Positions 1 to 64,000 of a DNA stretch of 64,000 nt are shown one piece after another. The number at the start of each line of letters is the position of its first letter. Within the stretch, counting starts at the first letter, position 1. Source of the stretch: Opitutales bacterium (lineage in GTDB: Bacteria; Verrucomicrobiota; Verrucomicrobiia; Opitutales; UBA2987); NCBI GenBank assembly GCA_965226885.1, contig CBDDEL010000016.1:887195-951194 (forward strand). Reading direction: 5' to 3'. The notes under the pieces were generated by a model. It did not search any database, was not told the DNA's origin, and saw nothing but the letters and a program-made list of their open reading frames with translations. The position numbers were made by a program, and so were the translations under genes.

Positions 1-1
1 C

Positions 2-979
2 CCCGCGCTTCACCACCTTTATTGGTGGGTCGTCGAGTTTTTCGGGTTTGTGAGCGAACATCTGTTTCTCTTGGGCGCTTCTTATTACAAGAGAAAACTG
101 CAGCAATTTCGGCCTCACCTCATTCTCAGCCTGCACGATTCGACCAACCGGGGATACTTCCGGGTGGCCAAGCGGGTCCCCGCCATCAAAGGCGTCTTCT
201 GCGTTACCTATTGCGGAGAGTATTCCGGCGGCTATGGGTTCAGCCGCAATTGGGTGACTCCACAGGCGGACCTTTTTATCGCCCGCACCAAGGAGACTCT
301 TGAATATGCGGAAAAATTTGGCATCAACGATGGCATTTCCAAAATATTCACTAATTTCCTAAGTCCGGACACCATTGCAGCGACAATGTCTCCCGAGGAA
401 CGCCACAACTACAGGGAGAACCAATTGGGGCTCTCCGCGGAAAAATTTACACTCCTTTTGGGCACCGGCAAGGCAGGGTTCAACCACCACCTTCGGTTTT
501 TAAATATTTTGGCAAAATACCCGCAAAAATCTCAGGCTATCGCGGTTTGCGGCAGCAACCGATCCGCCCATCAAGAACTGATTTCCTGGCAAAAAGAACA
601 TCCCGGTTATGCCCTTCATCTGGAGGGTTATAGTGGAAATTTCCCTCAATTAATTCAATCTTGCGACGCCATGATTACACGCGGCGGCGCAAATACCGCC
701 ACCGAGGCTCTATTTTTCGGTTGTCCATTGATATTCGATACGATGAGAGTTTTAATGCCCCAAGAACGTTTAACCTTGAACTATTTTTCCACCCATGGCG
801 CCGCTGCCGTCGTGCGATCGACAGAAGATTTTCATAACCTTCTCAAAAACTGGATGGAATTTTCAGATGATTACCAAACCGTAAAAAATCGGATGGCCGG
901 CCTGCGGTCATCGGACAATCCAGCAGCCTTCGTCCAGGAAATCGTCGATATGGCCATACAAAGAGCCTCAACCCCTTGA
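2..979 (+). CDS. Glycosyltransferase, MGDG synthase/UgtP-like (GT28); 5' end lies outside the window
   Basis: Frame is open from base 2 (PALHHLYWWVVEFF...). GT-B C-terminal motifs AVCGSN and CDAMITRGGANTATEAL...PQERLT. Confidence 0.7.
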   Translation, partial: PALHHLYWWVVEFFGFVSEHLFLLGASYYKRKLQQFRPHLILSLHDSTNRGYFRVAKRVPAIKGVFCVTYCGEYSGGYGFSRNWVTPQADLFIARTKETLEYAEKFGINDGISKIFTNFLSPDTIAATMSPEERHNYRENQLGLSAEKFTLLLGTGKAGFNHHLRFLNILAKYPQKSQAIAVCGSNRSAHQELISWQKEHPGYALHLEGYSGNFPQLIQSCDAMITRGGANTATEALFFGCPLIFDTMRVLMPQERLTLNYFSTHGAAAVVRSTEDFHNLLKNWMEFSDDYQTVKNRMAGLRSSDNPAAFVQEIVDMAIQRASTP

Positions 980-2190
980 ATCCGATGGCTTCAACCGGAA
1001 AAATTGCCTGGCTTTTTACAACTTTTCCCACGGCCACCGAAACATTTTTGCAAAGAGAGGTCCGCGCCTGCAAGAAACTGGGACTGCCCATGGAACTGTA
1101 TTCCCTGTGGGGAGGGGGTGAAAACTTTGAGGGACTGCCCATCCGCAAATTCCCCAAATGGCGACTTTTGGCCCTCCTCTGGCGCCTGCCGTTTTTATTG
1201 TTAACCCGCCCCAAGGCATTGGCCAAATCTTTGGGCCCCTATCTGCAACGACCGCCGCCTTCCATTATAAACTTTTGTGAAAACCTGATCGGCCTCTCCT
1301 TCGCAATCCTCTACGCGGAACATTTCAAAGTCAGCCGCCCGCTGCTGTTCCATGCCGTTTGGGCCACCATGCCGACAACCGCGGCCAGGCTTTTGCAGGC
1401 CCTAACGGGTATCCCCTACTCCATGGGCGCCCACGCCTACGATGTGTTTGAAAATGGCGGCGACTGGATCCTGAAGGAAAAACTCCGGGAGGCTCAATTC
1501 ATCCACACCACTACCGAAGCGACCAGGAAAACCTTGCTCTCGTATGGGGCGGAACCCGCCAAAATTCACCTTATCCGCAGGGGTCTGCTACCCCTGCCCT
1601 CTTTGCAGCCATTGCGCAAATCTAGAACAAAAGTGCGATTGGTCAGCATTGGCCGTCTCATCGAAAAAAAGGGCTGGGCCGGCCAGTTGGATATTTACGC
1701 CGCATTGGCTGCCAGCGGAGTTGACTTCGAAGCCTGCCTGATAGGAAAAGGCCCGCTCCGCAGCCAGCTAATGCGCAAGCGGAATCGGCTCAAGCTATCC
1801 CACCGGGTGCGTTTCCTGGGAGGTTTAAGCGAAAAACAAACCATGCATGAGCTATCTCGTGCCGACATTTTTCTCTTCACCGGAATTGTTGCGCCAAACG
1901 GAGACAGAGATGGTTTACCCAACGTAATTCCCGAAGCCATGGCGACCGGTCTTTGCGTCCTGACAACATCCGTGGGCGGCACTTTGGAAGCTATTGAAAA
2001 TGGCAAAACCGGCCTCGTCCTACCGCCGGATTCACCCGAAAAATGGGTGGCCGCCATTCAAAAAATCCAGCGCAACGACGATTTCAGTGAAAACCTCAGA
2101 AAAGAGGCCAGGGAATGGGTCGAAGAAAATTTCGATGCCTTTCTGAACAGTCAAAAACTAATACAAGCATTTGCCTCCGTGAAATCCTGA
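976..2190 (+). CDS. Glycosyltransferase family 4 (WcaL-like)
   Basis: FPTATETF N-terminal motif, SIGRLIEKKG, and DGLPNVIPEAMATG (GT4 signature region). Confidence 0.85.
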   Translation: MNPMASTGKIAWLFTTFPTATETFLQREVRACKKLGLPMELYSLWGGGENFEGLPIRKFPKWRLLALLWRLPFLLLTRPKALAKSLGPYLQRPPPSIINFCENLIGLSFAILYAEHFKVSRPLLFHAVWATMPTTAARLLQALTGIPYSMGAHAYDVFENGGDWILKEKLREAQFIHTTTEATRKTLLSYGAEPAKIHLIRRGLLPLPSLQPLRKSRTKVRLVSIGRLIEKKGWAGQLDIYAALAASGVDFEACLIGKGPLRSQLMRKRNRLKLSHRVRFLGGLSEKQTMHELSRADIFLFTGIVAPNGDRDGLPNVIPEAMATGLCVLTTSVGGTLEAIENGKTGLVLPPDSPEKWVAAIQKIQRNDDFSENLRKEAREWVEENFDAFLNSQKLIQAFASVKS

Positions 2191-2208
2191 AAATCTTTAC
2201 TGCCTAAG

Positions 2209-2472
2209 TTAGAACAAATCGCTATGGCTACCGGTTCGTTCTAGAAGAAGCTGCTCATTCGATATTCTATATATCAGAATCCAATCCGGTTCGATATGGC
2301 AATCCCTTCGTCCCTTCCAATTTCCTCTCAGTGGATGATCTTTGTAGCGAGCTGGCAAATGGTTTCTCGACAACAAAATTTTAACTACTTTTATAATCTT
2401 GGAATAATCTTTTCCTTTTCTAATTTGCGTTCTGATATCTTTTCTAAATTGAGAAGTTTGTGAAAGCTTCAT
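2209..2472 (-). CDS. yafQ: Type II toxin, YafQ family mRNA interferase
   Basis: 87 aa. DHPLRGNWKGRRDCHIEPDWILIY...RTGSHSDLF is the typical YafQ pattern. Confidence 0.9.
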   Translation of the reverse strand: MKLSQTSQFRKDIRTQIRKGKDYSKIIKVVKILLSRNHLPARYKDHPLRGNWKGRRDCHIEPDWILIYRISNEQLLLERTGSHSDLF

Positions 2473-2732
2473 TCTTTATTCCAGCTTGCCGCCATTTCAT
2501 CAATTGAATCGAAAGTTTCAATTTCTTCACCCCGGTCACTCTTTTCCAACGTTTCTATTGTGAGTTGATTAGGAATTCTCAGCTCAACCGGAAATTCTTT
2601 TCTTAAAGCAATTTGTCTGTATAACAGGCGGACCGCTTCAGTGGGAGTCATCCCGATTTGTTGCAGGACCTTTTCAGAAGCTTCTTTGGTTTTTTTATCA
2701 ATTCTGGCGTGGACTGTGGCAGTTTGTTTCAT
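2469..2732 (-). CDS. dinJ: Type II antitoxin, RelB/DinJ family
   Basis: Ribbon-helix-helix-like N-terminus (VHARID...ASEKVLQQIGMTPTEAVRL), PNQLT motif, 4-nt overlap with the toxin gene. Confidence 0.85.
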   Translation of the reverse strand: MKQTATVHARIDKKTKEASEKVLQQIGMTPTEAVRLLYRQIALRKEFPVELRIPNQLTIETLEKSDRGEEIETFDSIDEMAASWNKE

Positions 2733-2739
2733 GACTATT

Positions 2740-2767
2740 AATGTAGCACGTTTGCAACATTCGTCAA
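2740..2767 (-). promoter_or_regulatory. Promoter of the toxin-antitoxin operon with a palindromic operator
   Basis: Minus strand TTGACG-16 nt-TACATT. Imperfect palindrome ATGTAGCA-cgtt-TGCAACAT at 2741-2760 spans the spacer and -10. Confidence 0.6.
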
Positions 2768-2824
2768 TTTTATTTTTTTAGGCGCTATTCGTTTTTTGCG
2801 CGCTTTTCTACCTGATTTTTCCTT

Positions 2825-4324
2825 GTGCCTGATTGGGGACGAGCATTACAGTTTCCAGACCATGGCTTATCTTCTGCCCGATCTGTGATATTGACCCGCC
2901 TAAACTCATTGATGCGTTTAAAACTGCAACCACACCGGGTAATTTGGAGCCTCTTTTTGGGCATAACGCCGGTTGCGGCGGAAAAACCTGAAAAACCAAA
3001 CATCGTCTTTATCATGGCGGACGACCTTGGTTACGGGCATCTCGGGTGTTATGGGCAAACAAAGATTCGTACTCCCCATATTGACCGTTTGGCGGCGCAG
3101 GGAGTTCGCTTTACCGATGTCTATGCCGGAGCTCCCGTTTGTGCGCCTTCACGGAGCGTATTGATGACGGGTCTGCATGGCGGGCACACCCCGGTGCGCG
3201 GAAACAGCGGCGGGATTCCTCTGCATCCGGGAGATATCACGATTGCTGAACTATTGAAGGAGGCCGGCTACTCCACCGGGTTGTTTGGTAAGTGGGGGCT
3301 GGGGGAATTCGGAACCGATGGAGTTCCCTGGAAGCAGGGATTCGATGAGTTTTTCGGATACCTCCACCAGTATCATGCGCACTTCTACTATCCAGAATAC
3401 CTTTGGCACAATGATCGCCGTTACCCTTTGCCGGGTAATTTGGACGGCCAGAGAGGGCAATATACCCACGATGAAATTGTTGCCAAGGCGATGGGCTTTA
3501 TTCGAGACCATCAGGAGGAACCATTCTTCCTCTATCTGCCTTTTGCCGTGCCTCACTATGAATTGTTGGTTCCGGAGGGTTCCCTCAAGGAATATGCCGG
3601 CAAATTCCCGGAAACGCCTTACGAAGGCCGGGGCAGGCCGACGGGTTATCCGAGCGATTATGCCAAACAACCTATGCCTAAAGCGGCCACGGCGGCCATC
3701 ATCTCTCACATGGACAGAAGTGTTGGTAAAATCATGGATCTGTTGGGCGAATTGAATCTCGATGAAGAGACAATCGTAATCTTCACAAGTGACAACGGCC
3801 CCGTGGAAGGAGCCGCCGATCCTGATTTTTTTGAAGCCAGCGGTCCGCTTCGGGGTTATAAACGCACTCTCTACGAAGGAGGCCTGAGAGTTCCCGCGAT
3901 CATTCGTTGGACGGGCAAAATCCAGGCTGGAACAGTCAACCGCACTCCCTGGCATTTTGCCGATGTTTTGCCGACTTTAACCGAAATAGCCGGTAGAACC
4001 ACTCCTGAAAACATCGATGGCAAATCTATGTTACCGCTCTTGCTCGGATCGGAAAATCCGGTTCAAGTGGAGGATCGAGTTTTCTATTGGGAATTTAGAG
4101 GCGCCGCTGCCATCCGATATGGAAAGTGGAAGGCGATTCGTCCCATACAACCCGATGCCCCGGTCGAATTATATGACCTTTCTACCGATATCTCTGAAAA
4201 CAATAATGTGGCGGATGATTATCCTGATATTATTGCAAAGCTTATCCCGATTCTGGAATCGGCCCACCTCGACCCGCGTCCCCAAATCGAGCCGGAACCG
4301 CCAGCCGATAAACGCTTCAGGTGA
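2825..4324 (+). CDS. Arylsulfatase (formylglycine-dependent, Cys type); true start probably near 2912
   Basis: KPNIVFIMADDLG, CAPSRSVLMTG (CxPSR), GKWGLG, FTSDNG and YEGGLRVP motifs. Confidence 0.92.
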   Translation: MPDWGRALQFPDHGLSSARSVILTRLNSLMRLKLQPHRVIWSLFLGITPVAAEKPEKPNIVFIMADDLGYGHLGCYGQTKIRTPHIDRLAAQGVRFTDVYAGAPVCAPSRSVLMTGLHGGHTPVRGNSGGIPLHPGDITIAELLKEAGYSTGLFGKWGLGEFGTDGVPWKQGFDEFFGYLHQYHAHFYYPEYLWHNDRRYPLPGNLDGQRGQYTHDEIVAKAMGFIRDHQEEPFFLYLPFAVPHYELLVPEGSLKEYAGKFPETPYEGRGRPTGYPSDYAKQPMPKAATAAIISHMDRSVGKIMDLLGELNLDEETIVIFTSDNGPVEGAADPDFFEASGPLRGYKRTLYEGGLRVPAIIRWTGKIQAGTVNRTPWHFADVLPTLTEIAGRTTPENIDGKSMLPLLLGSENPVQVEDRVFYWEFRGAAAIRYGKWKAIRPIQPDAPVELYDLSTDISENNNVADDYPDIIAKLIPILESAHLDPRPQIEPEPPADKRFR

Positions 4325-4346
4325 TAAGATGTGCCTGCCTTTTTGA

Positions 4347-5969
4347 TCACTCTACTATTTCCAGACTGATGTATTTATAGGGATGCCAGTCGAGGAGGTT
4401 GGGATGCCAGTTTTTTACTTCGGGGCGGATGAGGTAGGCGTTGACGTAGAAGTAGAGGGGGATGATGGGGGATTCCTGGAGGAGGAGCGCTTCGGCACCG
4501 GCAAATAATTGCAGGCGTTCGGATGGGTGGCCGTGGCCGGTTTGGGCTGCCTGTTTAATTAAATTGTCGTAAAGGGAGTTTTTCCAGCGGCTGTGGTTAT
4601 TGCCGGAACCGCTGGTCCAGATTTCGAGAAAGGTATTGGGATCGTTGTAGTCGCCCACCCAACTGGAGCGGGCGATGTGAAAATCCCCGTTGTTGCGCGA
4701 GTCGAGGTAAACCTTGTATTCCTGGTTGCGCAATTCGACCCGGATGCCGAGGGCGGTCTTCCACATTTGCTGGATCGCTTCGGCCATGGCTTTGTTGTTT
4801 TCCGAAGAGTTGAATAATAGCTCTAAATGGGGAAATCCTTTTCCCTGCAGAAAACCGGCTTCGGCCAGTAAACGACGAGCCTCTACGGCATTTTCCACAA
4901 TCCGGTCTGCAGGGGCCGGGGCGTATCCGCCCGTTCCGGCGGGAGTAAAATGATACGCCGCCAATTGCCCTCCGGCCTTGACATGTTCAACCAGGCTGCG
5001 GCGATCGAGGGCCAGGCTGAGCGCCCGCCGCACCCGGACATCGTCCAGCGGCGCGATTTCCGTATTGAGCAGGTAATATTCCGTGCCCAGATACGGATCG
5101 AGACGAAGGAAGGGAGAATTCTCCCGCCTATAATGGCCCAGTTTGGTCGATGGCACGGTCTCGGTGACATGCAATTGACCCACCTTGAAAGCCAATTCCT
5201 CGGTATTGAGGTTCTCGATGGGGTAAAACCGGATTTCCTCCAATCGAACCGTGGCCGCGTCCCAATAAAAAGGATTCCTTTCCACCCCGACCACTTCATT
5301 AACCCTCCATTCCTTGAGACGAAAGGGCCCGTTTCCCACATGGGATCTAGCCTGCGTCCAGCCTGTGGCGCGTTCATCGGCGGCGCCGTGGCTGAGCAAT
5401 GTTTTTTTGTGCACTGGATACCAGGCCGGATGCATGAGCAGGGAAAGGAAGTAGGGCGTCGGTTCCACCAATGTAAGCTCAAGGATAGCGTCGCTAACGG
5501 CAACCGCGCCCACCTGCGAAAAATCTTCGATTGCGTCGGCATGAAACGCTTCGGCATTTTCCAGGACAAAAAGCAACCCGGCGTTGGCCGCGCCCAGTGC
5601 CGGGCTGAGCATCCTTTTAAAAGAAAAAATAAAGTCACGGGCCGTGAGAGAGTCGCCGTTGGACCACCGCGCTTCTTTTCGCAGGTAAAAGGTGTAAATC
5701 CGTCCATTGTCCGAAATTTCCCACTTTTCGGCCACACCGGGAACCGGGCTGAGATCCTCGGGATGCGGGCTGACCAAACCCTCGAACAAGGCCATGTGGA
5801 TATTGATTTCGGAAACGCCGGTGGTCGTTTGAGGGTCGAGATCGGCCGGTTCGACCTGATTGCCCAGGTGCAGGATTTGATGGCTATTGCCGTGCTCGAC
5901 CGGTGTTTCCCTTTTGGCGCAACCTGCCAACAGAACTGCCAGCAAGACTGCCCTCAGCGCAATTTTCAT
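4347..5969 (-). CDS. oppA: Oligopeptide ABC transporter substrate-binding lipoprotein
   Basis: Lipobox LLAGC. SBP family 5 motifs LDPQ, FEGLV, YTFYLR...WSNGD, GNGPFRL and WVGDYNDPNTFL. Confidence 0.9.
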   Translation of the reverse strand: MKIALRAVLLAVLLAGCAKRETPVEHGNSHQILHLGNQVEPADLDPQTTTGVSEINIHMALFEGLVSPHPEDLSPVPGVAEKWEISDNGRIYTFYLRKEARWSNGDSLTARDFIFSFKRMLSPALGAANAGLLFVLENAEAFHADAIEDFSQVGAVAVSDAILELTLVEPTPYFLSLLMHPAWYPVHKKTLLSHGAADERATGWTQARSHVGNGPFRLKEWRVNEVVGVERNPFYWDAATVRLEEIRFYPIENLNTEELAFKVGQLHVTETVPSTKLGHYRRENSPFLRLDPYLGTEYYLLNTEIAPLDDVRVRRALSLALDRRSLVEHVKAGGQLAAYHFTPAGTGGYAPAPADRIVENAVEARRLLAEAGFLQGKGFPHLELLFNSSENNKAMAEAIQQMWKTALGIRVELRNQEYKVYLDSRNNGDFHIARSSWVGDYNDPNTFLEIWTSGSGNNHSRWKNSLYDNLIKQAAQTGHGHPSERLQLFAGAEALLLQESPIIPLYFYVNAYLIRPEVKNWHPNLLDWHPYKYISLEIVE

Positions 5970-7783
5970 TTCTTACCTGCGACCCATTCGCGGATTATCT
6001 CATTGAGCACGTCGAGGGGCATCAGGCCATGCCCCAACACCTGGTCGTGAAACTCCCGCACGTCAAATCCGCTGCCCAGCTCAACGGTGGCGTAACGGCG
6101 CAGTTCCTTGATCTTGAGTTCGCCCGTTTTGTAGGCCAATGCCTGCCCGGGCCAGGAAATGTAGCGGTCCACCTCGACCGTAATATTCTTTTCCGTCAGG
6201 CCGGAGTTTTCCTTGAAAAAATCAATGGCGGCCTGCCGGCTCCAGCCGAGGGCATGCATACCGGTATCGACCACCAGCCGGATGGCCCGCCACATTTCGT
6301 AGGAGAGCTGCCCGAACTTGGAATAGGGGTCCTGGTAAAATCCCATTTCCTCCCCCAGAGATTCCGAATACAGGCCCCAACCCTCTCCGTAAGCGGTGAT
6401 CCAGAGGTTTTTGCGAAATTCGGGCAAACCTTCCAGTTCCTGCGCAATTGCGATTTGCAGGTGGTGGCCGGGCACCGCTTCATGCAGGGAGAGCGATTCC
6501 ATCTCGAATTTCGGTCGCGATTTCAAATCGTAGGTATTGGCGAAAAAATTACCGGGACGCCCCGCCAGTAGCGAACCGGGGCGATAATAGGCTGTGGTCT
6601 GCGATTTCGCCATATATTCGGGCACTTCCACCACCCCGTAGGGCAGGCGCGGAAGGGCCCCGAAGATTTTGATTAATTCGGGATCGGCCCTCTTGCAAAT
6701 GGCCCTATAAGCCGTCATAAGGTCCTCGGCCTCATCAAAGTAAAACTGCGGATCAGTGCGCAGAAAGGCCAGAAATTCTTCGCGCGTGCCCTCGAAGCCG
6801 GTCTTTTCGATGACTTTCTCCATTTTCCCCCGGATGCGTTTAACTTCGCTCAATCCAATCCGGTGAACCTCCTCCGGCGAGCGATTGCTGGTGGTGTGTT
6901 TTTTAACCGCAAAGGCGTACCATTCCCGTCCGTTGGGCAGGGCACTCCAGCCGATCGCTTCCCGGCACAGAGGCATATAAGTGTTTTCCAAATAATCGCC
7001 GAAAGCCAGAAAGGCTGGATTGACGGTTTCGAGAATAACCGTTCGGGCCTCTAGCAGGAGCTTTTCGCGAATTTGCGGATCGATGGATTCGGGCAAGTCC
7101 TTAAACGGCAGCCAAAGCGGATTTTTTTCCAGGTCGAAGGCCGCGGTAGCCCGGATTTCTTCCGGAAAATTAACCAAAGTGATTCTGGCCGGGGTAACTC
7201 CCAGGGCCGAATAATGCTCCATCACCGATTGCGCTTCACCGAGCAATTGCGGGACTCCTTTGAGGCGGGCTATGATGTTGGCAAAATCCTCCTCCTGGCG
7301 CGCCGGCATTATGGCGAAGGTGTTGGGAATAGTCTGGGTAACGCTCTGCATGTAATTGACCGGCATGGAAGCGAATTCGGGCGGAAAGCGATAGCCTTCA
7401 ATCGATTGCTGCAGGAGGTAGGCAAAAAGTTTGTAGTTCAGCCGGTCGGCCGTGGGCAGAGAGCCGGGCTCGATGGCATCGAGTATCTCCTTTTGCCGAT
7501 AGGTGGCGTCACGTTGACGTTCCTCCGCCTCCAGGCTCAATTCGTGCCAGCGGTCGTTGTAGCCGGAGCGCCCCAGTTGGGTCGCGAAGACCGGGCTTTC
7601 AAACAAACCATGTTCCCAGGAAACCTCGAAAAGACGGTGCAGCCGTTCCGAGGGGGAGAGTTCGTCCCGATTTTTCAGGAGTCGCTCGTAATCACGGGCA
7701 AACGTTTGGGAACTGGTTTCCGCAAAAAGCGGAATTGAAAAAAACAATATAAGAGCGGAGATACAAAAAAGAGGATATTTCAC
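5966..7783 (-). CDS. DUF885 family secreted protein (putative zinc metallopeptidase)
   Basis: Signal-peptide-like start at GTG 7783. HEAVPGHHLQ, EGWGLYSE and PGQALAYKTG motifs. Confidence 0.85.
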   Translation of the reverse strand: MKYPLFCISALILFFSIPLFAETSSQTFARDYERLLKNRDELSPSERLHRLFEVSWEHGLFESPVFATQLGRSGYNDRWHELSLEAEERQRDATYRQKEILDAIEPGSLPTADRLNYKLFAYLLQQSIEGYRFPPEFASMPVNYMQSVTQTIPNTFAIMPARQEEDFANIIARLKGVPQLLGEAQSVMEHYSALGVTPARITLVNFPEEIRATAAFDLEKNPLWLPFKDLPESIDPQIREKLLLEARTVILETVNPAFLAFGDYLENTYMPLCREAIGWSALPNGREWYAFAVKKHTTSNRSPEEVHRIGLSEVKRIRGKMEKVIEKTGFEGTREEFLAFLRTDPQFYFDEAEDLMTAYRAICKRADPELIKIFGALPRLPYGVVEVPEYMAKSQTTAYYRPGSLLAGRPGNFFANTYDLKSRPKFEMESLSLHEAVPGHHLQIAIAQELEGLPEFRKNLWITAYGEGWGLYSESLGEEMGFYQDPYSKFGQLSYEMWRAIRLVVDTGMHALGWSRQAAIDFFKENSGLTEKNITVEVDRYISWPGQALAYKTGELKIKELRRYATVELGSGFDVREFHDQVLGHGLMPLDVLNEIIREWVAGKK

Positions 7784-7904
7784 GAAAAAGAGGAATTGAG
7801 ATTTTTCGTCCGCAAGTTGAGGAAAACCGCCAGGCATGGCAAGGATTTCCCAGAATTGAGCGACCTGCGCGGAGGGATTCTCCAGCCTTCTGTTGACCGA
7901 TTAT

Positions 7905-10358
7905 TTACTGGTAGCGCAATGCATCCATGGGCTGCACTTTGGTAGCGCGCCAAGCGGGCAGATAACAGGCCAGCAAAGCTACAATGGCCAGACAAACAAT
8001 CACCGCAACGAAGGTCGGCAGGTCGTTGGGTTTTACCCCGTAGAGCAGGTATTTCAGCATGTTGGCCAACGCGAAAGCCATCGGTATGCCAATCGCCAAC
8101 CCGGTAAAAACTTGTATCGCCCCCTGTTTCAGGATCAGGTTGAGTATGCTCTTGTTCTTTGCTCCCAATGCCATGCGGATACCGATTTCCCTCGTCCTCT
8201 GAGTGACGGAGAAGGACATGACTCCGTAAATGCCGACCGAGGCCAGGAAAAGGGCCATGATCCCAAAGATGCTGAATAACCCGGCAATGAGGCGGTAGAA
8301 ATAGCTCGAATCGTAAAAATACTCATTCATCGATTTGGCGAAATAGATCGGCAGGTGAGGGTCTATGGCCTGCACTTGCTGGCGCACTTTGGAAATGGCC
8401 GCCTTGGGGTCGCCGTAGGTGCGCACGATCAAGGTTGCAAAGCCCAGTTCCTCCTCCTGCCAGAAGGGCTCCAGGAGAATGTCATCGACACCCGACCGCA
8501 GATGGCTGTCGTGCCCGGTGATTTTGAAATCTTTGACCACCCCGACAATCTTGAGCCATTGGTCATTCATGTCATGCTCAATGCCATGTAGCTTCTCGCC
8601 ATATTTTAAGCGCTTTCCGATGGCGCTTTGTCCGGGCCACATTTTTTTGGCAAAGCTCTCGTTGACAATGGCCACCTTCTCCTTTTCATCCAGAAGGCAG
8701 AAAAATTTTCCTTCCACCAATGGAATATTCAGTGCTGTCAGGAAACTGGCGGAAACCGAAGTTTGCACCACTGTATCCAAATCCTCATCCGGGGCGTATT
8801 CTTTTCCTTCAATTCGGCAATTGGATTTCCAGCCTCCAGATTCCCTTCCTGATAAGAAGATAAACCTGGTCATGGCCGCGGCCTCGACTCCGGTCTGGTA
8901 ACTCAGATTTCTCACCAGTTTATTGTAAAAAGCCAATCTGCTTTCATTATCCGGGTAGTCGGCCGGGAATAGCCCCATGCGCACAGTCAGAAGTTTTTCA
9001 GGGTTGAAACCAATTTCAGTATAATGAAGGTTGACTAAGGTTTTAATAGTCAGGCCGGCTCCGATCAGGAGGGCGGTGGAAATGGCAATCTGCACCACCG
9101 CCAGAAATTTGCTGAAGCGCCGAATGCTGAACCCGGAGGATGTGGCTGAAGCGTCTTTGAGCATATTCATCACATTGGTGCGGGAAGCTTCCCAAGCCGG
9201 CACGATCCCCGATATGATTCCCGCAAACAGGGTAATGAAAACGACAAATAAAAGCACATTGCCGTCGATACTGAAGTTCATCCAGTAAGGCGGATCCATC
9301 CGTTGAGCACTGGACCATAGAAAATCCACTCCCCAACTGGTCAGGATGAGACCCCCGATGGCTCCGAAACCAGCCAGGATGAGACTTTCCACCAGCAATT
9401 GGCGGATGATATTGAAACGGGTTGCCCCCAAGGCCGAGCGAACGGCCATTTCCTTTGCCCTGAGGGTCGAGCGGGCCAGCAGCAGGTTGGCTACATTGGC
9501 ACAGGCGATGAGCAGAACAAAAATGCCGGTACTCATGCATAGCAAAATTTCTTTGGTCAGTTTTTTGCTCACAAAAAGCCTGGTGAAGGGTTTGATGCCC
9601 AAGGTATAACCGGCTGCCATCTCCTGCTCCCCTTCCGACCACGATATTTTCTTGCTTAAATTAACCAGTTCCGCCTCCGCTTCTTCATGCCTGACGCCTT
9701 TTTTAATGCGGCCAAATGCCATGCCTCTCTTCTCTTTATAATTGGTCGGCGCCTGCTCCAGAGGAAGCCAAATCTCCTGATTGATAGGAAATTTGAAATC
9801 GCGCGGCATGACCCCTACAATACTGGACTCGACGCCATTGACGCGCACCGATTTGCCGATTATTTTGGGATCTCCATAATAGCGGTGTTTCCAGACATTG
9901 TAACCGATAAGGATCACTCGCCCGGAGTCGGAGTGGCAGTCAGCTTCGTTGAAGCAACGCCCATGAAGTGGCTTGACTCCAAGCAAATCCAGAAAATTTC
10001 CAGAGATAAAAGCCCCGTCGTATCGTTGGGGCAATCCATTGCCGCTTAGGTTTACGGTGCCGCTGTACCATGCGCTGAATCCTTCGAAAGTTTTCGATTC
10101 TTCGTTCAAACGCTTCAGATCGGTAAAGGGTATCCCATATTTCCCCTCCTCCATAACCTCGAAATCCTGGGTCAAGTGCATCAGGCGATCAAAATACTCG
10201 TAGCTCTCACCCTTGAACAAAATGCCGTTGGCAACGCTGAACATACTCGTGGTTAGCCCAATTCCGATAGCCAAGGCCAAGACTGCCAGGGCGCTCAGGG
10301 CAGGCTTGGTTTGTAATGCGCGAAAGCCGAATCGAATCTCTCTCAAGAACTGGTCCAT
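7905..10358 (-). CDS. ABC transporter permease with duplicated FtsX/MacB domains (ADOP-like)
   Basis: LLIACANVANLLLAR...EMAVRSALGA and VTQRTREIGIRMALGA repeats; ends QPMDALRYQ. Confidence 0.9.
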   Translation of the reverse strand: MDQFLREIRFGFRALQTKPALSALAVLALAIGIGLTTSMFSVANGILFKGESYEYFDRLMHLTQDFEVMEEGKYGIPFTDLKRLNEESKTFEGFSAWYSGTVNLSGNGLPQRYDGAFISGNFLDLLGVKPLHGRCFNEADCHSDSGRVILIGYNVWKHRYYGDPKIIGKSVRVNGVESSIVGVMPRDFKFPINQEIWLPLEQAPTNYKEKRGMAFGRIKKGVRHEEAEAELVNLSKKISWSEGEQEMAAGYTLGIKPFTRLFVSKKLTKEILLCMSTGIFVLLIACANVANLLLARSTLRAKEMAVRSALGATRFNIIRQLLVESLILAGFGAIGGLILTSWGVDFLWSSAQRMDPPYWMNFSIDGNVLLFVVFITLFAGIISGIVPAWEASRTNVMNMLKDASATSSGFSIRRFSKFLAVVQIAISTALLIGAGLTIKTLVNLHYTEIGFNPEKLLTVRMGLFPADYPDNESRLAFYNKLVRNLSYQTGVEAAAMTRFIFLSGRESGGWKSNCRIEGKEYAPDEDLDTVVQTSVSASFLTALNIPLVEGKFFCLLDEKEKVAIVNESFAKKMWPGQSAIGKRLKYGEKLHGIEHDMNDQWLKIVGVVKDFKITGHDSHLRSGVDDILLEPFWQEEELGFATLIVRTYGDPKAAISKVRQQVQAIDPHLPIYFAKSMNEYFYDSSYFYRLIAGLFSIFGIMALFLASVGIYGVMSFSVTQRTREIGIRMALGAKNKSILNLILKQGAIQVFTGLAIGIPMAFALANMLKYLLYGVKPNDLPTFVAVIVCLAIVALLACYLPAWRATKVQPMDALRYQ

Positions 10359-10373
10359 AATTATTCGGGCTAG

Positions 10374-11941
10374 CCCGGATATTTCGTAAAAAAAGTATCG
10401 TTGATATGCTTAACTGCTGATATACAGCAGGATAGATCAATAATTAAAGCAATATCAGCGATGACAAAAGGTAAACAATTAAAGCTACAGTTGACAAGGG
10501 TAAAAGGCCGCCGTGTGCGGGTTGATTTCAAGGGCGGAGAGGTTACTTCGGATGCCGGACTGCTTTTGATCCGGGAAGTGGATCGGCAGTTGGGCTTGAC
10601 CGAACGAGCGGCCCGACAGTTAGTGGACAAACGGCAGAAGGGCAAAGTACGCCATGAGGTATTGGGGATGCTGCGGCAGCGCGTTTACGGGCTGGTGGCG
10701 GGCTATGAGGATTTGAACGACTTTGATACCCTGCGCCACGATCCATTGTTAGCAAACGGTAACGGAGCGCATTGAAACGTTGGCCAGCGCGCCGACTTTG
10801 TGTCGTTTTGAAAACGGGCAGGATCGGCGGGCGGCCTTTGCGGTAAACGAGCTGTTGGTCGAACAGTTCATGGGCTCCTTTGCCGAGGAACCCGAAGAGA
10901 TCATCCTGGACTTTGACGCCACCGACAATCCGGTGCACGGGCTCCAGGAGGGACGTTTTTTCCACGGTTATTATGATCATTACTGTTTTCTGCCGCTATA
11001 TGTTTTTTGCGGTGATCAGCTGCTGGTGGCCTACCTGCGGCCGAGCAAGATCGATGCCAGCAAGCATGCCGGGGCCATCCTCAAATTGCTGGTTAAACGG
11101 ATTCGCCAAAGCTGGCCCCGTACGCGGATTATTTGGCGCGCCGACAGTGGATTTTGTCGAGACCGGATACTCTCTTGGTGCGACCGCAACGAAGTTAGTT
11201 ACATCGTGGGGATGGCTCGCAATGCACGCTTGCAGCAAGACGCCCAGCAGTTGCAAAAGCAGGCCAAAGAATGGTTCGAACTAAGGGGTAAAAAACAACG
11301 GTTATTCCAGGACTTCGTCTATGCTGCCGATTCGTGGCGATGGCTGCGGTTGGTCATCCATAAAGCCGAACACACCGCACAGGGGTCCAACCCGCGCTTC
11401 GTGGTGACGAACCTGCCGGGCGATCCCCAGGAGCTTTACGACAAGGTATACTGTGGCCGCGGTGAAATGGAGAACCGAATCAAGGAACAGATGCAATTGT
11501 TCAGCGAGCGCACCAGCGCCCATCAATGGTGGGCCAATCAGTGGCGATTGCTCTTGTCGGCGCTGGCCTACACCTTGATGGAAGCCATGCGCCGGTTAGC
11601 CTTAAAAGGGACGAAGTGGGCGCGGGCCCAATGCCACACCCTGCGGCTCAAATTAATCAAGATCGGAGCGGTCATCGTGCGCAACACCCGAACGATTCAC
11701 TTTCACCTAAGTGAGAGTTATCCTTGGGCCAGTCTTTTCAACCATGCGGCCCGCCGATTGGTGCCAACCTAAAGGGTGCATTGGTGCTGCCCCCGGCACT
11801 ACCGAACCAATGGGGGAAAGGGGGCAGTGTCTCTACACCCTGAAAAACACCTAAAAATCAAGACGATCTGCTCAAAATACAAAGAAATCCATCTCCAATA
11901 GCAATAACGAGCCAAACTTTACCCTTCATGAAATATCCGGG
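10374..11941 (+). mobile_element. IS1380 family insertion sequence, copy 1
   Basis: Terminal inverted repeats CCCGGATATTTC / GAAATATCCGGG. 4-bp target duplication CTAG at 10370-10373 and 11942-11945. Confidence 0.93.
10461..11772 (+). pseudogene. IS1380 transposase, frameshifted
   Basis: One extra A near 10752 (TTGTTAGCAAACG versus TTGTTGCAAACG in copy 2) splits the ORF. TSDAGLLL, LDFDATD and RADSGF motifs. Confidence 0.88.
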
Positions 11942-11948
11942 CTAGGTT

Positions 11949-12782
11949 TTAATTGCGGGAATGGGTATTGGTGGTTTCGTCCACGATTTTGCCGTCGAAT
12001 AAATGAAAGACACGGCGGGCATACCTGGCGTAGCCTTCATCGTGGGTGACCATGCATATGGTGGCTCCGGCTTCGTTTAGACTCTTCAGCATTTCCATGA
12101 CCATTTTACCGTTTTTGGAATCGAGGTTTCCGGTCGGTTCGTCGGCCAGGAGTATTTGTGGGCTGCCGGCCAGGGCGCGGGCTACCGCCACGCGTTGCTG
12201 CTGACCGCCGGAAAGCTGGTTGGGCAGGTGGTTTTTACGGTGGATCATGTCCACTTTTTCCAGGGCCTTGAAAACCTTGGTTCTGCGCTCGGAAGGTTTC
12301 AGGCCGCGGTAGGCCAGGGGCAGCTCCACATTCTCGTAAACCGACAAATCGCCGATGAGATTGAAACTTTGAAAAATGAAGCCGATTTCCTGGTTGCGAA
12401 TATGGGCTCGCTGATCAAGGGACAGTCCCGAGACTTCCTCGCCCCCCAGCCGGTAGCTGCCATCGCTCGGGCTGTCGAGCAGGCCGATAATGGAGAGCAA
12501 GGTCGATTTGCCGCACCCCGAAGGCCCCGATATGAGGACGAACTCACCCGGTTGGATTTTCAGGTGAATGCCGCTGAGGGCATGGGTTTCGATTTCCTCC
12601 GTCAGGTAAATTTTGGTGATGCCGTCGAGGGCGATCAGCTTATGGTTTCCAATGCTCACTGTTGGCGCCAGGGGTTTGGAGGTTAGACGATCTATGGCGA
12701 GGGTTTTCAATGCAAATAGACCCTCCTTTTTGACAATTGGTACATTAATCTTCTCCTCCCGTGGAAAAAAATCAAAGCCCAA
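11949..12782 (-). CDS. ABC transporter ATP-binding protein (LolD/MacB-type); true start probably downstream of 12782
   Basis: Walker [10 protein letters not shown], signature [25 protein letters not shown]. Confidence 0.9.
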
Positions 12783-12878
12783 TAACGGGCTCCGACTATT
12801 TCCTCCTTTGCCTGGATTGGCAAGAAATTCATTTAAAAAAATTCGATATCATTTGTTGAAAATTATCATATTAATAAA

Positions 12879-12974
12879 ATGGTTCAGGCCCCGGATCTGA
12901 AATCTAACCTTGGAGAGAAATCCAACCGTTAATCCTGTTTATAGGAGCGAGAAATTCTCCGGGACCTGAACCAT
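12879..12974. repeat. 96-bp element bounded by 17-bp inverted repeats (MITE-like)
   Basis: ATGGTTCAGGCCCCGGA at 12879 versus TCCGGGACCTGAACCAT ending at 12974 (16/17 complementary). Confidence 0.55.
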
Positions 12975-13055
12975 CTATATCCATAGCGCCTACTAAGAAA
13001 TTCTAATTTTTTACTCGTTCAGATTAAGCCCCTTCTACCTCAGATTGGTAGTGTA

Positions 13056-13520
13056 TTAAGTAGGAATGGTGGCTAATTCTTGATTATATTGATGAATGAA
13101 AAGTCTCAGACAGGTTTCATGCATACTCTTAAGCTTGGAAAAGGAGAGGGTTTTGCGTGTGAAACGACCCAGTCGTTGGCGCAGGGTATTGTTCCATCGT
13201 TCCACATGGGCCGTTTCACCGGTTTCTTTTCCCACGGATCGGTTATGAGGAAAGACTTCATCATAAGTGCTCCAAAAGTCGCTGTAGGTGGCACATCTTT
13301 TGTAGGCCCGTGGCAGACGCTCGTAAAGTTCCCGGCAACGATACCAATCCCGAGGCCCAATGGCATAGGAGAGGATTTGACGGGTGCGTCGGCAAAGAGC
13401 GATCCAAACCCATTGGGCATCGCTCTTGCGCCCCACAAAAGACCACAGTTCGTCCAGTTCAATGACATCATGGCGGCGGGCCGCAAGAATCGTGCTTTTG
13501 AGCGGTCGCAGCGATTGTCG
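13056..13520 (-). CDS. insB: IS1 transposase InsB part (joined to InsA by -1 frameshift)
   Basis: WVWIALCRRTRQI, YSDFWSTY and TAHVERWNNTLRQRLGRFTRKTLSFSK motifs. Confidence 0.85.
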   Translation of the reverse strand, partial: RQSLRPLKSTILAARRHDVIELDELWSFVGRKSDAQWVWIALCRRTRQILSYAIGPRDWYRCRELYERLPRAYKRCATYSDFWSTYDEVFPHNRSVGKETGETAHVERWNNTLRQRLGRFTRKTLSFSKLKSMHETCLRLFIHQYNQELATIPT

Positions 13521-13773
13521 TTTTTTTTAACCAACTCAAAACGGTGTTGGGACTCACCCCGAAGGCGCGCTGTAAACCGCGTAGACTGCTGCGTTCCTGA
13601 TAGACTCGAAGGATCATTTCTTTTTGCTCTTCGGTGTATTTCACTGTGGGGTTTTCGCGGCTTTGTTTACCACAATCATGGCAGCGGTAGCGCTGTTTAT
13701 GGTTGGGCGTCTTGCCAAATTTAATGATATTTTCACTTCCACAGTGCCGACAATTAATAATTTTAGTAACCAT
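13468..13773 (-). CDS. insA: IS1 transposase InsA (zinc ribbon plus HTH)
   Basis: CRHC...CHDC motif and HTH SSLRGLQRAFGVSPNTV. A8C slippery run at about 13520-13528. Confidence 0.85.
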   Translation of the reverse strand: MVTKIINCRHCGSENIIKFGKTPNHKQRYRCHDCGKQSRENPTVKYTEEQKEMILRVYQERSSLRGLQRAFGVSPNTVLSWLKKTTIAATAQKHDSCGPPP

Positions 13774-13854
13774 GCACTAAGAATAAACTGCCTAACGCTA
13801 TTTGTACAGCTAAAAATACAAAATAACATTCTTTTTTTATACACTACCCTCAGA

Positions 13855-14241
13855 TTAAGCCCCTTCTACCATCTGCGGTTTGCAAATTTGCCGGTAAGGT
13901 AAATTGACTCTGACAGAATCAAAGCCAGGTTTCGGCATGCCCGGCGCAAAAAGCTGGGACGTCGCTAGGCAATCATTATCCGTAATAGTTTCGGCCTCGT
14001 GGTAAAATTTGCGGGTCGACGGCACATTTATTGCCGGGCTGACGGGAAAAAGCCGGTAATCCTGAAGTATTACTTCCAGAACGCCCAAAGCTGCAAAGGC
14101 ATAAAATATACCCATTAGATTTCCGTCGAGTGGACCTTGTCCTACAATACCCATAAGGGTCCCGGCCACAGCTATGACCGTTAAGGCCGACGAGATGATT
14201 TGACTGATTTTTTTATTCATTCCTGTGACTCCTGTTTTCAT
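13855..14241 (-). CDS. Hypothetical small membrane protein (two predicted TM helices), divergent from the MocR regulator
   Basis: 128-aa ORF with two hydrophobic N-terminal segments; no recognisable motif. Confidence 0.55.
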   Translation of the reverse strand: MKTGVTGMNKKISQIISSALTVIAVAGTLMGIVGQGPLDGNLMGIFYAFAALGVLEVILQDYRLFPVSPAINVPSTRKFYHEAETITDNDCLATSQLFAPGMPKPGFDSVRVNLPYRQICKPQMVEGA

Positions 14242-14486
14242 GTTTATTAATAGACGCTATCTTTGTGCCAATCGGATTCAGAATTTTTAACTTATTTATT
14301 ATCAATGAGATAAAAATAGAATTTAACTTTCTGTTCCTTCCCGTTGGTTGCGATGTGCCACTAGCGGGACATCGCCAATCCCAAAATTGGGACGATCTGG
14401 GCGGGTTCCTTTCGGCAACGCTGGAGTGCGTCTTTTCCTACTATTTTTCATTGCAGCAATAGTATATAGACTTTTTACAAAGCAAA

Positions 14487-14567
14487 ACAGATACAAATAA
14501 ATGAAATTGTAACCAGCACAGTATTTTTTTATTAAACTGTATTGCTTAAAATACCCGGCTTCTGTAC
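14487..14567. promoter_or_regulatory. Candidate MocR/GntR operator array
   Basis: CAGATACA (14488) and CAGCACAG (14514) face ACTGTAT (14536) and TCTGTAC (14561). Each direct-repeat pair has a 25-bp period. Confidence 0.55.
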
Positions 14568-14612
14568 CTATGGCTGCAAAACTTAATCCATTATTATAAT
14601 AAAAAAACAGTC

Positions 14613-16124
14613 ATGAACCAACATAGCTCCAGCACCAGCGATTTTTTATACGATAAAATTGCTGGGGAAATCAGATCCCTTATTGAAAACGGAACCCTCT
14701 CGCCGGGGGACAAGCTGCCCTCCGTGCGCAAGCTATCCGGTCAAAAAAAAGTCAGCATTTCAACCATCTTGCAGGCTTATATTGCCCTTGAGAGTGAAAA
14801 ACTGATAGAGGCCCGCCCCCAGAGCGGCTACTATGTTTCCACCGGGTCCCTGCTTCGTTTTCCCGAGCCTTTGGAGCTTTTCCCTTCGGACCCGCCGAGA
14901 ACGGTCGAGGTCGCCGATAACGTGATGGAACTTTTCAAGGCAAGCGGTAAGCCCGATATAATTCCTCTTGGAGTCAGCTACACCATGCCCGAATTGATTT
15001 CCAATCAGAAACTGGCTAAAATGGTGAGTAGGGTCAGCCGGGATCACAGCGAATTTTTCAGCCGTTACACGTTTCAGGCGGCGGACCCGGAATTCGCGCG
15101 CCAAATCAGCATCCGCTCATACGATTATGGATGCAACCTGCACCCCGATGAAATTATCGCCACATTTGGCTGCACCGAGGCTTTTAACCTCTGTTTGCGG
15201 GCGGTGGCCAGCGCCGGAGACGTCATTGCGGTGGAATCGCCCACCTATTTTGGCATTCTGGAAATCATCGAGAGCCTCAATATGAAGACGGTCTCCATCT
15301 GCACCGACCCGAAAAACGGCGTCTGCCTGCAATCCCTTTCCGATACCCTCGAAAACCACGATGTCAAAGCCTGCGTGCTCATGCCCAATTTTCAAAACCC
15401 GCTCGGATTCCGCATGAGCGCCGAACGCAAAAGAAAAGTATTCGATATCCTGGATGACTACGGAGTTCCCCTCATCGAGGACGACATTTATGGCGATTTA
15501 AATTTTCGGGGAAACCGCCCTCAACCCTTTAAAGCTTATGATGAGAATGGATCGGTTATGCTCTGCAGCTCTTTTTCCAAAACCCTGGCTCCGGGCCTGA
15601 GGCTGGGGTGGGTTGCCGCCGGAAAGTATCGGGACCGCATCCTGCGCCTCAAATACCTCAACACCATGGGCACCCCCGAAGCGCCCCAAAGGGCGCTGGC
15701 CGAATACCTCAAAAGCGGGGGATATGATCGGCATCTGAGAAACCTGCGGTCCAGTTTACAGCGTCAAATATGCCAGATGTCGCAAGCCGTTTACCGCTAT
15801 TTTCCGGAAGGTTCACTCGTTACCAGGCCCGAAGGGGGAAACCTCTTATGGGTGCAGCTGCCTGAAACCATCGACACGCTCGAGCTTTACCGGCGCGCCT
15901 TGCGCCACAATATCGTATTCGCCCCCGGCGCCCTCTTCGCCGCCTGCTGTCTAAACGCCTGCATCCCCCATGATGAACCCTGCATGTTTCGCAATTGCCT
16001 GCGTCTGACCTGCGGCGCCCCCTGCGATGAAAAAGTGGAAGCGGCCCTCAAAACCCTCGGCTCCCTCGCCGCAGACATAGCCGCAGGCCTGGATTCCAGC
16101 ATCAAACCCCAAAAAGCCGGTTAA
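14613..16124 (+). CDS. MocR/GntR family PLP-dependent transcriptional regulator (YdcR-like)
   Basis: Winged-helix GDKLPSVR...TILQAY and aminotransferase domain IEDDIYGDL, SSFSKTLAPGLRLGW. Confidence 0.92.
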   Translation: MNQHSSSTSDFLYDKIAGEIRSLIENGTLSPGDKLPSVRKLSGQKKVSISTILQAYIALESEKLIEARPQSGYYVSTGSLLRFPEPLELFPSDPPRTVEVADNVMELFKASGKPDIIPLGVSYTMPELISNQKLAKMVSRVSRDHSEFFSRYTFQAADPEFARQISIRSYDYGCNLHPDEIIATFGCTEAFNLCLRAVASAGDVIAVESPTYFGILEIIESLNMKTVSICTDPKNGVCLQSLSDTLENHDVKACVLMPNFQNPLGFRMSAERKRKVFDILDDYGVPLIEDDIYGDLNFRGNRPQPFKAYDENGSVMLCSSFSKTLAPGLRLGWVAAGKYRDRILRLKYLNTMGTPEAPQRALAEYLKSGGYDRHLRNLRSSLQRQICQMSQAVYRYFPEGSLVTRPEGGNLLWVQLPETIDTLELYRRALRHNIVFAPGALFAACCLNACIPHDEPCMFRNCLRLTCGAPCDEKVEAALKTLGSLAADIAAGLDSSIKPQKAG

Positions 16125-16209
16125 CCTCTACACGATGTCAACGTGTAGCTGATCTTCGCAATGGGATTTGGGGACTTCTACAGTATCCATGCGTGAATTG
16201 GCCGAGGGG

Positions 16210-16293
16210 TGGTAACGCCGCCAACATGCGCAGCTTTGTAGTGGAGGCGAAGCCACAACGGAAAAGCTGTCTCCATGATTGGCCTTGTTAAAT
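16210..16293 (-). other. Integron attC recombination site (84 bp)
   Basis: Minus strand ATTTAAC-AAGGCCAATCATGGAGACAGCTTTTCCGTTGTGGCTTCGCCTCCACTACAAAGCTGCGCATGTTGGCGGC-GTTA. RYYYAAC inverse core 2 nt after the stop codon, imperfect palindrome, terminal GTT. Confidence 0.85.
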
Positions 16294-16707
16294 TTTTATA
16301 CTTCAACTTTATAACTCAATGTCAATTCGTCCCCAGGCATGCCACGAATACCCCAGTTTTCCTTTGGAGTTTCAAATATGGTTATCTCAATATCTTGAGA
16401 TAAAATACCCGCATGAGCATAAATATTTGAATAAATTCCGCGTATGAGTGCCTTCTTTGCTTCGGTAGTCCGCCCTTCAAACATGGACACTTCAATTATG
16501 ATGTAATTCTCGGACCGATCACCTGGATAAACGAAATCATCCGGATTCAAAGAAATAGATCTATGAAACTTCCTCTCTGGCGGATACTCTAGAGCAGACA
16601 TTACCGCTTCATGAATGGAAGTAGAGATAGCTACCTTATTCTCATCAAGGTTTGACTTTAATCCATATATCTTAATTTGTGCCATGCCTGATCCTCGTGG
16701 AATTTAA
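16216..16707 (-). mobile_element. Integron gene cassette carrying a tautomerase gene
   Basis: Begins G|TTAAAT (plus strand ATTTAAC 16702-16708), exactly complementary to the attC inverse core ATTTAAC. Short leader with GAGG RBS; visibly more AT-rich than neighbouring genes. Confidence 0.8.
16296..16685 (-). CDS. Tautomerase family protein (4-oxalocrotonate tautomerase superfamily, YrdN-like)
   Basis: MAQIKIYG...SIHEAVMSALEYPPERKFHR...IIEVSMFEGRTTEAKKAL...ETPKENWGIRG. Confidence 0.8.
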   Translation of the reverse strand: MAQIKIYGLKSNLDENKVAISTSIHEAVMSALEYPPERKFHRSISLNPDDFVYPGDRSENYIIIEVSMFEGRTTEAKKALIRGIYSNIYAHAGILSQDIEITIFETPKENWGIRGMPGDELTLSYKVEV

Positions 16708-16773
16708 CATATTGTAGGCAGCGTCTACGCAACCCGTGATTAGGTAAGATAATTTTTTAGCCGAAATTTGCAA
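16702..16773 (-). promoter_or_regulatory. attI-like site plus Pc-like cassette promoter
   Basis: Minus strand TTGCAA-16 nt-TATCTT (16773-16746), then GTTGCGTAGACGCTGCCTACAATAT-GTTAAAT. There is no attC-type hairpin upstream of the crossover GTT. Confidence 0.5.
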
Positions 16774-16925
16774 GAGAATCTGTAATTCATTGGTGGAGAA
16801 ATGGCTGAATCCGTTTCCCGTAATTAACAGCCAATTTTTAATGATGCGTGGACGCTGCAAAAATTGGTACATCCTTTCCGCCAACTCACACACGAAACGA
16901 AAGAAAAATATTTTCATTTGGGGGC

Positions 16926-16956
16926 TTGACACTGAACGGGTGTTTAACTATACATT
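16926..16956 (+). promoter_or_regulatory. lexA promoter with overlapping putative SOS box
   Basis: TTGACA (16926) with TATACA/TACATT -10. TGTTT-AACT-ATACA (16941-16954) resembles the Verrucomicrobia LexA motif TGTTC-N4-GAACA. Confidence 0.6.
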
Positions 16957-16964
16957 TGTGCATT

Positions 16965-17600
16965 ATGGATGAATTGACATTGCGACAGCAGGAAATTTTG
17001 GGTTATCTTCAATTGCATATGCGGGTGCACGGGACTTGGCCGAGCTTTCGGGAGATTCAGGCCCATTTCGGGTTTCGCAGCACCAACGCCGTCATGGGGC
17101 ACCTCCGCGCGCTCGAGAAAAAGGGCCATATCAGCCGTGTGCCGGGGCAGGCCCGCACCTTCCGCATCACGATGGACTTTAATGAGGAAAACCAACCCGC
17201 CGAGGCCACCGATGTGGTCGATATCCCCATCTACGGTAGCATTGCGGCCGGTTATCCGGACGGGGTCGAGCCAGGCGGGGAAATCGGCCGCCTACAGATT
17301 GATGCGGAAACGGCCGGCATCCGCCGCTCGCGCCACGCCTTCGCCCTCAAAGTGCGGGGAGACAGTATGGTCGACGCCGGCATCTTCGATGGCGACATCG
17401 TTATCATGGAAAGACGCCCGCCCTACAACGAAGATGTGGTGGCCGCCCTCATCGACGGGGAGACGACTCTCAAGCGTTTTATACGAAAACGCGGCAAAGC
17501 CCCCTACCTCAAAGCGGAAAACAAAGACTACCCCAAACTCCACCCGGTGGCCGAACTGATCATTCAGGGCGTGGCCAAAGCCGTCGTCCGCAATTTGTAG
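16965..17600 (+). CDS. lexA: SOS repressor LexA
   Basis: LTLRQQEIL...PSFREI...HLRALEKKG helix-turn-helix, IAAG cleavage site, GDSM catalytic Ser, TTLKR catalytic Lys. Confidence 0.95.
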   Translation: MDELTLRQQEILGYLQLHMRVHGTWPSFREIQAHFGFRSTNAVMGHLRALEKKGHISRVPGQARTFRITMDFNEENQPAEATDVVDIPIYGSIAAGYPDGVEPGGEIGRLQIDAETAGIRRSRHAFALKVRGDSMVDAGIFDGDIVIMERRPPYNEDVVAALIDGETTLKRFIRKRGKAPYLKAENKDYPKLHPVAELIIQGVAKAVVRNL

Positions 17601-17640
17601 TGCTGGGCACGATGCGAGATAGTGGATACTTGATGCAAGC

Positions 17641-17729
17641 TTGTTGATTAGTTGGGTACAAGGTTTGTTGATTAGTTGGGTACAAGGAGGTGCAGTCAGG
17701 GAGGTGCAGTCAGGGAGGTGCAGTCAGGG
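17641..17729. repeat. Adjacent short tandem repeats (2 x 24 bp and 3 x 14 bp)
   Basis: TTGTTGATTAGTTGGGTACAAGG at 17641 and 17665; GGAGGTGCAGTCAG at 17686, 17700 and 17714. Confidence 0.9.
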
Positions 17730-17828
17730 CATGGTTTTTCAGGGTCGATTCCTGAAACCCGACACCTGACACCCGAAACCTTTTTTTCCGCGTCCCCGAT
17801 CCGGCCGATATATAAAAAGTGTACAGAC

Positions 17829-17860
17829 AAAAGGCCCGGTCTCCTTGCGGAGGCCGGGCC
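17829..17860 (-). terminator. Intrinsic terminator closing the putative large ncRNA
   Basis: Minus strand GGCCCGGCCTCC-GCAA-GGAGACCGGGCC followed by TTTT. Confidence 0.8.
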
Positions 17861-18745
17861 CCTTGAAAGTTTGGAATGTCGTTCGCCACACGCTCTTTCC
17901 AAGTGCTGGCATTGGGCGCTTTCGATTGCTCGGAAGCTGCCAGCTCCCCGACGCTATTCCACGCGGCAACACGCGATTGTCGGTCTCATAGCAGGACCGT
18001 CGCCCCAATTGCTCCGGACGATTCTCAAGTGAGGCCTCTCGGCAGGGTTCGACCCGTGTCTGCCGACACCGGTGCGCCCTACTTGGAGCAAAACGCCCTG
18101 CAATAGGCTTTCTGCTCCTTCTGCCCGAGGGTCGGCCCGCAGATGGCTCCGCGGCGTTGGCCCCCGGTTACGGGTCTGACCTCTTAGCTCTCAGGATACT
18201 TTTCGCATTGCAGAGCGGTCGATGCGGTTTTTCACACCGCCCGCACTTTTTCGGAATTCACCAGGCTCAGCTTGCACTGATCCTCGTGCTCTCCCCGCCT
18301 CAAGGTGGCTTTTTCGTGCCTCCGGCGCTTGGCTTTCGGAGGCCTTGCGGCGAGTTTGCCCTCGCCAGTTCACCTTGATCGGACTGGTCTTCATGGTAGC
18401 ATCCACGGCCCGTTGCCCGGGTCACCTTGTCGTCCTTCCTGATGATGCAAGCATCCTCAAAACGAACTCACTCAGCTCGCCGCTGGAACCATTATTACAG
18501 CGGCTCACTGCCGCGTTCCGCATTTCGTCAGGGCGCGAACCCCGGCGGCGGAACGGGTGGAATATGCCTCTTTCCCCATCGGCGAATCTCCCGAAAGAGT
18601 TCCTGTGATGGTTCCGAAGGAGTCAGGCCCACCAGTTCTGGCCCGACTTTTGCCCGGTTTCTCAACCGGGAGTATCTTGAGACTCTCCACCGCCTTGGTC
18701 CGAAAACCCCGGCGGCGAATTGCCATATTTCTTCCAAAGAACTGC
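17861..18745 (-). ncRNA. Candidate large structured non-coding RNA (~850-900 nt; possibly MISL-like)
   Basis: No credible ORF. Dense GC-rich hairpins carry GNRA/UUCG loops when read on the minus strand. Own promoter upstream and terminator downstream. Confidence 0.72.
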
Positions 18746-18750
18746 CCATA

Positions 18751-18778
18751 AGATTGGACAGAAAAAAAGACTTGTCAA
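18751..18778 (-). promoter_or_regulatory. Sigma70-like promoter for the candidate ncRNA
   Basis: Minus strand TTGACA (18778-18773)-16 nt-CAATCT (18756-18751), with AT-rich sequence upstream. Confidence 0.55.
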
Positions 18779-19041
18779 ATAAAAAGTGTCCTAAAACACT
18801 GCAAAAGAACAAGTTGTGAATAAGTCGACTTTTCCATGTGAGCGTTTTGCGAACAACTGCGCATCCCTCCCAAACAGAGTCATTTAGAATTGAGGACAAT
18901 CGCCCACCCCCTATCGTGAATAACGCTTTAAACTTACCATCGCAAAAAAAAGTTTAAGTTTTTTTTATTTTTTTATTGTTTTTCCAAACAAGGATCACGT
19001 GCCATAATCATGAGTTTCGGGATTTTAAAAATCTTAATCCA

Positions 19042-19278
19042 ATGACCCCTTTACGATTATTACTGGTTATTTGTTTTTTCCTCGTGGCATCCGTGCCCTG
19101 GTTTTATGTCGGGGCTTCCAGTGTTTCCGATGAGGGATTGCCGAACTGGGCTTTGCATGGATTTGTAAGCATGTTTCTTTTCGCAATTTTCATCGCTTAC
19201 GCATTGAAAAAATATTGGGCCTTAATGGCAGGAGATGAAGATAATCCGCAAATAGAGAAAGAAAATAATGACGGGTGA
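19042..19278 (+). CDS. Small two-TM membrane protein, partner of the sodium:solute symporter
   Basis: SVPWFY...GLPNWA pattern; overlaps the start of the symporter gene. Confidence 0.7.
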   Translation: MTPLRLLLVICFFLVASVPWFYVGASSVSDEGLPNWALHGFVSMFLFAIFIAYALKKYWALMAGDEDNPQIEKENNDG

Positions 19279-20749
19279 TGCTGCCATACTGGACCGGGGC
19301 GGCATCCTGTTCGTGGGGAGTTACCTTTTCATCCTGATCGGTTTTGGCGTTTGGGGCCGATTTGCGCGTAAGGAGAAGAGCATGGATGATTTCTACCTGG
19401 GCGGTAGGAATTTCGGGCCTTTTGTCCTTTTGATGACACTTTTTGCGACTCAATACAGTGGAAATACGTTGATAGGCTATGCGGGACGGGCCTACCGGGA
19501 TGGCTTTCAATTTATCATGGCCCCCATGTTTATGATGATGGTAATCGGTGGTTACCTCTTCTACGCCCCAAAGCTTTACCGGCTTTCGGCCAAAAAAAGG
19601 TATGTCACCACATCCGATTTTCTACAGGATCGCTTTAATTACCGTCCGTTGTCTTTATGGGCCAGCGGATTGGGCATGGTTGCGTTATGCAACTACATTT
19701 TAACCAACCTGCTGGCCATCGGGCTTTTGGTCGAGACCGCCTCAGGTGGGCGGTTTGTCATGTGGCAGGGCATTCTCGCCTTGTCCATTATCATGGTTTT
19801 ATACGAAACACTGGGCGGCATGCGCAGCGTAGCCTGGACGGACGTGGTGCAAGGGATTCTTCTATTATCCGGCTGTGTGATTATATTTATATTCCTCAAC
19901 CTCCATTTCGACTCCTACAAAATTTTATCAGTCGATGTGAAAGCCAATTATCCAACCTTTTGGGATTCTCCCAACTGGAGGGAGAAGCTTGGTTGGTTGA
20001 GCACGCTTATTATGATCGGATTGGGGATATCGGTTTATCCCCATGCGGTGCAGAGGGTTTACGCCGCCCGCAGCGAAGCGACATTACGGAGTACGCTGCA
20101 GGTGATGGCGTTCATGCCCATCGTGACCACTTTTTTCATTATTTATGTAGGTTGGATGGGTAGCGGCCTGCTGCCCGGACTGGAGAGCGACAGGGCTGCC
20201 ACTGATCGCATTTCTCTGCACATGATCCAATTGCTGGCGGTGGAAATTCCCCAGTTCAAGATTTTCATGGTGGTCTTCCTGGCGGCAATCATCGCCGCAA
20301 TCATGTCCACAGTCGATTCCGCGCTTTTGAGTCTCTCCTCTTCGATGACCAAAGATTGGTATCAATTGATTAAACCAAAAACCTCCCAGGCCCAGCTGGC
20401 CATGGTGGGCAAAATCCTTTCCTGGATTCTAATGGGCGCCATGGCTTTGCTGGCAATACAGTCCGAAAGCACCATTTTTCGTTTGCTTGAGATCAAGCTG
20501 GAATTGCTACTGCAGGTGGTTCCGGCCATATATCTGGGAGTTCATACCAAAAAATTAAGCGGCCGGGCTGTATTTGCGGGTATGGTAGTCGGGACCGTCG
20601 TTACGGTTGTGTTTTTGGTGGCCCAAAAACTGGGCGCGCCGATTCCGGCCAAACCTTTGGGTATTTACGCAGGCGTCTGGGGATTTGGCCTGAACCTGAC
20701 CGTGCTGGCGGCGGTGGCAAAATTTTCACCTGCGAAATTAACTCGATAA
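19268..20749 (+). CDS. Sodium:solute symporter family protein (PanF-like)
   Basis: DFYLGGR, ATQYSGNT, GGMRSVAWTDVVQG and AAIMSTVDS motifs; many TM helices. Confidence 0.9.
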   Translation: MTGDAAILDRGGILFVGSYLFILIGFGVWGRFARKEKSMDDFYLGGRNFGPFVLLMTLFATQYSGNTLIGYAGRAYRDGFQFIMAPMFMMMVIGGYLFYAPKLYRLSAKKRYVTTSDFLQDRFNYRPLSLWASGLGMVALCNYILTNLLAIGLLVETASGGRFVMWQGILALSIIMVLYETLGGMRSVAWTDVVQGILLLSGCVIIFIFLNLHFDSYKILSVDVKANYPTFWDSPNWREKLGWLSTLIMIGLGISVYPHAVQRVYAARSEATLRSTLQVMAFMPIVTTFFIIYVGWMGSGLLPGLESDRAATDRISLHMIQLLAVEIPQFKIFMVVFLAAIIAAIMSTVDSALLSLSSSMTKDWYQLIKPKTSQAQLAMVGKILSWILMGAMALLAIQSESTIFRLLEIKLELLLQVVPAIYLGVHTKKLSGRAVFAGMVVGTVVTVVFLVAQKLGAPIPAKPLGIYAGVWGFGLNLTVLAAVAKFSPAKLTR

Positions 20750-20874
20750 CTATAAAAATCCATTTTCAACATCGAGGGTCGAACCGCGGGCAGTCATCAA
20801 TCCCGCGGAAATTATAATGATTTACACGAGAGGCTCATTGCCCAAAGTGAATTCCTGACAATTCTTGTTAAAGC

Positions 20875-21681
20875 ATGAGTTTTCTTAATCTGGAAAATAA
20901 AACATTCCTCGTATCCGGCGTCGCCAATCGCAAGAGCGTCGCCTACGCCATTGCCCGGATACTTGAGGAGGAAGGCGCCCGGGTTCTCTATTCCGTCCGC
21001 TCGGAAGAGCGGTTGCAGGCTCTGGAGCGTTTGCTGGAAGGGAAAACCGTATTCATTTGCGATGTGGAAGATCCCGGCCAGATCGACCGGCTGGCGAAAC
21101 AAGTTGCCGAGCAATGCGATACAATTTCAGGCTTGGTCCATTCGATCGCTTTCGCCGATTTCAGTGAGGGCTTGAAGCCTTTTCACGAAACCAAAAGGGA
21201 AGCTTTTCTACAGTCCGTTTCCATCACCGCTTTCTCCCTGGTGGAGATGGCGAGGGCCTTCAAACCCTTGCTTGAGAAAAATGCTTCCGTTGTCACTATC
21301 GGCATTTCCTCGACACTGGTCACGGCGGAGAATTACGGCTACCTCTCCCCGGTGAAATCGGCCCTTGAAGGTTGTGTGCGAAATTTGGCGAAATCATTCA
21401 GCCAGGATACCGAGGTGCGTTTTAACGCGGTGAACTCCGGACCGCTCAAAACCAGCGCATCGGCCGGAATTCCCGGTTACCTGGAAAATTATATCTTTGC
21501 CGAAAAGCTCACATTTCGCAAACGAGCCTTAACCACCCTCGAAGTTGCCAACACGGCGGTTTACCTGCTCAGTGAACGTTCCAGCGGAATCAATGGCCAG
21601 GGAATCACGGTCAATGCAGGGATGGACCTCAATTACTTCGACAAGGAAGTCATTCGCCTGGCCATGCGGCCGGAAAAATAG
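20875..21681 (+). CDS. fabI: Enoyl-ACP reductase (FabI-like SDR)
   Basis: GVANRKSVAYAIA, LVHSIAFA, YxxxxxxK (YGYLSPVK), GPLKTSASAGIPG. Confidence 0.82.
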   Translation: MSFLNLENKTFLVSGVANRKSVAYAIARILEEEGARVLYSVRSEERLQALERLLEGKTVFICDVEDPGQIDRLAKQVAEQCDTISGLVHSIAFADFSEGLKPFHETKREAFLQSVSITAFSLVEMARAFKPLLEKNASVVTIGISSTLVTAENYGYLSPVKSALEGCVRNLAKSFSQDTEVRFNAVNSGPLKTSASAGIPGYLENYIFAEKLTFRKRALTTLEVANTAVYLLSERSSGINGQGITVNAGMDLNYFDKEVIRLAMRPEK

Positions 21682-21692
21682 GGTCTGCCGGG

Positions 21693-22727
21693 ATGCTTTT
21701 TGCGGACGTTTGCATTGAATCCATAGCCTACTCGCTTCCTCCCGAGCGGTGGACTTCCGAGGATATTGAAAATAAACTGGCGCCTCTCTATGATCGTTTG
21801 AAATTGCCTTACGGGCGGTTGGAACTGATGACCGGCATTGTGGAGCGGCGATTTTGGGAGCGGCCCGTTTCGGCTTCCGAAGCAAGCGCGCTGGCTGCCG
21901 CCGAAGTTCTCAAAAAAACGAAACTGGAGAAGGGCGAGCTAGATTTGCTGGCCCATTCGGCGGTCTGCCGGGACCGTCTGGAACCGGCCACCGCAGCCTA
22001 TGTTCACCATCGTCTGGGACTGAGCGGAAGGACCCAGATTTTCGATATTTCCAACGCCTGCCTCGGTTTTCTCAATGCCCTGGTTCTGGCCGGGAGCATG
22101 ATTGATGGCGGACAAATCGACAGCGCCCTCATCGTGGCGGGCGAAAATGGCAAACCGCTGGTCGAAAACACCATTGAGCAGCTATTGAATCCGGCCCTGA
22201 CCCGAAATTCCACTAAACCCTTTTTCGCCAATTTGACCATCGGGGCAGGAGCTGTGGCGGCAGTGCTTTGCCGGGCTTCCAAGGTTGGCGGGGGCATTGG
22301 GCGTCTGACGGCGGGAGTCGTCGAGACCGACACGCGCCATAACGATCTTTGCGAGGGTGATTCCTCTGGAAACAACGCTCTGCAAATGCAAACCGATGCG
22401 GAAGAACTGCTCAATGCGGGGATCGGCGTAGCCGAAAGGGCCTGGGAAAAATTCAAGGAAACCACAGGTTGGAATGAAGAAACTCCCGACCACGTCATTA
22501 CTCACCAAGTGGGCCGGGCGCACCAGCGGCGTCTTTTCGAGGCTCTCAAATTGAATCCCGGAAAGGATTTTTCCACTTATGAGTTGCTGGGTAATATCGG
22601 TTCGGTCTCACTTCCCATCACCTTGGCTATGGCCCTGGATAAGGGGGTCGTGAAAGCCGATGACAAGGTGGCACTGCTCGGCATCGGCAGCGGTTTGAGC
22701 AGCATGATGCTGGCCCTGCAAATATAG
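21693..22727 (+). CDS. oleA: OleA-like acyl-CoA condensing enzyme (3-oxoacyl-ACP synthase III family)
   Basis: RDRLEPATA (OleA-type Glu), FDISNACLGF (Cys), HQVG, GNIGSVSLP and LLGIGSG motifs. Confidence 0.85.
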   Translation: MLFADVCIESIAYSLPPERWTSEDIENKLAPLYDRLKLPYGRLELMTGIVERRFWERPVSASEASALAAAEVLKKTKLEKGELDLLAHSAVCRDRLEPATAAYVHHRLGLSGRTQIFDISNACLGFLNALVLAGSMIDGGQIDSALIVAGENGKPLVENTIEQLLNPALTRNSTKPFFANLTIGAGAVAAVLCRASKVGGGIGRLTAGVVETDTRHNDLCEGDSSGNNALQMQTDAEELLNAGIGVAERAWEKFKETTGWNEETPDHVITHQVGRAHQRRLFEALKLNPGKDFSTYELLGNIGSVSLPITLAMALDKGVVKADDKVALLGIGSGLSSMMLALQI

Positions 22728-22740
22728 TTTTTCCGGTGAA

Positions 22741-23634
22741 ATGAAACCGCTCCCAAAATACCTCCGGGATATCTACCCGTTCGCAAGTCATTTTCTGGAG
22801 TTCGATGGAACCCGCTTGCATTACCTGGATGAAGGCCAGGGGGAGGCGGTTTTGATGTTTCACGGCAATCCCACCTGGTCTTTTTATTATAGGAACCTGA
22901 TCCTCGGCCTTAGGGACAGATTCCGCTGCATTGCGCCCGACCACATAGGGTGCGGCCTATCGGATAAGCCGCAGAGATATGCCTATCGTTTGAGCGATCA
23001 CATTGAAAACTCCGTGCGTTTGGTCGAACACCTGAATCTGAGCCGTTTTCATATCATTGTTCACGATTGGGGTGGCCCCATCGGCTTAGGACTGGCCACA
23101 AGAATGCCGGAAAAAGTTGGATCGATAGTGGTCCTGAACACGGCCGCATTTTCTGCCACTGAGATGCCCCTGCCGCTAAAAATCTGTCGTTTGCCGCTAC
23201 TTGGGTCGGTCCTTGTGCGCGGATGCAACCTATTCGCCCGCCCTGCCCTCAACATGGCCGTATGCAAGCCTATGAGTAAAGAGGTGAAGGCGGGTTATAT
23301 TTTCCCTTACGATAGTTGGGAAAACCGCATTGCGACCTTGAGATTTGTGCAGGATATTCCCATCAATCCACAGCATCCCAGTTTTTCTGTGTTAAAGGAA
23401 ATAGAGGGATCCCTGGAAAAACTGGCCGGCAAACCGATGCTTATTTGCTGGGGAATGAAGGACTTTGTCTTTACCGAAAAATTTCTCACAGAATGGATGC
23501 GCCATTTCCCCTCAGCCAAAGCACACCGGTTTGCCGAGGCCGGACACTACCTGCTCGAAGATGCGGGAGATGAGACGCTGGAGCTTGTCAAAGAGTTCTT
23601 GCCCGCCGGAATTAAAGACCGCGAGACCATTTGA
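22741..23634 (+). CDS. oleB: OleB-like alpha/beta hydrolase (haloalkane dehalogenase-like beta-lactone decarboxylase)
   Basis: HGNPTWSFYYR, PDHIGCGLSDKP, HDWGG nucleophile and AGHYLLED motifs; directly follows oleA. Confidence 0.8.
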   Translation: MKPLPKYLRDIYPFASHFLEFDGTRLHYLDEGQGEAVLMFHGNPTWSFYYRNLILGLRDRFRCIAPDHIGCGLSDKPQRYAYRLSDHIENSVRLVEHLNLSRFHIIVHDWGGPIGLGLATRMPEKVGSIVVLNTAAFSATEMPLPLKICRLPLLGSVLVRGCNLFARPALNMAVCKPMSKEVKAGYIFPYDSWENRIATLRFVQDIPINPQHPSFSVLKEIEGSLEKLAGKPMLICWGMKDFVFTEKFLTEWMRHFPSAKAHRFAEAGHYLLEDAGDETLELVKEFLPAGIKDRETI

Positions 23635-23635
23635 T

Positions 23636-25171
23636 TCAATTTTCGGCCCGGCCATAAATTTCGGCATTTTCCTTGAGGTAGGTGGCGCTGTTCCGGCCCA
23701 GTCGGTCGAGTTGTTTGCGCGTAAACCGCCATTGCCAATTTCCCTGAGAAGTGCCGGGAGCATTCATGCGTGCCTCCGTGCTTAGGCTCAACAGGTCCTG
23801 CATCGGAATAATGGCCAGGCGACTGACCGAGCGGTAGGCCTCCCGGATCAAATCCCAGGAAATATCTTCCCCGTCGGCCCTCAGGTAAGTGCGCACCTGG
23901 TGCCTTGTTTCCTCAGAAGCCGCTTCGTACCAGCCGTGGGTCGTATCATTGTCGTGAGTCCCGGGATAGAGCACGCTGTTGGCTATAAGATTAAAGGGCA
24001 GGTAGGGATTCGATGCATTGCCGTCGAAGGCGAACTGCATCACGGCCATGCCGGGCAGCCCGGTTTGAGCCAGCAATTGGCGAACCTCTGGAGTAATTTC
24101 ACCCAAATCCTCTGCCATCAAACGGAAATCCGGAAATTGCTTTTTGATGGTCGAGAAAAAATCCAGGCCGGGCCCTTTCACCCACTTGCCGACCGTAGCG
24201 TCCTTCGCACCGGCGGGGATCGACCAGTAAGTCTCCAAACCCCGGAAGTGGTCGAAACGTACTATGTCGAACATTTCGAAGTTGCGGCCCAAACGGGCCA
24301 TCCACCATTTATAATCATTTTTTTTTAACATTTCCCAATCGTAAAGAGGATTGCCCCACAATTGGCCGGTGGCGGAAAAATAGTCGGGCGGCACTCCGGC
24401 CACAGCCTTGGGTTGGCCGCTTTTCTTGAGCTGAAAAATTTCCGGGTGGGACCACACGTCGGCGCTGTCGAGCGAGACGAACAGCGGTATGTCGCCGATG
24501 ATCCCTATGCCCCTCTCGTGGGCGTATTTCTTAACCAATTTCCATTGCCCGAAAAACAGGTATTGGGAAAACCGGCAAACTTCCATTGCCTCTCGCAGAT
24601 TTTTCGTTTTGGCAGCCGATTGTGCTTTGGAATATGATCGCCACGGCGTCTCCCACTCGAACCAGGGCCGGCCGCCAAAATGTTCCTTCAAAGCCATAAA
24701 GAGGGCGTAGGTTTCCAGCCAGTCCGCATTGTCGGCCTTGAAATCTTCGTAAAGACCATAATTGGGCAAATAGGAAAGTTTTTTGCGGACAAAATTGCGT
24801 TGCACGAGGCGAAGGACCGGTCGGCTTTTTAGATACAATTCCCCGAAGTCAACCCTATCATCCGGCATGTCGAGCAAGGGCCGCAGGTGGTCCGGCTTTA
24901 ACAAGTCAAAAGTCATCAACCCCTCGAGGTCGATCAGGTAGGGATTTCCGGCCAAGGCCGAAAAACACTGGTAAGGAGAATCGCCGAAACCGGTTGGCCC
25001 AAGCGGGCAAACCTGCCAGTATTTCATCCCAGCAGCAGCCAGAAAATCGACAAACCGGCAGGCCTCCAGCCCCAGCGTCCCTATGCCGTAATCGCCGGGC
25101 AAAGATGTGGGATGCAGCAATACCCCCGCCCCCCGGGTATTAAGCCATGAAAATAAAGGCGCATTAAGCAT
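23636..25171 (-). CDS. malQ: 4-alpha-glucanotransferase (GH77)
   Basis: GVLLHPTSLP, GVPPDYFSATGQLWGNP, RFDHFRG, AEDLG and GTHDNDT motifs. ATG at 25171. Confidence 0.95.
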   Translation of the reverse strand: MLNAPLFSWLNTRGAGVLLHPTSLPGDYGIGTLGLEACRFVDFLAAAGMKYWQVCPLGPTGFGDSPYQCFSALAGNPYLIDLEGLMTFDLLKPDHLRPLLDMPDDRVDFGELYLKSRPVLRLVQRNFVRKKLSYLPNYGLYEDFKADNADWLETYALFMALKEHFGGRPWFEWETPWRSYSKAQSAAKTKNLREAMEVCRFSQYLFFGQWKLVKKYAHERGIGIIGDIPLFVSLDSADVWSHPEIFQLKKSGQPKAVAGVPPDYFSATGQLWGNPLYDWEMLKKNDYKWWMARLGRNFEMFDIVRFDHFRGLETYWSIPAGAKDATVGKWVKGPGLDFFSTIKKQFPDFRLMAEDLGEITPEVRQLLAQTGLPGMAVMQFAFDGNASNPYLPFNLIANSVLYPGTHDNDTTHGWYEAASEETRHQVRTYLRADGEDISWDLIREAYRSVSRLAIIPMQDLLSLSTEARMNAPGTSQGNWQWRFTRKQLDRLGRNSATYLKENAEIYGRAEN

Positions 25172-25405
25172 CTCCCCTAGATAGGATTTTACGCATCCCC
25201 GGCAAGCGAAGAGAGTATTTAAATAAACCGGTACCCTTAAAAATGCTATTCCCGGCTCCAAGCGTCGAGGGAATGATCAAGTTCAAATTCCATTGACAGC
25301 CGGAAGTGGTTGACGGAAAATGACTCGTCACGACCCATTTGCGGGACAGTGGAAAATTTATTTGAACCGTTTAATAACACTCTAAAAAAACATATTCTTC
25401 TTTAT

Positions 25406-26734
25406 ATGAGTTCCCTTCTAATCGAAAACGCAACCCTGGCCACTTTGGGGGATAATAACCGGATCCTAACCGATCATTCCCTCTTGGTGGAAAATGACCT
25501 AATTGCCAGGATCGCTCCCTCGAATGAGATGCGGGGGCAAACCGCCGATACGGTTATCGATGCCAAGGGACAACTTGTTCTGCCGGGTTTCATCAATGCC
25601 CACACCCATTTTTACAGTGCTTTTGCCCGCGGCCTGGGCAAGGTTCCGCCTTCCAGGAATTTTGTGGAAGTGCTGGAAAACCTCTGGTGGCGGCTGGATC
25701 GATTATTGACCCCGGAGGATTGCTACTACAGCGCCCTGGTCAGTTGCGTTGATGCCGTCAAGCACGGGACCACCACCTTGATCGACCACCACGCCAGCCA
25801 AGGCCATGTGCGAGGCACCCTGCAATTAATTGAGAAGGCCGTAATGGAGACCGGTTTACGCGCATCCCTTTGCTTTGAGCTGACTGACCGGGACGGCCCC
25901 CAGGTGGCCCAGGACGGGATTGACGAGAATGTGGAATTCATCAAAGCCAACGGGAGCGGAAATTCCTCCCGTATCAAGGCCTTGTTCGGTCTTCATGCCG
26001 CATTCACGATCAACGACCAGACAATGGAGAAAGCGGTTGCGGCGGCTCGCGAGCTTGGTGCCGGGTTTCACATTCACACCGCCGAGGATCAGGCGGATCA
26101 GGACCACAGCCTGAAAAACCACAACATGCGGGTGGTCGAGAGACTGAACAAATTTGGCGTTCTGGGTCCGCAGACCATTTGCGCCCACTGCATCCATGTC
26201 GATGAAGCCGAAATGGACTTGCTGGCCGAAACGGATACCATCGGTATGCATTTGCCGCAGTCCAACCTCAATAACGCGGTGGGCGTGGCCGATGTCGTAA
26301 AACTTATCGAAAAAGGAATTCTCTACGGCTTGGGGACGGATTCCATGACCAATAACATGCTGGAGGAAGCGCGTGTGGCTCTATGGGCTCAGCATATCAA
26401 CAAATCCAATCCCAGCGTCGGGTTCATGGAGGTTTGGAACGCTCTTCTGGTCAACAATCGAAAAATCCTCAGTCGCTACTGGGATGAAAACATCGGCACG
26501 CTGGAAGTAGGCGCTTTGGCGGACATAGTACTCATGGATTACTATCCGCCGACTCCGTTAGATGAAAATTCCTTTGTCGGCCACATGTGTTTCGGGGTGG
26601 CCCATTCGTCGGTGCGCACCACCATTGCCGGAGGCCAGGTTCTCATGAAGGACCACCAACTTGTGGGCATCGACGAGGAACGCATAGCGGCCCGTGCACG
26701 GGAGCTTTCCGCGGCCCTCTGGGAACGCTTTTGA
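25406..26734 (+). CDS. ssnA: Putative aminohydrolase SsnA (amidohydrolase superfamily)
   Basis: PGFINAHTHFYS, LWWRLD, DHHAS, GLHAAFT, HIHTAE and SNLNNAVG motifs. Confidence 0.85.
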   Translation: MSSLLIENATLATLGDNNRILTDHSLLVENDLIARIAPSNEMRGQTADTVIDAKGQLVLPGFINAHTHFYSAFARGLGKVPPSRNFVEVLENLWWRLDRLLTPEDCYYSALVSCVDAVKHGTTTLIDHHASQGHVRGTLQLIEKAVMETGLRASLCFELTDRDGPQVAQDGIDENVEFIKANGSGNSSRIKALFGLHAAFTINDQTMEKAVAAARELGAGFHIHTAEDQADQDHSLKNHNMRVVERLNKFGVLGPQTICAHCIHVDEAEMDLLAETDTIGMHLPQSNLNNAVGVADVVKLIEKGILYGLGTDSMTNNMLEEARVALWAQHINKSNPSVGFMEVWNALLVNNRKILSRYWDENIGTLEVGALADIVLMDYYPPTPLDENSFVGHMCFGVAHSSVRTTIAGGQVLMKDHQLVGIDEERIAARARELSAALWERF

Positions 26735-26765
26735 AGACCCTTCTTTTTTTATTTATTTTATACGA

Positions 26766-27431
26766 ATGACCGAAATCCAATTCCCTCTCATCATGCTTGC
26801 GGCCGGTAAGTCGTCGCGCATGGGTGAGCCCAAGGGGTTGGTCAGCGTGGGGAAACGATCACGACCTTGGATCGAGATCCAGTTGCGGCGGTTTGCCCAG
26901 GCCGGGGGGAGTAGAGCGGTGGTTGTTCTTGGTTATAACCGGGAAAAATATGCCGAAAAACTACCCTGGTTGTGGGGAGACAGAATTCAGGCGGTGGAAA
27001 CCGGCCTGCCTGGCATATATCCGGTTGTAAATCCAAAACCTGAGAGAGGTCCATTTTCATCCCTCATGGAGGGGTGGCATTTATTGCGAAAAAAGCGGCC
27101 TGGATCGCCAGCCTATATCTTGCCGGTGGATGTGCCTTGCCCGCTGGGAAACGTATTTCAGGCCTTAAGCAATGCCCTTGAACCGGGCATTGAAGTCTGC
27201 GTTCCGTTTTGCCAGAACCGCGGGGGCCATCCGGTTTTGGCGACCTCTTCCTTTATGGAAAAATTAGACTCATTACCCATCACGGACCCGAATTCCCGTT
27301 TGGATTGGCAAATAAAAACCCTGGCCCCTGAAAGCATATGCAATGTCCCGGTCGAGGAAAAACTTGTCCTCTTGAACATGAATCGAAAAGAAGATTTCCT
27401 GGCCGCAGGGTGCTGGATCGAAGAGCTTTAA
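26766..27431 (+). CDS. MobA/MocA-like NTP transferase (molybdenum cofactor cytidylyltransferase)
   Basis: LAAGKSSRMGEPKGL, NPKPERGPFSSL, PVDVP, GGHPV and LNMNRKED motifs. Confidence 0.8.
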   Translation: MTEIQFPLIMLAAGKSSRMGEPKGLVSVGKRSRPWIEIQLRRFAQAGGSRAVVVLGYNREKYAEKLPWLWGDRIQAVETGLPGIYPVVNPKPERGPFSSLMEGWHLLRKKRPGSPAYILPVDVPCPLGNVFQALSNALEPGIEVCVPFCQNRGGHPVLATSSFMEKLDSLPITDPNSRLDWQIKTLAPESICNVPVEEKLVLLNMNRKEDFLAAGCWIEEL

Positions 27432-27464
27432 AATAAAAATGAAAGTGAAAGGAAATACAATAAC

Positions 27465-28535
27465 ATGATTACGGAAGACATGATTCGCCGAGCTCCCAAA
27501 GTCCAATTGCACGACCATCTGGACGGTGGTTTGAGGCCGCAAACGGTCATCGACCTGGCCAAAGATATCGACTACAAGGAACTGCCAACAACCGATCCCC
27601 AGGCTTTGGGGGACTGGTTTCATCAAGGGGCCAACAAGGGAAACCTGGTCGAATACCTGGAGGGCTTCGTCCATACCTGCGGGGTCATGCAGACCAAGGA
27701 TGCCCTTGTGCGGGTGGCCTACGAAATGATGGAGGATATGCACCGGGACGGGGTCTGCTATATTGAGACTCGCTTCTGCCCGCACCTGCATACGGAACAC
27801 GGCCTTTATTCGGAGAAAGTGGTCGGCTATGTTCTTGAAGGGCTGGAAAAGGGAAAAAGAGATTTCGGCGTCGAATACGGGTTGATTATTTGCGGTTTAA
27901 GAAACATGAGGCGATCGCTCGAAATGGCCGAGTTGGCCGTCAATTTCCGCAAACAGGGGGTGGTCGGTTTCGATCTGGCGGGAGAGGAAGGCGGCTATCC
28001 ACCCAAGGAACACCTGGATGCCTTTCAGTTTATCAAAAGGGAAAATTTCAGCATCACGATTCACGCCGGGGAAGCTTTTGGCAAGCAATCCATCTGGCAA
28101 GCTATCCAGTATTGCGGAGCGCACCGGATCGGCCACGCCACCCGCCTGGTGGAAGATTTCGGCTACGACAAGGAGGGCCGGGTCGTTTCCCTGGGACCAT
28201 TGTCGCAATATATTCTGGACAAAAGGATTCCCCTTGAGATTTGCCTCCTAAGCAATATTCACACCGGCGCTGTGGATAAAATAGAGAACCATCCCTTCGG
28301 AGAGCTTTTTCGCATCGGATTCAGGGTTTTTCTTAATACGGACGACCGGCTGATGAGCGACACCACCTTGACCAACGAATACCTGATTGCCTCGAAGGTC
28401 TTCGGTCTGGACCTGGATAAAATCGAAAAGCTGACCATAGACGCCATGAAATCCGCCTTTTGCTTCCACAAGGATCGATTGAGAATTATTTATGACACTA
28501 TCAAACCGGGTTTTCAGCAGTTGCGTGAAAAATAA
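27465..28535 (+). CDS. add: Adenosine deaminase
   Basis: PKVQLHDHLDG, FDLAGEE, TIHAGE, RIGH and NTDDRL motifs. Confidence 0.92.
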   Translation: MITEDMIRRAPKVQLHDHLDGGLRPQTVIDLAKDIDYKELPTTDPQALGDWFHQGANKGNLVEYLEGFVHTCGVMQTKDALVRVAYEMMEDMHRDGVCYIETRFCPHLHTEHGLYSEKVVGYVLEGLEKGKRDFGVEYGLIICGLRNMRRSLEMAELAVNFRKQGVVGFDLAGEEGGYPPKEHLDAFQFIKRENFSITIHAGEAFGKQSIWQAIQYCGAHRIGHATRLVEDFGYDKEGRVVSLGPLSQYILDKRIPLEICLLSNIHTGAVDKIENHPFGELFRIGFRVFLNTDDRLMSDTTLTNEYLIASKVFGLDLDKIEKLTIDAMKSAFCFHKDRLRIIYDTIKPGFQQLREK

Positions 28536-28568
28536 ACTGCCAAGCCATAATTTATTTCATACCAAATT

Positions 28569-31163
28569 ATGAGAAAAAAATATTTCCCGATCGTTTTCTT
28601 GACTTGTTTTTTTTCGTTAGCTTCGGCTGCCGTTCTTTTCTCTCAGCCGCAAACGGTTCTGAGCGATGTGCACACCCTACACGCGGTTGAGTCCGACAAA
28701 TATGCGGACTTGGCCATGGATGGAAAAAACCGGCTCTGGCTGGCGGCAGTTTCCACGCTCCATAAAAAAGACCGCATAACCGTTCGCCGGTTCGATGGCA
28801 ATGAGTGGTTGCCATCCGCCATTCTTTCCTCCGGTCAAGGCGTGGAATCTGCCCCGACGTTGATTGCCGATGCAAAAGGAGACCTCCTCCTTGTCTGGCA
28901 TGCCCGGCGGGATGGCAAGTGGAGCCTCTACCAGCGCCGCCGTACCGGAAACGACAATGATTGGCAGGCGGAAAAACAGATCGGGCCAAGTCAGGGGAAC
29001 GAATTGCACCCGCAACTGTGCCTTGATCGGAATGGTCGAGTATGGCTCGCTTCGGAAAACTTCGGCGGTTCGCAAATGTCCGTTTATTTGCGTTTCTTGA
29101 TTGAGGAAAACGGAAAACGCTCCTGGAGCAGACCGATAGCGGTTTATCCCGACGGGCAGGACCGGCGGCCGGTTTTAGCCTCCAAATCCGGCGGAGGCGT
29201 CTGGATCGCCTGGGACAGCACACGAACCGGCAACTACGATGTGTTTTTAAGTTCGGCCGATGTGGCCGGAGCCGGAATCGGCAGCAAAGAGGAAATCCAT
29301 CTTGAACCTTTGGTGCAGGTTACGGCCCATGCAACTTTTGACGACACCCCCTCGTTGGCAGCCGATGCGGATTCCGGCGATCTCTGGATAGCCTGGAACT
29401 CCATGCGCGCCCATACAGGCGATACCGTGCGCACGGATCGTCATTTAGGCGATGCTTTTGTCCGCCTTTACCGCAACGGGCAATGGCTGGCGCCTCCGGA
29501 AGTGGTTCCCGATGCCCTCCCCGGACAGGCGAGTTTTGGCGCCGTCAACAAATCGCCCCATGCCGCCGTGCCGCCCAAATGGCATTGGAAGCAAACTCAA
29601 AGCTACCCGCGCGTTGTCTTGGATGAAGGGCGAAGGCTCTGGGTAATTTGGCGGACGGACGCTACGGGGGCTCACAACTTCGACCTTTTTGCCCGTGTCT
29701 ATGACAATTCATCCTGGTCGCAGGAACTTAATATAACCAGGCCGTATCTGGGAAAAGACCAGTGGCCGGCCTTTGTTCTGGACCGGAAAAAAACACTGTG
29801 GATGGCCTGGGAAGGCCAGGCCGAACCCCTCGACCCGAGTTCGCGCCCGAGCAAGGGCGATGTGGATATTTTCAACACAAAAGACCTCCCCAACAACCTG
29901 TTTGCGGGGAAATTAACCAGCCCTCCATCTGGCGTAGATTGGCTCTACGCGCCATTGAAGGCCGCTCCACCCGAAATAAATGATCCCTCCATGTCCCTGG
30001 AGCCTCCCATTCCCGGCCCGCCGCCCGGGGAGGTGAGAACTTCGGATGGTCAGTACGGCATTTATTTCGGCGATCCGCACAGCCATTCGGTTCTTTCCGA
30101 TGCTAAAATCGGGTGGCCCGATCAGATCCTCACATTGGGCCGGGATAAATATGGCCTGGATTTCGCAGTGGTTACGGATCATTCTGAAATGGGCCGTTTG
30201 CAAACCGGCCAATATGGAGAATTGCAGCTTCTGGCCAAAGTATTTACGGATCCTGGAAAATTTATAAGTTTTACCGGTTTCGAATGGACCGACGGTACTC
30301 AGAAATACGGTCACCGGGTGATTTTGTATAAGCAGGATGTAGCCCCGCATTACGGAACCAACGAACCGGGCGCCGACACCATTGAAGAACTTTACGATCA
30401 AGCCCGCGAGCATGACGGCATTATGTCCACCCACCATCCCGGGCAAGCCCGCTGGGGACGCTGGAACCCCGACAATCACGATCCCGAGGTGGAGCCCAAT
30501 TTCGAGATCGCCTCCTGGCATGGCCGCTTCGAGTATTACAGCAACCCCTGGCAAGGACGCCGCCAGGTACCCGGACACCAGTATCAGGATGCCTTGCGAA
30601 GGGGTTACAGGGTCGGCGTCATGGGCGCCAGCGACACCCACCATCTGATTCCCGGTCAGGGAGGCTTAACCGCAGTATTGGCCGAAAAGCTGGATCGGGA
30701 ATCCATTTTCGAGGCGGTGCGCAGCCGCCGCATCTATGCGACCAGCGGCGAGAAGATCGTCCTCGAGTTTTCCATCAACGGTCAGCCCATGGGTTCGGAA
30801 TTGGCCGGGGTTAACCGTTTGCGCTTAAAAGTTACCGTAAAGGGGACCGATGCCATCGACCGGATTGAAATCGTAAAAGATTTGATCGATACCTTTGCCG
30901 CCGTTCGTGTGGAGCAGAATCCCGATAACGCGGAAGGAGCCTTTGTGCTTTACGATGCGGCCAAACCAGCGGGCGGGGAACTCCTGCCATTGGCGGATAC
31001 CAGCCGTTTAAACTTTGCCATGCAGGACGAGATAACCGATTCCGAAATACACAGCTACTATTTGCGCGTGACCCAAGACAATGCGGAGCAAGCCTGGTCC
31101 AGCCCTATCTGGGTGACGGCTCAGCCTGAGATGCCTCCGCAAGTCAGAAGATTGGGCAATTAA
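28569..31163 (+). CDS. Secreted protein with an N-terminal beta-propeller-like repeat region and a PHP-like metallohydrolase domain (CehA/McbA/DUF3604-like)
   Basis: Signal peptide; repeated P.L..D..G..W.AW blades; GDPHSHS..SD, VTDH, GFEWT, GASDTH and AWSSPIWV motifs. Confidence 0.75.
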
Positions 31164-32730
31164 ACGGTGCTATCGGCCGTGATCATATCGGGCGGCACGG
31201 TGGAAAGGCCTTCCATTATGGTGGAAAGGCCTTCTTTCGCCTTCAGCAAAGTGTCCTGGTGGAGGGACTTCATGCCGGTCTGCATGGCAATGCGTTTCAA
31301 CACGGCCGTTTCCACTTTCTGGTTGATACCCTTGGTTAATTCCTCGCTGTTGGTCATCAACTCATGAACGCCGACACGGCCTTTGTAGCCGATGCCTCCG
31401 CACATGGGGCAACCCCCTCCCTCTGGCACACGATATATTTCGCCGCACCAGCCCTCAAGGGCTTTTTCAATGATTTCTTTTTCACTGTCAACCGGGGTGT
31501 AAGCCTCTTTGCAGTTTTTACAGACCCGGCGCATGAGGCGCTGAGCGCAAACCACCAGCAGGGAAGCTGAGATCATAAACGGTTCGATGCCCATGTCATC
31601 GAATCGGGCGATGGTGCTGGGGGCATCATTGGTATGCAGGGTGCTCAGCATCAAGTGGCCCGTGAGGGCTGCCTCGATAGCGATTTCGGCCGTCTCCTGG
31701 TCACGAATTTCCCCCACCAGAATAACGTCCGGGTCCATGCGGAGATAACAACGCAGGGCGGCCGCAAAGGTGAGGCCGATCTCTTTTTTCATTTGCATCT
31801 GGTTGATGCCGGAAAGGGTGTACTCGATCGGGTCTTCGGCCGTTTGCACATTGATTCCCGGGTGAGCCACTTCGCCCAAGGCCGCGAACAAGGTCATCGA
31901 TTTGCCCGAACCGGTCGGGCCACAGTGCAGCAGCATTCCGTAGGGCAAGGTTATTTGCTTGCGGTAGCGGGTCAGGTTTTCTTCGGAAAATCCCAGTGCC
32001 GTAATGGGCAGGGTCGATTTGCCTTTGTCAAGAATACGCATGACAACCTTTTCCCCGAAATTCATCGGGCCGGTGGCCACACGAAGGTCGATGTTCATAT
32101 TCTTTTTGGTGAATTTCTTAAATACAATACGCCCATCCTGGGGCAGCCGTTTTTCCGCGATATCCAGATCGGCCATGATTTTGAGACGCGCCACCAAACC
32201 TCCGCCCACCTGTTTGGGCAATCTAAGCTTTTCCGCGCAAATGCCGTCCACGCGGTAGCGAATGAGCAAATCGTTTTCCTGCGGCTCAATGTGAATATCA
32301 CTGGCGCCGCAGATATAGGCATCCTCGACAATCCGGTTGGCCATTTGAATGATAGGGGCCGACTCTTCGTCATCCGCATCTTCAGCGCTGATTCCCCCGA
32401 CCTCACCTCCGGTGTCGTATTCAGCGCCCAGCACATCGACCAGTTCCGACATATCCCCTTCTTCAACGACGGGGGCGGAGGTATCCTCCTTGAAATACTT
32501 TTTCATCAGGGTTTCGACCAAAGAAGCGGGCGCCACTGCGATTTCATCGACCTGCAAATCGGTGGCGACGAAAAAGCTCTCCCGTCTCTGGTAATCAAGA
32601 GGGTTGGGCATGAGAACCGCCACACTGGTAGGTGTAATCCGCTTGTAGGGGAAAATGCCTTCGCGCCGGATAATGGCATCGCCCACCACTTTGATGTGCA
32701 CTGGAAAAAGTGGACACGAGATTCTCCTAA

Positions 32731-33042
32731 ATGGAGAATCGAAGCATGGGAAGAAGACGCTTTAGTATAGAGTTCAAAAATGAGGCAGTTCAACTGATGA
32801 TACTCGATGGTCTGAGCGCCACCGAGGTATCGACCAAACTTGGGGTCAACACCAACCAATTGTATAGGTGGAAGAGGCTCTATCTGGACGATCAGCAGGG
32901 CGAAGCCACCTCAAAGCGACAGAGCAGTCCGAAGGAGATGGCGGCCGAGATAGATCGTCTTCGCAAAGAGCTGCGCCGCTCGGAGCGGATCAACCAGATA
33001 CTAAAAAAAACGGTGGGCTACTTTGCCAAGGACGAACAATGA
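32731..33042 (+). CDS. IS3 transposase OrfA
   Basis: [13 protein letters not shown] helix-turn-helix plus leucine zipper; A8C slippery site near 33003. Confidence 0.88.
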
Positions 33043-33956
33043 AGTACCAGTTTGTCAAAGACAACGAGGGGCGCTTCAAGATCGAGGAAATATGCTCGGC
33101 GATGGGGATTTGTCGCAGTGGCTATTACTGCTGGAGGCACCGAGCGCCCTCGGCCCGGCGGATCGAGGACGAGGGAATCAAGGGGGCGATCCTGAAGGTA
33201 CACAAAGAGGCCAAGGGCCGCTATGGGCATCGGCCAATGCACCGCCATCTGAAGGATGATGAGGGCATCGATTGCGGCCGTGACCGGGCTCTGCGTCTGA
33301 TGCGTGAAATGGGAATCAAAAGCACCCAGAGTAAACGCTTTAAGCCATTAAAAACCAACAGTAACCATCCCTATGGTTACAGCCCCAATGTGCTTAAAAA
33401 GCATGGCCAGCCGACCCATATCGACGAGGTCTGGGTGGCGGACACGACCTACCTACGGACCCTGGCCGGTTGGATGTACTTGGCCACGGTGATGGACCTG
33501 TTCAGCCGACGCCTGCTGGGCTGGAGCGTTTCCAACCACAACGACGCGAAGCTGGTTGGCAAGGCCCTCAAAGCCGCGGCCATGACCCGCGGCACACTGC
33601 GCACCGGGATTATTCATCACAGCGATCGGGGCAGCCCCTACGCCAGCGACGACTATCAGAGGCTGGTCTCTGAACTAGGCATGAAGCCGAGCATGAGCGC
33701 CCAAGGCAACTGCTACGACAACGCGGCCATGGAATCGTTCTACGGCCGCTTCAAGACCAGCACGATTCGAGGCCGCCACTTTGCCGACGAGCGCGAACTG
33801 CGATCAACTGTCTTCGAATACGTGGAAATCTTCTACAACCGATATCGCAAACATTCCTCTCTGAGTTACCAAAGCCCAGTCCAATTCGAGGAAAATATTT
33901 GCCCCCCATGGGGGGCAACGAGAAAACAAAACCCTTTACCAAAACAAGCCGCCTGA
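33039..33956 (+). CDS. IS3 transposase OrfB (DDE integrase core)
   Basis: WVADTTY, DLFSRR, HHSDRGS and GNCYDNAAMESF motifs. Confidence 0.9.
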   Translation: MKYQFVKDNEGRFKIEEICSAMGICRSGYYCWRHRAPSARRIEDEGIKGAILKVHKEAKGRYGHRPMHRHLKDDEGIDCGRDRALRLMREMGIKSTQSKRFKPLKTNSNHPYGYSPNVLKKHGQPTHIDEVWVADTTYLRTLAGWMYLATVMDLFSRRLLGWSVSNHNDAKLVGKALKAAAMTRGTLRTGIIHHSDRGSPYASDDYQRLVSELGMKPSMSAQGNCYDNAAMESFYGRFKTSTIRGRHFADERELRSTVFEYVEIFYNRYRKHSSLSYQSPVQFEENICPPWGATRKQNPLPKQAA

Positions 33957-34671
33957 CACACTAATCAATAAACAATGAATATAAGAGAATCCCGTGTCCA
34001 ACAAATCCAGTACACGTCATTCAAGGGAACCGTGAGCATGGATGAAACCTCAAAACCAGTGTCTTTGGCCATAGAGAACATAGCGTCGCCATCTTGCGAA
34101 AGGCTGAAAAATACTGCCTCCCCGTCCTCAATGACCTTACCCACAACCCCGGAGCCGAGCGGGATCTTCAACTCCAACAATACCTCCCTTTTGGTTTCAA
34201 ATTCATCCTCCCGTTCGGGGGCATCATCCCAGAGGGTCGGAGAATAGTAAACGTGTTTGAAAGCGATCTCTTTTCCCTCGATCAAATAAAGCGTCATGGA
34301 TTGCGCATGAAGCGTCTCTACCACCTTGCTGGAAGTCAGCTCAATGACCGAGCTTACGTCCTCCCTGCTGGGTTGAGGTTTTGATATAACTTTGAGTAGA
34401 AGGGTTCTACGAAGTGTTCCTGAAATGCCCTATGTTGCGATCATAGTTGAGTCCTCGAATTGCGGGTAAATTATGGTTACATCGCCTTCATCAGTCCGAT
34501 CAAATTTGGCGGGGCTCTTCCTCCGAGAAGAGTTGCCAATTAGTTACTAAGTAAATCATTCTAATAAATCCACGCATATTTCAACCATAAAAACTGCGCC
34601 AGATTCCGCTTCTGGGTTTTTTACAATTTTGTAAATTGATAAATTTCAGCATCATTAATTTATTTGCGGGT

Positions 34672-35091
34672 ATGTTTAAGAAAAAAGACCTCTTTTTGAA
34701 ATCCCGTCCCCAAATTGGAGCTTTTGGAGAGGAAAGGGTTGCCCGGCATATCAAGACCCAATTGAAGATGCGCATTGTTTGCCGCAATTGGAGGGGAAAA
34801 AAGGGGGAGATCGACATAATTGCATGGGACGGACCCGTAATGGTCTTCATCGAAGTGCGCACCCGCCATAAACGCGCGCTGGTTCCAGGCTATCAAAGCG
34901 TAAGACGAAAAAAGAAACGAGCCCTGCATACGGTTTGCAAGGAGTACCTGGAGTCGTTAAGGACGCCACCGAAAGTTTTCCGTTTCGACATTGGCGAGGT
35001 TCGGTTTTGCCATAGCGAAGATTTTACTATCAACTATTATTCAAATATTCCCCTCTTTTCCCGCCATTATCGAGCCGGATTTAAAAACTGA
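34672..35091 (+). CDS. yraN: YraN family protein
   Basis: GAFGEE...RNWRGKKGEIDIIA...VFIEVRTR...RFDI. Confidence 0.85.
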   Translation: MFKKKDLFLKSRPQIGAFGEERVARHIKTQLKMRIVCRNWRGKKGEIDIIAWDGPVMVFIEVRTRHKRALVPGYQSVRRKKKRALHTVCKEYLESLRTPPKVFRFDIGEVRFCHSEDFTINYYSNIPLFSRHYRAGFKN

Positions 35092-36641
35092 TGACTGAAG
35101 AAAAAGCGCGGCATCCATTTTTAGAGGGCCTCAGCCGGCATCGCGGCGCCCCACCCACAATTATTGTCATTTTTGGCGCTTCCGGCGACCTTATGCGGCG
35201 CAAACTGATGCCCAGCCTCTACAACCTTTGCGTCGATAATTTGCTCCCGGTGGATTTTCTCCTCATCGGCTGCGGGCGCAAGCCTTTGAGCGACGACCGG
35301 TTCCGGCAATTCGCCCGGGAGGCCGTGGCCGAACATGCCAGAAATCCTCTTATCGAGGATAGCTGGAATCCATTGGCCGAAAAAATATACTATCAGACCG
35401 GCAACTACGACGACCCGGAAACCTACCAGGCCATTGCTCAAAAAATTGAAACCCTCGAACAAAAGACTTCCCGCCGATATCACTTGTTGTTTTACATTTC
35501 CACCCCGCCATCGGTTTTCAAACCGATCCTGGAAAATCTTGGCCGCAGCGGGCTCTCCCGCGAGTCCGGCCCCTATGGGCGCAGCGCCGCTGTAATCGTG
35601 GAAAAACCCTTTGGTCGCGATTTGGCTTCCGCCCGGGAATTGAATAAAGTCATCACCAGAGAGTTTGCCGAAAAGCAGGTCTATCGCATCGATCACTATC
35701 TGGGCAAAGAAACCGTGCAGGATTTACTAGTACAGCGATTCGCCAACTCCATCTTCGAGCCCATCTGGAACCGACGCTACGTCGATTGTGTGCAAATAAC
35801 GGTGGCCGAAGATATTGGCGTGGGGGAGCGGGCGGGATACTACGATCAAAGCGGGGCCCTCCGCGATATGATACAAAATCATACCATGCAACTGCTTGCT
35901 CTCACCGCCATGGAGCCGCCAGTTTCCCTCCAGGCCGAGGCCATCCGGGACGAAAAGGTAAAAGTGCTCCAGGCCATTCAACCCCTCAAATTAAGCGCCG
36001 ATGGCGGCGAAGCGGTGCGGGCCCAATTTACCGAAGGGATTGTCGGCGGGCGCAAGGTGAACGCTTATAGGCAGGCCCCGGGTGTACCCCCCACCTCATT
36101 TACCGAGTCCTATGCCGCCCTCCGGCTATTTATCAACAACTGGCGCTGGCAGGGCGTCCCATTTTACCTTCGTTCGGGCAAGCGTATGGCTCGCAAAGTG
36201 AGCGAAATAAGCGTCCACTTCAAACGACCTCCGGGCGTTCTGTTCACCGAGGAGGACAAGTTCGATGTGGCCGCCAACACCATGGTTATCCGCATTCAGC
36301 CCGATGAAGGGGTCATGCTCTTGCTCAACTCGAAAATACCCGGTCTGGAAACACGCACCCAGCCGGTGAAAATGCATTTTCGTTATGCCGCCACTTACGG
36401 CTCAAATACGCCCGAGGCCTATGAACGGCTCCTCCTTGATGCCATCACAGGAGACGCCACCCTTTTTATTCGCGGCGATGAAACAGAAGCCTCCTGGAAG
36501 ATCATGACGCCCATTCTGGAATACTGGCAGGAATGCCGTAAAAGAGGACTGGAAACCTACGTGGCCGGCTCCTGGGGACCCCTTGCGGCGGAACGTCTTC
36601 TTTGGGACTACGGGCACCAATGGCGGCGTTCGGGTTTCTGA
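35091..36641 (+). CDS. zwf: Glucose-6-phosphate dehydrogenase
   Basis: GASGDL, VEKPFGRD, RIDHYLGKE and GVPFYLRSGK motifs. Confidence 0.97.
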   Translation: MTEEKARHPFLEGLSRHRGAPPTIIVIFGASGDLMRRKLMPSLYNLCVDNLLPVDFLLIGCGRKPLSDDRFRQFAREAVAEHARNPLIEDSWNPLAEKIYYQTGNYDDPETYQAIAQKIETLEQKTSRRYHLLFYISTPPSVFKPILENLGRSGLSRESGPYGRSAAVIVEKPFGRDLASARELNKVITREFAEKQVYRIDHYLGKETVQDLLVQRFANSIFEPIWNRRYVDCVQITVAEDIGVGERAGYYDQSGALRDMIQNHTMQLLALTAMEPPVSLQAEAIRDEKVKVLQAIQPLKLSADGGEAVRAQFTEGIVGGRKVNAYRQAPGVPPTSFTESYAALRLFINNWRWQGVPFYLRSGKRMARKVSEISVHFKRPPGVLFTEEDKFDVAANTMVIRIQPDEGVMLLLNSKIPGLETRTQPVKMHFRYAATYGSNTPEAYERLLLDAITGDATLFIRGDETEASWKIMTPILEYWQECRKRGLETYVAGSWGPLAAERLLWDYGHQWRRSGF

Positions 36642-36689
36642 TTTTTTGCTCACGCTGTTCAAATTTGATCGGAAAAATGGAAAACTAAC

Positions 36690-37694
36690 ATGGAAGCCTT
36701 AATCGACATCATGCCGGGCATGAGAATGCCGGTGGCGGAAGTCATTCCGACTTTGGCTCAAATGTGGCGCTCGGATCAGCCCGCAGATATAGAAAATCCT
36801 GTCGCATTCCATGCCTCCAAGGTAAATTTAATTCTGCACTTCGGGCTGGAAACCTCTGGTCAAGAAGCTTTGCGGATTTTCGACATAGCCTGTCGGTTTG
36901 CCATTAATCACCCCTCCCGGATTATTGTCCTGTGCCCCGTTGAATCGTATCGCGGGGAAGAAATCCTCCAGGGGAAGCTCTTCAGTCAATGTTTCCTCGG
37001 CCCCGGAAAAGGAAATGTATCCTGCTGCGATGCGCTCATTCTCGGTTATCCTACCACCGAATCGGGCTTTCTGGAAGACCTGGTATCGATTTGGCTCGAC
37101 AGCGATCTGCCCACCTATCTGTGGTTTCACCGGGTTCCAGTGCGGGCCATCAATGAATATTACCTCTCCTTTGTCGAAGATTTCCGCCGTGTGGTTTTCG
37201 ACACTTCCATCGAGCTTGACAGCTACGACCGTATTAACTGGCCCGCCCTGGTTTACCCCAAAGATCTGGCCTATGTGCGCACTCTGCCCTTCCGTCAATC
37301 CATGGGCCAGTTTTTGAGCCGGTTTGAACCGGCCACCCTTGTCGATGGGCTCCGTGCGGTAGTCATTCAGCACAAACCTGCCTTGGAGGGAGAGGCGGGG
37401 GGGGTTCTACGCTGGCAAAGTTCCTGCCTGGATGCCTGCGGTTTCCAATTGGCGGGGAAAAACTCCACCCATGAAAAATCCTTCGTCTGCGATCTTCTGG
37501 AGGAAGAAGACCCCAATCAGTTGCAAGTTAACTGGGTTTATCAGGATGAGAAGAAGTTTTTTTCCTGGCGTTATTCATCTCAGGACAATACGGCCCGCAT
37601 TGAGGCCGAATTTGGGTCAGGCGGGCATGATCTGCACACACCCCTGAATCTCCTCAAACAGGAAGCAGTTCTTGCCGAGGCGCTCTTTTTTTAG
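36690..37694 (+). CDS. opcA: OpcA-like glucose-6-phosphate dehydrogenase assembly protein
   Basis: Directly downstream of zwf; HPSRIIVL, SDLPTYLW, RVVFDTS and DLAYVRTLPFRQ motifs. Confidence 0.7.
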   Translation: MEALIDIMPGMRMPVAEVIPTLAQMWRSDQPADIENPVAFHASKVNLILHFGLETSGQEALRIFDIACRFAINHPSRIIVLCPVESYRGEEILQGKLFSQCFLGPGKGNVSCCDALILGYPTTESGFLEDLVSIWLDSDLPTYLWFHRVPVRAINEYYLSFVEDFRRVVFDTSIELDSYDRINWPALVYPKDLAYVRTLPFRQSMGQFLSRFEPATLVDGLRAVVIQHKPALEGEAGGVLRWQSSCLDACGFQLAGKNSTHEKSFVCDLLEEEDPNQLQVNWVYQDEKKFFSWRYSSQDNTARIEAEFGSGGHDLHTPLNLLKQEAVLAEALFF

Positions 37695-37822
37695 TCGGGC
37701 AATGGGCCTGGAGCTTTCCTCCAACAGGTTTTCACAAAGTGAGCCTAAATTTCTATTTGGTTTGACCGACTTCTTTTTTAACTTCGAACAGGCGGAGTCA
37801 TTCAATTTTCAGGAATCGCACA

Positions 37823-38122
37823 ATGAACGAATCTTCTACCATTGCCCTAAATTTCAGCACCACCGAAGCCAAGGAATTGTTACCCTTGGTAGAGACTTTG
37901 CTTAAAAATAACACCAGCGGTGGTGAAGACTACCAGGATGAGGAATTGATTACCCGCTGCTTGTGGGAAAACGACCCTGAAACCTACCCCGAGCGCAAGC
38001 GGGAATACCACGCTTTATACGGCAGAGTCACTTTTGCCGAGGCCGAGAGGGAATACCGCTACCTTTCCTTTATGGCAAAGGTTTACTGGAAACTGCTCAT
38101 CGCCTCCCGCTGCCAGGATTGA
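37823..38122 (+). CDS. Hypothetical protein
   Basis: 99-aa ORF with AGGA RBS filling the intergenic gap; no recognisable motif. Confidence 0.55.
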   Translation: MNESSTIALNFSTTEAKELLPLVETLLKNNTSGGEDYQDEELITRCLWENDPETYPERKREYHALYGRVTFAEAEREYRYLSFMAKVYWKLLIASRCQD

Positions 38123-38184
38123 ATGCCGAAACAAGGGCCTAGGGCTCAAGAGCCAACTTCAGCGTTCTTATTAAAATATCAGGC

Positions 38185-38415
38185 CTAAGCCTTATTAATT
38201 TTGCCGGCCTTGATGGCCTTGGTGCAGACCCACAACCTCTTCACCTGCCCGCTGGCCAGGCGAACCCGCACACGCTGTAAATTGGGTCTGAAAGTCCGCT
38301 TAACCACCTTGGTTACGTGCATGCCGATGCCGCCTCTCTTTTTAGCCTGCCCCTTGCGATGGATACGGCTGCCCCGATGGGGGCGTTTACCTGTTATTGC
38401 GCATATTCTGGCCAT
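38185..38415 (-). CDS. rpmB: 50S ribosomal protein L28
   Basis: MARICAITGKRP...KRTFRPNLQ...KAGKI. Confidence 0.95.
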   Translation of the reverse strand: MARICAITGKRPHRGSRIHRKGQAKKRGGIGMHVTKVVKRTFRPNLQRVRVRLASGQVKRLWVCTKAIKAGKINKA

Positions 38416-38550
38416 TGACGTGTCCTTTATATAAGTGGAAAAGGGCTGGAATTTACGTTTTCCCCAAACCTTGGCAAGCTTTTTATATATGAGAGTTTTC
38501 AGGTGCCAGAGCCCGGCACATTTTGGCCTCTGTCTCCTGTCATCTGTCTT

Positions 38551-39549
38551 CTATTTCCGTTTCGTTCCAAACAAAACCTGAAAGACCCTTCCCATCTGAT
38601 TGGGATGGAGGATTTCCCTGAGGGCATTGCGGGAGGCATCGAATCGCCCGGGAGCATGGTAGATAATTTTACCCAGCTCCTCTTCAGCCCAGTGCATGAA
38701 AAAGGATTCCTGGGATTCCAACCCGATCCGCGACAATCCGTTTTCCTTCATGACCGTATTGAGCCGGTCCCAGCAGAGATGGCAGGTCAGGTCCTGTTCT
38801 CCCGGACGGTCCAACAAGTTGGCCTGCTGCTCATGATTACGATAAGCCCGGGCCGTTCCCTTGGGGTGCAAATTAAGGAGTTCCTCCCAGGATTTTCCGT
38901 AATCGAAAGTGAGAAAAAGCCCCTTCCAGCTACTTCTTAAAACGTCGCTCAGCAGACTTTCGGCTTCCAGGGACAAATCCATAGTGTAGCCTTCGGCGGT
39001 ATTCACAGGTAGTTCAGAAATAATCTTTTGTGATTCAGCCCCGGGTTCCCGCAAATAAGTTTCAGCCAAAACGTCACCTTCCACCAGCACTCCTATTTCC
39101 CTCCACTCTCCACTGGTAAACCGCAACCGAATAAAAGGCTGGGCATCGAGCCACTCATTGGAAAAAACAACCGCTTTCTCCGGCAATTGTATTGCATCGC
39201 CCAGGCGGAAAACCTTCGTTTGCGCAAAAGGGTTATCGACGTTTTCCAAAATTGCTTTTCCCGGTTCCGCCCCGATCTCCACAAAAGCGTAGTCCCCCGG
39301 TGGCTTAGGGTGCAGCAGTTTTGTCGCCGCCGCCACCACCAGTCGTCCGAAAACAGGACCCTGTGTGGTGGAAGTGTAAAAATCGGTCTTCGGTCCACGC
39401 CCCACCCGCAAGGCTTCCTTCTGATAATAGCCGATCTCCGGGGCATAAAGAACGTGCCGAACGAAATTCGCGAATGATAGCACACTACTTTCCCCGGCCA
39501 TATCCCGAAGATAGCCGAGCATGGCTGCTTTTTTCATGCGCGAAGTCAT
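38551..39549 (-). CDS. SAM-dependent methyltransferase, MidA/NDUFAF7 family
   Basis: LYAPEIGYY, DFYTS, VEIGA, SNEWLDA, FDYG and PGEQDLTCH motifs. Confidence 0.87.
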   Translation of the reverse strand: MTSRMKKAAMLGYLRDMAGESSVLSFANFVRHVLYAPEIGYYQKEALRVGRGPKTDFYTSTTQGPVFGRLVVAAATKLLHPKPPGDYAFVEIGAEPGKAILENVDNPFAQTKVFRLGDAIQLPEKAVVFSNEWLDAQPFIRLRFTSGEWREIGVLVEGDVLAETYLREPGAESQKIISELPVNTAEGYTMDLSLEAESLLSDVLRSSWKGLFLTFDYGKSWEELLNLHPKGTARAYRNHEQQANLLDRPGEQDLTCHLCWDRLNTVMKENGLSRIGLESQESFFMHWAEEELGKIIYHAPGRFDASRNALREILHPNQMGRVFQVLFGTKRK

Positions 39550-39579
39550 CTCAATTGTTTTTCGATCTTTGCGATTTTC

Positions 39580-40434
39580 CTAACTGGATATATTTTCTAT
39601 CCCGCTCACGATTCTCTTAACCCCGCTCACGATTCTCTTAACCGCTCCAACAACCGATTCGATCCATTCCGTCTGTTCGTAAATGGTTCCCGTATATAGA
39701 CTTTTGACTCCGGATAACCCGATGGCTCCGACCGGATAACCATCGGCATCGAGCAGAGGCGCCGCCACACAAGTGACCTGTTGGCTCCCCTCGCCATTGT
39801 CAAAGGCGATTTTCGAATCGCGGATATTTTCCAACTCCTTTTCGAGTTCCGGAATGCTTGTCAAAGTGGTGTTGGTAAAGCGTTCAAAGGTAAATTGGGC
39901 CATCATGGCCTGGCGTTCCCGCTCAGGTAGAAAAGCCAGGATCGCTTTTCCAACGGCTGAACAATAAAGCGGCTCGCGGTTGCCAACAGACTGCTGAACG
40001 GCGATCGTCCTGCCCGACGGAACAACTTCTATCAACTCGATCTCCAGGCCGATCAATGCGGCAAAATGTGACGTTTGTCCAGTTTCCCGGGCCAGTCGCT
40101 CGATCTCCGGCTTGATAAATGAAAAAAAACGTCCGTGCTGAGGCAGGTTGCCCTGCCAAACGAAAAACCGCGGACCCACGCTGTATCTTTTCGTTTTTCT
40201 GTTTTTTCTTAAAAGACCGAGATTTTCCAGGGTCGTGAGGAAACGATAGGCGGTGCTGCGGTCCATTGAAAAATGCGCCGCCACATCCCGCAAGCGCATC
40301 TCTTTACCGGTTGCAATTATATACTCCAGGATGGCGATGCCCTTGACCAGTGAGGCCACTCTGCCGGTGGAGGATTCAAGAGTAGTTTTCACCAATATGC
40401 GATCGAAGTTAAATAAACCGTAGGGTTTGATCAA
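39580..40434 (-). CDS. IclR family transcriptional regulator (true start probably 10-15 codons downstream)
   Basis: SLVKGIAILE...STAYRFLTTLE helix-turn-helix; ETGQTSH, PLYCSAVGKAILA and CVAAP motifs. Confidence 0.9.
   Translation of the reverse strand: MIKPYGLFNFDRILVKTTLESSTGRVASLVKGIAILEYIIATGKEMRLRDVAAHFSMDRSTAYRFLTTLENLGLLRKNRKTKRYSVGPRFFVWQGNLPQHGRFFSFIKPEIERLARETGQTSHFAALIGLEIELIEVVPSGRTIAVQQSVGNREPLYCSAVGKAILAFLPERERQAMMAQFTFERFTNTTLTSIPELEKELENIRDSKIAFDNGEGSQQVTCVAAPLLDADGYPVGAIGLSGVKSLYTGTIYEQTEWIESVVGAVKRIVSGVKRIVSGIENISS
39601..39642. repeat. In-frame 21-bp tandem duplication at the IclR C-terminus
   Basis: CCCGCTCACGATTCTCTTAAC twice, giving VKRIVSG-VKRIVSG. Confidence 0.9.
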
Positions 40435-40553
40435 TTTATACTACAATTTTTCTTGCAAATTGAATTTCATTATTTTGAATAATAAAATACTTATTTCAAT
40501 ATTTAAAACAATATATTTTTGACCGATGCAGCATAATCCTCAGTTTCACCATA

Positions 40554-41408
40554 TTGACGACTGAAAGCATAGTGAAAATTGTTGTTACAGGTTCCAGCGG
40601 AAAAGCCGGATCTGTATTGATGTCGCATTTGGCCGAAGCCGGATATGAGGTTCTCGGAGTCGACGCCATGGCTCCTGCCAAATCCAGCGCTACGGGTAAG
40701 TCTCAGGTAATCAAGGCTGACCTGACAAATCTTGGAGAAACATTGGAAGTTTTGAATGGGACCGACGCGGTGGTGCATTTGGCCAATATGCCCATCCCCG
40801 GAATGTTCACTCCGGCGCGGACCTTCATGGAAAACACGGCCATGAACTACAATGTGTTTTCGGCCGCCGTTCAGTCGGGAGTAAATAAAGTGGTTTGGCT
40901 GTCGAGCGACGCCATTATGGGACTGCCATATGACCAATCCCCCAAGTATGTCCCCATCGACGAAAATCATCCCCGGCTTCCGGCAACCACCTATGCCTTG
41001 TCGAAATTAACCGCCGAAGTGATGGCGGAGCATTTTTCCCGGTGGTCCGGAATCCCCTTTGTTGGATTGCGAAGCTGTTTCCTGCAAAGCCCTAAAGATT
41101 ATGAAACCTACCCGGACTTCCAGGATGATCCCCACGCACGCCGCTGGCACCTATGGTCGTATCTGGATTTGCGAGACATGGCAAACGCTTGCCGCCTGGC
41201 TATGATTGCGGAAATTAATGGTTGTGAAATTATAAATATCTCGGCGGCGGACTCCGTTATGAACATGCCGTCAAAAGAAGTAATTGAAGCCGTTTTTCCA
41301 GAAACGGAAGTGCGCTATGACATGGCAGAACATGGCAGTTTTTTTACTACCGCGAAAGCCGGGAAAATTATCGGATTTATTCCGCAATATTCCTGGCGTC
41401 AAAAATAA
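40554..41408 (+). CDS. NAD-dependent epimerase/dehydratase family protein
   Basis: VTGSSGKAG, DAVVHLA and YALSK motifs. Confidence 0.85.
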   Translation: MTTESIVKIVVTGSSGKAGSVLMSHLAEAGYEVLGVDAMAPAKSSATGKSQVIKADLTNLGETLEVLNGTDAVVHLANMPIPGMFTPARTFMENTAMNYNVFSAAVQSGVNKVVWLSSDAIMGLPYDQSPKYVPIDENHPRLPATTYALSKLTAEVMAEHFSRWSGIPFVGLRSCFLQSPKDYETYPDFQDDPHARRWHLWSYLDLRDMANACRLAMIAEINGCEIINISAADSVMNMPSKEVIEAVFPETEVRYDMAEHGSFFTTAKAGKIIGFIPQYSWRQK

Positions 41409-41421
41409 GAATAAGGATACC

Positions 41422-41790
41422 ATGAAAGATGACGTGTTTTGTTTGATGGAAAAAAGTGCCTTTGAAGACGCAGTTCGATCCGGTGACTATGAGCCCGAAA
41501 GTCTCGCCGGTGAAGGCTTTGTCCATTGCTCGCAACTGCATCAAACGGTTGAAGTAGCCGACGCGTTTTACGCATCCATTACAAACGTGGTTCTCACTCG
41601 AATCGAACGTGCGAAAGTCCACAGCAATATTCTCGATGAAGAGGCAGCCGATGAGAGATTCCAGGGACGCGGCGAATCTTTTCCGCATATTTATGGACCG
41701 CTTAATATGGATGCGGTGGTTGAGGTGGCGGACATGCCCCGTGACGAAACCGGACGGTTTATACTGCCAGCCCAATACGAATCATTATAG
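41422..41790 (+). CDS. DUF952 family protein
   Basis: SLAGEGFVHCS and FPHIYGPLN motifs. Confidence 0.85.
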   Translation: MKDDVFCLMEKSAFEDAVRSGDYEPESLAGEGFVHCSQLHQTVEVADAFYASITNVVLTRIERAKVHSNILDEEAADERFQGRGESFPHIYGPLNMDAVVEVADMPRDETGRFILPAQYESL

Positions 41791-41827
41791 ATCCTCCATT
41801 TGAATAATTGAATTAAATCGAAAACGC

Positions 41828-42322
41828 ATGACTACTTTTGATGCTACTGAAAACGAAAACCTGAAAATTCCCGAACAGCGCCTTGAAGAATTGGGAATTG
41901 AACTGCCTCCAGCCCAAGTGGGGGTTGGTGATTATGAAGCCTGGGCAATTACCGGCAATTTGCTCATGACCTCGGGCCAGCTTCCCTGGATGGATGGGGT
42001 TATAAAATACAAGGGCAAAATAGGCTCCGACTTGTCGCTGGAGGAAGGTTATGAGGCCTTTCGTTTAAGCGCCCTCAATGCCATTGCCCAATTAAAGTCG
42101 GCCCTGGGCGAGCTTTCCTATGTAAAGCAAATAGTCCGGCTGGAAGGAACCATGGGCTGTGCGCCCGGATTTAATCAGCAACCGGAAACGCTCAACGGAG
42201 CTTCGCAAATTATCAATCAAGTTTTTGGCAAACGCGGAAGGCATTCACGAATGATTTATTCCAATATCGAAATGCCTTTGAACTGCGCGACCCTGGTGGT
42301 ACTTTTCGCAGAGATCGATTAA
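41828..42322 (+). CDS. RidA/YjgF family protein
   Basis: RLEELGIELP, SGQLP, NAIAQLK and NGAS...FGKRGRHSR motifs. Confidence 0.87.
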   Translation: MTTFDATENENLKIPEQRLEELGIELPPAQVGVGDYEAWAITGNLLMTSGQLPWMDGVIKYKGKIGSDLSLEEGYEAFRLSALNAIAQLKSALGELSYVKQIVRLEGTMGCAPGFNQQPETLNGASQIINQVFGKRGRHSRMIYSNIEMPLNCATLVVLFAEID

Positions 42323-42549
42323 GGCTAATCGATAATAACTTAGAAAACAGGCGTTGGTATGCTCGATCGGGAAGAGATAATATCGAAATTCAATCTCGAC
42401 CCGTCCTGGCCAGAGGGTCTTGTTGCCGAATTCGAGAAAAATATAAATTCAGGGGTTGTCGGAAGCAAACTGGTATCCGAATCCGATCGTGTGCGGGTTT
42501 GGCATATTTTGGTCAAACCCGGTGATCGGACCCCATCTTTGCTACCACT

Positions 42550-43479
42550 TTAAGTGAGAGTATTTCCGTAGGTTTGGTATTGTAGGTTTTGCAGCGGGTG
42601 GCGCAATGAGGCCGTAGGCCGAATGGAGCCAGCCGCTGCTTTGTTGATTGTTCGCCAGAGTCTGGCAAATGTATTTGGGGAGAGAAAGCCTAATCGGCTG
42701 TGGGGGTGTTTCGCGTTGTATTTGTGTCGCCATTGTTCGACCACCACACGCGCTTCGGTCACGCTCAGGAACAGTTCCTGATTAAGGCATTCATCGCGCA
42801 AACGATTATGAAAGGATTCTATATGTCCATTCTGCCAAGGGCTTCCTGGATCAATGTATGCGATGGCAATTTCCTGTCGCTGCAGTTCTTCTTTGACTTG
42901 GTGGGCTATAAACTCCGATCCGTTGTCCGAGCGGATGCACTGAGGTTTGCCGTTCTCTCTTATGGCATCGTTCAATACCTCTACCACATCGGCACTTTTC
43001 AGTGAGCGCGCAACCTTAATGGCCAGGCATTGACGGGTATGTTCATCGATCAGTGTCAAGAGCCTGAGCGGACCGCCCCGGTCGGTGCGATCCGCCACGA
43101 AGTCCCAACTCCACACATGGTTGGGCTGCACTGCTCGGGTCGGGGTAGCCGTGGATTGGCCCTGCCGGCGACGGCGCTTGCGAGACGGCCGCACACCCAG
43201 TCCTTCGAAACGACGCACTTTTTGGACGAATTTGCGACTCACGGGCCAACCTTCATGGGTCAACAAAGCGCGGATCCGACGATAGCCATAGCGCGGATGC
43301 TTCTTCGAAAAGGCAATGATGCGTGCCACCAGTTTATGCCTATACTCAGTAGCTTTCTTGGGTTCATACAGGTAGGTTGAGCGGTGCAACCCAAAATACT
43401 GACAGGCCCGACGCAGCGAGCACGACCCTTGGGCCAATACATGCTTCACCGCTTCCTTTTTCTGCTTCGGGCCTACCAT
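42550..43479 (-). CDS. IS3 transposase OrfB
   Basis: YGYRRI, WSWDFV, RSDNGSEF and PGSPWQNGHIESF motifs. Confidence 0.9.
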   Translation of the reverse strand: MVGPKQKKEAVKHVLAQGSCSLRRACQYFGLHRSTYLYEPKKATEYRHKLVARIIAFSKKHPRYGYRRIRALLTHEGWPVSRKFVQKVRRFEGLGVRPSRKRRRRQGQSTATPTRAVQPNHVWSWDFVADRTDRGGPLRLLTLIDEHTRQCLAIKVARSLKSADVVEVLNDAIRENGKPQCIRSDNGSEFIAHQVKEELQRQEIAIAYIDPGSPWQNGHIESFHNRLRDECLNQELFLSVTEARVVVEQWRHKYNAKHPHSRLGFLSPNTFARLWRTINKAAAGSIRPTASLRHPLQNLQYQTYGNTLT

Positions 43480-43739
43480 TTTTTTGCGTTCACCTCCTTG
43501 AGCACACGGTTCTCCAGCATCTGCTCGGCTACAATCTTCTTAAGCTGTGTGTTCTCGCGCTCCAGCTCCTTCAGCCGCTTGGCGTCACGCAGCTCCATGC
43601 GGCCATACTTTTTACGCCAACGATGGTAGCTTTGAGGACTAATATTGTGGGACCGACAGACATCCTGAATGCCTTTGCCTGCGTCTACTTCGCGCAGTAT
43701 CGTTATGATTTGTTCAGGGGTGTATCTTTTTTGCTTCAT
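43473..43739 (-). CDS. IS3 transposase OrfA
   Basis: MKQKRYTPEQIITILRE...WRKKYG...LERENTQLKKIVAE; A7 slippery run at its 3' end. Confidence 0.9.
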   Translation of the reverse strand: MKQKRYTPEQIITILREVDAGKGIQDVCRSHNISPQSYHRWRKKYGRMELRDAKRLKELERENTQLKKIVAEQMLENRVLKEVNAKKW

Positions 43740-44294
43740 AGGTCTTTCCGGTAATTTCTCCAGAAAGACTCTCACTGGCAATGGTAGTGTTTTCGGCGGT
43801 CACATCACCGGCGAGCGACTGCCGGTGCATCACCATGTGCTCGACTACTTTTGGACCGCATTGAATGAAGGCAAATCCCGCTCACACCATCATGACGGTC
43901 GAACATCGGAATCCGAATACCACCCTGGCGACACCAAGCATTTTCATTTTCCGAAGGGTCAATGCATGATCTGGAAAACATCGGTTCGACCAACCTTGCC
44001 TTCACAACCGTGGAATTTCTCGATAGCGAGAACGCGCCCCTTGATCGGAACCGCGCCTGAAAGGTGTGTCATAGTACAAGTTGGCGACATGCTCTAATAT
44101 GTGACCGGCGGCCACTTTTTATCTGCCTGGCATGAGGTAATGGTGCCCGATCATCCAACAGAAGAAGGATGAATGTCCGGCTATCACATAATACGAAACT
44201 TTAATTAAGCGATTTCGTTAAAAAGGTCTTTATCCGCAAGACAACTGAGAAAAATCAAAAAAACATGAAAGGTTTCTCACATTTAGACAACTAT

Positions 44295-44306
44295 TTGTAT
44301 AAACAA
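44295..44306. promoter_or_regulatory. Candidate MarR operator 1
   Basis: TTGTATAAACAA near-palindrome upstream of the first nmrA-like gene. Confidence 0.5.
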
Positions 44307-44401
44307 TCTATTTCAATATTCAAATTAAACAGGAAAATAACTATGACAGAAAAAATTCTAATTACCACAGCAAACGGCAATACCGGCTTTAACGCTGCTA
44401 A

Positions 44402-46307
44402 CCCGGATATTTCATGAAGGGTAAAGTTTGGCTCGTTATTGCTATTGGAGATGGAGATGGATTTCTTTGTATTTTGAGCAGATCGTCTTGATTTTTAGGT
44501 GTTTTTCAGGGTGTAGAGACACTGCCCCCTTTCCCCCATTGGTTCGGTAGTGCCGGGGGCAGCACCAATGCACCTTTTAGGTTGGCACCAATCGGCGGGC
44601 CGCATGGTTGAAAAGACTGGCCCAAGGATAACTCTCACTTAGGTGAAAGTGAATCGTTCGGGTGTTGCGCACGATGACCGCTCCGATCTTGATTAATTTG
44701 AGCCGCAGGGTGTGGCATTGGGCCCGCGCCCACTTCGTCCCTTTTAAGGCTAACCGGCGCATGGCTTCCATCAAGGTGTAGGCCAGCGCCGACAAGAGCA
44801 ATCGCCACTGATTGGCCCACCATTGATGGGCGCTGGTGCGCTCGCTGAACAATTGCATCTGTTCCTTGATTCGGTTCTCCATTTCACCGCGGCCACAGTA
44901 TACCTTGTCGTAAAGCTCCTGGGGATCGCCCGGCCGGTTCGTCACCACGAAGCGCGGGTTGGACCCCTGTGCGGTGTGTTCGGCTTTATGGATGACCAAC
45001 CGCAGCCATCGCCACGAATCGGCAGCATAGACGAAGTCCTGGAATAACCGTTGTTTTTTACCCCTTAGTTCGAACCATTCTTTGGCCTGCTTTTGCAACT
45101 GCTGGGCGTCTTGCTGCAAGCGTGCATTGCGAGCCATCCCCACGATGTAACTAACTTCGTTGCGGTCGCACCAAGAGAGTATCCGGTCTCGACAAAATCC
45201 ACTGTCGGCGCGCCAAATAATCCGCTTACGGGGCCAGCTTTGGCGAATCCGTTTAACCAGCAATTTGAGGATGGCCCCGGCATGCTTGCTGGCATCGATC
45301 TTGCTCGGCCGCAGGTAGGCCACCAGCAGCTGATCACCGCAAAAAACATATAGCGGCAGAAAACAGTAATGATCATAATAACCGTGGAAAAAACGTCCCT
45401 CCTGGAGCCCGTGCACCGGATTGTCGGTGGCGTCAAAGTCCAGGATGATCTCTTCGGGTTCCTCGGCAAAGGAGCCCATGAACTGTTCGACCAACAGCTC
45501 GTTTACCGCAAAGGCCGCCCGCCGATCCTGCCCGTTTTCAAAACGACACAAAGTCGGCGCGCTGGCCAACGTTTCAATGCGCCCCGTTACCGTTTGCAAC
45601 AATGGATCGTGGCGCAGGGTATCAAAGTCGTTCAAATCCTCATAGCCCGCCACCAGCCCGTAAACGCGCTGCCGCAGCATCCCCAAGACCTCATGGCGTA
45701 CTTTGCCCTTCTGCCGTTTGTCCACTAACTGTCGGGCCGCTCGTTCGGTCAAGCCCAACTGCCGATCCACTTCCCGGATCAAAAGCAGTCCGGCATCCGA
45801 AGTAACCTCTCCGCCCTTGAAATCAACCCGCACACGGCGGCCTTTTACCCTTGTCAACTGTAGCTTTAATTGTTTACCTTTTGTCATCGCTGATATTGCT
45901 TTAATTATTGATCTATCCTGCTGTATATCAGCAGTTAAGCATATCAACGATACTTTTTTTACGAAATATCCGGGATAGCCCGCCACCAGCCCGTAAACGC
46001 GCTGCCGCAGCATCCCCAAGACCTCATGGCGTACTTTGCCCTTCTGCCGTTTGTCCACTAACTGTCGGGCCGCTCGTTCGGTCAAGCCCAACTGCCGATC
46101 CACTTCCCGGATCAAAAGCAGTCCGGCATCCGAAGTAACCTCTCCGCCCTTGAAATCAACCCGCACACGGCGGCCTTTTACCCTTGTCAACTGTAGCTTT
46201 AATTGTTTACCTTTTGTCATCGCTGATATTGCTTTAATTATTGATCTATCCTGCTGTATATCAGCAGTTAAGCATATCAACGATACTTTTTTTACGAAAT
46301 ATCCGGG
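44402..46307 (-). mobile_element. IS1380 family insertion sequence, copy 2, with a duplicated left end
   Basis: Same inverted repeats as copy 1. Target duplication CTAA at 44398-44401 and 46308-46311. Segment 45642-45974 is repeated as 45975-46307. Confidence 0.93.
44577..45887 (-). CDS. IS1380 transposase (intact, 436 aa; in-frame upstream extension to 46220)
   Basis: MTKGKQ...TSDAGLLL, LDFDATD, RADSGF and MENRIKE motifs. Confidence 0.9.
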   Translation of the reverse strand: MTKGKQLKLQLTRVKGRRVRVDFKGGEVTSDAGLLLIREVDRQLGLTERAARQLVDKRQKGKVRHEVLGMLRQRVYGLVAGYEDLNDFDTLRHDPLLQTVTGRIETLASAPTLCRFENGQDRRAAFAVNELLVEQFMGSFAEEPEEIILDFDATDNPVHGLQEGRFFHGYYDHYCFLPLYVFCGDQLLVAYLRPSKIDASKHAGAILKLLVKRIRQSWPRKRIIWRADSGFCRDRILSWCDRNEVSYIVGMARNARLQQDAQQLQKQAKEWFELRGKKQRLFQDFVYAADSWRWLRLVIHKAEHTAQGSNPRFVVTNRPGDPQELYDKVYCGRGEMENRIKEQMQLFSERTSAHQWWANQWRLLLSALAYTLMEAMRRLALKGTKWARAQCHTLRLKLIKIGAVIVRNTRTIHFHLSESYPWASLFNHAARRLVPT

Positions 46308-47369
46308 CTAAAGAACTACTTAAACTTGGCTTCCTCGTTCGTGCCTTCGTAAGGAACCCGAACAATCCAAAAGCACAGGAACTAAAAAGGGAAGGAGCTG
46401 AAATATTTACCGGAGACATAGAAGATATCAGGGATGTTCGAAATGCCCTCACTGATATTAAACGAGCCTCTTTTGTTCCAACCTATCCGAACGTGCTATT
46501 TCAGGGAGCAACCTTTGCCACCGCTGCTGAAGAAATGGCTTTAGAACATGTGGTCTTACTCACCCAATGGTTATCTTCCAATGTTCACCCTTCCATATAT
46601 ACCAAAGAGCATTGGCTGGTGGATAATATCTTCAAACGTTCAACCACCGTCAAATGGACCATCCTGAATCCCGGATTATTTGCCGTCTCCTATTTTTTCA
46701 ACATAGAACCTACCGCTCAATTCGGTATGATGCCGGAATTTGGCAAAAACGCTCCTCCATCCAATGAAGATATCGGAAGTGTGGCCGCCCATATTCTTAA
46801 AAACCCTTCGTTGCACGAAAATAAAACTTATCGCATCACCGGCCCAGAGGTACTCTCCTCTCAGCAAATGGGTGATATTATTGGAAAAATTTTGGGTCGA
46901 AATATTAAAGTGCAGAATTTACCGGAAAAAATGATGCTAAAGGTATTCAAGGCCGCGGGAAACTATCCGGTAAGCGACGTTTCTCAGTTACGTCATTATG
47001 TTAGCGAAGCGCAAACCGACACATTTGCATTGGGAGGACCCACCGATGTCGTAAAAGAGATCACAGGAAAAGAAGCGGAAGATTTTGAAACCATTGCCAG
47101 GCGCTATCTTGGCGCAATCCCGGCCGCCAAACAATCTTTGGGTAATAAATTACGCGCCGTAAAAAACATGCTAAAAGCGTTACTTACGAAACCTTTGGAC
47201 ATGATAGAATATGAAAAGCAGCAAGGTTTTCCAATATTCGAGAATATGATGCTCTCTTCCCAATCGGATGAATGGCGCACGGCACATAATGTATGAGTGG
47301 TCACCATTTGGGGAGCTTCACAAAAAAAGATTAAAAAAAACGCAAGGAAATGTTTGATGCAGCATTTAT

Positions 47370-47381
47370 TTGCATATACAA
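47370..47381. promoter_or_regulatory. Candidate MarR operator 2
   Basis: TTGCATATACAA just upstream of the marR-like gene. Confidence 0.55.
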
Positions 47382-47394
47382 GCACCCCCAAATA

Positions 47395-47850
47395 ATGAAA
47401 AACAGCACACCAATGACAACTCCCAAAGTTATTGCCGAAGCCTGCATTGGCTCGCGAGTTCGCCTGCTCAACCGGGTCATTACGAGGATTTACGACGACG
47501 CTTTGCGGCCCTTGGGCATCACCATCGGTCAATTGAACATTATGGTAGTCATCGCAAACAGGAAAACGGCTCGCCCGGCTGAGATTTGCGGCGTTCTCAA
47601 AATCGAAGTATCCACCCTCAGCAGAAATATTGAAAGAATGCGGGCGCGGGAGTGGATTGAAATTTTCGAAGATCCCGAAGATGCCCGCGCGCATCAATTT
47701 CAATTAAGCCTGCAAGGCCGGGACCTCCTCACAAAAGCCTTTCCGGCCTGGGAAAAGGCACAGAAAATGGCAGAGGAAATCATGGGAGAACCCGGATTAG
47801 AGGCCCTCGAAGAAGCCGCAGACAGAGCCAGAAAGCTTATTCCAACTTAA
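47395..47850 (+). CDS. MarR family transcriptional regulator
   Basis: CIGSRVRLLNRVITRIYDDALRPLGITIGQ, STLSRNI and EDAR motifs. Confidence 0.88.
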   Translation: MKNSTPMTTPKVIAEACIGSRVRLLNRVITRIYDDALRPLGITIGQLNIMVVIANRKTARPAEICGVLKIEVSTLSRNIERMRAREWIEIFEDPEDARAHQFQLSLQGRDLLTKAFPAWEKAQKMAEEIMGEPGLEALEEAADRARKLIPT

Positions 47851-47869
47851 ATTTTTTTTAACCATATAG

Positions 47870-47881
47870 TTGCATATACAC
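47870..47881. promoter_or_regulatory. Candidate MarR operator 3
   Basis: TTGCATATACAC upstream of the second nmrA-like gene. Confidence 0.55.
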
Positions 47882-47909
47882 ATATAATATAGAACAAGGA
47901 AAAAACAAA

Positions 47910-48815
47910 ATGAAAAAACAACAAATACTAATAACCGGCGCGACGGGGAAAACCGGCGCCTATGTCGTCCAACAATTGATCGAGCGCGGGTATTCCGTTC
48001 GGGCCATGGCGCGTCGCCATGACGATCGATCGCAGCATCTTGCCAATCTCGGCGCGGAGGTTGTGCTTGGCGATTTCCTGGATTTGACATCCATTCGGAT
48101 CGCCGTCAAGGACGTCAAACGGATCTATTTCTGCTATCCGCCGGAGGGTGACAAGTTGGTAGAAGCGACCACCAACTTTGCTGTTGCGGCCAAAGATGAG
48201 GGTGTCGAGGCGGTGGTAAACATGTCGCAGCTTCCCGCCCGGCAGTATGCCCTAAGCGCATTGACCCGCCATCATTGGTTGTCCGAGAACATTCTGGATT
48301 GGGCGGATATCGGTGCTGTGCACATACGGCCAACCTATTTCGCGGAAAACCTATATCTCTTTAATGGACCGACCATCGCCGAGGAGGGAAAAATCTATCT
48401 TCCCTACGGCAGCGAGCGTCATGCTCCAGTGGCGTCGGAGGATATTGCTCGTGTTATCGTCAGGATTCTGGCCGATCCAGCTTCACACGTTGGTCAAAGG
48501 TACGTGGTGACCGGTGATCGAAACAGAACCATCTCCGAAATTGCGGAGGTATTCACCAAGGTATTGGGCCGTTCCGTTGAGTATGTCGATCTACCCATCG
48601 AAACCTGGGGCCAGATTTTGTTTGAAAAGGCTGGCTTGCCCGAATTTCTCGTTTCGCACCTCAAAGCGGTTGCCCAGGACCATAAGGACGGTATTTTCAG
48701 CGCCCGGACCGATGTGGTCGAACGCATCGGCGGCCAGGCCCCGCAGTCCCTTGAGAAATTTATCGAGAATCACCGGTCATTATTCACCAGCCAGGCGGAA
48801 CTGGCGGCTGTCTGA
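47910..48815 (+). CDS. NmrA/atypical SDR family NAD(P)H-binding protein
   Basis: ILITGATGKTG, IRPTYFAEN and PVASEDIA motifs. Confidence 0.88.
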   Translation: MKKQQILITGATGKTGAYVVQQLIERGYSVRAMARRHDDRSQHLANLGAEVVLGDFLDLTSIRIAVKDVKRIYFCYPPEGDKLVEATTNFAVAAKDEGVEAVVNMSQLPARQYALSALTRHHWLSENILDWADIGAVHIRPTYFAENLYLFNGPTIAEEGKIYLPYGSERHAPVASEDIARVIVRILADPASHVGQRYVVTGDRNRTISEIAEVFTKVLGRSVEYVDLPIETWGQILFEKAGLPEFLVSHLKAVAQDHKDGIFSARTDVVERIGGQAPQSLEKFIENHRSLFTSQAELAAV

Positions 48816-48851
48816 CGGTCTTGAGACAAAAGAGGTGTAATCGAACGCCAA

Positions 48852-49376
48852 TCAGGACTTTTCAGGCCGGGTCGGGGTCGTTTTGAATTCGTTCAAAACG
48901 GCCTCGATGCGTTTATCCGAGAGTTGCAATGGATGCCCCCGCCAGGTAATTTTGCCTTGGGCATCGATCAGCACAAGATGCGGGATTCCGCTAATATCCA
49001 GGTTTTGAAAATAAGTTCCGGCAGCATCTCTGGCCAAGGTATAGTGCATTGGAAAATCAGCGGTGAAGCGCGATACGGTATCGCCATCCTCCATGGTGAT
49101 TCCGATCACCTGCAGGCCCTCATCCTTGTAGCGGGCGTGGATTTGGTTCATGTGGGGAATGGTGGCCCGGCAAGGGGCGCACCAGGTGGCCCAGAAATCT
49201 AGCAACATGGGGCGGCCTTGTTCCGCCGCCGAGCCCTGCAGGTACTCCACTTGCAGGGGCAGTAAACTGCCGGTGAGATGTTCTTCGATGCGGTCCTCTT
49301 TGGAGCCCTCGAAGACCCACAACAGGAGCAGTCCCAGAATAAGAACCAATGTAATATACGAAATTCTCTTTGCCAT
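48852..49376 (-). CDS. TlpA family disulfide reductase
   Basis: N-terminal TM anchor; LLDFWATWCAPC, GIPHLVLID. Confidence 0.9.
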   Translation of the reverse strand: MAKRISYITLVLILGLLLLWVFEGSKEDRIEEHLTGSLLPLQVEYLQGSAAEQGRPMLLDFWATWCAPCRATIPHMNQIHARYKDEGLQVIGITMEDGDTVSRFTADFPMHYTLARDAAGTYFQNLDISGIPHLVLIDAQGKITWRGHPLQLSDKRIEAVLNEFKTTPTRPEKS

Positions 49377-49532
49377 TGTCTAAAAAAAGAGTAAATCGGC
49401 ATATATATTATTTCAACAAAAACAGATGCCCGTCGGATGACGATATGGAAGCTCTTGCCTGGGGATAAATTTTTCGCGGGTTAATCACGAGGTTCTTACT
49501 GTTTTGGTTATGACGAGCAAGATGGGTCAGGC

Positions 49533-50966
49533 ATGATTGAGGAACTCAAACGTATTTACCCCCCCAGCAGGTTGTTGATGGATCCCGCCCAGTTGGCGCC
49601 CTATGAATCGGACGGGCTGACCTCTTTCCGCAGTCGGCCACGCGCCGTTGTTCTTCCCGAAACGCAGGATGAGGTTATTCAAACGGTGCGCTGGTGTTTT
49701 CAACATTCTGTTCCATTCATGGCCCGGGGCAGCGGCACGAGTCTCTCAGGAGGTTCTGTTCCGGTGCAGGACGGCATCGTCATAGCTCTCAACCGTCTGA
49801 ACCGCATCGTTCGTCTCGATCCCGTGGAACGGACCGTTACGGTGGAGCCAGGCATCATCAACCTGAAGGTTTCAGAGGCGGCCGCACCCCACAATCTATA
49901 TTACGCTCCCGATCCCAGCAGCCAACAGATTTGCACCATCGGGGGCAACCTGGCATTCAATTCGGGTGGGGTCCACTGCCTTAAATACGGCATGACCTCC
50001 AATCACGTGCTGGGCATCAAGGCGGTTTTGCCGGACGGCGAGGTGGTCCGGTTCGGCAGTGATAGCCTGGAGACAGTGGGTCCGGATTTATCTGGATTTT
50101 ATTGCGGCAACGAAGGGCTTTTCGGGGTGGCTTTGGAAATCATCCTACGGCTCCTCCCGAAGCCGGAATTTTACCGCACGGTGATGGCCGCCTACGATAG
50201 CATGGAAGCCGCCGGTAATGCCGTGGCCCGCATCGTTTCCTCCGGTTTGCTGCCGGGTGGCTTGGAGATCATGGACCGGCTGGCAATCCAGGCGGCTGAG
50301 GCGGCTGTCAACGCTGGTTATCCGAAAGACGCCGCCGCCATCCTCATCGTCGAGCTGGATGGTGAAAAGGACGCCATTGAGAGCGATTTCAAAAGATTAA
50401 AATCCCTCATTGATGAAACCGGCGCCACCACTGTGATTGTGGCCCGCGACGAAGCGGAGCGATTGAAAATCTGGAAAGGCAGGAAAAGCGCATTTTCGGC
50501 CGTTGGACGCCTGTCGCCTGATTTCATCGTTCAGGACGGAGTCGTTCCGCGCGCCCGCTTAGGTGAAGCCCTGGCGGAAATCGAGCAGTTGAGCAAGATT
50601 TACAAACTGCGCGTGGCCAATGTCTTCCATGCGGGCGACGGCAACCTGCACCCCCTCATTCTATTTGACGGAAGAGAGGAAGGAGCCCACGAAAAAGCCG
50701 AAGAGCTGGCCGGAAAAATCATCCGGATGTGCATTCGCATGGGCGGTTCGATTACCGGAGAGCATGGAGTCGGACTCGAAAAACGAGCCTATTTGAAGGA
50801 AATGTTTTCATCTGTCGATATCGGGACGATGGAGCGCGTTCGGGGGCAGATCGATCCCAGTTTAATTTCCAACCCCGGTAAGATGATTCCCGGAGGCGAA
50901 GCACCCGCTTTGAGGCTCCAGGGTTTGCATCCTTTGGAGAAAGCGGGAATTTTATCAAGGGAATAG
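49533..50966 (+). CDS. glcD: Glycolate oxidase FAD-linked subunit
   Basis: [24 protein letters not shown] and GEHGVG motifs. Confidence 0.92.
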
Positions 50967-50970
50967 CCGT

Positions 50971-52089
50971 ATGAGCTCCGAACCGATTGAATTTTACCCC
51001 GCCGATGCGAAGGAAGCGGCTCAATATGTCATCAACAACCGCAATTTGCGACCGCGGGGTGGAGGAACGAAACCGGCCCTTTCTTCGCCACGAGTTGAGG
51101 AGCGAATCGTTGATTTAAGCCATATTTCGGGAATCCTGGAATACTCCCCGCAGGAATTCACCATTTCCGCTCTGGCCGGAACCCCCGTCCGGGAAATAGA
51201 AAACGCCCTGGCCGAAAACAACCAGTATTTACCCTTCGATCCTCCGTTGGTCTCTGCCGGCGCCACTTTGGGAGGAACCTTGGCCGCCGGTCTTTCCGGG
51301 CCGGGTCGCCGTAGGTTTGGAGGCATCCGCGACTTTGTTTTGGGCGTGCGCTTTATCGATGGTCTCGGCAACCTCGTTCTGGGTGGCGGAAAGGTGGTCA
51401 AGAACGCCGCCGGTTTCGATTTCCCAAAACTGATGGCGGGCAGTCTAGGGCGTTTGGGGATCGTCATCGAAACGACTTTTAAAGTCTTCCCTCGTCCTCA
51501 TTCCTACACCACCCTGGTGATGGATTGCGGTTCCCTGGGGGATGCTTTGAACGGAATCAACAAACTCAATTCCCTCTCCATCGATCTGGAAGCCCTCGAT
51601 CTGGTTCCGGCAGGCCTGCTCTATATCCGAATGGGTGGATTTGCCGACTCCTTCCCGAAACGCCTCCAGCGACTGCGGGAACTCCTTCAGCAGGAGGGCC
51701 GACTCCTTCATGAAAATGAGGAGGCACAATACTGGCAGGAAGCGCGGGAATTTTCCTGGTCTCCACCGGAAGGCTTTTTAATCAAGATTCCCATGACTCT
51801 TTCCAGGATGGTAAAATTCGACCAGGCAATGGAATCGGCGGGGCTGGAACGGCGTTACAGTGCGGGCGCCTGCCTGGCTTGGGTGGGAGGAAAGGATTGC
51901 CAGGGTCTGGAAGCCATCGATGCAAAATTAGGCGATCTCGATCTTTCCGGCCTAGTCCTTCGCGGCGAAGTGGACTATCCTGTTTTGGGCACATTCAGTG
52001 GATTCGGCTTTCTGCAAAGAATCAAAAAAGCCCTCGATCCGGAAAACCGCTTTTTACCTTTTCTAGAGAAAATACGGACGAAATCCTGA
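50971..52089 (+). CDS. glcE: Glycolate oxidase FAD-binding subunit
   Basis: GGGTK, GGKVVKNAAGFD and GSLGRLG motifs. Confidence 0.9.
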   Translation: MSSEPIEFYPADAKEAAQYVINNRNLRPRGGGTKPALSSPRVEERIVDLSHISGILEYSPQEFTISALAGTPVREIENALAENNQYLPFDPPLVSAGATLGGTLAAGLSGPGRRRFGGIRDFVLGVRFIDGLGNLVLGGGKVVKNAAGFDFPKLMAGSLGRLGIVIETTFKVFPRPHSYTTLVMDCGSLGDALNGINKLNSLSIDLEALDLVPAGLLYIRMGGFADSFPKRLQRLRELLQQEGRLLHENEEAQYWQEAREFSWSPPEGFLIKIPMTLSRMVKFDQAMESAGLERRYSAGACLAWVGGKDCQGLEAIDAKLGDLDLSGLVLRGEVDYPVLGTFSGFGFLQRIKKALDPENRFLPFLEKIRTKS

Positions 52090-52092
52090 ATC

Positions 52093-53391
52093 ATGCTGCA
52101 TAATATTGAAGCGGATAAATTTGGCCCTCGCGGCAAGGGCATGGTCAAGGCGATCGAGTCCTGCGTGCATTGCGGATTCTGCCTGCCCACCTGCCCAACC
52201 TACATGACGATGGGAGAGGAAATGGATTCCCCGCGCGGGCGCATCTTTTTAATGAAGGAGGTTCTCGAAGGCCGCATGAAGCCGGATCAGGTGGCGCCTT
52301 ATGTGGACCAATGCCTGGGCTGCCTGGCCTGCGAGACATCCTGCCCTTCCGGTGTTCGCTACGGCCAACTCATTTCTCCTTATCGGGCCTATGCCCATAA
52401 AAACCGCAAAAGGACTTTCTTTCAAAAAGTCTTTCGCCTGCTCTTGATGGAAAGCATTCCCTACCCTGCCCGGTTTCGGTTTCTTCTCCGGGCGGGCGCA
52501 TTGTCCAAACCTTTTCAGGGATTGCTGCCGAAAAATCTGCGGGCCCCCCTGAGTCTTCTTCCAAAAACCATACCCAGAGCGGAGGATTCGCCCGAGGTCT
52601 ATCCGGCCCAGGGCGAACGGCGGGCCAGGGTCGCTTTGCTGGCCGGTTGCGCCCAACAGGTCATGGCTCCGGAAATCAACCGGGCCACTCTGCGGGTTTT
52701 AAGTGAAAATGGGGTCGAGGTGGTAATTCCGAAATCGCAAGGCTGCTGCGGCGCTTTAGCCATGCATTTGGGAGAGGATCAAAGAGCCAAAGTCCTGGCC
52801 CGAAAAAATCTTCAAGCGTTTGCCCTTGCCGGGCCTGTGGACGCCATCCTCACCAATGCTGCCGGCTGCGGGTCCGGTCTTTCCGAATACGGTGACCTTT
52901 TTCGCGGCGAACCGGAAGAAGATCGGGCGGAAAAACTCTCCGCCCAGGTTCAGGACGTCAGCCAGTTTTTGCACACTTTGGGGCTGAAAACCCCCGACGG
53001 CCTGCCAACACCCCAAAAAATCGCCTACCACGATGCCTGTCATCTGGCCCACGCCCAGGGTGTTCGCGAGGCGCCACGGGCTCTTTTGCAAAGCATTCCC
53101 AACCTGACGCTGGTGGAACCGCTGGAATGGGAAATCTGCTGCGGCTCGGCCGGAACCTACAATCTGGAATTTCCTGAAACGGCGGATCTGCTGGGCAGGC
53201 GTAAAGCCCAAAACCTGGCCGCCACCGGGGCCGATGCCGTAGCCACCGGAAATATCGGCTGCCTGATTCAGGTCCGCGGCCAATTGGAGAAACTGGGATC
53301 CAATATCTCAGTTTTCCACACCATGCAAATCCTCGAAAAAGCCTACCGAAACGGCGGTGCTATGGAAAACAAAACAATGGAGACGAAATGA
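52093..53391 (+). CDS. glcF: Glycolate oxidase iron-sulfur subunit
   Basis: CVHCGFCLPTCP and CLGCLACETSCP clusters, two CCG domains. Confidence 0.93.
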   Translation: MLHNIEADKFGPRGKGMVKAIESCVHCGFCLPTCPTYMTMGEEMDSPRGRIFLMKEVLEGRMKPDQVAPYVDQCLGCLACETSCPSGVRYGQLISPYRAYAHKNRKRTFFQKVFRLLLMESIPYPARFRFLLRAGALSKPFQGLLPKNLRAPLSLLPKTIPRAEDSPEVYPAQGERRARVALLAGCAQQVMAPEINRATLRVLSENGVEVVIPKSQGCCGALAMHLGEDQRAKVLARKNLQAFALAGPVDAILTNAAGCGSGLSEYGDLFRGEPEEDRAEKLSAQVQDVSQFLHTLGLKTPDGLPTPQKIAYHDACHLAHAQGVREAPRALLQSIPNLTLVEPLEWEICCGSAGTYNLEFPETADLLGRRKAQNLAATGADAVATGNIGCLIQVRGQLEKLGSNISVFHTMQILEKAYRNGGAMENKTMETK

Positions 53392-54758
53392 CTGAAGCTG
53401 AGGGCGAATCTTCCCGGTATCGTTGGTATGTCGCTATTCTTCTCACTTGTTTTTACATGATGTCCTTTGTCGATCGTCTTATCGTCGGTTTGCTGGTGGA
53501 ACCGATCAAGGCCGATCTGAATCTTAGCGACCTGCAGATCAGCCTGCTGCACGGGTTCAGTTTTGCCCTTTTTTATACTTTCTTCGGCCTGATTATGGGG
53601 CGTCTTGCCGATACCATGAATCGCCGCAATTTGATCGGATTTGGGGTGGTCGCCTGGAGTTTGCTGACTATAATGTGCGGGACAGCCACCCGTTTTTGGC
53701 ATCTTCTCGTTTTGCGTGTCGGCGTGGGCCTCGGGGAGGCGACATTGACTCCCGCCGCCTATTCCATAATTGCGGATTATTTTCCGCCGGAAAAACGCCC
53801 CGCCGCCCTCAGTGTATTTTCGGCAGGCGTTTATCTCGGTATCGCCCTGGCCTTTATAGGAGGGGCTTATCTCTATCGATTTTTCGAATACTGGCTGACA
53901 TCACGGGGCGGTCTCGTCCTGCCCATGATGGGAGAAGTCCAACCGTGGCAGTTGGTCTTTGTCGCGGTGGGGCTGCCCGGCCTGCTATTATCGACTCTGC
54001 TCGTCACGGTGCGGGAACCGCGGCGACGCCACGATCAGGTTTCAATCTCGGCCCAAGAGGGAATGGCTGAGACTGAAGTAGAGCCTTTTAAAAATGTTGT
54101 CAGGTATTTTTGCCGGAACTGGCGAACGGTTCTGGGACACAATATGGGAATCGCCCTGATTTCGGCCTCCGCATATTCGCGCGACCTGTGGAATGTGGCC
54201 TTTTTCGAAAGAACCTACGGCTGGAAGCTCTACGAGACCGGCCCCTGGTACGGCATTCTGGTCCTCGTGGCCGGCATCTGCGGGGTCATGCTGGGGGGTA
54301 GATTGGGAAATTATTATGCCCGTAAAAAAATCCCCGGCGGCAACATGAAAATTATGTTCTACGCGGCCTTGGGGGGAATCCCGTTTGGTTTGAGCTACCC
54401 GTTGATGCCGACGCCCGAACTTTCGTTGCTGCTCATATTTCCGGCCATATTTACGACCTCGATGCCTTTCGGAGTGGCGGCGGCTGCTGTCCAGGAAATG
54501 ATGCCCTCTAGGATGCGGGGATTTGGGGGCGCTCTCATGCTCTCCGCCAACAGCATTATCGGCATGGGTGTCGGACCGGTTTTGGTGGCGATTATGACGG
54601 ACCGCATTTTAGCCGATGAGGGCTTGCTCAATATTTCCCTGGCCGTCGTAACGCTGGCCATTCAGCTTTCCGCAGCCCTATTTATTTTCAGCGCCTTGAA
54701 GCCTTTCAAGAAGACCCTGGCCGAGTTGGGAGGGAGGGAGGTTCATTCCCAACTATAA
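53388..54758 (+). CDS. MFS transporter (spinster-like)
   Basis: SFVDR, GRLADTMNRR and RVGVGLGEA motifs; about 12 TM segments. Confidence 0.88.
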   Translation: MTEAEGESSRYRWYVAILLTCFYMMSFVDRLIVGLLVEPIKADLNLSDLQISLLHGFSFALFYTFFGLIMGRLADTMNRRNLIGFGVVAWSLLTIMCGTATRFWHLLVLRVGVGLGEATLTPAAYSIIADYFPPEKRPAALSVFSAGVYLGIALAFIGGAYLYRFFEYWLTSRGGLVLPMMGEVQPWQLVFVAVGLPGLLLSTLLVTVREPRRRHDQVSISAQEGMAETEVEPFKNVVRYFCRNWRTVLGHNMGIALISASAYSRDLWNVAFFERTYGWKLYETGPWYGILVLVAGICGVMLGGRLGNYYARKKIPGGNMKIMFYAALGGIPFGLSYPLMPTPELSLLLIFPAIFTTSMPFGVAAAAVQEMMPSRMRGFGGALMLSANSIIGMGVGPVLVAIMTDRILADEGLLNISLAVVTLAIQLSAALFIFSALKPFKKTLAELGGREVHSQL

Positions 54759-56182
54759 AAGCGTCGGCGGCCACGGCGCCCTTCCCTTCCGCAAAAACTA
54801 CCAGTGGGTTGATATCCAGTTCCGAAATCTGGTCGCCCAGTTCCATCGCCAATTGGGAGAGGTTTTGCAGGATTTTCACGACGGCGGCACGATCAACGGG
54901 CGGTTTTCCGCGCGCGCCCTTCAAAATTTCCGCCCCTTTGATTTCATCTACCATGGACCAGGCGTCCTTTTCCCTTAAAGGCGCAACACGCAGCGAAATA
55001 TCGGTCAGGACTTCGGTGAAAATTCCTCCCAGACCAAACAGGATGACCGGGCCGCATTGGGCGTCGATCATTATACCGGCAATAACTTCAACGGCGTTGT
55101 TCAAGTCCAGCATTTCCTGCACGAGGACGCCGTTGATACGGTCTTCACCGACGGCTCTGGCTGCGTTTGCCATAATTTCGTTATAGGCCGTTGCCAAAGC
55201 TTCCGGGTCGGAAATATCGAGGCGGATAACGTCCGCTTCGGTTTTATGGGGCAGGTGCGCCGAGTCTGCCTTCAAGACCACGGGGAAACCCATTTCCAAC
55301 GCTGCTTGCTGCGCTTCCTCCACCGTTGCAACGAGTTTTCCGGCCGTAACCGGGATGTCGTATAATTGCAAAATTTCCTTGCTCCGGCTCTCGGATTGCG
55401 GTGAGGGCGAGAGCTTTTCGGCAGCCTTGGCCGTCCGCTTTGCGTCCGTTTGGCAATGCCCCAAGGCGGTTGGATTTTTCTGCCCGGCGGAAAAGTCGCT
55501 CAGGTGGCCAATGGCCCTGAGGCTCTCGACCGATCCCTGCAAGATAGGCGTTTTTCCTTTTTCCAAATCCGAGCGCAGGCCGGGATGCAATCCCCCGGAA
55601 ATATTGCTGAAAACGATGACCGGTTTGTCGAGCAATTTGGCTGTCCGCACGATCGAACCGGTGGCCATTTTGTAGAAATCGGCCTGTTGGGGGCAAGTTC
55701 CGGCTTGTATGTCGAGGCTGACCGCCACCAAATCGATTGCGGGGTCGCGTCCCAGGGCGGCCAGGCAGTTGGCGTAGGTTTCCCCCAGGTCGCCGTTTCC
55801 CCAGGCATCCAGTGGGTTGGCAATATTGCTGTAAGGCGGCAGGTGTTTTTTCACCTCTGCCACGGTCTCCTCGGACAAGGGCGGAAGGCGCAGGCCGATA
55901 TCGTCAGAGAGGTCGGCCAGGAGACCGATTTCACCCCCGTAGACGGCCAACATGCCCACTCCATCTCCGCTCGGACGCCGGTCGCCCAAGTCCACAAAAA
56001 GGGAAGCGGTTTCCAGCATTTCGTTGATATTTTGCACGCGAATAATCCCGCATTGCCGGAAAAGGGCGTCCAGGGCCTTGTCGGCTCCGGCCAGGGCGCC
56101 GGTGTGGGAGGCAACCGTTCGTTGCGATAAAAGGGAGCGGCCCACCTTGAGAACGATTATCGGTTTGCCGCAATCGCGCGCC
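54706..56182 (-). pseudogene. Acetate/acyl-CoA ligase (ADP-forming), N-terminus lost at the IS21 boundary
   Basis: KPIIVLKVGRS...SHTGALAG, NPLD, HKTEA and ELDINPL motifs. The CoA-binding N-terminal domain is not found beyond IS21. Confidence 0.82.
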
Positions 56183-56256
56183 TGTAAACGCCGGGGAAAA
56201 ACCGGTACGGTAAAGAGGGCGCTTTAAAACCGGTACGCTTATCCTAGAAAGGAGGA

Positions 56257-57762
56257 GTGTATCGAGATATGAAGCAATGGACAAGAGTGCGGCACAAAGT
56301 GCTGCGGGACAAGCAGAGCAAGCGCTCTGTAATGCGAGAAGAGGGACTGCACTGGGAGACCCTGGGAAAGATGCTGGCCTATTCCCAGCCGCCGGGAGAC
56401 CGGCGCAAGAAGAGGCGAGAGCGCAAGATCGATCCGTATGTGGGCTGGATCGAGGAGGTGCTCAAAGCGGACCGGAACGTGCCCAAGAAGCAGCGCCATA
56501 CGGCCAAACGGATCTACCAGCGTTTGGGTCGGGAGAAGGGCTACCAAGGGGGCTACACGGCGGTCAAGGAGGTGGTGGCCGAGCTGCGAGCGAGGCGGCG
56601 GGAAGTGTTCGTGCCGCTGGAGCACCGCCCCGGGGAGGGACAGGTGGACTTCGGTCATGCCCTGGTGAAGGAGGCGGGGCAATTGCGTAGGCGGCCATTT
56701 TTTGCCATGAGCCTGCCCTACAGCGATGCCTTTTTCGTGCAGGTGTTCGAACGGGAGTGCACGGAGAGCTTCTGGGAGGGGCACCTGCGAGCTTTTGAGT
56801 TTTTCGGGGCGGTGCCCCGGCGCATCAGCTATGACAACTCGAAGGTGGCGGTGGGTAAGATTATCGGTTCGCGTGAACGCAAGCTGACCGACGGGTTTCT
56901 GCAGCTACAGAGCCATTACCTGTTCGAGGAACACTTCTGTCTGCCCGCCCGGCCCAACGAGAAGGGCGTGGTCGAGGGGATCGTGCGTTATGCCCGGGCC
57001 AACTTCCTGGTACCGGTACCGCAGGTTCGGGACCTGGAGGAACTCAACGCAAAGCTGTTGGAGGCATGTGAGCGGGACATGGAGCGTAAATTACGCGGGA
57101 AAAGGGCGGTGAAAAAGGAACTGCTGGCCGAGGAGCGCGCCGTCATGCTGGCGTTGCCGCCCATACCCTTTGAAGCGAGCCGCAAACGCTCGACCTGCGT
57201 CAGCAGCCTCTCGCTGGTGCGCTTCGAGTGCAACGACTATTCGGTGCCGGTGCGCTGCGCCCACCATCCGGTGGTGGTGGAAGGGTCCTGTCGGCAGGTG
57301 GTGATCTTCTGTGGGGGCCAAGAGGTGGCCCGGCACCGCCGCATTTGGGATAAAGAGCAAGTCTCTTTCGAGCCGGTGCACTACCTGGCTTTGCTGGAGA
57401 AAAAACCGGGCGCTTTGGACTTCGCCCGCCCACTCTCGGGCTGGCAGTTGCCGCAGTGCCTGCAGGTCCTCAGACGCCGGCTCGAAAGCCAATGCGGGGG
57501 CGAAGGCACCCGGGAGTATATCCGGGTGCTGCGGCTGTTGGAGAAACACCCCATGGCGGCCTTGCAGCAGGCCGTCGTCTCGGCCCTGCGGGAGGGGGGA
57601 CTGACTCGTGAGGCCATCGCCCAGTATCTCTATCCTCAGGAAGACTACGGGAGCAGAACCTTCCGGCTGGACGGCCATCCACACCTGCGTCACGTCCGTG
57701 TGGCCGCCCCTGACCTCGGTGCCTACAGCGAACTGCTCAAGATTCCAGGAGGGGCTTTATGA
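56257..57762 (+). CDS. istA: IS21 transposase IstA
   Basis: GQVDFG, YDNSK, EKGVVE and YSVP motifs. Confidence 0.92.
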   Translation: MYRDMKQWTRVRHKVLRDKQSKRSVMREEGLHWETLGKMLAYSQPPGDRRKKRRERKIDPYVGWIEEVLKADRNVPKKQRHTAKRIYQRLGREKGYQGGYTAVKEVVAELRARRREVFVPLEHRPGEGQVDFGHALVKEAGQLRRRPFFAMSLPYSDAFFVQVFERECTESFWEGHLRAFEFFGAVPRRISYDNSKVAVGKIIGSRERKLTDGFLQLQSHYLFEEHFCLPARPNEKGVVEGIVRYARANFLVPVPQVRDLEELNAKLLEACERDMERKLRGKRAVKKELLAEERAVMLALPPIPFEASRKRSTCVSSLSLVRFECNDYSVPVRCAHHPVVVEGSCRQVVIFCGGQEVARHRRIWDKEQVSFEPVHYLALLEKKPGALDFARPLSGWQLPQCLQVLRRRLESQCGGEGTREYIRVLRLLEKHPMAALQQAVVSALREGGLTREAIAQYLYPQEDYGSRTFRLDGHPHLRHVRVAAPDLGAYSELLKIPGGAL

Positions 57763-58526
57763 AGGAAGAAAAAAACCAGCTGCTGTTACACCATCACCTC
57801 AAGAAACTGAAGTTGCCCACCATCCTGCGCGAATGGCCGGCGGTGGCCGCGGCTTGTTCCCGGGACCGGCTCGATTACGCCGCCTTTTTGTTGCATCTGG
57901 TCGAACGGGAGCTCATTGAACGCGAACAGCGGGCCGCCCAGCGGCGGATCAAAAACGCCCGTTTCCCCGTGCTCAAGACCCTCGAGAGCTTCGCCTTTGA
58001 AGCGCAGCCCTCGATCAACGAAGCGCTCATCCGAGAGCTCATGCGCGGGGAGTATGTCGACCAGCGCGAAAACGTGCTGCTCCTCGGTAACGCCGGTACC
58101 GGTAAAACGCACCTGGCCACCGCCCTGGGCTTTGCCGCCTGTGCCCAGGGCCGGCGGATCCGTTTCTTCGGGGTCACCGCCCTGGTTACCCATATGCTCG
58201 AGCAACGCGACAACCACGACCTGCAGCGCTTCATGAAGCAACTCGAAAGGCTCGACCTACTCATCCTCGACGAACTCGGTTACGTCCCTTTTTCCAAGAC
58301 CGGTTCCGAACTGCTCTTCGACGTGGTCAGCCGCGCTTACGAGCGCACCAGTCTCATCGTCACCACCAACCTGCCCTTTGAGAACTGGATCGAAGTGCTC
58401 GGTTCCGAACGGCTCACCGGAGCTCTGCTGGACCGACTCACCCATCGGGTGCATATCCTCGAAGCCAACGGGCAAAGCTACCGCTTGCGCGATGCTCGAC
58501 GCCGTCGCCGTGGCACAAAACAATAA
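57759..58526 (+). CDS. istB: IS21 helper ATPase IstB
   Basis: GNAGTGKTHLA, LLILDELGY, TTNLPF and LLDRLTH motifs. Confidence 0.93.
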   Translation: MKEEKNQLLLHHHLKKLKLPTILREWPAVAAACSRDRLDYAAFLLHLVERELIEREQRAAQRRIKNARFPVLKTLESFAFEAQPSINEALIRELMRGEYVDQRENVLLLGNAGTGKTHLATALGFAACAQGRRIRFFGVTALVTHMLEQRDNHDLQRFMKQLERLDLLILDELGYVPFSKTGSELLFDVVSRAYERTSLIVTTNLPFENWIEVLGSERLTGALLDRLTHRVHILEANGQSYRLRDARRRRRGTKQ

Positions 58527-58709
58527 ACGCCTTGGGCCCGGCTCGTCGGCCTCCGGCCTCCTCACCGACCCCAAGCCAATCCCCAAAACCAACTCCCAAA
58601 CCCTAAACCTTGACGTACCTGCAATTACTAACCTAAACCTTATTCCAAGCGTACCGGTTTTACCCCGACCCCCGTACCGGTTTCATCCCGGCGTTTACAT
58701 CCGGGTTAG

Positions 58710-59536
58710 CCCGGATATTTCGTAAAAAAAGTATCGTTGATATGCTTAACTGCTGATATACAGCAGGATAGATCAATAATTAAAGCAATATCAGCGATGA
58801 CAAAAGGTAAACAATTAAAGCTACAGTTGACAAGGGTAAAAGGCCGCCGTGTGCGGGTTGATTTCAAGGGCGGAGAGGTTACTTCGGATGCCGGACTGCT
58901 TTTGATCCGGGAAGTGGATCGGCAGTTGGGCTTGACCGAACGAGCGGCCCGACAGTTAGTGGACAAACGGCAGAAGGGCAAAGTACGCCATGAGGTATTG
59001 GGGATGCTGCGGCAGCGCGTTTACGGGCTGGTGGCGGGCTATGAGGATTTGAACGACTTTGATACCCTGCGCCACGATCCATTGTTGCCAACGGTAACGG
59101 GGCGCATTGAAACGTTGGCCAGCGCGCCGACTTTGTGTCGTTTTGAAAACGGGCAGGATCGGCGGGCGGCCTTTGCGGTAAACGAGCTGTTGGTCGAACA
59201 GTTCATGGGCTCCTTTGCCGAGGAACCCGAAGAGATCATCCTGGACTTTGACGCCACCGACAATCCGGTGCACGGGCTCCAGGAGGGACGTTTTTTCCAC
59301 GGTTATTATGATCATTACTGTTTTCTGCCGCTATATGTTTTTTGCGGTGATCAGCTGCTGGTGGCCTACCTGCGGCCGAGCAAGATCGATGCCAGCAAGC
59401 ATGCCGGGGCCATCCTCAAATTGCTGGTTAAACGGATTCGCCAAAGCTGGCCCCGTACGCGGATTATTTGGCGCGCCGACAGTGGATTTTGTCGAGACCG
59501 GATACTCTCTTGGTGCGACCGCAACGAAGTTAGTTA
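58710..59536 (+). mobile_element. IS1380 copy 3, 3'-truncated
   Basis: Near-identical to copy 1 from the left inverted repeat to GAAGTTAGTTA, then unrelated sequence begins. Confidence 0.9.
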
Positions 59537-59668
59537 GAGGCTGTCCCAAAAATATAAAGATTTTATAGTCAACTGGATGACGTTGATAAAAAGAGCCGGA
59601 AAGAGCAAGTTTTTGCTCGATCCGGCCAAAAAAGGGTTCTATAATTGAGTTAGCGAAAATCAATATAG

Positions 59669-61354
59669 CCCATATTTCCCATTTCATCATAAGAAAATTA
59701 GCTTGAAATAAGCGCTATGTGTTTAATAATAAGTTACTTAAATATACTTATAACGAGCAAATTCTTAAAATCCAATGGGTGACGCAAAAAAGAGCAGTTT
59801 TCGGGTTCAATTCAACCGCCGAATCAAGTTGGAGTTCCACGGTGCGAAGGTTACCAGTGATGCAGGATTGTTACTCTACCGGGAACTCGATGAGGCTTTC
59901 GGGCTGACTGCAATAGGAAGCAAAAATGTGGTGGAGGAGCGCACGGGCAAAAATATCCAGCACGGCAGAACGGCTCTGCTTCGGCAGTCTGTCTTTAGTC
60001 GCCTGGCAGGATACAAAGATACGAACGATGCGGAGCGCCTGCGCTTTGATCCGGTCATGAGGCAGATTGTCGGGGGTCGTGCCGATTGGCAACCGGCGGC
60101 TTCGCCCAGTGAAATGAGCCGCTTTGAAACACAGATGTTAACCAAGCCTGCGAATCTGAGCGCACTGATGGACATGAGTGGTCAATGGATCGACCAGGTG
60201 AATAGGCGAGTGGGGATGAAAAAATTGATTCTCGATATGGATAGTTCGGAGAGCCCTACTTACGGGAAGCAGGAAGGCTCAGCCTTCAACGGTCATTTCG
60301 GCTGCACCTGTTACCATCCCCTGTTCTGCTTCAACCAGTTTGGTGATCTGGAACGGGCCAACCTGCGTAAAGGCAATGTGCACAGTGCCGACGATTGGTT
60401 GTCGGTGCTCCAACCGGTCGTTGCCCGCTATCGTGACTGTCCCCTGAAACGATTTTTCCGAGGTGACGCAGCCTTCGCCAATCCGGACCTCTACGGTTAC
60501 CTTGAGCAAGAGAACTTCTCCTATGCCATTCGGCTGCAGAGCAACACGATTTTACAAAAACATATCGCCCCTTTACTCACTCGGCCAGTGGGGCGACCCT
60601 CGTGGGCACCCAAGGTGTTTTATGCCAGTTTTCCGTATCAAGCCGCTAGTTGGCAGAGACCTCGCCGGGTGGTGGCCAAGGTCGAGTGGCAGGCCGGAGA
60701 GTTATTTGCGCGGGTCGGTTTCATCGTGACAAATCTGAACTGGCCACCCAGGAAGGTAGTGAAATTTTACAACCACCGGGGCACCGCAGAGCAGTGGATC
60801 AAAGAGGGCAAACATGCCATCCACTGGACCCGCTTGTCCTGCCATGACTTTGAGGACAATGCCGTTCGGCTTAGCCTACAATCTGGGCAACTTCATGCGC
60901 CGGTTGATTCTTCCTGGCAAGGTGAAGCACTAGATGCTGAGCTCTTTGCGGGAGAAACTCATCAAAATCGGAGCAAAGGTGATCCACCATGCCAAGTATA
61001 TCACTTTCCAGATGGCTGAGGTGGCCATCCCAAGAGAAATGTTTCGAACCATGCTCAAGCGAGTAGAGCGACTGCGACTCGCACCTGATACGGGGTGAGT
61101 AAGAAGATTTTTCGATACAAAAGGAATCAGTGCTGTGGGAATCAGTGCTGTGGAAACCTCCAACAGAAGGAAATATCTTTCCCTGATTTGACCAAGCAAA
61201 GGGAAAATCAGCAATAATTGTTAAATACTGCCGATTTGATCATCAAATAACCAAGGAAAGGATTGCAAAATCACATTGAAAGCAGAAAATTGGATCGAAA
61301 TATTAGAAAGTAGCTATTTTCAACGATTACGAATGTTCATATGGGAAATCTCGG
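59669..61354 (+). mobile_element. Second, distinct IS1380 family element
   Basis: Imperfect inverted repeats CCCATATTTCCCAT / ATGGGAAATCTCGG; no target duplication seen. Confidence 0.75.
59775..61098 (+). pseudogene. IS1380 transposase with a frameshift near 60870
   Basis: TSDAGLL, LDMDSS, RGDAAF and RGTAEQWIKEGK motifs. The C-terminus LAYNLGNFMRR...LREKLIKIGAKV is in another frame. Confidence 0.85.
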
Positions 61355-61446
61355 CTTTCATACCATCTTAACATGACTGATTTATTCGGGATTGTCTAGC
61401 TCTTTTTTTATCTTTTTGCTTATCAGCTAGTTGCGTCTTAGAATCT

Positions 61447-61790
61447 GGTTCCTCGACGTTTTCAGTGGTACTGGCACAATATCCTTTACTGAGAAGACGC
61501 AACCTGAGTACCTATTTCGAACGTTATTACCGCAATGTGTAAGCATCATGGCGAGGCTTCCTTAAACCCATGGGCCAACATAATCGAAAATCACCAAGAG
61601 GAAACCCTCGCCCACTGGGAATCGCACTTCACCAATACCTGCATTGAAGAACTCAACAGTGTCTTTAGCGCAACCAAACGCAAAGCCAGAGGCCATCACA
61701 CCACTAAAGAAGCTAATCACCATGCTCCACTTCGCCGTCGGTAAACTCAACATCCCCTCCGCAATGTACCACTGAAAACGTCGAGGAACC
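61447..61790 (+). mobile_element. 344-bp ISL3-derived non-autonomous element (MITE)
   Basis: Perfect 25-bp terminal inverted repeats GGTTCCTCGACGTTTTCAGTGGTAC, 8-bp target duplication TAGAATCT, and transposase remnant TN..IEELNSVFSATKRKARG. Confidence 0.9.
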
Positions 61791-61871
61791 TAGAATCTTT
61801 CTACCCTGGCAGTAGAATCCGGACTTGACCTCGAGTTGGTTGAGTGGTGTAATGGTCATATTCAGATACCA

Positions 61872-64000
61872 ATGAGACTTTCTACAATTACTCTTACCAT
61901 ACTTGCATTGCTTCCTTTAAATGCCTTCGCGCAGGAGGTGCTGCAGCCCGAAAGCGTTCACTCGACCCCAGCCCCGTCCGAGCCCCGGGACGACTCCGAG
62001 AATCTGCAGGTCCTCGAAGAACTGGTCATCATCGGTTCGCGGGCGGAGCCGCGTTCGGTGGTTGATTCAGCGGTGCCCGTCGATACATTCGCCGGCGAAT
62101 CCCTCACCATGCAAGGCTTCACTGATTTACAGGATCTATTGAGGAACGTCATCCCCTCTTACAACGTCAATACCCAGCCGATCAGCGACTCCTCGACGAT
62201 CGTTCGGCCGCTCAATATACGCGGGCTGCCGCCGGACCATACGCTGGTGCTCATCAACGGCAAGCGCCGCCACCGCGCGTCCGTGATTCACTGGTTGGGC
62301 AACGGCGTCGCCGATGGCGCACAGGGGCCCGATGTAGCCCCCATTCCCGCGCTCGCTCTGAAACGGATTGAAGTGCTGCGCGACGGAGCTTCGGCGCAGT
62401 ACGGTTCCGATGCCATTGCGGGGGTGTTGAACTTCGAGCTCAACGACAGTTACGAAGGAGGGTCTCTCATCGTTCGAACGGGGATTTACCAGGACGGTGG
62501 CGGCGAAGCAGTTTCCATCGCCGGCAATATCGGCTTGGGCAGCGAAAAGGCCTGGATCAATCTCAGCGGGGAGTACGGCAACTCTGGCGAGACCATCCGC
62601 TCCGTGCAGCGAGATGACGCCGCTGCTCTGATCGCGGTGGGAAACAGCGAGGTGGCGAATCCCGCTCAAATCTGGGGTCAACCCTTCGTTCGGGACGATC
62701 TCAAATTGTTTGCCAATTACGGCGCCGCCATAGGCGGGAACCTCGAGTTCTACGGTCATGCCAACTACGCGAGCAAGGAAGTGGAGGGCGGGTTCTATTA
62801 CCGCAATCCCAATACGCGACGCGGCGTATTCAGTAATGACGCCGGAAAAACGTTGCTGGTGGGCGCTTTGGATGGCGATGAGTCCAAGGTCCCTGTGGTA
62901 ACGATAACTAACCATGTGCCGGACCCCGTCGCTTTGCAACAGGTGTTCGACGATCCCAATCTGTTCACCTTTCAGGAACTCTTCCCCGGCGGTTTCACGC
63001 CCCGCTTTGGCGGGTACGCGAAGGACCAATCCATTGTCGCCGGGGTGAGAACAACCGGATCGAAACTCGGCTTGGATTTCAGCGCTGCTTACGGGCGTCA
63101 TCACACTGATTTCTTTATCTTTAATACCGTCAACGCCTCTCTCGGCCCCGATACTCCGACTTATTTCGATCCCGGTGATTATATTCAGACCGAAATCAAC
63201 CTCAACTTTGGCGTGACCTATCCGCTAAGCGAGCAGTTGTTCCTCGCCAGTGGCTTCGAATACCGTGTCGAGGAGTTTGAAATCGTGAGGGGGCAACCCG
63301 AGTCATATGCGATCGGCCAGGCTCTGCATCAGCAGGGATTCAGGGGTGCTTCCAACGGTTTCTCGGGTTTCGGTGATAGCGCCGCCGGTATATGGGACCG
63401 CTCCAACTATGCCGTCTACGTGGACGCGGAATACGAGCTGACCGACGACTGGTTGGTTGCCGCCGCTTTGCGCTATGAAGAATTCAATGATTTCGGAGGC
63501 ACAATCAACTATAAGCTGGCGACCACCTACGGCATCAACGAGAATCTGAAGGTGCGCGGGAGCTTCAACACCGGTTTCCGGGCCCCCACTCCCGGTCAGC
63601 AAAACGCTTTCAACGTAACCACTGAATTTCAAGCGGACCGAATGGAACTAATCACCAGGGCCGTGATTCCTCCCACCAATCCCGTTGCGATGGGGAGGGG
63701 CGGCGAGGCGCTCACGCCTGAAAAATCGACCAACTTCAGTATCGGCTTCGTTGTCGATATGGGCAATACGGTAATCACGGTCGATTATTTCGGCATCGAC
63801 GTGAAGAACCGCATGTCGCTCTCACAGGACTTCGAGTTTACGGATGCAGAGCGCGATCAATTGTTCGCTACGGGCATCACCGACGCCTACAATCTGGTGG
63901 AGTACGTCTTTTTCATCAATGACTTTGACACGGAAACCCGCGGCATCGACGTCGTTCTGTCGACCGGAGTGCGGGAGGGTGAACTGAGCCTCGGTTATAA
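61872..64000 (+). CDS. TonB-dependent receptor (runs off the window end; absent from the ORF track)
   Basis: Manual translation gives signal MRLSTITLTILALLPLNAFAQ, TonB-box-like EELVIIGSR, and plug motifs TLVLINGKRRH and RIEVLRDGASAQYGSDAIAGVLNF. Confidence 0.9.
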   Translation, partial: MRLSTITLTILALLPLNAFAQEVLQPESVHSTPAPSEPRDDSENLQVLEELVIIGSRAEPRSVVDSAVPVDTFAGESLTMQGFTDLQDLLRNVIPSYNVNTQPISDSSTIVRPLNIRGLPPDHTLVLINGKRRHRASVIHWLGNGVADGAQGPDVAPIPALALKRIEVLRDGASAQYGSDAIAGVLNFELNDSYEGGSLIVRTGIYQDGGGEAVSIAGNIGLGSEKAWINLSGEYGNSGETIRSVQRDDAAALIAVGNSEVANPAQIWGQPFVRDDLKLFANYGAAIGGNLEFYGHANYASKEVEGGFYYRNPNTRRGVFSNDAGKTLLVGALDGDESKVPVVTITNHVPDPVALQQVFDDPNLFTFQELFPGGFTPRFGGYAKDQSIVAGVRTTGSKLGLDFSAAYGRHHTDFFIFNTVNASLGPDTPTYFDPGDYIQTEINLNFGVTYPLSEQLFLASGFEYRVEEFEIVRGQPESYAIGQALHQQGFRGASNGFSGFGDSAAGIWDRSNYAVYVDAEYELTDDWLVAAALRYEEFNDFGGTINYKLATTYGINENLKVRGSFNTGFRAPTPGQQNAFNVTTEFQADRMELITRAVIPPTNPVAMGRGGEALTPEKSTNFSIGFVVDMGNTVITVDYFGIDVKNRMSLSQDFEFTDAERDQLFATGITDAYNLVEYVFFINDFDTETRGIDVVLSTGVREGELSLGY

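Follow-up and report, generated by a model that had tools for sequence, protein, structure and literature searches.

A full-length MISL RNA gene of an Opitutales bacterium with a boxA-like leader element, a covarying fold and two near-identical copies

What is encoded in the gap between lexA and the small-ORF/SSF-symporter operon of this Opitutales bacterium? In an earlier note on the window (the whole 64,000-nucleotide stretch of contig CBDDEL010000016.1 that was analysed), the gap was described as carrying a large, highly structured non-coding RNA transcribed from the minus strand. It was guessed to be "MISL-like", MISL being a family reported from Verrucomicrobia, or new, and was put forward as the best candidate for an undescribed system. 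Comparison with Rfam, which the note had proposed, showed that minus-strand positions 17878-18677 match the MISL RNA RF03079 over its full length (367.5 bits, E 1.6e-109), above the curated gathering score of 274.6 bits. The alignment spans model positions 1-751 of 751 and is not cut off, and the match was found on the minus strand only. No family besides MISL was found when 17500-19100 was compared with Rfam at E values up to 1. Both the large minus-strand RNA and the guess at its family were borne out by these results. The suggestion of an undescribed system is contradicted by the same match, since the note had itself stated that a strong MISL hit would make this a known family. The gap RNA is a member of MISL and not a new class.

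Of 41 relatives, 16 carry MISL, as do 9 of the 151 genomes of a phylum sample and none of 14 control genomes. Nearly all of the 80 record titles listed for MISL matches name Verrucomicrobiota groups, and the exceptions among them are two isolate assemblies (Stutzerimonas and Serratia), four MAGs with other labels and one "bacterium". The window RNA has in common with RF03079 the full-length match, the helices, a long-range pairing and the phylum, and its body differs solely in lineage-specific hairpin tips. The copy of MISL on contig C14 has an RF03079 score equal to that of the window copy. The Rfam model is shorter than the transcription unit at both ends: at the 5' side it lacks the boxA-like word and the leader hairpin, and at the 3' side the tail and the terminator. 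MISL was reportedly first presented by Weinberg et al. in 2017, in supplementary material. The family is typed in Rfam as "Gene; sRNA", the term "MISL" does not occur in the main text of PMC5737381, and the Ribonanza paper uses MISL merely as a chemical-mapping example.

The MISL multi-helix fold is supported by compensatory changes. In a consensus structure that we predicted with RNAalifold from a MAFFT alignment, and did not take from the Rfam seed, 223 predicted pairs fall into 44 helices. Covariation among homologues, which the earlier note had wanted checked, was found at 171 of these 223 pairs, which had changed on both sides among 58 sequences, compared with 121 +/- 4 in shuffles, and none of 500 shuffles equalled this number. 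Paired cells made up 90.2% of the total, compared with 75.4% in the shuffles, and the covariation score was 0.441 against 0.07-0.11 when the partners were slid. The fold z-score was -5.32 (914 nt, 20 shuffles). A long-range pairing of GAGAG..AAGAGG with CCUCACUC was found in helices 26 and 27, which are paired in 98% and 94%, and helix 27 is hardly variable.

The letters of the ten helix arms listed in the earlier note were exact at the positions stated there. Of its nine internal helices, five are in the family consensus, three are lineage-specific and one is in the wrong register. RNAalifold consensus pairs covered 5 of 7 pairs at 18670-18653, 6 of 7 at 18504-18479, 8 of 9 at 18118-18085 and 7 of 9 at 18021-18000, and the helix at 18366-18349 is present in the Rfam alignment. 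The helices near 18700 (the tip of the leader hairpin), at 18599-18588 and at 18280-18267 appear in the single-sequence fold, are absent from the consensus, and represent lineage-specific hairpin tips or insertions. For the helix UCGGCAG/CUGCCGA at 18066-18039, covariation favours the registers 18083-18041 and 18072-18053 instead. The suggested pairing of the two ends, UUCGCCGC with GUGGCGAA, does form eight contiguous pairs here but is not conserved. In only 2 of 50 relatives did the leader pair better with the GUGGCGA loop than shuffled leaders did (mean run 5.46 compared with 5.21), and a conserved end-to-end pairing was rejected.

The claim that the RNA forms a complete minus-strand unit with its own promoter and terminator received comparative support for both elements (Table 1). 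For the promoter, the TTGACA hexamer stood, and the best -35/-10 score was at least 7/12 in 63 of 87 MISL loci compared with 3 of 91 random anchors; in 48 of the 87 loci the predicted -10 is followed after 7 nt by the boxA-like element. The -10 AATCTT is weak, however, and the promoter was missed by a consensus scan because only 3 of 6 positions match. The leader hairpin lies outside the Rfam model, and all five pairs of its outer helix (18727-18723 with 18683-18679) have changed on both sides among 58 sequences, its UUCG-capped tip near 18700 being lineage-specific. The putative pairing of the 3' tail reads UUGGAA...UUCCAA here and UGGG...CCCA in relatives; in this helix 38, 81% of the cells are paired and one pair has changed on both sides. 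The proposed 12-bp GCAA-capped terminator was confirmed as to hairpin and loop, with all 8 pairs of the consensus helix 17860-17833 changed on both sides, but one of its pairs is a C.A mismatch and only four U follow. A scan missed it because this run is below the length that its rule sets. The C14 copy has a GUAA loop instead of GCAA. The locus appears to be a stand-alone MISL RNA gene, with a predicted primary transcript of about 0.9 kb.

Table 1 Features of the MISL locus in the window.
Feature	Positions	Strand	Description
Distal DnaA-box-like word TTATTCACG	18915..18923	-	differs from TTATNCACA at one position; lies 100 nt farther upstream than the proximal word
Proximal DnaA-box-like word TTATTCACA	18815..18823	-	starts 81 nt upstream of the boxA-like element
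Sigma-70-type promoter (predicted)	18750..18778	-	-35 TTGACA 18778-18773, 17-nt spacer, -10 AATCTT 18755-18750
BoxA-like element GUUCUUUGGAAGAAA	18728..18742	-	at about +2 of the predicted transcript
Leader hairpin	18679..18727	-	follows the boxA-like element and precedes the Rfam match, which starts at 18677
MISL RNA body	17878..18677	-	Rfam RF03079 match, covariation, RNA-library contigs
3' tail past the Rfam model	17861..17877	-	may close the last hairpin (weak)
Intrinsic terminator	17829..17860	-	11 pairs and one C.A mismatch, GCAA loop, UUUU
Duplicated block, 1174 bp	17801..18974		second copy on contig C14, 615117-616289 (genome G000)

The predicted transcript opens with the 15-nt sequence GTTCTTTGGAAGAAA (18742-18728), which resembles the boxA of rRNA operons. 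By a loose criterion, such an element was found upstream of MISL in 87 of 90 loci. The strict motif GYTCNTTGANA was present within 170 nt upstream of 80 of the 90 MISL genes, at a median of 59 nt before the Rfam start, with 4 matches in 676 kb elsewhere at the same loci. All 11 genomes checked, the host among them, also have a boxA-type word in the 16S leader, 126-138 nt ahead of 16S, and another in the 16S-23S spacer. The window word GTTCTTTGGAA agrees with the host rrn word GTTCTTTGAAA at 10 of 11 positions, differing at position 9. Its agreement with the gamma-proteobacterial consensus GYTCTTTAANA (PMC5725501) is 9 of 11, and that of the MISL family consensus GTTCNTTGANA is 10 of 11. GTTCTTTGRAA occurs nine times in the host genome, five times within long ORFs and four times in non-coding sequence, and these four sites are two at MISL, one in the 16S leader and one in the 16S-23S spacer.

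Positions 4 (C) and 6 (T) of the element were invariant in 87 of 87 loci; mutation of these same two positions inactivated the boxA of E. coli suhB (PMC5725501). Position 5 varied more (C 38, A 25, T 23). In one genome (G187) the word in the rrn leader and that at MISL both have the rarer A at this position, and in the Opitutaceae-type clade position 5 is C in MISL and T in both rrn words; such lineage covariation of the two kinds of word was seen in one case and was absent in four. Read over its whole length, the MISL element resembles an imperfect palindrome, GTTC-N7-GAAC.

The extra AGAAC at positions 11-15 is conserved at MISL and missing from the rrn sites, so the MISL element is not simply an rrn boxA. 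A different reading is that GTTC-N7-GAAC acts as a DNA site, either an operator to which a dimeric regulator binds or an element of the promoter or of the initially transcribed region, and that MISL is controlled by a repressor and not by Nus antitermination. Conservation of the two outer half-sites, GTTC and GAAC, in 79 to 87 of 87 loci fits such a site, as do the overlap of the element with the predicted start, the lack of the GAAC half in the rrn words and the fact that RNA-library contigs do not reach the element. The inner symmetry fails, however, since position 5 is C, A or T whereas position 11, which mirrors it, has A in 86 of 87 loci; position 10 is A in only 41 of 87; and the first 11 bases are the word of the promoterless 16S-23S spacer in 11 of 11 genomes. 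We regard a DNA site as unlikely.

A boxA-like word in this place suggests that MISL may be transcribed under Nus-factor antitermination. The antitermination factors acting at rrn boxA are NusB, NusE/S10, NusA, NusG and SuhB. Stringer et al. reportedly described in 2020 a boxA-dependent shielding of CRISPR arrays from Rho. Genes for NusB and Rho are present in the host genome. As in the rRNA operons, an 11-nt word of the same type stands just past a promoter, which at MISL is a predicted one, and before a long untranslated structured RNA, but the product of MISL is not rRNA and its word carries the extra AGAAC. The MISL word lies at the very 5' end of the predicted transcript, whereas the host rrn word lies a few dozen bases past a TTGACG -35-like hexamer. 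A leader-trailer helix like that of rRNA was not found for MISL, whose leader pairs with itself in the consensus fold. PMC4807359, PMC6614801 and PMC5725501 describe how boxA contributes to Rho resistance and to the folding of rRNA; in the last of these, the 5' UTR of suhB has a functional boxA and the survey left out non-coding RNAs. The suhB and CRISPR sites provide precedent for boxA outside rRNA, but they are from Proteobacteria and belong to an mRNA leader or a repeat array, whereas MISL is a single large folded RNA. A literature search of limited coverage found no print record of a boxA-like MISL leader.

Upstream of the promoter, two DnaA-box-like words were observed. Of 87 MISL loci, 45 have a perfect TTWTNCACA in the 160 nt upstream, with 0.9 expected from shuffles and 0 of 87 in an RNA-body control, and 24 of the matches start 80-89 nt ahead of the boxA-like element. 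TTATNCACA has only 82 sites genome-wide, two of which are at the two MISL copies. A strict DnaA-box cluster was looked for at the host's own dnaA gene to calibrate the motif, and none was found there. The words at the MISL promoter may be bound by DnaA. A replication origin at the locus was rejected: no GC-skew turn was found at 16-20 kb of the window, and dnaA is on another contig, C15.

MISL is present in RNA libraries. Contigs from four studies lie within 17881-18725, although such contigs show neither ends, strand nor level, and one 823-nt contig has no differences from the window; word depths were 1,356-7,618 in three RNA runs. The boxA-like element was unreached in the four runs, and the furthest contig ends at 18725, so the leader may be removed or transcription may start elsewhere. 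Positions 17400-17868 and 18740-19400 were uncovered in the four runs except for one piece (X10) at 17735-17801, an absence that is not evidence. Small proteins as the product of the region, in place of an RNA, have almost no probability. ORFs of 49-130 aa do occur on both strands, including a 73-aa ATG ORF that begins at 18726 in the leader, but the aligned frames are open in only 2 to 25 of 57 relatives, indels leave the reading frame intact in 11 to 28 of 57 (about 19 by chance), and substitutions compensate for one another in helices. None of these ORFs is conserved.

The MISL gene is convergent with lexA, which lies 229 nt past the terminator, and divergent from the small-ORF/SSF-symporter operon. 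The earlier note had asked whether the RNA is linked to lexA. LexA was found downstream of MISL in 1 of 94 loci, and no LexA domain was found downstream of the orthologous copy in a same-genus genome, so the proposed linkage did not stand. TGTTC-N4-GAACA, which we take to be the LexA-box motif of Verrucomicrobia, gave with up to one mismatch a single chance-level match in the window, at 27365, and none near MISL. Membership in the SOS (LexA) regulon was rejected on the grounds of the missing LexA-box-like word and the 1 of 94 loci. That MISL acts in cis or as an antisense RNA on its neighbours, for example in a DNA-damage response, is likewise highly improbable: the arrangement of the genes and an SSF symporter upstream in 3 loci are compatible with it, but the rarity of the lexA neighbour, the absence of a nearby match to this LexA-box motif, the location of the C14 copy between folC and purA, and a strong covarying terminator ahead of lexA all argue against it.

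No family-wide neighbour gene was found among 95 upstream and 94 downstream ORFs, which we counted in favour of action in trans. In 16 of 95 loci, each of which has an Opitutaceae-type leader, a divergently oriented gene for an HrpB-like DEAH helicase lies upstream. HrpB matches were found in 35 of 41 relatives, MISL-negative ones included, and were weak or absent in five MISL-positive genomes. A functional link between HrpB and MISL was rejected, the association being local synteny and not co-occurrence.

The host carries MISL twice, as part of a duplicated block that comprises the DnaA-box-like words, promoter, leader, RNA and terminator. The two blocks are 99.4% identical (6 mismatches and 1 indel), and all differences are outside the Rfam-matched part. 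Paralogues within a genome (99.5% in the host G000, 98.5% in G004) are more alike than orthologues at syntenic sites (89-91%), which indicates concerted evolution. A selfish or mobile RNA element (intron-like, retron-like or a transposon-guide RNA) could also leave identical copies in unrelated flanks, as the flanks of the two blocks are, and MISL lies at contig ends in several relatives, as repeats do. We consider such an element very unlikely, because both copies are at sites orthologous with those of a second species (flanks 84-88% identical), the 1174-bp block has no protein gene, recurrent transposases or reverse transcriptases are absent among the 189 flanking ORFs, and Rfam families other than MISL are absent from 17500-19100 at E up to 1. 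Carriage by phages or plasmids was rejected, with 0 matches in 50,697 phage and 72,556 plasmid records.

Together, these observations suggest a model to which we give moderate confidence: a stand-alone MISL gene with rRNA-type boxA antitermination produces a stable RNA that acts in trans, and its copies are gene-converted. A sigma-70-type promoter behind the DnaA-box-like words would start transcription about 1 base before the 15-nt element, which would correspond to the boxA word of the host rRNA operon. The nascent boxA would recruit NusB-S10 and other Nus factors, as in rRNA operons, and RNA polymerase would then resist Rho over about 0.8 kb of untranslated RNA that folds co-transcriptionally. 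The covarying leader hairpin would be made first, followed by the 800-nt multi-helix body and the intrinsic terminator. The product would be a stable, abundant trans-acting RNA that does not regulate neighbouring genes and most likely forms the core of a ribonucleoprotein or a self-folding scaffold. The two copies would be held identical by gene conversion, so that rRNA operons and MISL would be alike in being multi-copy genes kept uniform in this way.

Large structured bacterial RNAs are few, and the ones understood so far serve as ribozymes, as the cores of ribonucleoproteins or as cages that assemble themselves. MISL is similar to OLE, GOLLD, ROOL and raiA, which are large or abundant orphans with ornate covarying structures and lineage-restricted distributions, but it has no sequence or Rfam relation to them. 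GOLLD and ROOL are often located in prophages, whereas MISL had no phage or plasmid match, and OLE RNA has associated partner proteins, whereas no conserved partner gene was found for MISL in the flanking ORFs. GOLLD, ROOL and OLE form RNA-only multimers by cryo-EM (10.1101/2024.12.08.627333), and in one species raiA RNA is reported to match rRNA and tRNA in abundance (PMC12968392).

A bolder and doubtful possibility is that MISL is made like rRNA throughout, with a DnaA-tuned promoter, a boxA-driven, Rho-resistant and folding-competent polymerase and gene-converted copies. It might then be a hitherto unrecognised stable RNA of free-living Verrucomicrobiota, coupled to growth or to replication, and a new ribonucleoprotein core or ribozyme in place of the regulatory sRNA that its Rfam type implies. 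The locus adds no new RNA class, and MISL remains one of the orphans. The layout of its regulatory elements, the pair of gene-converted copies and the strong presence of the RNA in environmental RNA libraries predict high, growth-linked expression and may ease the study of this orphan RNA. If the boxA is functional, MISL would be an example of Nus-factor antitermination for a non-ribosomal structured RNA outside Proteobacteria.

The earlier note had proposed a large structured RNA convergent with lexA and had named an Rfam search and a covariation analysis as checks. In an Rfam scan of the whole window, MISL RNA (RF03079) was the sole match above the curated cut-off, and a permissive scan of 17500-19100 (E up to 1) found no family besides MISL. 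The full-length match confirms the structured RNA at this locus, which is a member of the known family MISL and not the undescribed system that had been suggested.

Features of the MISL transcription unit and its upstream region (window coordinates)
Feature	Position	Strand	Details
Duplicated block	17801-18974		1174 bp, DnaA-box-like words to terminator; 99.4% identity with C14 copy
DnaA-box-like word	18915-18923		TTATTCACG
DnaA-box-like word	18815-18823		TTATTCACA
Predicted promoter	18778-18773 (-35)	minus	-35 TTGACA, 17-nt spacer, -10 AATCTT
boxA-like word	18742-18728	minus	GTTCTTTGGAAGAAA
MISL RNA body, RF03079	17878-18677	minus	367.5 bits (cut-off 274.6), E 1.6e-109, model 1-751 of 751

The 914-nt unit folded with a z-score of -5.32 against 20 dinucleotide shuffles. 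MISL loci were drawn from relatives, a phylum sample and a one-genome-per-species pattern scan, which gave at least 117 stretches; an HMM trained on the initial hits confirmed 116 of those listed. From 83 complete units, 58 that were less than 88% alike were aligned from leader to terminator, and RNAalifold gave a consensus structure of 223 pairs. In this consensus, 90.2% of cells were paired compared with 75.4% in shuffles, and 171 of the 223 pairs had changed on both sides compared with 121 +/- 4 (reached by none of 500 shuffles), although the structure was derived from the alignment on which it was scored, which biases these values in its favour. The case for the fold is still strong because of the number of pair types and the slid controls, in which shifting partners by 1-3 columns lowered the covariation score from 0.441 to 0.07-0.11. 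ORFs within the RNA are not conserved: the number of relatives (of 57) in which they stay open ranges from 2 to 25, and the number in which length is kept modulo 3 from 11 to 28. All ten helix arms quoted in the earlier note have exactly the sequence and position that it gave. Of its nine internal helices, five belong to the family consensus and three are lineage-specific tips, while the one at 18066-18039 was placed in the wrong register. The proposed pairing of the transcript ends forms in the window but is not conserved, exceeding shuffles in only 2 of 50 relatives.

Downstream of a 15-nt leader word, the boxA-like word of the table, the unit comprises a leader hairpin with covariation in 5/5 outer pairs, the MISL body, a short 3' tail and a GCAA-capped terminator hairpin, in which 8/8 consensus pairs changed on both sides. 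The MISL promoter was not listed by a consensus promoter scan because its -10 is too weak. A -35/-10 pair with a score of 7 or more out of 12 was nevertheless found at the same place in 63/87 loci versus 3/91 control anchors, and the -10 ended 7 nt upstream of the leader word in 48/87. TTWTNCACA was present in the 160 nt preceding the leader word in 45/87 loci (shuffle expectation 0.9), with a preferred distance of 80-89 nt, and in 0/87 RNA-body controls. Strict DnaA-box-like sites number only 82 in the whole genome. Only one more perfect TTATNCACA word exists elsewhere in the window, at 28271-28279 (TTATCCACA, minus strand), and the count at window scale is at chance level.

Of the 90 full-length loci whose upstream sequence extended to 150 nt or more, 87 carried the leader word as GTTC-N-TTGA-N-AGAAC, a median of 59 nt ahead of the Rfam start. 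Its strict form GYTCNTTGANA occurred in 80/90, versus 4 matches in 676 kb of remaining locus sequence. In the genome, GTTCTTTGRAA occurs 9 times versus 4.3 expected: two sites belong to the MISL copies, one precedes the 16S rRNA by 135 nt, one is in the spacer before 23S rRNA, and the remaining five are inside long ORFs. Two 408-aa open frames (C9:131151-132374 and C16:546545-547768) both carry GTTCTTTGAAA with flanks identical over the 61 bases shown, and thus represent another repeated gene. The rRNA operon leader and the 16S-23S spacer are the classical boxA positions. The rRNA operon word was present at both in 10/10 further genomes as well, and genes for NusB and Rho are both present in this genome. 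From the word shared with leader and spacer, together with NusB and Rho, we infer that the MISL leader word is probably a boxA that brings the Nus-factor complex to a long transcript that is not translated. Against this, the word occupies the extreme 5' end of the predicted transcript, and RNA-library contigs do not extend to it. In one genome (G187) the rRNA operon and MISL words share a lineage-specific variant, but they do not in four Opitutaceae-type genomes. MISL loci also conserve an extra AGAAC, whereas rRNA operon sites are without it. The main rival to boxA is that the word acts as a DNA operator, but its inner positions are not symmetric, which argues against an operator. For gamma-proteobacteria the published boxA consensus is GYTCTTTAANA (PMC5725501), from a study whose survey, by its own account, left non-coding RNAs out.

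Ten public runs containing the duplicated block are recorded as RNA. Contigs of four metatranscriptomes from four studies, mapped to the locus, were confined to 17881-18725: an 823-nt contig of run X2 on 17934-18725 (0 differences, word depth 2,499), an 822-nt contig of X13 (depth 20), and contigs of X8 and X10 with word depths of 1,356-1,756 and 3,917-7,618. Such contigs are uninformative on ends, strand and level, and DNA is possible within RNA libraries; they show the presence of MISL in RNA libraries and would fit an abundant discrete RNA.

The nearest long ORFs on either side (95 upstream, 94 downstream), searched with Pfam, showed clade-specific synteny only, with an HrpB-like helicase in 16 loci, cysteine-synthase-type PALP enzymes in 13, EF-G-like GTPases in 6, and purA and an SSF symporter in 3 each. 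LexA adjoined MISL in the window alone, so the suggested lexA linkage does not extend to the family. HrpB was rejected as a partner, showing no co-occurrence across relatives. The genome's best HrpB-like match (C14:533012-535582) is divided among three successive segments (profile positions 1-448, 475-772 and 760-808), pointing to a frameshifted or broken gene. In the window, a small ORF (18976-19278) of at most 100 aa and without an NCBIfam match runs into the start of the gene for an SSF-family sodium:solute symporter (19268-20749); both are divergent from MISL. The stretch separating the lexA stop from the MISL terminator contains perfect tandem repeats (24 nt x 2.0, 17641-17687; 14 nt x 3.1, 17686-17729) as well as a 7/14-nt CCTGAAA array that is less regular (17751-17781), all outside the block that the C14 copy shares. 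An open frame of ~270 aa at 58071-58367 (C16:945265-945561), which matches Bac_DnaA/AAA+ weakly (36.5 bits), is repeated at ~70 other places across the contigs; it may encode the helper ATPase of an insertion sequence present in many copies.

MISL was present in 16 of 41 genomes of the relatives set, this one included; among the 40 relatives, it was found in 0/11 of at most 2.0 Mb versus 15/29 larger ones. In the phylum sample 9 of 151 genomes were positive, eight of them (this one included) from the window's own order. Phage and plasmid records gave no MISL match. One Stutzerimonas isolate assembly includes an 858-bp scaffold that is almost entirely one MISL gene and most likely contamination, and four positive MAGs labelled Bifidobacteriaceae, Sulfotelmatobacter or Saccharimonadales are probably mis-binned.

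The second copy in this genome, on contig C14, is flanked by folC and purA. It shows no differences within the Rfam-matched part, and its terminator loop is GUAA where the window has GCAA. A second species in the genus carries MISL at two sites orthologous to these, where the flanks are 84-88% identical. The paralogues have 99.5% and 98.5% identity inside the two genomes, versus 89-91% for orthologues. This is the pattern of concerted evolution by gene conversion, like that of rRNA operons, and not of recent transposition. In another genome, the second match (G008:C2:1594012-1594372) covers model positions 389-750 only, and looks like a diverged copy rather than half a gene because its upstream sequence still resembles the middle of MISL.

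In the literature searched, MISL appeared only as a chemical-mapping example. Beyond the known family, this analysis contributes an rRNA-type word in the leader together with the covarying hairpin that follows it, comparative support for the DnaA-box-like words, and evidence for gene-converted double copies.
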